From a virus (taxonomy: Duplodnaviria > Heunggongvirae > Uroviricota > Caudoviricetes): 19,757 nucleotides of DNA. This document shows, one piece after another, positions 1 through 19,757 of this stretch. The translations under genes were made by a program, and so were the position numbers. Location of the stretch: the IMG/VR virus record IMGVR_UViG_2734482784_000002, positions 1 through 19,757 of that record; one strand, 5' to 3'. Below the pieces are notes generated by a model. It had not been told where the DNA came from and ran no database searches. It saw only the letters and a program-made list of their open reading frames with translations. Every line of letters begins with the position of its first letter. The first letter of the stretch is position 1.

Positions 1-8541: not shown

Positions 8542-9035
8542 TGCTGACCCCACAAACAGATTTCACGCTCAATCTCACGACGAGTCATGAGACCTTTCCA
8601 TTGCTTACCGCCAGCATATGTCCAGCGACGTAGCTGATCACATGCGCCTTTGATATCGCCCTGGTTTATTTTGCGAAGAAGCGTCGATGTTCTGAAATTG
8701 CCAGCACCCACGTTGTAAACGAATGAGTAAAGAGCGCCGCGCGTTGTTTCCGGTATATCGACTTTGATGTACGGGTTAATTTGTCTGGCGACAGTGGCAA
8801 GGTCTTTATTCAAGAGTGCATTGCATTCTGCTTTGGTATACGTTTTACCGAGCATGATGTCTTTTCCTGTATGCCCGTGACATACAGTCCATACACCAAC
8901 AATATCTTTGTATGGTATGTAGCTGACACCTTCCAGACCATCGTTACCACTTGGGCCAGTGATTAACACCGATGCTATAGCAATTGCTCCGCCACCAATA
9001 GCAGCAGCAACGGCTTTTCGTAATGATGGAGGCAT
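8538..9035 (-). CDS. SAR endolysin (phage 21 R-type lysozyme)
   Basis: 165-aa protein with an N-terminal signal-anchor-release segment ([18 protein letters not shown]) and a lysozyme catalytic region; matches the recalled P21 endolysin. Its start overlaps the holin stop (TAATG). Confidence 0.85.
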
Positions 9036-9250
9036 TATTCACCTCTCGCAGCCTTGCGCTTATCTTCTTTAATCTTGAAATAAAGGTTTGTCAGGTACGT
9101 CAGCAGGCCAAAAACCAGACTACCCAGCACACCGATTGCAGCCCACTGTGACGGAGTTACTCTATCGAGCAACTGTAAAAACCAGTAGCCAGCACTGCCT
9201 GCGGAGGTGCCATAGGCGACACCCGTTGTTAACTTATCCATGGATTTCAT
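9035..9250 (-). CDS. Pinholin, S21-type, with dual-start motif
   Basis: 71 aa [71 protein letters not shown] with two TM segments and Met1/Met4 (antiholin/holin) starts. The track ORF 9035..9394 is an upstream over-extension. Confidence 0.85.
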
Positions 9251-9520
9251 AACCCCCACCTCGCAGATGCGGGCCTGTGTAATGGAAACAAAAAATGGCC
9301 ACCAGCGGCCCGTAAAAAACACCCCGTCAAAAGCACCGGCATCCGCAGATGCCCTTTGCGTGGCGTTATTTGATGCGCGCCAGATGTGGCGCAAAGAAAT
9401 GAAATAAGACTTATCGAAAATTAAGGTTAATTTGATGATTTAAACCACTTCTGAAGCTTAGTAGTATGAACATGTCCCCAGAAGGGGGCCAATACTTATG
9501 AGTCTTCATGGACTTTGTCC

Positions 9521-9553
9521 CGCGGCGTTAATCCGACGGCCGCGCTTTTTTTT
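9521..9553 (+). terminator. Plus-orientation intrinsic terminator
   Basis: cgcggc (9521..9526) pairs with gccgcg (9539..9544), followed by c and eight T (9546..9553). Confidence 0.4.
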
Positions 9554-9588
9554 GCGCCATATTCATCGCTAACTTACATGGCATTGCC

Positions 9589-9623
9589 ACACGGGCATTA
9601 TCAGTGTCCGTGTTTCTTTTTTT
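9589..9623 (+). terminator. Plus-orientation intrinsic terminator
   Basis: Stem acacgg (9589..9594) pairs with ccgtgt (9608..9613), extendable with wobble pairs, followed by ttcttttttt (9614..9623). Confidence 0.45.
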
Positions 9624-9635
9624 AGGGTTCAGAAT

Positions 9636-9660
9636 AAAAAAAACCGCCCGGTGGAGGCGG
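9636..9660 (-). terminator. Minus-orientation intrinsic terminator between tRNA cluster and lysis genes (tR'-like)
   Basis: Minus-strand RNA CCGCC-UCCACCG-GGCGG followed by eight U (plus-strand a-run 9636..9643, stem 9644..9660). Confidence 0.55.
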
Positions 9661-9936
9661 TAAAGGATGTATTTCCAGGTTTTGCTTAGTATATGATTAA
9701 TCTCAATGTCATTTTTAGCGATGTTTACAACATCGGGATGGCACATCACCGGCCCTGCAAGGAAATACAAAATCTCCACCGATAATGCACCATTCTGCTG
9801 CCGTAAAAAAATCAGCACTGAGGCTACACCTGGCCTCAAATCATAGCCAGAGAACAGAATGCTTTTTCGAAACAACCTGCTCCCACGTAATAAAAATACG
9901 CCAGTGCTGCAATACAATAAGGCTTATTTCAAATGC

Positions 9937-10011
<75 letters not shown>

Positions 10012-10014
10012 ATA

Positions 10015-10090
<76 letters not shown>

Positions 10091-10095
10091 ACAGA

Positions 10096-10169
10096 ACCGC
10101 CACCGAGGTATCGAACCTCACACCTACCACTTAAATGATGGTCGGCTCTTCCCGATGAGCAGATGGCGG
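10096..10169 (-). ncRNA. tRNA-like element with non-canonical anticodon arm (possible pseudo-tRNA or atypical tRNA)
   Basis: Reverse complement CCGCCATCTGCTCATCGGGAAGAGCCGACCATCATTTAAGTGGTAGGTGTGAGGTTCGATACCTCGGTGGCGGT has acceptor, D-arm and T-arm (TTCGATA loop) pairings. The best anticodon arm (ACCAT/GTGGT, loop CATTTAA) puts A at position 33, needs an extra nucleotide, and no CCA is encoded. Confidence 0.35.
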
Positions 10170-10237
10170 TGTTCCCTTAATGGGATAGCTGTATTCAGTA
10201 ATCCGTTATTCGAATACACCATCGAAGGAACAAGCGC

Positions 10238-10262
10238 ATTATATACATTCACGATTCGTGTT
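10238..10262 (-). promoter_or_regulatory. Candidate minus-strand promoter (-10 TATAAT) with an abutting palindromic operator-like site
   Basis: Plus-strand attata at 10238..10243 is TATAAT on the minus strand. Palindrome TTCACGA-T-TCGTGTT at 10248..10262 lies 4 nt upstream of it. Positioned between the Q stop and the tRNA cluster, pointing at the tRNAs and lysis genes. Confidence 0.4.
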
Positions 10263-10302
10263 ATTAGCTAATTGCGCACAACACAGCTTCATTTAACGAA
10301 AT

Positions 10303-10340
10303 GCCCCCCAGAAACAACAAAACCCGCTCAATGGCGGGTT
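10303..10340 (-). terminator. Minus-orientation terminator ~85 nt downstream of the Q-like gene
   Basis: Minus-strand RNA ACCCGC-CAUUGA-GCGGGU (10322..10339) followed by UUUUGUUGUUU. Confidence 0.45.
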
Positions 10341-10423
10341 CTGGTAAAGTTCATGCGCTTGGTTCGCCTCGCGATACAGCTTTGCGAAGCATACCGGAAT
10401 TGAAGCAATTTATGCGTAAAAAA

Positions 10424-10966
10424 TCAAGCTATTTTTTGAGCAAATGATTCTCGCATGGGAATATACAGGGCATATTCAGCAACGGCTAACCAATTAGCAA
10501 TTCGCTTTTCGCATGTGCTAAAACACCACTCTGGGTGTGCATCATTTAGCAATTCAGCCATTTTGCGTTTGGTCATCCCCCGCCCCTCATACCGTTGCCG
10601 AAGGACGCTAATCAATCCTGGATGCTCTGCCAGCACCTCACTTATGACCCGATCAATACATAACGCCTCTGCATCAGTACAATGCGCCAGCCAGCTCTTT
10701 TGCTTACCGTTAATCATATCCCGCAAAAAAGCCTCAAGTTCAGACTTGTTCAGGCCTGCTTTTTTCATCCTCCGGAGCGCCTCGTTAATTGCCGTTTTTG
10801 TCAGCTTTTTAGAGCCCAACAACTGGTTGAACATATTCCCCGTCTTACCGCCGCCAATATACGACCAGCGCCCCCACATGCGCAGTTTTCCCTGAATCCA
10901 GACACTTTCCAGCGTGGTGAGACGAAGGTGTTCCCCGCTTTTACCTGTATTTGTTGGGTAAATCAT
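10424..10966 (-). CDS. Late-gene antiterminator Q-like protein
   Basis: 180-aa ORF in the canonical Q position between the nin-region gene and the tRNA/lysis block. Contains a Cys cluster (CTDAEALC...CFSTC) and its start overlaps the upstream stop by 4 nt. Call is by position and general resemblance, not exact recall. Confidence 0.55.
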   Translation of the reverse strand: MIYPTNTGKSGEHLRLTTLESVWIQGKLRMWGRWSYIGGGKTGNMFNQLLGSKKLTKTAINEALRRMKKAGLNKSELEAFLRDMINGKQKSWLAHCTDAEALCIDRVISEVLAEHPGLISVLRQRYEGRGMTKRKMAELLNDAHPEWCFSTCEKRIANWLAVAEYALYIPMRESFAQKIA

Positions 10967-11250
10967 AAATGACCTTTCTTTCTCCAGATTTCTTGTGTGC
11001 GAAAACCCCCTTCAGCATGCATCAGGCGCAATTCTTCTTTGGTGTAATCGCTGGTTTTTACCCGCCCGTCGATTAGATCGTGGCATGAGCTACAGGCTAT
11101 CGCCGCCTGCATATCGTGTGGTTTTGTCGCTGTTCCGCACGTCCCCGCCAGCCTGTAATGCGCCAGCACAGAGGTTTCGGGATTGTGATTGCAGTAGCCA
11201 GGGATTCTGATCTGGCACATCTGGCCTTTAGCCGCTTTACGTAAGTCCAC
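10963..11250 (-). CDS. YbcO-like nin-region protein (DUF1364, putative metal-binding nuclease)
   Basis: DLRKAAKGQMCQIRIPGYCNHNPETSVLAHYRLAGTCGTATKPHDMQAAIACSSCHD... resembles DLP12 YbcO as recalled. The track start at 11283 is TTG; GTG at 11250 gives an N-terminus (M)DLRKAAKG closer to the family. Either start overlaps the Cro-like ORF. Confidence 0.6.
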   Translation of the reverse strand: MDLRKAAKGQMCQIRIPGYCNHNPETSVLAHYRLAGTCGTATKPHDMQAAIACSSCHDLIDGRVKTSDYTKEELRLMHAEGGFRTQEIWRKKGHL

Positions 11251-11422
11251 AATGAGCGCCAAGCCGATTAAGGGTGGAAACAATTTTTCTGCACTCCTCT
11301 AGCCCAGGGGTACGAAAGTTTGCTTCGTAATTTGCTAGTCGGCTTTGTATCCACCCTAACTGAACAGCGAGTTGTCTTTGAGACAGGCCAAGCTGTTTTC
11401 GATATGTTGAAATTTTGTTCAT
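11237..11422 (-). CDS. Cro-like small HTH (XRE-family) regulator
   Basis: 61 aa with a helix-turn-helix (LGLSQRQLAVQLGWIQSRLANYE). ATG at 11422 with GGAGG 7 nt upstream. Divergent from the repressor-like gene across a 96-bp palindrome-rich spacer; occupies the ydaS position of Rac. Confidence 0.6.
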   Translation of the reverse strand: MNKISTYRKQLGLSQRQLAVQLGWIQSRLANYEANFRTPGLEECRKIVSTLNRLGAHCGLT

Positions 11423-11446
11423 TGAAAACCTCCGACGACAATTTTA

Positions 11447-11461
11447 AACACATCCTGTGTT
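11447..11461. promoter_or_regulatory. Operator-like palindrome AACACA-TCC-TGTGTT
   Basis: Perfect 6-3-6 inverted repeat in the divergent intergenic region. It lies between a TTGACC -35-like hexamer (minus strand, complement of 11466..11471) and a TTTAAA -10-like element reading toward the Cro-like gene. Confidence 0.45.
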
Positions 11462-11492
11462 ATGCGGTCAAGCTGTTTTGTGTTTTATGTGA

Positions 11493-11507
11493 ATCACGAT
11501 TCGTGAT
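11493..11507. promoter_or_regulatory. Operator-like palindrome ATCACGA-T-TCGTGAT
   Basis: Perfect 7-1-7 inverted repeat 12 nt upstream of the repressor-like gene ATG. Same core as the sites at 10248 and 12023. Confidence 0.5.
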
Positions 11508-11518
11508 ACAAGGATGCA

Positions 11519-11941
11519 ATGGAAAAAGAAAACGAAAAAATTGCCGCTAGTAGGCTCAATGACAAAATTGCAATGCGTCTTAAAGAGCGCAGGCAGAAGC
11601 TTGGTTTATCGCAAGGAAAACTTGCTGAAATCTGCGGATGGACGCAATCGCGTATAGGTAACTATGAGGCGGGCAGCAGAAATGTTGGAGTGCATGATGC
11701 TGTCGTACTGGGAAAGGCACTGGGCATATCTCCTCCTGAACTCCTGTTTGGAGAAAAAGACTCTTCTGAATTGTGGTTAAATGAATCCCAACGAAAACTT
11801 CTAGAGTTGTTTAACCAGCTACCGGGCTCAGAACAACAACGAATGATTGAGCTATTTGAAGTTCGGCTAAAAGAAATCGACGAGTATGTAGAAAAATATT
11901 TGAGAGGCAGGCTTAAAGATCCCCCCCCACCGGAGCAATGA
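11519..11941 (+). CDS. Immunity repressor-like HTH protein (RacR position), no peptidase domain evident
   Basis: 140 aa with an N-terminal XRE-type HTH (LGLSQGKLAEICGWTQSRIGNYE) and a ~65-aa C-terminal tail with no Ser/Lys autocleavage motif that I can see. AAGGA Shine-Dalgarno; strong terminator follows. Confidence 0.65.
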   Translation: MEKENEKIAASRLNDKIAMRLKERRQKLGLSQGKLAEICGWTQSRIGNYEAGSRNVGVHDAVVLGKALGISPPELLFGEKDSSELWLNESQRKLLELFNQLPGSEQQRMIELFEVRLKEIDEYVEKYLRGRLKDPPPPEQ

Positions 11942-11968
11942 TCTTGCTATCACAGTAATATGCCTATC

Positions 11969-11992
11969 AGCCCGCTATCAGCGGGCTTTTTT
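11969..11992 (+). terminator. Intrinsic terminator after the repressor-like gene
   Basis: Perfect 8-bp stem agcccgct/agcgggct with a 3-nt loop (11969..11987), followed by six T. Confidence 0.7.
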
Positions 11993-12022
11993 GTATCATC
12001 ATCATATGACACCTCACCACAA

Positions 12023-12065
12023 AACACAATTCGTGTTGACACGGAAAATCATTTTGTGTTTAATA
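12023..12065 (+). promoter_or_regulatory. Candidate promoter (-35 TTGACA, 17-bp spacer, -10 TTTAAT) with overlapping operator-like site
   Basis: Near-palindrome AACACAA-T-TCGTGTT at 12023..12037 overlaps TTGACA (12036..12041); TTTAAT at 12059..12064. Lies ~180 nt upstream of the ydaG-like gene. Confidence 0.45.
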
Positions 12066-12240
12066 AACATATCCAAACAACGCCCCACCAGAGAACGGCA
12101 GGACAATACCTCGAGTTATCCAGCCACTGAACAGGGCTAAGTAGCCAGCCTGAGGCATACGAACATGACGGCAGTTGTTGATTGATACAAAGCGCAGTAG
12201 ATAAAACGTTCCGCCACCCAGCGTTAAGGGGAGAGATAAG

Positions 12241-12375
12241 ATGGTGCATTATGAAGTAGTTCAGTATTTGATGGATTGTTGCGGTATCACTTACAGCCAG
12301 GCTGTGCAGGCTTTACGCAACAACGACTGGGATCTCTGGCAGGCAGAAGTCGCTATACGTAGCAACAAGATGTGA
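12241..12375 (+). CDS. ydaG: YdaG-like small protein (44 aa)
   Basis: MVHYEVVQYLMDCCGITYSQAVQALRNNDWDLWQAEVAIRSNKM with a GGGGAGAG Shine-Dalgarno upstream. Recognised from memory as the small Rac protein next to racR. Below the ORF-track cutoff. Confidence 0.55.
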   Translation: MVHYEVVQYLMDCCGITYSQAVQALRNNDWDLWQAEVAIRSNKM

Positions 12376-12385
12376 GATTCGCAAA

Positions 12386-12541
12386 ATGCAAAAAATCGAC
12401 CTCGGCAACAACGAATCCCTGGTGTGCGGCGTGTTCCCCAACCAGGATGGAACGTTCACTGCCATGACGTATACCAAAAGCAAAACATTTAAAACCGAAA
12501 CTGGTGCGCGCCGATGGTTGGAGAAGCACACAGTAAGCTAA
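12386..12541 (+). CDS. ydaF: YdaF-like small protein (51 aa)
   Basis: MQKIDLGNNESLVCGVFPNQDGTFTAMTYTKSKTFKTETGARRWLEKHTVS, 10 nt after the ydaG-like stop. Its stop overlaps the convergent sieB stop. Below the ORF-track cutoff. Confidence 0.55.
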   Translation: MQKIDLGNNESLVCGVFPNQDGTFTAMTYTKSKTFKTETGARRWLEKHTVS

Positions 12542-13026
12542 CGATTAAAACGTCTACTCCTGCTGTTCCAGAATAACTTCATAAAATGGGAGTATTTTTC
12601 GGTGACGAGATAATAAGAACAGTTTGCGCTATCACTCTGATGTTGAATGATGCCCTTCCGTTCTAATTTTTTCATAACCGGGTTACGGCAAGGAGAAGTG
12701 ATAATAAGATTTCCTGTTTTAAGGAAATCTTTAAATACAGCGATTTCTTTCTCAGATAAACGAAGCAATACTCGTTGCTCTGGTAGTAATGAATAATGCT
12801 TTTGAATATGTGCTCGCAATCTTGAGAAGGAAATGGCGACCACGAAAGAAAAGGCAAAAACGATAATCTGAAAGAGCCAAGGTATTTCAGTATAAGCATT
12901 GAATGCGACAGTAAACTCTTTCGGTATCAGCCAGAGAGTGAGACCAAAAATGATAATCGTATACATAAGTCTTTCGAGTGGCTCGTTAGCAAAAAGTTTC
13001 AACAATGGAGTAAATACATCCAACAT
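12538..13026 (-). CDS. sieB: Superinfection exclusion protein B
   Basis: 162 aa from the ATG at 13026: MLDVFTPLLKLFANEPLERLMYTIIIFGLTLWLIPKEF..., a membrane protein recognised as Rac SieB. The track ORF is extended 41 codons upstream. Confidence 0.8.
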   Translation of the reverse strand: MLDVFTPLLKLFANEPLERLMYTIIIFGLTLWLIPKEFTVAFNAYTEIPWLFQIIVFAFSFVVAISFSRLRAHIQKHYSLLPEQRVLLRLSEKEIAVFKDFLKTGNLIITSPCRNPVMKKLERKGIIQHQSDSANCSYYLVTEKYSHFMKLFWNSRSRRFNR

Positions 13027-13467
13027 ATCAATAACTCTCAACTGTAAGGGTATTGAAATGTTAACACAAGCTCTCGCTGTAGGGGTATAGCCGAGACCAC
13101 CGAAGCCCGGAGGTGGTGAAATAAAACCGGGCACAACACGAAGGCGCATTTCCGATATCCATAAAGAGTCGGTCTTGTCTGTTAAATTTAAATGGTGGGA
13201 GTGCGCCTCCGGTTGTAAATAACGACATTGCTGTGTGTAGTCCTGGCGGCATCAGTTTTTTTCTTGAAGTTCGGCTGATGTCCGCCCTTTTTAAAGTGAA
13301 TTTTGTGATGCGGTGAATGCGGCTAAGCGCACGTGGCACAGTTAAAAGTCATGTTAGTCCTTATTGGTTTGGGTGGGAAAGCCGACTGTAATTGTTAACT
13401 GGTTGCAGTCACCTGGAAGCACCAGGCACCGCATCAACAAAGTTCATTTGTAAAAATGGAGATAATT

Positions 13468-13689
13468 ATGATTGCACATCACTGCGGAACTGATGAAATA
13501 CCACGTCAGTGTGTGACTCCTGGTGATTATGTTCTTCATAACGGCCGGACATATATTGCCTCGGCAAACAATATTAAAAAGCGAAAACTTTATATTCGTA
13601 ACCTGACTACAAAAACATGCATTTCTGACTGCATGATTAAAGTCTTCCTCGGTCGTGATGGTTTACCTGTAAAGGCGGAGTCATGGTGA
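13468..13689 (+). CDS. kilR: KilR, FtsZ-targeting cell-division inhibitor
   Basis: 73 aa [72 protein letters not shown] recognised as Rac KilR. GGAG 6 nt upstream of the ATG at 13468. Confidence 0.85.
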
Positions 13690-13859
13690 TGACTAAGAAA
13701 ATAAAATGTGCTTACCACCTTTGCGATAAAGAAGTTGAAGAAAGCAAAAGCATTACAAGACCACTTCATTTCATGCGTGGAGTTATCCCAACAACGGAAA
13801 TGAAAAAATATTGTAGTGAAATCTGTGCCGAAAAAGACCAGATGGCACACGAACTTTAA
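13689..13859 (+). CDS. ydaE: YdaE-like small Cys4 zinc-ribbon protein (56 aa)
   Basis: [56 protein letters not shown] with Cys at 7, 12, 43 and 47. The ATG overlaps the kilR stop; an in-frame ATG two codons upstream (13683) is an alternative start. Confidence 0.55.
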   Translation: MTKKIKCAYHLCDKEVEESKSITRPLHFMRGVIPTTEMKKYCSEICAEKDQMAHEL

Positions 13860-13933
13860 TTAACTGAGTATTCGAAACTGAATTTATGCCAGCAATGGCA
13901 GGGATTCGCTCAACCTTAATTAAGGAGAAAAAC

Positions 13934-14209
13934 ATGATTACCAATTATGAAGCCACTGTTGTAACTACCGATGACATTGTTCACGAGGTTAATCTGGAAG
14001 GAAAGCGTATTGGCTACGTGATTAAAACAGAAAATAAAGAAACCCCATTCACTGTGGTTGATATCGACGGTCCATCAGGCAACGTTAAAACACTTCACGA
14101 AGGTGTCAAAAAAATGTGCCTGGTGCATACCGGAAAGAATCTGCCCGCAGAAAAAAAAGCCGAATTTCTGGCAGCTCTGATTGCAATGAAATTAAAAGGT
14201 GAAATCTGA
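13934..14209 (+). CDS. racC: RacC
   Basis: 91 aa MITNYEATVVTTDDIVHEVNLEGKRIGYVIKTENKETPFTVVDIDGPSGNVKTL... with AAGGAG upstream; recognised as Rac RacC. Confidence 0.8.
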   Translation: MITNYEATVVTTDDIVHEVNLEGKRIGYVIKTENKETPFTVVDIDGPSGNVKTLHEGVKKMCLVHTGKNLPAEKKAEFLAALIAMKLKGEI

Positions 14210-14310
14210 AAGAGATAGCCTGCGTATGGCGCAGGCTATGAGCAGTGTGTATCCGGCAAGATCATTCACTGAACAAAACGAATTTTAATCTGAGTTGAGG
14301 TTAAAAAACA

Positions 14311-19757: not shown

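Follow-up and report, generated by a model that had tools for sequence, protein, structure and literature searches.

The window analysed here (the whole stretch of 19,757 nt) is a Rac-like lambdoid prophage of E. coli. The genes for integrase and for RecT and RecE are read from the plus strand at its right end. The minus strand carries the gene for a Q-like protein, two tRNA genes and a P21-type holin, and its late genes also include those for lysozyme, Rz, TrkG, and the coat and tail-tube proteins. Since the late genes and the tRNAs lie on the minus strand, late transcription runs from right to left.

The 686 bp at 9251-9936 form the leader between the tRNAs and the holin, and we refer to this segment as the slot. 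Its ends are set by the tRNA and holin calls that flank it on either side, so it is a real interval. Several E. coli chromosomes contain the slot with 100% identity, and part of it is present in 383 of 5426 complete E. coli genomes. RefSeq annotates no RNA gene within it. The features of the region, from right to left, are as follows.

18522-19757, plus strand: integrase, at the right end of the window
14311-16971, plus strand: RecT and RecE, at the right end of the window
10424-10966, minus strand: Q-like DUF1133 protein (DUF1133 plus a weak Phage_antitermQ match)
10318-10343, minus strand: tR′-like terminator (scan; fold −18.1 kcal/mol, z −1.9)
10015-10090, minus strand: tRNA-Thr (ARAGORN)
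9937-10011, minus strand: tRNA-Gly (ARAGORN)
9805-9936, minus strand: structured trailer of tRNA-Gly, ending in a predicted late-direction terminator (stem 9839-9818, U7 at 9811-9805)
9721-9810, minus strand: long imperfect hairpin, conserved (fold, RNAalifold)
9662-9723, minus strand: allele-specific filler of 62 bp, in place of the ~150-bp STnc100-like body of an alternative allele (mosaic map)
9636-9661, minus strand: tL, predicted late-direction intrinsic terminator, convergent with t2 (scan; fold z −3.0)
9557-9623, plus strand: t2 unit, a probable truncated tandem paralogue of the 3′ half of P1 (scan, fold, covariation, P1 model)
9589-9623, plus strand: predicted t2 terminator, with a stem at 9589-9613 and UUCUUUUUUU to 9623 (scan, fold)
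9474-9553, plus strand: predicted P1 small RNA of ~80 nt (alignment, covariation, strand asymmetry, RNAalifold, fold)
9419-9467, plus strand: promoter-like block of P1 (conservation)
9283-9377, minus strand: module A2, with late-direction hairpins or terminator-like sites (9353-9338; 9310-9297 followed by U6)
9035-9250, minus strand: P21-type (essD-like) holin, the first lysis gene after the slot (PF04971, E 5e-35; annotation)

The slot is rich in sites resembling intrinsic terminators. Five were detected by the scan compared with 1.0 ± 1.4 in shuffled sequences, and these make up 5 of the 29 terminator-like sites of the window in 3.5% of its length. They are t2, tL and three further sites on the minus strand (9839-9818, 9353-9338 and 9310-9297), the last three being absent from the first-pass annotation. 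The t2 hairpin has a folding energy of −14.5 kcal/mol (z −4.5), and none of 200 shuffles was as good. The tL hairpin, with a stem at 9661-9643 and a U8 run extending to 9636, has −11.1 kcal/mol (z −3.0). A further plus-strand site, t1, comprises a bulged stem at 9521-9544 followed by U8 at 9546-9553. It was identified by inspection and folding, having been missed by the ungapped scan, and so is not one of the five. Taken alone t1 is thermodynamically unremarkable (z −0.3, no better than shuffles), yet it is conserved with compensatory changes. A G+C-rich stem-loop followed at once by a U-run is found at t1, t2, tL and the three other minus-strand sites, and all of these are predicted intrinsic terminators. 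The two plus-strand terminators and the one minus-strand terminator that had been proposed for the slot are all at the places claimed, as judged by scan, folding and inspection.

The terminator tL is the late-strand member of a convergent pair with t2. The first-pass annotation had regarded tL as a tR′-like site, which we do not sustain. The tR′ position is held by the hairpin at 10343-10318, which lies 80-105 nt after the stop codon of the Q-like gene and upstream of the tRNAs. By contrast tL is ~760 bp downstream of the Q-like gene, beyond the two tRNA genes. The associated proposal that Q-modified polymerase would read through this terminator is upheld, since this would be needed to reach the holin.

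Other structured elements occur on the late strand. The trailer of tRNA-Gly (9936-9800) folds with −45.8 kcal/mol (z −3.7), and accompanies the tRNAs in related loci. The long hairpin at 9810-9721 is strand-specific, with −36.9 kcal/mol (z −4.0) on the minus strand compared with −18.3 kcal/mol on the plus strand. In an RNAalifold analysis of 23 alleles it comprises 29 pairs, four with compensatory changes and many of them G·U. The hairpins of module A2 are located directly before the ribosome-binding site of the holin. No promoter is evident in the 62-bp filler at 9662-9723, and neither inspection nor the scan gave a convincing promoter for the short late-strand unit. In bacteriophage lambda, lysis requires Q antitermination through terminators located between pR′ and the lysis genes. 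The present prophage is similar in that several predicted intrinsic terminators lie in this interval. It differs in that tL is placed beyond the tRNAs, with a separate hairpin (10343-10318) in the tR′ position.

Could the slot encode a protein? The first-pass annotation had found no convincing open reading frame, and comparison with related loci bears this out, the annotated and the small ORFs being broken or unconserved among relatives. RefSeq/PGAP calls a hypothetical protein of 96 aa at 9528-9818 on the minus strand, running across all three terminators. This ORF is frameshifted or stopped in relatives that are from 99.3% to 78% identical, by changes in homopolymer length and by stop codons, and the protein is almost certainly spurious. 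A late-strand ORF of 32 aa (9411-9509, minus strand) is frameshifted by 1-nt insertions or deletions in the loop of hairpin 1 (the 5′ hairpin of P1) in at least seven alleles, and its peptide is not hydrophobic. We rejected coding explanations based upon the 96-aa PGAP ORF and the small ORFs of 32 and 24 aa, each of which is broken or unconserved. Nor does the 32-aa ORF, with its frameshifts in several alleles and its lack of hydrophobicity, fit a type I toxin-antitoxin system, where a conserved, small and hydrophobic ORF is expected opposite the antisense RNA.

The slot was compared with the same region in 683R6, SerU-LTIIb, DLP12, ~90 IMG/VR prophage contigs and six diverged E. coli loci. 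This comparison, which the first-pass annotation had suggested, reveals a recombination mosaic with alternative alleles and deletions, containing a conserved P1 module. The segment 9724-9936 moves together with the tRNAs, and a neighbouring tRNA-Lys is visibly decayed. The segment 9554-9723 is variable; the allele of the window has 170 bp, and an alternative allele of ~262 bp is commoner. Segment A1 (9365-9553) is conserved throughout. A2 (9283-9377) is common to two unrelated holin families, and is also found in phiP27. The earlier suggestion that this is the moron site of lambdoid phages holds, with other cargo found here in relatives (TerB+DUF3927; stx2 and nanS-p in 933W; nmpC in DLP12). 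In loci of the L051 type the TerB+DUF3927 moron is inserted between A1 and A2, thereby confirming the slot as a moron site. We considered whether the slot might be a remnant of IpeX or the nmpC 3′UTR. This was rejected, as DLP12 shares with the window only the holin and its ribosome-binding site (9001-9267).

We now turn to the plus strand, and the conserved module that we term P1. The predicted RNA contains, in order, a 5′ hairpin (9474-9489), a linker (9490-9509), a small hairpin with the sequence GGACUUUGUCC (9510-9520), the t1 stem (9521-9544) and U8 (9546-9553). The linker is unpaired and conserved, with the 20-nt sequence AUACUUAUnnUUCUUCAYGG. The RNA as a whole folds with −28.3 kcal/mol (z −2.3). 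Upstream is a promoter-like block, comprising an A/T-rich stretch from 9419, a putative −35 element TTTAAA (9439-9444), a spacer of 17 nt, and a putative −10 element TAGTAT (9462-9467) that is TAATAT in diverged alleles. It matches the consensus at 8 of 12 positions, which is below the threshold of the scan, and so was not called. It is nevertheless the most invariant stretch of the slot in an alignment of P1 comprising 58 distinct alleles, and it is from this conservation that we assign it as the candidate promoter.

The alleles of P1 are otherwise ~79-83% identical to the window, whereas the promoter-like block, the linker, the small hairpin and the t1 loop are nearly invariant. The linker and the t1 loop are more conserved than the stems. 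The homology begins at ~9419 in L080, ~55 bp upstream of hairpin 1, and stops within the t1 U-run in L088, L100 and L103. These three continue with other sequence, in which a tRNA-like gene is encoded on the late strand together with its terminator. The stretch extending from the promoter to t1 is therefore a discrete cassette. The mosaic map indicates that this module recombines independently of its neighbours.

The folding and covariance analysis called for by the first-pass annotation was performed on the plus-strand region, and the hairpins are supported both by compensatory changes and by RNAalifold. Four helices were specified, the fourth being that of t2. Over these, 94.6% of cells in the alignment are paired, compared with 33-48% for slid partners, although since the alleles are related such cell counts overstate the number of independent events. 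Six of 27 pairs are changed on both sides, for example CCCC/GGGG to CUCC/GGAG in hairpin 1, and C-G to U-A in t1. The covariation score was reached in none of 500 shuffles, while the count of pairs with double changes was not above that of shuffles (208/500). RNAalifold gives the same three hairpins of P1 independently, and leaves the linker unpaired. There are 110 G·U cells compared with 9 A·C cells; this excess argues that the structure is read on the plus strand. Only on the plus strand are the stems followed by U-runs.

In all of the loci in which a holin could be located (97 of 97), P1 is antisense to it. For two holin families that are unrelated, the distance from its −35 element to the start of the holin is 165-190 bp, while P1 is ~845 bp upstream of the holin where the TerB+DUF3927 moron is inserted. 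This tight linkage could reflect the boundary of a recombination module rather than function. P1 is present in 328 of 5426 complete E. coli genomes, and in E. ruysiae; a contig scan using one genome per species found it in no species other than Escherichia ruysiae. Strains with the module include 2017-03-3CC (NZ_AP027783, 2487592-2488277) and E. coli W/KO11FL (NC_017660, 3366877-3367147, 94% identical).

The first-pass annotation had proposed a short plus-strand RNA, antisense to the late leader, from about 9400 to 9520. The predicted gene is supported by covariation and conservation, but the position requires revision, with the RNA placed at ~9474-9553. On these comparisons P1 is probably a conserved, unannotated small-RNA gene that points against the late genes.

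The t2 unit is made up of CATGGCATTGCC (9577-9588), the stem at 9589-9613 and a U-run to 9623. In its helix (helix 4) three pairs have double changes. The P1 covariance model scores 13.6 bits on the t2 unit of the window, and 22 bits on that of the alternative allele L005. The alignment covers the small hairpin, the terminator and the U-run, while hairpin 1 and the promoter are missing. Neither inspection nor the scan gave a convincing promoter for the unit itself. Judged by this alignment, the t2 unit is not an independent feature, having arisen as a tandem copy of the 3′ half of P1 that has since decayed. In alleles of the 683R6 type the U-run of t1 is interrupted (CUACUUUUC) and t2 has U7; in alleles from which t2 is missing, t1 keeps U6. 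At least one good plus-strand terminator is always retained in the 58-allele alignment.

This arrangement has precedents. Convergent sRNA pairs have been described at the moron site 3′ of pR′ in prophages of EHEC (Tree et al. 2014, PMC4104026). In these AsxR and AgvB are short anti-sRNAs antisense to late genes, and EcOnc27 is encoded by the late strand (PMC4104026), its position coinciding with that of the STnc100 match below. The published layout is confirmed in 933W, where we find AsxR (88 bits) convergent with STnc100 (208 bits). P1 likewise occupies the moron site 3′ of pR′ and points against the late genes, with the convergent terminators t2 and tL. Moreover, the 12-nt motif CATGNNATTGCC that is found in AsxR, AgvB and EcOnc03 directly 5′ of the terminator stem occurs at 9577-9588, directly 5′ of the t2 stem; it is present once in the window compared with 0.10 expected. 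There are also clear differences. AsxR and AgvB are 51-60 nt in length with a variable 5′ end of 14-18 nt, whereas the predicted P1 RNA is ~80 nt with a 5′ hairpin and a different conserved core. The t2 unit is of the right size, but has no promoter-like sequence. The Rfam models for AsxR (RF02703) and AgvB (RF02702), with their conserved 3′ domain of ~42 nt, had no match at E≤10 when 9400-9940 was scanned, nor at E≤1 for 8500-11500, while the same scan recovers AsxR in 933W. A BLAST search of AsxR, AgvB and EcOnc03 against the window found nothing, so that the 12-nt motif is all the sequence they have in common.

PasA and PasC are Hfq-dependent sRNAs of ~80 nt, antisense to and adjoining the holin/lysozyme operon (PMC8550237 Table S6; 10.64898/2026.05.13.724894). 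PasA of EPEC E2348/69 is an 85-nt Hfq-dependent antisense sRNA located directly upstream of a holin of the same family, with a minor form of 236 nt (PMC8550237). From its coordinates, the 236-nt form extends into a second, related unit downstream and stops at the terminator there. The PasA locus (E2348/69 PP2) resembles the slot closely, with an antisense promoter, a second unit with a second terminator, and a late-direction terminator before a holin of the same family. P1 is similarly antisense and adjoins the holin/lysozyme operon of a lambdoid prophage on its upstream side (the 97 of 97 loci above). Its DNA contains t1 and the paralogous unit t2, from which an RNA of ~80 nt and a longer form would be predicted. 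Yet there is no detectable similarity of sequence; the P1 model scores 6.4 bits on PasA and 4.4 bits on PasC (E about 2-6), and on inspection the slot contains none of the published Northern probe sequences for PasA and PasC. The far-side neighbour differs as well, being a sialate esterase there and tRNAs here. Expression and Hfq dependence have been shown for the Pas RNAs, while P1 is known from DNA.

PasD is related to STnc100, and is on the late strand (Pearl Mizrahi et al. 2021, PMC8550237; Zhu, Shabalina & Storz 2026 preprint, 10.64898/2026.05.13.724894). The STnc100 (RF02076) of 933W ends at a terminator that is convergent with AsxR, and tL has the same role here. In the alternative allele (683R6, SerU-LTIIb; L003) there is a full-length but weak match to STnc100 upstream of the corresponding terminator, with a score of 22.9 bits that is below the gathering score of 47. 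The STnc100 model has no match in the window, where 62 bp of unrelated sequence stand in place of the body and the terminator alone is left.

In layout the slot thus agrees with the convergent sRNA pairs published for the lambdoid moron site (AsxR/AgvB, PasA/PasC and STnc100/PasD). It is best explained as a non-coding island of small-RNA genes and terminators, and islands of this kind are already on record for lambdoid prophages, at the moron site that follows pR′. By sequence P1 itself matches none of these families. The Rfam models for AsxR, AgvB, STnc100 and Esr41 have no match in the slot even at E≤10, and the P1 covariance model has no match on 933W AsxR, on E2348/69 PasA or PasC, or on the PP6 novel-sRNA locus. 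Other Rfam families gave weak matches at the level of chance, and were rejected (CyaR-like at 9637-9706 with E 0.06-0.34, mir-983-like on the long hairpin, and tpke11). A literature search using P1 sequence strings found no paper. P1 is therefore probably a new sRNA family within a known architecture, the sequence of the RNA being new. We note that P1 would be the third unrelated small RNA in antisense orientation just upstream of a prophage holin and beside a late-direction terminator, after PasA/PasC and the Esr41-like element of 933W.

We favour, with reasonable though far from complete confidence, a self-contained plus-strand gene for the P1 small RNA, with t2 as a backup terminator and a heavily terminated late strand. 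Transcription, promoter, 5′ end, Hfq dependence and targets of P1 are inferred in what follows. A sigma-70-like promoter (9439-9467) would direct an RNA starting at ~9474 and stopping at t1 (9553), of ~80 nt. Read-through past t1 would stop at t2 (9623), giving an RNA of ~150 nt, and P1 transcription would thereby be kept out of the convergent tRNA operon. On the late strand about five predicted intrinsic terminators (10343, 9839, 9661, 9353 and 9310) lie between pR′ and the holin, so that the lethal lysis genes would be read by Q-modified polymerase only. In this way the late-direction terminators would silence the holin until Q acts.

P1 is most likely an Hfq-binding, trans-acting regulatory RNA that would be made in lysogens and use the linker as a seed. 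A role in trans is made likely by analogy, because PasA/PasC and AsxR/AgvB share its position and orientation. It is also favoured because the linker and the t1 loop exceed the stems in conservation, while cis-antisense action needs no constraint of sequence, and because a U-rich stretch precedes a terminator with a long U tail. P1 is also fully complementary to the late leader, upon which it may have an additional action in cis. Within the window no trans target for the linker stands out; the best non-self duplex has −20.0 kcal/mol, within the range for shuffled seeds (−17.9 to −23.2 kcal/mol).

Several other explanations must be weighed. The slot might contain no sRNA gene at all, the plus-strand hairpins serving as insulators or bidirectional terminators against stray antisense transcription into the tRNA genes, and the remaining conservation being due to hitch-hiking. 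The terminators are the sole directly demonstrable features, the promoter is sub-threshold in the scan, and convergent terminator pairs commonly separate transcription units. Yet there is no plus-strand gene between coordinate 881 and the slot to feed such terminators. Furthermore the bases that vary least precede the terminators, being those of the promoter-like block, the linker, and hairpin 1 with its compensatory changes, and the left boundary of the module is ~55 bp upstream of hairpin 1 in L080. We think this explanation unlikely. Rather less likely is that P1 and the t2 unit are highly diverged homologues of the AsxR/AgvB anti-sRNAs, sponging a core sRNA. They share the site, the orientation and the type of convergent partner, and the single occurrence of CATGNNATTGCC exactly 5′ of t2 would be accounted for. 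This is countered by the failure of Rfam (even at E≤10) and BLAST to find a match and of the P1 model to match 933W AsxR, by a length for P1 of ~80 nt rather than 51-60 nt, and by the t2 unit having no promoter-like sequence.

The conserved block might instead work on the late strand, as an RNA processing or leader element, or by encoding a leader or toxic peptide of 32 aa for which P1 is the antisense partner in a type I toxin-antitoxin system. The start of the ORF (AUGAAGA...) is exactly opposite the conserved linker, the ORF is kept with the same stop in one diverged allele (L049), and the element is always next to the holin with other late-strand structures nearby. But the 1-nt insertions and deletions that frameshift the ORF in at least seven alleles, and the non-hydrophobic peptide, do not fit. 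In addition the asymmetry of G·U over A·C favours the plus strand, and the hairpins as read on the minus strand have A-runs before them and no U-runs after them. We therefore consider a late-strand function to be improbable. Slightly more improbable still is that the slot is decaying junk, the scars of past insertions and deletions of morons that have no present function. The mosaic of alternative alleles and deletions, and the decay of the t2 unit and tRNA-Lys, are of the kind expected for this. Against it P1 is nearly intact, with structure-preserving substitutions across alleles that are ~79-83% identical, and it is kept behind two holin families and beside three different right-hand neighbours. 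The preferred interpretation remains a plus-strand P1 gene.

Given such a gene, the recurrent antisense placement could be a safety device acting in cis, rather than a neutral landing pad for morons. Convergent transcription, together with an 80-bp RNA duplex formed with the late leader, would destroy leaky read-through before it reached the holin. Lysis in lysogens would then be under a control resembling that of toxin-antitoxin systems, and regulation of host genes in trans would be a secondary gain. This is speculative, and we consider it doubtful.

Prophage sRNAs at the moron site rewire host regulation in pathogenic E. coli, where AgvB acts on GcvB, AsxR affects FnrS and haem use, and virulence genes are controlled by the Pas RNAs. 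With P1 these would be joined by an unannotated family present in ~6% of complete E. coli genomes. Many of its carriers are commensal, ETEC or animal isolates rather than EHEC or EPEC, and the Rac-like prophages with which P1 moves bear LT-II toxin or TerB morons as well. The recurrence of unrelated antisense sRNA genes beside holins prompts one to ask if lysogens are protected by them from leaky lysis.

The late strand carries a conserved imperfect hairpin, identified by fold energy and allele comparison, and an annotated protein overlaps it.

Window 9721-9810, minus (late) strand: long imperfect hairpin, conserved
Window 9528-9818, minus strand: hypothetical protein WP_001578250.1, 96 aa (RefSeq/PGAP annotation)

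The hairpin has a calculated energy of -36.9 kcal/mol (z -4.0) on the minus strand, compared with -18.3 for the opposite strand. Across 23 alleles 29 pairs are retained, four of them compensatory, with numerous G·U pairs. The U-run of the upstream terminator forms part of the 5′ arm, and the 3′ arm has an invariant UGUUGUAAA at its end. Possible roles for the hairpin include that of an RNase III site or of the 5′ portion of the late-strand sRNA. The reading frame of WP_001578250.1 crosses three terminators, and frameshifts disrupt it in close relatives; the annotation is therefore probably spurious.

The variable middle segment exists in a second form, which is commoner than that of the window.

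L003 3190-3386 (same region also in L005 and in most of the IMG/VR loci): alternative allele of the segment at window 9554-9723

This allele contains a full-length STnc100-like sequence that includes the CGGGAGGCACCCG hairpin and scores below threshold (22.9 bits; gathering score 47). The sequence may belong to a divergent branch of the STnc100/PasD lineage of late-strand sRNAs.

Two features are associated with the tRNA genes.

Window 9800-9936, minus strand: tRNA-Gly 3′ trailer, from its fold
Window ~10093-10170, minus strand: decayed tRNA-Lys(UUU) gene, from homology to intact copies in L047 and L049

The trailer folds as a three-way junction (-45.8 kcal/mol, z -3.7), with a closing stem GCAGCACUG/CAGUGCUG followed by U7. 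Its role could go beyond that of a terminator, for example to that of an sRNA sponge of the 3′ETS type. The decayed tRNA-Lys(UUU) was called by neither ARAGORN nor Rfam; its intact homologue lies 5′ of tRNA-Thr in both L047 and L049. Fainter remnants of a tRNA-Ile are found upstream.

The surroundings of P1, the predicted plus-strand small RNA antisense to the holin gene, differ between loci.

L051 1491-2065 (also about 19 IMG/VR loci): inserted TerB-family gene and DUF3927 gene
L088 3303-3460 (also L100): P1 locus without t2, the second plus-strand terminator

The insertion falls exactly between the promoter side of P1 and the pre-holin module A2 with the holin gene, so that P1 and holin are about 845 bp apart. 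Where t2 is missing, t1, the terminator of P1, is directly convergent with an 82-nt late-strand tRNA-like gene (Val-AAC by ARAGORN) and its terminator.

Elsewhere in the window we note two further features.

Window 6482-7957, minus strand: trkG, potassium uptake gene (moron)
Window 11969-11987 (plus) and 12105-12081 (minus): terminator-like hairpin pair in opposing orientations

The trkG moron separates the lysis cassette from the structural genes, as in K-12 Rac and phage 683R6, and there is a strong terminator at 6395-6372. The hairpin pair lies 5′ of the Q-like gene region.

933W (L052) 321-413, plus strand: weak Esr41-like match (28 bits vs a gathering score of 102)

This match lies between nanS-p (L0105) and L0106, antisense to the late genes, with a promoter-like TTGACA 5′ of it and a strong terminator. 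It adds another sRNA-like unit in antisense orientation to the moron site, on the side towards the lysis genes.

Follow-up and report, generated by a model that had tools for sequence, protein, structure and literature searches.

In phage lambda, cI and Cro act at the OR and OL regions, with divergent repressor and cro genes and operators of 17 bp. Lambdoid prophages also have a cargo ("moron") site past Q and its terminator, where Stx and LT-II prophages, for example, carry tRNA or toxin genes. In CP-933P, the cI-like PaaR2 and the Cro-like YdaS bind operators at OR and OL (PMC8630535), where the repeats were established by footprinting and reporters and YdaS represses the repressor promoter first (PMC8630535, PMC9986795). 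That switch also has a CII-like protein, YdaT (PMC8630535, PMC9986795).

The DNA analysed here, a stretch of 19,757 nt referred to below as the window, is an E. coli Rac-type lambdoid prophage. We consider it likely that it carries the OR and OL operators of a Rac-type prophage with an uncharacterised repressor specificity, and that the resemblance of a further site at 10248-10262, within a mobile tRNA cassette, is incidental.

Organization of the immunity region

The following genes and terminators frame the region:

10318..10343, minus strand: intrinsic terminator directly downstream of Q (terminator scan)
10424..10966, minus strand: antiterminator Q-like gene (DUF1133/Phage_antitermQ; Pfam and PHROG)
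11237..11422, minus strand: truncated Cro/YdaS-like HTH gene, 61 aa (Pfam HTH_3, E=3e-10)
11519..11941, plus strand: HTH_3 repressor gene, 140 aa, in the racR position (Pfam HTH_3, E=5.5e-13)
11969..11987, plus strand: intrinsic terminator 3' of the repressor gene (terminator scan; kept in relatives)

Pfam and PHROG searches identified Q, YbcO, YdaF and SieB among the neighbours and placed the HTH_3 repressor gene divergent to the Cro-like gene, their start codons being 96 bp apart. The Rac gene layout is common to the window and its annotated relatives. The 140-aa protein matches PHROG transcriptional regulator/repressor families, and its HTH is similar to those of the 434, lambda and P22 repressors; HTH families were its sole matches in the Pfam search, Peptidase_S24 being absent. 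The 61-aa Cro/YdaS-like gene is cut off by a deletion junction at 11240-11244, and ydaT is deleted in the window; a relative without the deletion, IMG/VR contig 648276645_000003, has the YdaS-like protein in full length (∼80 aa). An 886-aa open reading frame, considered as a primase that would make the element a satellite, proved to be recE in a normal Rac layout, and that idea was rejected. The immunity type of the window was present in 153 of 5426 E. coli genomes (∼3% of complete genomes).

The terminator at 10318..10343 is conserved along with Q in the relatives, the DNA past it being swapped, and it probably acts as a tR'-like terminator on the late leader transcript.

Predicted operators and promoters at OR and OL

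The initial annotation had listed four related palindromes, and all four were confirmed by reading the sequence: AACACATCCTGTGTT at 11447-11461, ATCACGATTCGTGAT at 11493-11507, AACACAATTCGTGTT at 12023-12037 and the intergenic TTCACGATTCGTGTT at 10248-10262. The first three share the pattern A(A/T)CAC-N5-GTG(T/A)T and make up an operator set like that of lambda; two degenerate sites absent from that list, OR-b and OL2, can be added to it. Together with the promoters, the predicted elements are as follows:

11443..11471, minus strand: PR-like promoter reading into the Cro/YdaS-like gene, TTGACC (11471-11466), 17-nt spacer, TTTAAA (11448-11443), read from the sequence
11447..11461, no strand: operator OR-a, AACAC-ATCCT-GTGTT, within the minus-strand PR, over its spacer and -10
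11470..11484, no strand: degenerate middle operator OR-b, AAGCT-GTTTT-GTGTT, the right arm alone matching
11493..11507, no strand: operator OR-c, ATCAC-GATTC-GTGAT, a perfect 7-1-7 palindrome with invariant arms
12023..12037, no strand: operator OL1, AACAC-AATTC-GTGTT, overlapping the PL -35
12036..12064, plus strand: PL-like promoter reading into ydaG, ydaF and further genes, TTGACA (12036-12041), 17-nt spacer, TTTAAT (12059-12064)
12046..12060, no strand: operator OL2, AAATC-ATTTT-GTGTT (AAAAC-N5-GTGTT in relatives), overlapping the PL -10

The three OR centres (11454 for OR-a, 11477 for OR-b and 11500 for OR-c) follow each other in 23-bp steps, and the same distance separates the centres of OL1 (12030) and OL2 (12053). 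OR-c lies immediately 5' of the ribosome-binding site and ATG of the repressor gene. The attribution of the gene downstream of PL as ydaG-like, made in the initial annotation, was correct.

Phylogenetic footprinting over unique natural variants, 35 for OR and 29 for OL, showed that the operator arms never vary, while their centres and flanks do. Thus, OR-a combined invariant arms with a variable centre, and all five centre positions varied in OL1 between arms that did not. At OR-b, the block TTTTGTGTTTT (11476-11486) was invariant in the 35 variants. Conservation extended to the promoters, with a nearly invariant -35 in PR, an invariant -10 hexamer in PL and a nearly invariant -35 hexamer in the latter. 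A strict consensus promoter scan called neither PR, nor PL, nor the 10238 site.

Exact matches to AWCAC-N5-GTGWT numbered three in the window, all within the immunity region, and outside it none was found in 825 kb of DNA from prophages with the same immunity. The 11-mer CACGATTCGTG, with up to two mismatches allowed, was not enriched in the window (6 matches versus 4.6 expected).

In the main group, the OR-c centre reads GATTC or GAATC; in a subgroup with an 85%-identical repressor it reads GCATC, between the same arms. Since this centre is more conserved than those of the other operators, it may matter for some binding protein. A division into two operator classes, with CACGATTCG as a separate recognition sequence, was also considered and was weakened by the GCATC centre, which occurs with unchanged arms in the subgroup with the 85%-identical repressor.

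The repeats found at the equivalent OR and OL positions of four other Rac immunity types are different ones (TTAGGC..GCCTAA, TACCCATGGGTA, AGTACA and TTGAGTTTTCTCAA). With five repeat families in five immunity types at the same places, each type has an operator sequence of its own. The PL layout is common to other types, as in the TTGACA...TATAGT of the K-12 RacR type. Because the arms are invariant around variable centres, and because other immunity types have different repeats at the same places, the sequence comparison supports a single operator family that would mark both the switch between the divergent HTH genes and the early-left promoter, in the standard lambdoid OR/OL design.

Binding of protein to these sites, whose anatomy and conservation were observed directly, we infer by analogy with CP-933P. 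The 140-aa HTH repressor would recognise the 15-bp operators through their A(A/T)CAC arms, with five non-specific bases between them, and the Cro/YdaS-like protein probably recognises the same operators. As in lambda and CP-933P, repressor bound at OR-a over PR and at OL1 and OL2 over the PL -35 and -10 would silence both early operons, and occupancy of OR-c would turn down the repressor gene.

The operator look-alike at 10248-10262

The fourth palindrome lies past the terminator downstream of Q, among these features:

10095..10312, minus strand: exchangeable 218-bp cassette, with a tRNA-like remnant (∼10097-10170) and its upstream region
10238..10243, minus strand: TATAAT hexamer standing alone, 4 nt 3' of the look-alike on that strand
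10248..10262, no strand: TTCAC-GATTC-GTGTT, an operator look-alike within the tRNA cassette, agreeing with the operator arms at 9 of 10 positions

Its right arm is a perfect GTGTT, and in the other arm a T replaces the outer A, a base that never varies in OR-a, OR-c and OL1, the operators that are full palindromes. When one mismatch was allowed, AWCAC-N5-GTGWT gave six matches in the window versus 2.2 expected, a number reached in 2 of 200 shuffles; the one-mismatch matches are those at 10248, 5233 and 9600, the latter two where long open reading frames run. Arms of the quality seen at 10248 arise about twice per 20 kb by chance. The site also has in common with OR-c the exact 12-mer TCACGATTCGTG (10249-10260 and 11494-11505), for which the analytically computed expectation was 0.0023 occurrences, or 0.069 if every 12-mer of the four operators is counted. 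The site abuts a further perfect palindrome, ATTAGCTAAT (10263-10272).

A promoter-like element had been claimed at each palindrome. PR and PL bear this out when the sequence is read, whereas at 10238-10243 there is a lone minus-strand TATAAT, the best -35 candidates matching TTGACA at 2 to 3 of 6 positions; the promoter scan called nothing at 10238-10270. No partner site was found at the 23-bp spacing of OR and OL. Nor is this position the late promoter, as it is downstream of the post-Q terminator. Likewise, its candidacy as a Q-binding element or as the late promoter PR' was rejected, since it lies beyond the terminator (10343-10318) in a segment swapped among phages whose Q proteins are 94 to 99% identical.

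Occurrence of the tRNA cassette across immunity types

The cassette is inserted directly past the terminator downstream of Q, with its boundary at CAGAAACAA (10309-10317), and at least nine other cassettes are found in its place at this junction. It was found in 40 of 5426 E. coli genomes, in copies 96 to 100% identical. Its remnant is similar to the "tRNA-OTHER" of Yersinia phage YeP1; neither ARAGORN nor Rfam called a tRNA at 10097-10170. The upstream part showed no homology to any phage immunity region and had no other relative in phage records. LT-II prophage records were among the search matches.

Five immunity types were found with this cassette. Besides that of the window, they were the RacR type (PK8568, SZQ1, LCP30S3_I3 and ETEC1730), the TACCC type (2017-03-3CC), the AGTACA type (ATCC 8739 and L131) and a fifth type (13P484A and STS73-1-E). 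Of the 40 genomes with the cassette, at least 6, among them EcPNK006 and FDAARGOS_1268, had the immunity type of the window, versus ∼3.8 expected from a base rate of 9.5%; the cassette may thus be mildly enriched with this type, in what is a partial cross-tabulation of pairings read from individually fetched genomes. Among IMG/VR loci of the same immunity that reach the junction, it was present in 1 of ∼28 and absent from ∼27. Among 80 Q loci, 3 had the cassette, and all 7 with the immunity of the window were without it. The 10248 site is therefore not co-inherited with its cognate immunity region. Given its occurrence with five immunity types, nothing ties the site to the repressor of the window, and free recombination of the cassette among at least five types indicates that the site is not a selected part of the repressor regulon.

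The initial annotation had suggested one protein for the divergent HTH switch, the early-left promoter and a promoter feeding the tRNA/lysis block. A shared operator family at the first two is supported by the footprint and by the immunity-type repeats, but control of the third is not, in view of the exchangeable cassette, the mismatch at the outer A and the lone -10. Repressor control of the tRNA/late region is thus unsupported, because the cassette is exchangeable, most same-immunity prophages are devoid of it and the TATAAT has no usable -35.

The 12-mer identity with OR-c and the near-complete arms would nevertheless fit a working extra operator, bound by the repressor or the Cro-like protein wherever this cassette and this immunity type combine, so that a tRNA-cassette promoter is shut, read-through into the lysis genes is blocked or the DNA is looped to OR. 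The site lies upstream of a perfect TATAAT, the genuine OL2 and OR-b also deviate from the arm consensus, and regulators of the Rac family have secondary sites, such as that of YdaT at rcsA (PMC11879457). We regard such a function as unlikely, however, since the cassette combines freely with different immunity types and is missing from most prophages of this type, and the site combines a solitary position, an altered outer A and the lack of a -35 with a quality of match that chance provides. If true, it would tie phage-borne tRNA expression or lysis-gene read-through to the lysogenic switch, through wiring that arose by modular recombination and not by co-evolution.

A history of descent could also account for the 12-mer, which, taken as a single k-mer, matches better than chance would give. 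The upstream region of the cassette would have gained an operator-like stretch in a phage of the window's immunity type, spread by recombination and become a neutral passenger. The left arm of the look-alike resembles OR-c and its right arm OL1, and the cassette is highly mobile and nearly identical wherever found. Such a relic seems improbable, as the similarity is limited to ∼12 to 15 bp and no relatives of the upstream part turned up in phage records. Very improbable, finally, is a palindrome of the cassette's own, serving a host factor or an immunity-unrelated regulator of the tRNA genes: it is retained in every copy whatever the immunity type, next to ATTAGCTAAT, but conservation among near-identical copies is uninformative, and we know of no E. 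coli regulator motif that matches it.

Significance and comparison with known systems

The OR/OL part of the finding is real but ordinary, and the understanding of lambdoid regulation is unchanged by it. It defines, for one uncharacterised immunity type, an operator code, A(A/T)CAC-N5-GTG(T/A)T with 23-bp spacing, and a promoter layout, from which the annotation of Rac-like prophages and immunity typing benefit, given the share of complete E. coli genomes that carry this type. The incidental look-alike, for its part, illustrates that a striking sequence coincidence can come from mosaic recombination without a functional link.

As at the lambdoid moron site, tRNA genes or alternative cargo come right after the post-Q terminator and cassettes are swapped at a fixed junction; the window differs in having no toxin gene and in a cassette that carries an operator look-alike. 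The immunity region resembles lambda OR/OL in its divergent repressor and cro-like genes, its three OR operators ∼23 bp apart and the related operators that overlap the -35 and -10 of a second early promoter beyond the repressor gene. In contrast to lambda, the operators are 15 bp long with 5-bp arms instead of 17 bp, OL shows just two sites, the middle operator of OR retains a single arm, and the 140-aa repressor has no detectable Peptidase_S24 self-cleavage domain.

CP-933P has the same gene order, with ydaS and ydaT opposite a small HTH repressor, but its repeat consensus is GTTTAGTAA and its repressor heads a toxin-antitoxin operon, whereas in the window ydaT is deleted and ydaS truncated. 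The RacR/YdaS system of K-12 Rac (PMC5700373, PMC11879457) belongs to the same prophage family, with ydaG, ydaF, sieB, kilR, recET and int on one side and Q, ybcO and tRNAs on the other; its repressor sequence is different and its operators are TTAGGC-N3-GCCTAA, which makes the two separate immunity specificities.

Organization of the prophage

Judging from similarity searches and annotated relatives, the window is an E. coli lambdoid prophage of the Rac type, with the following features.

1 to 9900, minus strand: long open reading frames; in annotated relatives the matching place is taken up by late genes, those for lysis included
9937 to 10011, minus strand: tRNA-Gly
10015 to 10090, minus strand: tRNA-Thr
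10343 to 10318, minus strand: intrinsic terminator
10424 to 10966, minus strand: Q-like antiterminator (DUF1133 / Phage_antitermQ)
10963 to 11283, minus strand: ybcO
11237 to 11422, minus strand: 61-aa HTH gene
11519 to 11941, plus strand: 140-aa HTH_3 gene
11969 to 11987, plus strand: terminator
Beyond 11987: ydaG, ydaF and sieB
Past sieB: open reading frames placed as recE, recT and int in annotated relatives

An assignment of the 886-aa open reading frame as a primase was rejected, the frame being recE.

IMG/VR contig 648276645_000003 showed 99.9% identity to the window but contained 7,077 bp that are absent from it. The deletion junction lies at 11240 to 11244, where a truncated ydaS-like gene is fused to ybcO, whose first codons are lost; in undeleted relatives, the missing stretch holds ydaT, replication genes and most nin genes. 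A similarity search found this junction in none of the complete E. coli genomes. After the deletion, the early minus-strand promoter PR lies about 0.5 kb upstream of Q.

Operators and promoters of the immunity region

All four palindromes described in the initial annotation were present, at 10248 to 10262, 11447 to 11461 (OR-a), 11493 to 11507 (OR-c) and 12023 to 12037 (OL1); OR-b (11470 to 11486) and OL2 (12046 to 12060) were absent from its list. The operators between the divergent HTH genes are centred at 11454, 11477 and 11500, and those at the early plus-strand promoter PL at 12030 and 12053, with a spacing of 23 bp throughout. PR reads TTGACC-17-TTTAAA (minus strand, 11471 to 11443) and PL TTGACA-17-TTTAAT (12036 to 12064); neither was reported by a strict consensus promoter scan. 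The motif AWCAC-N5-GTGWT had three exact matches within the window, all inside the immunity region, and six when one mismatch was allowed (2.2 expected; six reached in 2 of 200 shuffles).

The control regions of 80 IMG/VR loci encoding the same repressor (64 at 97 to 99% identity and 16 at 85 to 86%) were profiled. Across 35 unique OR variants, OR-a always kept its AACAC/GTGTT arms and OR-c its ATCAC/GTGAT arms, and the centre of OR-a varied. For its part, OL1 showed invariant arms and variation at all five centre positions in 29 unique OL variants. OL2, lying over the -10 of PL, reads AAATC-ATTTT-GTGTT in the window and AAAAC-N5-GTGTT in relatives, and OR-b is a degenerate middle site that retains the right arm only and is marked by the invariant block TTTTGTGTTTT (11476 to 11486). 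The variant profiles also showed an invariant PL -10 hexamer and nearly invariant -35 hexamers in both promoters.

The OR-c centre was fixed within each repressor subgroup, being GATTC/GAATC in 64 loci and GCATC in the 16 of the 85% subgroup; since the arms were unchanged by this replacement, the arms are the conserved feature. In these same loci, OR-a and OL1 show free variation at the centre. OR-c is under some extra constraint, for example from the promoter or leader of the repressor gene or from the Cro-like protein recognizing the site. In four further Rac immunity types, the corresponding OR and OL positions carried wholly different repeats, namely, TTAGGC..GCCTAA (with RacR), TACCCATGGGTA, AGTACA and TTGAGTTTTCTCAA. 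Outside the immunity region, the exact-arm motif did not occur in the 825 kb of DNA from same-immunity prophages. From these comparisons we infer that the immunity-region sites are real, protein-bound operators of classical lambdoid design. The invariant arms in the OR and OL variants bear out the proposal that a single DNA-binding specificity marks the switch as well as the early-left promoter, an arrangement found, to our knowledge, in every lambdoid phage.

The leader between PL and ydaG (about 12070 to 12240) was conserved across different immunity types (loci L002, L173 and L174 compared) and includes a minus-strand terminator-like hairpin at 12105 to 12081. This leader may be an RNA element, nut-like or of another type.

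The cassette carrying the fourth palindrome

The palindrome at 10248 lies inside a 218-bp segment (10095 to 10312) that starts at CAGAAACAA (10309 to 10317), immediately past the U-tract of the post-Q terminator. CAGAAACAA marks a fixed site of recombination: among loci sharing the terminator, it is followed by no fewer than nine cassettes unrelated to one another, and in phage vB_EcoS-683R6 the Q side is conserved and the DNA beyond is replaced. Some alternative cassettes contain other tRNA-like sequences, and others resemble coding sequence. Within the segment, 10097 to 10170 (minus strand) shows 79% identity to a 'tRNA-OTHER' feature of Yersinia phages YeP1 and YeP3 and contains the T-arm-like GGTTCGATACC; ARAGORN and Rfam called no tRNA there, and the relative EcPNK006 lacks about 25 nt of this region. 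A perfect 10-bp palindrome, ATTAGCTAAT (10263 to 10272), directly adjoins the fourth site and is followed by TGCGCA (10274 to 10279).

Among 5426 complete E. coli genomes, 40 had the segment and 153 had the window's immunity type. The cassette occurred with five immunity types.

Immunity types found with the cassette
K-12 RacR type: PK8568, SZQ1, LCP30S3_I3, ETEC1730
TACCCATGGGTA type: 2017-03-3CC
AGTACA type: ATCC 8739; IMG/VR L131
TTGAGTTTTCTCAA type: 13P484A, STS73-1-E
Window's type: EcPNK006, FDAARGOS_1268, H9, three Z142 isolates; IMG/VR L004

Of the 40 genomes carrying the cassette, at least six had the window's immunity type, against about 3.8 expected from its base rate among Rac-type prophages (about 9.5%, 153/1612); because several of the six are clonal, this is no convincing enrichment. 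Only one of about 28 same-immunity IMG/VR loci reaching the junction carried the cassette, as did three of 80 Q-gene loci and none of the seven among these with the window's immunity.

Reading of the fourth palindrome

Chance or a recombinational relic adequately explains the look-alike. It is one of three one-mismatch matches to AWCAC-N5-GTGWT in the window, its arm being TTCAC against the invariant outer A of the full-palindrome operators OR-a, OR-c and OL1, and it has no partner site 23 bp away. For the adjacent minus-strand TATAAT (10243 to 10238), -35 matches reached 3/6 at best and a promoter scan called nothing. The site does share the exact 12-mer TCACGATTCGTG with 11494 to 11505 (0.0023 expected for this 12-mer, 0.069 if every 12-mer of the four operators is considered), so in this combination of cassette and immunity it may still be bound by the repressor or the Cro-like protein. 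A functional link to the repressor is nevertheless improbable. Repressor control beside the tRNA and lysis genes, the part of the initial proposal that would have been unusual, finds no support in the comparative data, in which the look-alike travels with the mobile cassette and not with the repressor. A late promoter or Q-binding element at 10248 was rejected, since the cassette is located beyond the post-Q terminator and phages whose Q is 94 to 99% identical exchange it; the putative late promoter would lie in the 80 bp of conserved DNA that separate the terminator from the Q stop codon.

Comparison with known systems

Experiments on the related prophage CP-933P showed that its cI-like and Cro-like proteins bind operators (PMC8630535). 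The K-12 type has TTGACA...TATAGT at the position corresponding to PL, and the 23-bp operator spacing is the same as in lambda. The operator code of the window's immunity type appears to be undescribed, the published work found covering the K-12 RacR and CP-933P types, and it is a lambdoid system of a well-known kind.

Follow-up and report, generated by a model that had tools for sequence, protein, structure and literature searches.

Short prophage repressors without a peptidase domain have been known since DicA. DicA, from the Qin prophage of E. coli K-12, has no RecA-cleavage site, and mitomycin C does not induce it; it is switched off by a small antirepressor whose gene lies kilobases away, beside hok (PMC10448788). 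The identity of the DicA antirepressor as Rem has been shown experimentally (PMC10448788). In Salmonella, the Gifsy repressors GtgR, GfoR and GfhR are uncleaved proteins of ~140 aa that act with the antirepressors GftA, GfoA and GfhA, the antirepressor being a small GUG-start ORF (PMC3121763). The gftA gene, which has a GUG start, lies between dinI and irsA, the antirepressor slot in Gifsy prophages (PMC3121763). For the DicA/Gifsy GtgR class, both non-cleavage and antirepressor-mediated induction have been demonstrated by experiment (PMC3121763; PMC10448788). Peptidase-less repressors have also been recorded for several prophages of O157 Sakai that are not inducible by mitomycin C (PMC2669165), and RacR, another short repressor of this kind, is essential in K-12 (PMC5700373, PMC5700377). 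The PaaR2/YdaS/YdaT module of CP-933P (O157:H7) combines a short, peptidase-less CI-like repressor with a 97-bp divergent spacer and several operators bound by both the repressor and Cro (PMC8630535); elsewhere CP-933P has a further regulated promoter, its YdaT is CII-like, and the system is bistable (PMC8630535).

The locus described here lies in a stretch of 19,757 nucleotides of viral DNA (the window). We read it, with a probability of about 0.75, as the immunity region of a Rac-family lambdoid prophage that has been shortened by a deletion, has its PR joined to Q, and is governed by a non-cleavable repressor. The prophage is a defective, Rac-type E. coli prophage integrated at ttcA. The genes beside the repressor follow the Rac order (int, xis, RalR/RalA, recT, recE, kilR, sieB, ydaF, ydaG), and relatives carry the same immunity module at ttcA. 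The module combines a short repressor of the DicA/Gifsy type with an HTH_3 Cro and YdaT; this immunity type is present in 162 of 5426 complete E. coli genomes and has relatives in Salmonella, Serratia and Klebsiella. The switch is of an ordinary kind, and its state is unusual and crippled. An RNA family search of the whole window returned two tRNAs and RalA, and nothing in or adjoining the switch, whose features are the following.

11237..11422, minus strand: truncated Cro-like gene, 61 aa (native form 80 aa)
11447..11461: putative operator OR1, AACACATCCTGTGTT, inside the spacer of the PR-like promoter; position and CAC/GTG arms conserved in 10 loci from 4 genera
11471-11466 and 11448-11441, minus strand: PR-like promoter, -35 TTGACC and -10 TAAAAT/TTTAAA, with OR1 between them
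11470..11484: candidate half-operator, right arm GTGTT only, centre exactly 23 bp from those of OR1 and OR3; read from the sequence
11493..11507: putative operator OR3, ATCACGATTCGTGAT, directly 5' of the repressor SD; conserved in all relatives and invariant among E. coli loci
11510-11514: repressor SD, AAGGA
11519..11941, plus strand: repressor gene, 140 aa, HTH_3 at residues 21-75 and a conserved all-helical C-terminal domain at ~85-135
11969..11987, plus strand: intrinsic terminator after the repressor gene, 8-bp stem with 6 GC pairs, then a T-run; conserved in relatives
12023..12064, plus strand: OL/PL region, comprising OL1, -35, half-operator and -10; hexamers read from the sequence
12023-12037: putative operator OL1, AACACAATTCGTGTT, the third conserved operator, overlapping the PL-like promoter 3' of the repressor gene
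12036-12041 and 12059-12064, plus strand: PL-like hexamers, -35 TTGACA and -10 TTTAAT
12046-12060: candidate OL half-operator (OL2), AAATCATTTTGTGTT, centre 23 bp from that of OL1

The start codons of the 61-aa ORF (minus strand) and the 140-aa ORF (plus strand) are exactly 96 bp apart (11423-11518), and the spacer between them holds two perfect inverted repeats, AACACA-TCC-TGTGTT at 11447-11461 and ATCACGA-T-TCGTGAT at 11493-11507, in agreement with the first-pass annotation of this DNA. When a palindrome is defined by arms of at least 6 and a loop of at most 3, at least one appears in 8.8% and at least two in 1.5% of 5000 spacer shuffles, and in 7.3% and 2.1%, respectively, of random 96-mers drawn from the window. 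More telling than these statistics are the excess of one pattern and its conserved placement across genera. Both repeats match the 15-bp pattern WWCAC-N5-GTGWW, which is found four times in the window against 0.33 expected, and three sites keep their positions in 10 loci from four genera (E. coli, Salmonella, Serratia and Klebsiella), with CAC/GTG constant, the flanks lineage-specific and the centres free. It is on this comparative evidence that the sites are assigned as operators, which the repressor would bind. The sequence at 11470-11484 appears to be a half-operator whose arm follows lineage, the retained arm being GTGTT in E. coli and Salmonella and GTGAA in Klebsiella. Judged from its position, OR3 probably overlaps the start of the repressor transcript.

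The operator set reaches beyond 11423-11518: OL1 lies ~600 bp from OR1 in every relative (10 loci), and the genes 3' of PL are ydaG, ydaF, kilR (13468-13689), recE and recT, so that the repressor would also guard the kilR/recET operon. A strict sigma-70 promoter scan of 10900-12300 passed no candidate. The relaxed scan recovered PR alone, which needs either a weak -10 or a spacer of 19 nt; for the repressor's own promoter it gave nothing convincing, so the position of the latter is one we infer. No LexA box (CTGT-N8-ACAG, at most 1 mismatch) occurs near the switch, and the 11 matches in the entire window are within chance.

In all intact relatives, cro (73-84 aa) is followed by ydaT and then by the replication genes. 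Compared with strain EcPNK006, ~7.3 kb of this region is missing from the window. When aligned to the related locus L001, window positions 9526-11244 correspond to L001 1-1694 and 11240-14612 to L001 9001-12373, the two segments meeting at a short, imperfect microhomology, CGT(C)AA. The lost DNA comprises ydaT, ydaU/ydaV-type replication genes, DUF1627, DUF977, cargo genes, hok, a 70-aa ORF and DUF1367/irsA, together with the last 20 codons of the Cro-like gene, which include its conserved fifth helix. The exact 61-aa protein is found on at least 101 E. coli contigs, and thus the deletion allele is real; GCA_044018155.1 is one carrier, and six loci share the architecture with 99.9-100% identity. 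The 27-mer across the junction is absent from GTDB representative genomes, and none of the complete RefSeq E. coli genomes spans it. As the lineage carrying the deletion is nearly clonal, selection for the arrangement is unsupported. The compactness of the switch and its direct lead to Q, both part of its initial description, are products of the deletion, whereas the spacer, the palindromes and the two HTH genes stand as described. The stretch from the junction through the late region is laid out as follows.

11240..11244: deletion junction, ~7.3 kb missing relative to EcPNK006
10963..11250, minus strand: ybcO (DUF1364), 5'-clipped, Pfam YbcO 3.8e-44; native ATG and two codons lost
10424..10966, minus strand: Q-like antiterminator (DUF1133), Pfam DUF1133 3.6e-107; phrog_753, anti-termination protein Q-like
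8077..10343, minus strand: late region, with terminator, late-promoter-like box, tRNAs, terminators, holin, lysozyme and Rz
10343-10318, minus strand: terminator after Q
10243-10238, minus strand: late-promoter-like TATAAT
Within 8077..10343, minus strand: tRNA-Thr and tRNA-Gly
9839-9818 and 9661-9643, minus strand: late-region terminators
9035-9250, minus strand: holin, full-length Pfam match
8538-9035, minus strand: lysozyme, full-length Pfam match
8077-8553, minus strand: Rz, full-length Pfam match

No terminator is predicted between PR and Q, and with all three lysis genes full-length, the earlier view that the Cro-like side leads to Q and an intact lysis cassette is borne out. At the junction, the native ybcO start MVNLRK now reads ...IVDLRK, an in-frame GTG (11248-11250) being a possible start, and the start of Q overlaps the ybcO stop (ATGA). 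Because the ybcO start codon is lost and Q is translationally overlapped with ybcO, the output of Q after derepression is uncertain. The late promoter region also contains an operator-like 15-mer (10248-10262) with a core identical to that of OR3 at 12/12 positions; on a highly speculative reading, it would give the repressor or Cro a second, direct lock on late transcription. As an integral fourth operator this site was rejected, since it does not travel with this immunity type: it occurs beside RacR immunity (PK8568) and beside the DicA-like type (13P484A), the APEC O1, O157 and O111 loci lack it although they bear the immunity described here, and only 6-7 of ~38 genomes with that late-promoter module have this immunity.

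A locus in this condition could be an inert relic, that is, a decaying prophage with weak or silent promoters whose repressor could be lost without consequence. The prophage has undergone at least two large deletions and lacks replication genes, no terminase or portal genes are found between Rz and the head genes in the window, and the lost ybcO start codon, the empty strict promoter scan and the near-clonal distribution of the allele point the same way. However, the repressor and the operators are intact, as are the PL hexamers, Q, holin, lysozyme and kilR, all of them matching or closely resembling their counterparts in intact relatives, and, by analogy, RacR and DicA of the defective Rac and Qin prophages are required for normal K-12 growth (PMC5700373, PMC5700377, PMC5917428). 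We consider an inert relic unlikely.

The Cro-like ORF is a genuine HTH_3 gene (Pfam E 3e-10, residues 6-52) with an SD (CCTCC, 11429-11433 on the plus strand), but it is a truncated 80-aa gene and not, as the first-pass annotation implied, a naturally small Cro. Up to residue 60, its sequence is that of the 80-aa WP_001033914-type protein found in intact relatives, and residue 61 and the stop are supplied by ybcO-side DNA. Homologues in relatives (73-84 aa) carry a conserved LDDVFP motif at residues 60-65 that is missing here, and the AF2 model of the intact 80-aa form places helix 5 at residues 60-63. The recognition helices of the Cro-like protein (GWIQSRLANYE) and the repressor (GWTQSRIGNYE) are nearly identical, the proteins being 45% identical over 42 aa, which suggests that the two probably share their operators. 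The truncated protein retains helices 1-4 along with the recognition helix and may thus keep some activity; since the truncation falls inside the conserved fifth helix, a working two-way switch is doubtful. Many Cro proteins comprise only 60-75 aa, and the full HTH_3 match, the repressor-like recognition helix, the good SD and the PR-like promoter would suit an intact, naturally compact CI/Cro bistable switch, with the 61 aa making up a complete Cro able to lock the lytic state. Such a switch is improbable given that every relative is longer and carries LDDVFP, that the ORF is the 80-aa form up to residue 60 and ends in ybcO-derived DNA, that helix 5 lies at the point of truncation, and that the 7.3-kb deletion explains the layout.

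The repressor matches Pfam HTH_3 (E 5.5e-13), and its C-terminal part has no Pfam match. An S24 peptidase was sought by Pfam, NCBIfam, PDB sequence/profile and fold searches and is absent by all of them, and the C-terminal 55 residues form a conserved helical hairpin instead of a beta-rich S24 fold, which upholds the proposal that the tail has no LexA/CI-type peptidase. Its PDB sequence and profile matches cover the HTH only. The AF2 model (pLDDT 86.5) shows helices at 89-99 and 103-133 and no strands, and Foldseek matched it to HTH domains only, with no LexA/CI C-terminal fold. The linker (residues 78-88) has no Ala-Gly or Cys-Gly cleavage site; the sole Ala-Gly, A51-G52, is located inside the HTH (NYEAGSRN, between helices 3 and 4). 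Homologues numbered 152, and among the 120 listed none has PF00717 and lengths range from 91 to 202 aa (most 122-143). The missing S24 domain predicts that the repressor would be unable to autocleave. It aligns to almost the full length of the NCBIfam DicA subfamily NF007257 (57.6 bits against a curated cut-off of 101 bits; E 1.1e-15, model 4-131 of 135) and is 30% identical to K-12 DicA (residues 14-131, E 2e-15), and is thus a homologue but not an orthologue of DicA. The C-terminal domain is 50% identical to that of the SPN3UB repressor over 50 aa (E 6e-15) and 46% identical to that of GtgR over 35 aa (E 1e-6). A length of 140 aa, an HTH linked to the shared helical C-domain, the cI position divergent from a cro-type gene, and conserved putative operators at PR and PL suggest that the protein belongs to the DicA/Gifsy GtgR non-cleavable class. 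Identity with the repressor of Sakai Sp10, which occupies the same attachment site, was rejected: the repressor and Cro differ, there is no BLAST match, and operators do not match.

Alternatively, the repressor might be inactivated by regulated proteolysis, either by an ImmA/IrrE-type metalloprotease or by Lon/ClpXP acting on the Pro-rich tail. Among the fold matches is DdrO, an XRE repressor that the metalloprotease IrrE cleaves, one Serratia relative (L012) has a Peptidase_M78/HTH gene, and the tail (...KDPPPPEQ) is disordered (pLDDT 58). In contrast, neither the scanned ORFs of the window nor the annotated relatives from E. coli include an M78/ImmA-type gene, the helical C-terminal domain is strongly conserved in 27 aligned homologues whereas the extreme tail is not, and the family precedent is stoichiometric antirepression (PMC3121763, PMC10448788). 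Regulated proteolysis is, in our estimate, very unlikely.

By that precedent, a non-cleavable repressor would be inactivated through binding of a small antirepressor whose gene lies outside the immunity region, directly upstream of irsA/DUF1367. Immediately upstream of irsA/DUF1367, intact relatives carry a 70-aa GUG-start ORF (phrog_1813; WP_000411311-type in EcPNK006 and APEC O1), and this slot is deleted in the window. The ORF accompanies the immunity in four E. coli loci and in Serratia, and it is found in 173 genomes, compared with 162 for the immunity module. It is homologous to gp59 of SPN3UB, flanked by a dinI with a LexA box and by a homologue of irsA; strain 13P484A has a Rem homologue alongside DicA/DicC-type immunity. 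Neither the 70-aa ORF in E. coli relatives nor rem has a LexA box upstream, and in these relatives dinI is absent before the slot gene. That the 70-aa ORF might be homologous to Rem or GftA was considered and rejected (no BLASTP match; hhalign probability 0.4%). In the window, tblastn gave no match for the 70-aa ORF and no significant match for Rem (E 0.26 and 0.74). With no significant similarity to GftA or Rem and no LexA box, its candidacy as antirepressor rests on position and co-occurrence.

The proposed mechanism is as follows. The 140-aa repressor, as a dimer, most likely binds the 15-bp WWCAC-N5-GTGWW operators. On OR1, inside PR, it would shut off rightward transcription; OR3, over the repressor transcript start, would serve autoregulation or shut-off by Cro; and OL1, together with a half-site, would cover the PL-like -35 and silence ydaG-ydaF-kilR-recET. 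The deletion would have left a pair of promoters locked by the repressor, not a full two-way switch, with PR reading via cro' and 'ybcO into Q. Once repression was lost, Q would drive late transcription and lysis by holin, lysozyme and Rz, together with KilR from PL, and neither phage replication nor packaging would follow. In this strain, derepression would require a trans-acting antirepressor from another prophage or loss of the repressor. That the repressor is needed to prevent host lysis, as was suggested at the outset, is plausible. Highly speculative, and to our minds probably wrong by a wide measure, is the further idea that the deletion created a repressor-guarded suicide circuit in which a trans-acting Gifsy/DicA-type antirepressor sets off rapid, phage-free lysis of an abortive-infection-like, altruistic kind; were it true, the trigger would be an SOS-induced co-resident prophage or an incoming phage, and the circuit would possibly be maintained in this E. 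coli lineage. A toxin-antitoxin-like module made up of two genes of the HTH antitoxin type, an idea once put forward for RacR/YdaS/YdaT, can be practically dismissed, for although NCBIfam finds weak similarity to the HipB, MqsA, HigA and Y4mF antitoxin HTH and the neighbour gene in relatives is annotated as a toxin YdaT family protein, the matches are generic to the HTH and far below curated cut-offs (e.g., 34.3 vs 71.65 bits), the window has neither ydaT nor an adjoining toxin gene, YdaT is now viewed as a CII-like regulator (PMC5917428, PMC8630535, PMC9986795), and the PR/PL operators and lambdoid gene order fit an immunity region.

For one widespread immunity type, the analysis adds a predicted operator consensus, WWCAC-N5-GTGWW, whose three positions are conserved. 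It also predicts that phrog_1813, a family of unknown function, supplies the cognate antirepressor of this type, and it describes a naturally occurring deletion allele in which PR is short-circuited to Q. Because of this short circuit, the repressor gene is predicted to be conditionally essential in carrier strains, which bears on the deletion or knock-down of prophage repressors. The overall importance is modest.

Among known systems, 434 and P22 share with the locus a repressor and Cro with homologous HTH motifs and near-identical recognition helices, and operators ~23 bp apart; the HTH fold of the repressor matches 434 and P22 C2. Their repressors, however, carry an S24 autocleavage domain, whereas this one does not. 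PaaR2, compared by published features, has a leaderless mRNA and is the first gene of a TA operon, whereas the repressor here has an SD and its own terminator, and the PaaR2 operator is an 18-bp GTTTAGTAA-type repeat instead of the 15-bp WWCAC-N5-GTGWW. K-12 Rac belongs to the same prophage family, has the same attachment site and shares the neighbours ydaG, ydaF, sieB, kilR, recET, ralR and intR, and the ydaT of intact relatives is 94% identical to that of K-12. The immunity proteins show no significant similarity to RacR (BLASTP E 0.98) or YdaS (no match), so that a different immunity specificity has been swapped into the same slot; moreover, ydaT is the main source of toxicity in K-12 Rac, whereas the window lacks it. 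With Gifsy and SPN3UB, the locus has the C-terminal repressor domain in common, and the 70-aa ORF of its relatives occupies the matching slot, but the HTH domains (those of the SPN3UB repressor and GtgR) and the operators are unrelated. DicA/DicC of Qin differs in that the Cro here is unrelated to DicC and the intergenic sequences are dissimilar, in its left operon (dicF/dicB vs kilR/recET), and in its slot gene, Rem in Qin and phrog_1813 in the window's relatives. In return, DicA resembles the repressor in size (135 vs 140 aa), in its N-terminal HTH and homologous helical C-domain (LF-x-LP-x-x-EQ), and in its divergent small Cro-type gene, and both regions have a DUF1391 gene downstream.

The switch lies in a Rac-family lambdoid prophage whose relatives are attached at ttcA. 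To the right of the repressor gene follow ydaG, ydaF (DUF1391), sieB, kilR (13468-13689), ydaE, recE, recT, ralR with the RalA antitoxin RNA, xis and int, and to the left of the Cro-like gene ybcO (DUF1364), a DUF1133 Q-like antiterminator gene (Q), tRNA-Thr, tRNA-Gly, holin, lysozyme, Rz, a trkG-type transporter and head/tail genes. The first-pass annotation described a divergent pair of HTH genes around a spacer with two perfect palindromes, and the ORF coordinates, HTH_3 matches and palindromes bear this out. The start codons are separated by 96 bp, and shuffled or random 96-mers contain two perfect palindromes of such kind in about 1.5-2% of cases.

Features of the switch region (OR1, OR3 and OL1, predicted operators)
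11237-11422, minus strand: Cro-like ORF, 61 aa, HTH_3
11447-11461: OR1, spacer palindrome AACACA-TCC-TGTGTT, between -35 TTGACC and -10 TAAAAT/TTTAAA on the minus strand
11470-11484 and 12046-12060: half-sites with the GTGTT arm only, exactly 23 bp from their neighbours
11493-11507: OR3, spacer palindrome ATCACGA-T-TCGTGAT, adjoining the repressor SD
11519-11941, plus strand: repressor ORF, 140 aa, HTH_3
11969-11987: strong terminator closing the repressor gene
12023-12037: OL1, overlapping a consensus -35 TTGACA (12036-12041), with TTTAAT 17 nt further

Two other parts of the prophage deserve mention. The intact type I toxin-antitoxin pair of Rac, the RalR (Lar-family) toxin gene with its antisense RalA RNA (Rfam RF02694, 225 bits), occupies 17791-18201. 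At the opposite end, positions 1-732 encode a ZnuA-family ORF, related prophages share their tail-tube module with the window only from ~1240 on, and the stretch 1-1240 matches thousands of E. coli records, plasmids included; sequence comparison suggests a rearrangement or a mobile element at this left end.

By alignment with its relatives, the 61-aa Cro-like gene is the stump of an 80-aa gene. When the window was compared with 5426 complete E. coli genomes by megablast, the immunity region was matched only from 11240 rightwards and ybcO-Q only up to ~11253, and no genome spanned both matches. EcPNK006, APEC O1, and O157:H7 and O111:H11 strains carry the same repressor (139 aa in EcPNK006, 97.8% identical to the window's) opposite an 80-aa HTH gene, followed in the intact order by ydaT, ydaU/ydaV-type replication genes, DUF1627, DUF977, variable cargo, hok, a 70-aa ORF, DUF1367, DUF1364 and DUF1133. 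Pairwise alignment places the deletion junction at 11240-11244, with only a few bases of microhomology and ~7.3 kb missing relative to EcPNK006. Residues 1-60 of the 61-aa product are identical to the 80-aa protein and its end derives from ybcO, which has lost its ATG and two codons. Cro-like homologues from E. coli, Salmonella, Serratia and Klebsiella measure 73-84 aa and have an LDDVFP motif at residues 60-65 in common. AF2 models the intact protein (pLDDT 73) as five helices (3-10, 15-22, 26-35, 42-54 and 60-63) with a disordered tail; helix 5 is therefore removed by the deletion, and any activity of the truncated Cro is uncertain. At least 101 contigs carry exactly this 61-aa sequence, and six fetched loci show the layout cro'-ybcO-Q-lysis at ttcA (cro' being the truncated gene), 99.9-100% identical to the window. 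The deletion allele is no assembly artefact.

The repressor is, by homology, a member of the DicA/Gifsy class. Pfam and NCBIfam find only an HTH (residues 21-75); the curated DicA model aligns over nearly the full length, scoring 57.6 bits, below its cut-off of 101. BLASTP gives 30% identity to K-12 DicA (residues 14-131, E 2e-15) and no significant similarity to RacR. Searching 5.8 billion proteins returned 152 homologues with listed lengths of 91-202 aa, most 122-143, and an S24 domain is absent from all 120 listed. The AF2 model (pLDDT 86.5) is all helix, with a hairpin formed by 89-99 and 103-133, and PDB sequence, profile and Foldseek searches match HTH domains only (C.AhdI, P22 C2, 434, Stl, DdrO). 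Given these domain, homologue and fold searches, the earlier proposal that the protein lacks S24 and cannot cleave itself is as well supported as sequence and fold permit. Its C-terminal segment, ...W-L-x3-Q/H-R/K-K-x-L-x-LF-x-QLP-x2-EQ-x-R-M-I-x-LF-x2-RLKEIDEYVEKYLRGR, is more conserved across 27 aligned homologues than much of the HTH. This domain is shared with the repressors of Salmonella phage SPN3UB (50% over 50 residues, E 6e-15) and Gifsy-2 (GtgR; 46% over 35 residues, E 1e-6), the HTH domains of which are unrelated to that of the window's protein.

Both palindromes match the pattern WWCAC-N5-GTGWW, which occurs four times in the window against 0.33 expected from shuffles and at the same three places in ten loci of four genera: two sites whose centres are 46-48 bp apart within the divergent spacer, and a third ~80 bp beyond the repressor stop codon. 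Across the ten loci the CAC and GTG arms are invariant and the five central bases vary freely, while the flanks differ by lineage (AACAC/GTGTT and ATCAC/GTGAT in E. coli and Salmonella, TTCAC/GTGAA in Klebsiella). We infer that the repressor binds at these predicted operators. The Cro-like protein is 45% identical to it with nearly the same recognition helix, and both probably read these sites, by analogy with phage 434. Promoter scans around the switch placed no promoter for the repressor itself. A 14-nt direct repeat, GGYCAAGCTGTTTT, has copies 80 bp apart at 11386-11399, within the cro' ORF, and 11466-11479, where it spans the -35 of PR (the promoter toward cro'-ybcO-Q) and the beginning of the middle half-operator; this may be a chance repeat.

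The fourth match, TTCACGATTCGTGTT (10248-10262), lies between the post-Q terminator and the late-promoter TATAAT, just upstream of the latter. A core of 12 bases matches OR3 at 11494-11505 exactly (estimated chance ~0.002). The site also accompanies RacR immunity in PK8568 and DicA-like immunity in 13P484A, and it is absent from the APEC O1, O157 and O111 loci, though these have the same immunity type as the window (a short DicA/Gifsy-type repressor with an HTH_3 Cro). That immunity type occurs in only 6-7 of ~38 genomes with the late-promoter module. This distribution rules out the site as a travelling part of the immunity type. It instead tracks the Q allele and late-promoter module, all Q alleles that accompany the site being at least 94% identical, and it may be a Q-binding element, a recombination relic or a real extra operator. 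Its ligand may be Q, the repressor, Cro or none.

How such a repressor might be relieved is suggested by its relatives. Gifsy repressors are not cleaved; small antirepressors, with genes located between dinI and irsA, bind them instead, and gftA has a GUG start codon (Lemire et al., PMC3121763). Rem, encoded beside hokD in Qin, derepresses the DicA-controlled dicBp, and mitomycin C gives no induction (Ragunathan and Vanderpool, PMC10448788). IrsA belongs to the DUF1367 family, the Gifsy-2 and SPN3UB homologues being 54% identical to the EcPNK006 protein, and the small ORF just upstream of DUF1367 differs by immunity type: gftA in Gifsy-2, rem in Qin, and a Rem homologue (59% identical) in the Rac-like prophage of 13P484A, where the repressor is of DicA type (56%) and the Cro of DicC type (59%). 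The four intact E. coli loci of the window's immunity type all have a GUG-start ORF of 70 aa in this slot (phrog_1813, function unknown), and the Serratia locus has a 34%-identical homologue there.

phrog_1813 GUG-start ORFs, 70-79 aa, immediately upstream of DUF1367/irsA
L001 (EcPNK006), 2374-2586
L002 (intact relative), 3109-3321
L008 (intact relative), 4155-4367
L009 (intact relative), 2949-3161
L012 (Serratia relative), 519-758

Among complete E. coli genomes, 173 have the ORF and 162 have this immunity module. It has no significant similarity to GftA or Rem, and no LexA box precedes it in the E. coli relatives; it is 32% identical to SPN3UB gp59 (pairwise E 2e-12). The gene for gp59 is flanked on one side by a dinI gene with a perfect LexA box in front and on the other by an irsA homologue, in the phage whose repressor shares the window repressor's C-terminal domain. 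Slot position, co-occurrence with the immunity type and homology to gp59 thus make phrog_1813 a candidate family of cognate antirepressors. In the window the ORF was lost with the ~7.3-kb deletion: tblastn gives no match to it, and for Rem only non-significant ones. The cargo region of the Serratia relative, with a 65%-identical repressor, also contains a 362-aa HTH + Peptidase_M78 (ImmA/IrrE-type) gene (L012 1041-2129) absent from the E. coli relatives.

Downstream of PR, no intrinsic terminator is predicted up to the end of Q.

Features beyond Q
10343-10318: terminator
10243-10238: TATAAT, followed by two tRNAs
9839-9818 and 9661-9643: terminators, followed by an intact holin-lysozyme-Rz set
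5230-8553, Rz-to-head-gene interval: a trkG-type K+ transporter (6482-7957), a ParB_N ORF (5721-6344) and an overlapping DUF6651 ORF (5230-5922) only

Because the path to Q is free of predicted terminators and the lysis set intact, loss of repression should quickly yield Q, then late transcription and lysis, with KilR supplied from PL, the predicted promoter downstream of the repressor gene. Q output is uncertain, as the Q start overlaps the stop of ybcO (ATGA, 10963-10966), whose own start codon is lost. The junction also made an in-frame GTG (11248-11250), situated 9-11 nt ahead of the stop codon of cro'. From it ybcO translation could start anew two codons ahead of the native Leu4, and Q translation may hinge on this accidental restart. 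No phage would be expected, since the replication genes are deleted and the stretch of the window from Rz to the head genes has neither a terminase nor a portal gene. The corresponding interval of 13P484A (L006 1466-7470) holds small and large terminase, portal and minor head genes, and the comparison points to a second deletion that took the packaging genes. The suggestion of the first-pass annotation that the repressor may keep the host from lysing is reasonable; RacR of K-12, which is essential, offers a parallel (PMC5700373, PMC5700377, PMC5917428).

Several known systems likewise place a short repressor lacking a peptidase at the cI position of a defective lambdoid prophage, namely DicA/DicC with Rem, the Gifsy repressors with their antirepressors, PaaR2/YdaS/YdaT and RacR/YdaS/YdaT. 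Four Sakai prophages carry peptidase-less repressors, and mitomycin C failed to induce three (Asadulghani et al., PMC2669165). Sp10 of O157:H7 Sakai uses the same ttcA attachment site but has a different, unrelated 139-aa repressor (L025 14352-15105), in whose C-terminal region a similar L-x-ELP-x-SE motif can be seen by eye; one prophage backbone has received different immunity specificities. As Sp10 carries a different repressor, the window's particular immunity specificity appears uncharacterised. The significance of the switch is modest: the kind of repressor is already known, and the window's form is a deletion derivative.

Follow-up and report, generated by a model that had tools for sequence, protein, structure and literature searches.

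Evidence for a conserved structured leader RNA ahead of ydaG and ydaF in a Rac-like prophage

Two tiny genes, ydaG and ydaF, stand behind a long leader in a Rac-like lambdoid prophage of Escherichia coli and converge on sieB, and the question raised by this locus is what that arrangement serves. We analyzed the whole stretch of 19,757 nucleotides in which they lie (hereafter the window, to whose first letter all positions refer), for which strain EcPNK006 gave the best full-length match across positions 11400-13700, at 97.9% identity. The two genes are known and annotated, their layout is generic among lambdoid phages, and the link to sieB that had been proposed from the sequence is weak. Their placement in the position that N occupies in lambda, together with the generic nature of the sieB overlap, moves attention from the small proteins to the leader, and it is the structured leader RNA within the same interval that is worth experiments. 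In Rac-type prophages, kil, recET, xis and int are under the control of the operon that this RNA heads.

An early-left operon convergent with sieB

Past the repressor gene, the window carries ydaG, ydaF, sieB (minus strand), kilR, ydaE, racC and recE, in that order, with the RalA sRNA beyond, and the Rac prophage of K-12 has the identical gene order in reversed orientation. The features of this region are as follows.

11237-11422, minus strand: cro-like HTH gene
11519-11941: cI/RacR-like HTH repressor gene
11969-11995, plus strand: intrinsic terminator of the repressor gene, from a terminator scan (8-bp stem with 6 GC pairs, then TTTTTTG)
12024-12036, no strand assigned: operator-like palindrome ACACAATTCGTGT, a putative binding site abutting the -35 hexamer
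12036-12064, plus strand: PL-type early-left promoter (-35 TTGACA at 12036-12041, 17-bp spacer, -10 TTTAAT at 12059-12064)
12241-12375, plus strand: ydaG, 44 aa, an orphan restricted to Escherichia, with a three-helix model
12386-12541, plus strand: ydaF, 51 aa, DUF1391, modeled as four short strands and a C-terminal helix
12538-13026, minus strand: sieB, 162-aa form (the reading frame is open to 13149), convergent with ydaF
13232-13292, plus strand: DicF-like RNA between sieB and kilR, ending in an intrinsic terminator (stem at 13245-13286, then CUUUUU)

Because the terminator at 11969-11995 closes the repressor gene, ydaG and ydaF require a promoter of their own. The -10 hexamer of the promoter identified here agrees with the consensus at five of six positions and lacks the A at position 2, and was for this reason passed over by a consensus scan; in the K-12 homologue the equivalent position is occupied by TTGACA-17-TATAGT, and promoter-like hexamers were located upstream of the majority of related copies inspected. 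Judging from the conserved AUCAAC/AUCC starts of homologous leaders, transcription would start at about position 12071. The strong promoter and long leader described in the sequence-only reading are thus both present, with the amendment that the leader would be approximately 170 nt long, the earlier figure of approximately 180 nt being too high. The motif ACAC-N5-GTGT occurred twice in the window (0.22 occurrences expected), at 12024 and at 11448, and its recurrence only in the repressor/cro intergenic region fits control of the promoter by the repressor. Homology of most other E. coli prophages to the window begins only at 12063-12088, placing an immunity-region mosaic joint at the start site. 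With regard to operon anatomy, we have little doubt that this Rac-like lambdoid prophage has its immediate-early leftward (PL-type) transcription unit in the ydaG-ydaF region.

The open reading frames of ydaG and ydaF were as previously described, and RefSeq annotates both genes in K-12 as well as in the closest relative. Distinct single-base codon variants among related loci comprised 49 synonymous and 21 non-synonymous changes in ydaF (50 of 70 at third positions), and nine and six, respectively, in ydaG, against a synonymous share of 18-21% expected from random mutation. Judged by these counts, both are genuine small protein genes under purifying selection. YdaF matched Pfam PF07151 (DUF1391) at 98.3 bits (gathering score 27.3, E=1.9e-28), had 292 homologue clusters in Escherichia, Shigella and Salmonella, and gave an AlphaFold model with a pLDDT of 86.7. 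YdaG had 18 homologue clusters, exclusively from Escherichia, and nine matches among 1.84 billion representatives; it lay barely above the Pfam cutoff for UBA_4 (22.7 versus 21.8 bits), and the pLDDT of its AF2 model was 72.7. It belongs to PHROG 14709, of unknown function, as is the PHROG family of YdaF. The statement that the function of both genes is not established also held, the ydaFG operon having been placed among genes without a determined function (PMC11014345). Both rise about 40-fold when RacR is lowered, and kilR, ydaE and racC rise as well (PMC6765115), while CRISPRi against racR derepresses ydaG, kilR, ydaE, racC, recE, recT, ralR, xisR and intR together (bioRxiv 10.64898/2026.09.06.749655).

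Searches of PDB sequences with the small proteins returned chance matches only, one of which accounts for the mis-annotation of YdaF homologues as 'head decoration protein D'. A relationship between YdaG and YdfB of the Qin prophage was considered and rejected, as no alignment was obtained.

SieB was assigned by family matches (Pfam PF14163, E=3e-31; PHROG 6399, E=5e-70), from which exclusion activity is predicted. The 4-nt stop overlap with ydaF at 12538-12541 is exact, as had been noted (ydaF TAA at 12539-12541; sieB CTA at 12538-12540, on the other strand), and is identical in K-12 and EcPNK006. The N gene (35037-35438, minus strand) and the sieB gene (34482-35036, plus strand) of lambda likewise converge and abut, so that ydaG-ydaF hold the 'N position' in an early-left operon of the standard kind, with the same stop-to-stop convergence on sieB as in the lambda PL leader, where nutL is followed by N. 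Of the coupling to sieB that the sequence-only reading had suggested, what stands is that the ydaG-ydaF transcript is antisense to sieB; the notion that the layout is special to these two open reading frames does not, the layout being generic to lambdoid phages. In P22, the sas antisense RNA switches translation within sieB (PMC12197685), and by this precedent antisense coupling is plausible here, although it would belong to the early-left transcript and not to the open reading frames. The resemblance to the sieB/esc/sas region of P22 extends to sieB lying opposite to early-left transcription with the early transcript antisense to it, although in the window the overlap begins at the 3′ ends.

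The precedent of sas would also suit an explanation in which YdaG and YdaF are exclusion or anti-defense proteins coupled to sieB through the convergent overlap, an idea that we nevertheless regard as improbable. Among 106 related loci for which 3 kb or more of downstream sequence was available, approximately 68 had YdaF-like genes, 17 had YdaG and 16 had SieB. Only ydaG tracked sieB (16 of 17 loci, all Rac-type), and these co-occurrences are not independent because all represent one Rac lineage, whereas most YdaF-like genes had no adjoining sieB. Moreover, comparison of YdaG, YdaF and SieB with the PADLOC defense models produced no family at E<=0.01, and the convergent layout that was to provide the coupling is the generic one. 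An exclusion or anti-defense role of the small proteins was therefore not supported, and we infer that YdaG and YdaF are early accessory proteins, with no sign of joint action with SieB.

A conserved structured RNA in the leader

The leader before the small genes is more than a spacer. It holds a conserved structured RNA, a point missed by the earlier reading, and a second, shorter conserved module between this RNA and ydaG. The parts, with the structure derived from comparison between lineages, are as follows.

12072-12183, plus strand: conserved structured leader RNA, module 1 (112 nt; covariance model R1, 103 bits, E=1e-29)
12075-12081 with 12174-12180: outer helix P1
12082-12086 with 12133-12137: outer helix of the arm
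12089-12091 with 12127-12129: middle helix of the arm
12092-12096: A-rich bulge
12097-12103 with 12119-12125: inner helix of the arm
12104-12118: invariant 15-nt loop, CAAUAC-NNN-GAGUUA
12138-12173: invariant 3′ domain, YAAGUAGCCAGCCYGAGGC-N4-GAACAUGAMGGC
12144-12156: 3-bp mini-hairpin GCC[AGCCUGA]GGC in the 3′ domain
12190-12236, plus strand: second conserved leader module (module 2), GCGCAGUAG..ACGUUCCGCC, then a hairpin
12217-12219 with 12228-12230, plus strand: module 2 hairpin, CCC-AGCGUUAA-GGG, the 3′ strand of which is the Shine-Dalgarno core of ydaG

The lineages compared share one architecture, in which P1, preceded by 5-8 single-stranded nucleotides, encloses a three-helix arm interrupted by a 2x2 internal loop and, on the 5′ side, by an A-rich bulge of 4 nt. 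The sequences of the helices are wholly different between lineages while complementarity is kept; the middle helix, for instance, occurs as CCAC/GUGG, CGCAU/AUGCG, GGCAAU/AUUGCC, CAAACUG/CAGUUUG and UCAUCAAGGCAG/CUGUCGUGAUGA. About 40 unpaired nucleotides, in turn, are invariant. In an alignment of 18 lineages made with MAFFT only, and so not fitted to the structure, 22 of the 24 pairs had compensatory changes, and the covariation score was 0.456, compared with 0.20 for shuffled alignments (none of the 500 reached 0.456) and no more than 0.19 when pairing partners were slid. When 57 distinct sequences were aligned to model R1, compensatory changes were present at all 24 pairs, 78% of cells were paired, and the score was 0.479 (0.153 shuffled; at most 0.089 slid). 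In an alignment-free test, the arm's own strands paired at -14.8 kcal/mol versus -10.8 kcal/mol for strands drawn from different lineages (p=7e-5). The corresponding crude test for P1 was not significant, and the aligned counts support this helix instead. From this evidence we hold with high confidence that the leader RNA is a real, selected structure.

The minimum free energy of the whole leader was no better than that of shuffled sequences (z=+1.1), and RNAalifold applied to an alignment dominated by a single lineage gave no useful structure. Several other interpretations of the element were rejected. An upstream open reading frame within it (SD-like GAGG, AUG at 12165) has AUU or AUA in place of the AUG in Klebsiella, Citrobacter, Aeromonas and some Arsenophonus sequences, and no frame on either strand was open throughout the 56 sequences tested for protein coding. 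Pseudoknots between the loop and the 3′ domain (UAC/GUA, AUAC/GUAU) were omitted from the model, as their variation appeared uncompensated by eye.

Regarding strand, G-U and A-C combinations outside Arsenophonus numbered 21 and 26, respectively, and did not discriminate; assignment to the plus strand is therefore based on the adjacent promoter and on the T7-like setting described below. Were the minus strand the functional one, the structure would be a terminator or other 3′ element of the sieB transcript, and this reading draws on a terminator-like call at 12105-12081, on a minus-strand fold approximately 6 kcal/mol more stable than that of the plus strand, and on A-C cells being at least as numerous as G-U cells. 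We consider it very improbable, since the orientation of the element is constant behind promoters in loci without sieB, as it is in T7-like phages, whose genes are all unidirectional, while the U-tract is not conserved in K-12 and the minus strand is simply rich in G and U.

Of 5426 complete E. coli genomes, 3750 carried the leader RNA (3357 at >=80% coverage), with up to seven copies per genome. Pattern scans recovered it from at least 120 viral contigs and from 49 loci in a set of bacteria with one genome per species, belonging to Escherichia, Shigella, Serratia, Pectobacterium, Symbiopectobacterium, Winslowiella, Superficieibacter, Arsenophonus and Phlomobacter. Two further matches, in MAGs, are probably contamination. 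No Rfam 15 family matched positions 12072-12240, even at E<=5, none of the RefSeq matches listed had an annotated feature over the element, and a full-text search for words of its sequence returned T7 A1 templates and, otherwise, only coincidental matches in papers on other subjects. The RNA is widespread and, apparently, undescribed in the literature.

In lambdoid phages Evi and vB_EcoS-640R1, whose downstream genes differ, a core of approximately 75 nt is 80-85% identical. T7-like phages of Klebsiella and Citrobacter carry this core too, downstream of an early sigma-70 promoter, and in Aeromonas and Serratia Autographiviridae the leader RNA lies in the non-coding early region. In most lineages the element begins no more than about 10 nt from a sigma-70 -10 hexamer, and it is present as a single copy in the window, in phage Evi (at PL) and in the Klebsiella T7-like phage (behind the early host-polymerase promoter). 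In T7-like phages the host polymerase reads the early region only, and hence the feature common to all of these settings, in the lambdoid prophages of Enterobacterales as in the T7-like phages, is a place at the 5′ end of early transcripts that the host polymerase synthesizes.

Prophages of Arsenophonus, Phlomobacter and Symbiopectobacterium have a canonical boxA (CGCTCTTTAAC) directly after the element, and in the Arsenophonus copies boxA is followed by a boxB-like hairpin (CGCUGAAAAAGCG) and then by an N-like protein with an arginine-rich motif. The element is thus placed in antitermination leaders and, as it coexists there with N and nut, is not simply a substitute for N. It is also facultative, being absent from the leader of the dicB operon in the Qin prophage of K-12, which has a DicF terminator and module 2. 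It is absent from lambda, where a 33-nt stretch before boxA gave a non-significant 4-bit match, and the T7 A1 leader has only a degenerate 3′ domain, with GAC[..]GUC replacing GCC[..]GGC, a hint at 8 bits that is likewise non-significant.

The occupation of the N position raises the possibility that YdaF, YdaG or both are functional counterparts of N, which as small factors binding nucleic acid would target the modules of the leader RNA and so modify transcription or translation. This appears improbable to us, given that different lineages carry unrelated proteins behind the same leader. In addition, neither protein matched an N family, both are modeled as folded proteins with weak and non-specific fold matches, no arginine-rich motif was seen by eye in either, and YdaG is acidic.

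Candidate roles of the leader RNA

Taken as a whole, the explanation that we favor combines an early-left unit, a structured leader and action of that leader in cis, and we would give it a probability of somewhat under one half (about 0.45). As to function itself, the single most likely, if still tentative, proposal is that the RNA acts in cis on host transcription by anti-pausing, anti-termination or anti-Rho activity. Upon loss of the repressor, the leader RNA would fold on the nascent transcript and act in cis on the host machinery, either RNA polymerase or Rho/Nus factors; the early transcript would then be spared premature termination in long untranslated stretches and would reach kilR-recET. 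The same transcript would supply antisense RNA against sieB, in the manner of the sas RNA of P22. A bolder version, to which we assign a somewhat lower likelihood, is that the element represents a new class of phage RNA, structurally unrelated to the put RNAs discussed below. Such an RNA would bind a conserved part of the host machinery, be it RNA polymerase, Rho or a Nus factor, and would need no phage protein to reprogram early transcription.

The path that such a transcript would have to cover bears on this proposal. On the plus strand, the early transcript runs through approximately 690 nt antisense to sieB and then meets the DicF-like terminator before kilR, ydaE, racC and recE. This terminator scored 39.1 bits with the Rfam DicF model (RF00039) across 13232-13287 (E=1.4e-6) and is called DicF-like only, because the score is below the gathering score of 48; its fold had a free energy of -21.5 kcal/mol (z=-2.4). 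The kil gene is normally kept silent by Rho-dependent termination, and Rho silencing of the Rac operon is the reason that Rho is essential in K-12 (PMC4150792). The 5′ half of the leader RNA element is C-rich. The plus strand across the sieB antisense stretch is not C-rich, and its composition marks no Rho loading site. A supplementary Term-seq dataset from K-12 contained no 3′ end within the ydaG leader, a result that is uninformative because the promoter is repressed there.

Several observations count against antitermination in cis: the element is dispensable in Qin, lambda is without it and T7 has a vestige only; to these can be added its coexistence with N and nut in Arsenophonus, its restriction to the PL side, the composition of the sieB antisense stretch, the undecided strand counts and the -10 hexamer without A at position 2.

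Alternatively, the RNA may be released from the mRNA by cleavage and work in trans, as an early takeover RNA or a decoy that binds or titrates a conserved host factor or a defense component in place of acting on its own transcription. The approximately 40 invariant unpaired nucleotides suggest a partner conserved from Aeromonas phages to E. coli prophages, the element is facultative in the manner of a moron-like module, and in both phage types it is the very first RNA made. The early leaders of lambda N and of T7 are, furthermore, released by RNase III. A stable RNA of this kind has not been reported, however, the window has neither a terminator nor an evident processing site after the element, and action in trans would not demand a position at the 5′ end of host-polymerase transcripts, for which reasons we find this route unlikely, although it ranks second to the cis-acting role among the functions considered for the RNA.

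The element might otherwise be a stabilizer or insulator at the 5′ end of the mRNA, protecting it from 5′-end-dependent decay and from the variable promoters of the immunity region. P1 does join the 5′ and 3′ ends of the element, the mosaic joint falls exactly at the start site, and in Qin the corresponding site is taken by a simple 5′ hairpin. Yet simple hairpins would suffice for such a purpose, without any need for an architecture of 100 nt or for 40 invariant nucleotides in loops and junctions, and 5-8 nt are unpaired before P1; this possibility seems to us more doubtful still than that of an RNA acting in trans. Even with some role other than an effect on transcription, the element would be a widespread structured RNA with about 40 invariant nucleotides.

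Relation to known leader RNAs and operons

A close parallel to a cis-acting role is provided by the put RNAs of phage HK022, which have about 70-110 nt in two domains and lie just downstream of the lambdoid early PL promoter (PMC9378689). Like them, the element is in a transcribed leader downstream of an early lambdoid promoter. HK022 putL and putR are protein-independent processive antiterminators, which bind the beta-prime zinc-binding domain of RNA polymerase and suppress pausing and termination without phage proteins, whereas antitermination by the leader RNA is a proposal. The put sites lie behind both PL and PR, whereas the element is single-copy and on the PL side only, and unlike put it coexists with N and nut in some hosts and occurs in T7-like phages as well. 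Homology between the two was rejected: model R1 had no match in the HK022 PL leader at E<=1, and no similarity was visible by eye. Should the leader RNA indeed alter host transcription, it would join put as a second and unrelated means of protein-free antitermination, one common to temperate and virulent phages. If it constitutes a new RNA class, that class would be common to T7-like phages and to the lambdoid prophages of about two-thirds of E. coli genomes, and would have a degenerate remnant in the much-used T7 A1 leader.

Homology to nut was also rejected, as boxB and an arginine-rich protein are lacking in the window and no boxA (CGCTCTTTAAC-like) lies within 400 nt of the element; it is the Arsenophonus relatives, with boxA, a boxB-like hairpin and an N-like protein after the element, that resemble the lambda nut context. 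The RARE element of Salmonella mgtCBR is a cis-acting leader RNA proposed to stop Rho from terminating a long leader. The element, C-rich in its 5′ half, would be comparable to RARE as a leader RNA acting in cis, and RARE differs in that its context is chromosomal while that of the element is phage; we know of no sequence relationship between them.

Among operons, the dicB operon of Qin (ydfA-ydfB-ydfC-dicF-dicB) is comparable in being a repressor-controlled early-left unit with a DUF1391 gene (ydfA), a DicF terminator and a division inhibitor. It is without the 112-nt element, ydaG and sieB, and its YdfB is unrelated to YdaG. The leader feature that it has in common with the window is module 2, which in Qin is present alone. 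This module is conserved ahead of different first genes, and its stem covaries (CCCC/GGGG, CCGC/GCGG, GCCG/CGGC, GCC/GGC); with the Shine-Dalgarno core of ydaG as the 3′ strand of the hairpin, module 2 is probably a translational operator.

The leader RNA in other phages and prophages

Five Arsenophonus / Phlomobacter loci (L128, L137, L158, L161, and L171) carried the leader RNA, the conserved 112-nt structured element located 5′ of ydaG, twice on the same strand, with the copies spaced 1.9-2.7 kb apart. In the pairs that we examined (L128, L137, and L158), each copy was accompanied by a boxA and an arginine-rich small protein, and in L128 a cI-like gene was located between the two copies. 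In the Pectobacterium loci L148 and L010/L175, the first or an early ORF after the leader encoded a basic peptide of 40-50 aa (..KARAQNSSKKWDAAN..), which resembles the N-terminus of lambda N, itself arginine-rich and tryptophan-containing.

The initial transcribed region of phage T7 promoter A1 (L177, 525-597) has the appearance of a degenerate leader RNA relative, its match scoring only 8 bits, which is not significant. The T7 region retained the 3′ domain in part, while a short hairpin took the place of the arm.

The second leader module and the opposite strand

Between the 112-nt element and ydaG we noted a second conserved segment, and opposite the arm of the leader RNA were an ORF and a hairpin:

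12190-12236, plus strand: second leader module, conserved, with a covarying hairpin, CCCAGCGUUAAGGG
12049-12249, minus strand: 66-aa ORF opposite the leader RNA arm
12105-12081, minus strand: terminator-like hairpin opposite the leader RNA arm

The hairpin of the second module overlapped the Shine-Dalgarno sequence of ydaG, and the module was also present in the leader of the K-12 Qin dicB operon (L183, 2455-2500), there without the 112-nt element. Both minus-strand features correspond to the complementary strand of the leader RNA arm, and the ORF showed no conservation in other lineages.

ydaF, sieB, and the RNAs upstream of kilR

YdaF-like ORFs are labelled 'head-DNA stabilization protein D' in several phage records (ON470614, ON470595, ON470580, and others), a mis-annotation stemming from a 19-residue chance match to the head decoration protein of phage 21. 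The convergent ydaF/sieB layout is that of lambda (L184, 34482-35438), in which N and sieB converge and abut stop-to-stop. The sieB ORF (12538-13149, minus strand) comprised 203 open codons with several in-frame starts, recalling the two-product SieB/Esc arrangement of P22; RefSeq calls are of 142- or 162-aa forms.

Between sieB and kilR was a further RNA:

13232-13292, plus strand: DicF-like RNA with an intrinsic terminator at its end

Its match to the Rfam DicF model reached 39.1 bits, short of the 48-bit gathering score, and the kilR 5′ UTR (13289-13475, plus strand) was STnc100-like at 34 bits, again below the gathering score (47). No other part of the region was as widely conserved in E. 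coli as this latter segment, which showed ~80% identity in thousands of genomes; its K-12 counterpart is annotated as the sRNA KilS.

State of the prophage

The window prophage appears to be deleted and defective, because the ydaT/U/V replication module of its closest relative (L001) is missing from it. Other features included:

18023-18201, minus strand: RalA antitoxin sRNA (225 bits)
9940-10090, minus strand: two tRNA genes

Additionally, a cro-like ORF and a ybcO-like nuclease ORF overlapped each other (10963-11422, minus strand).
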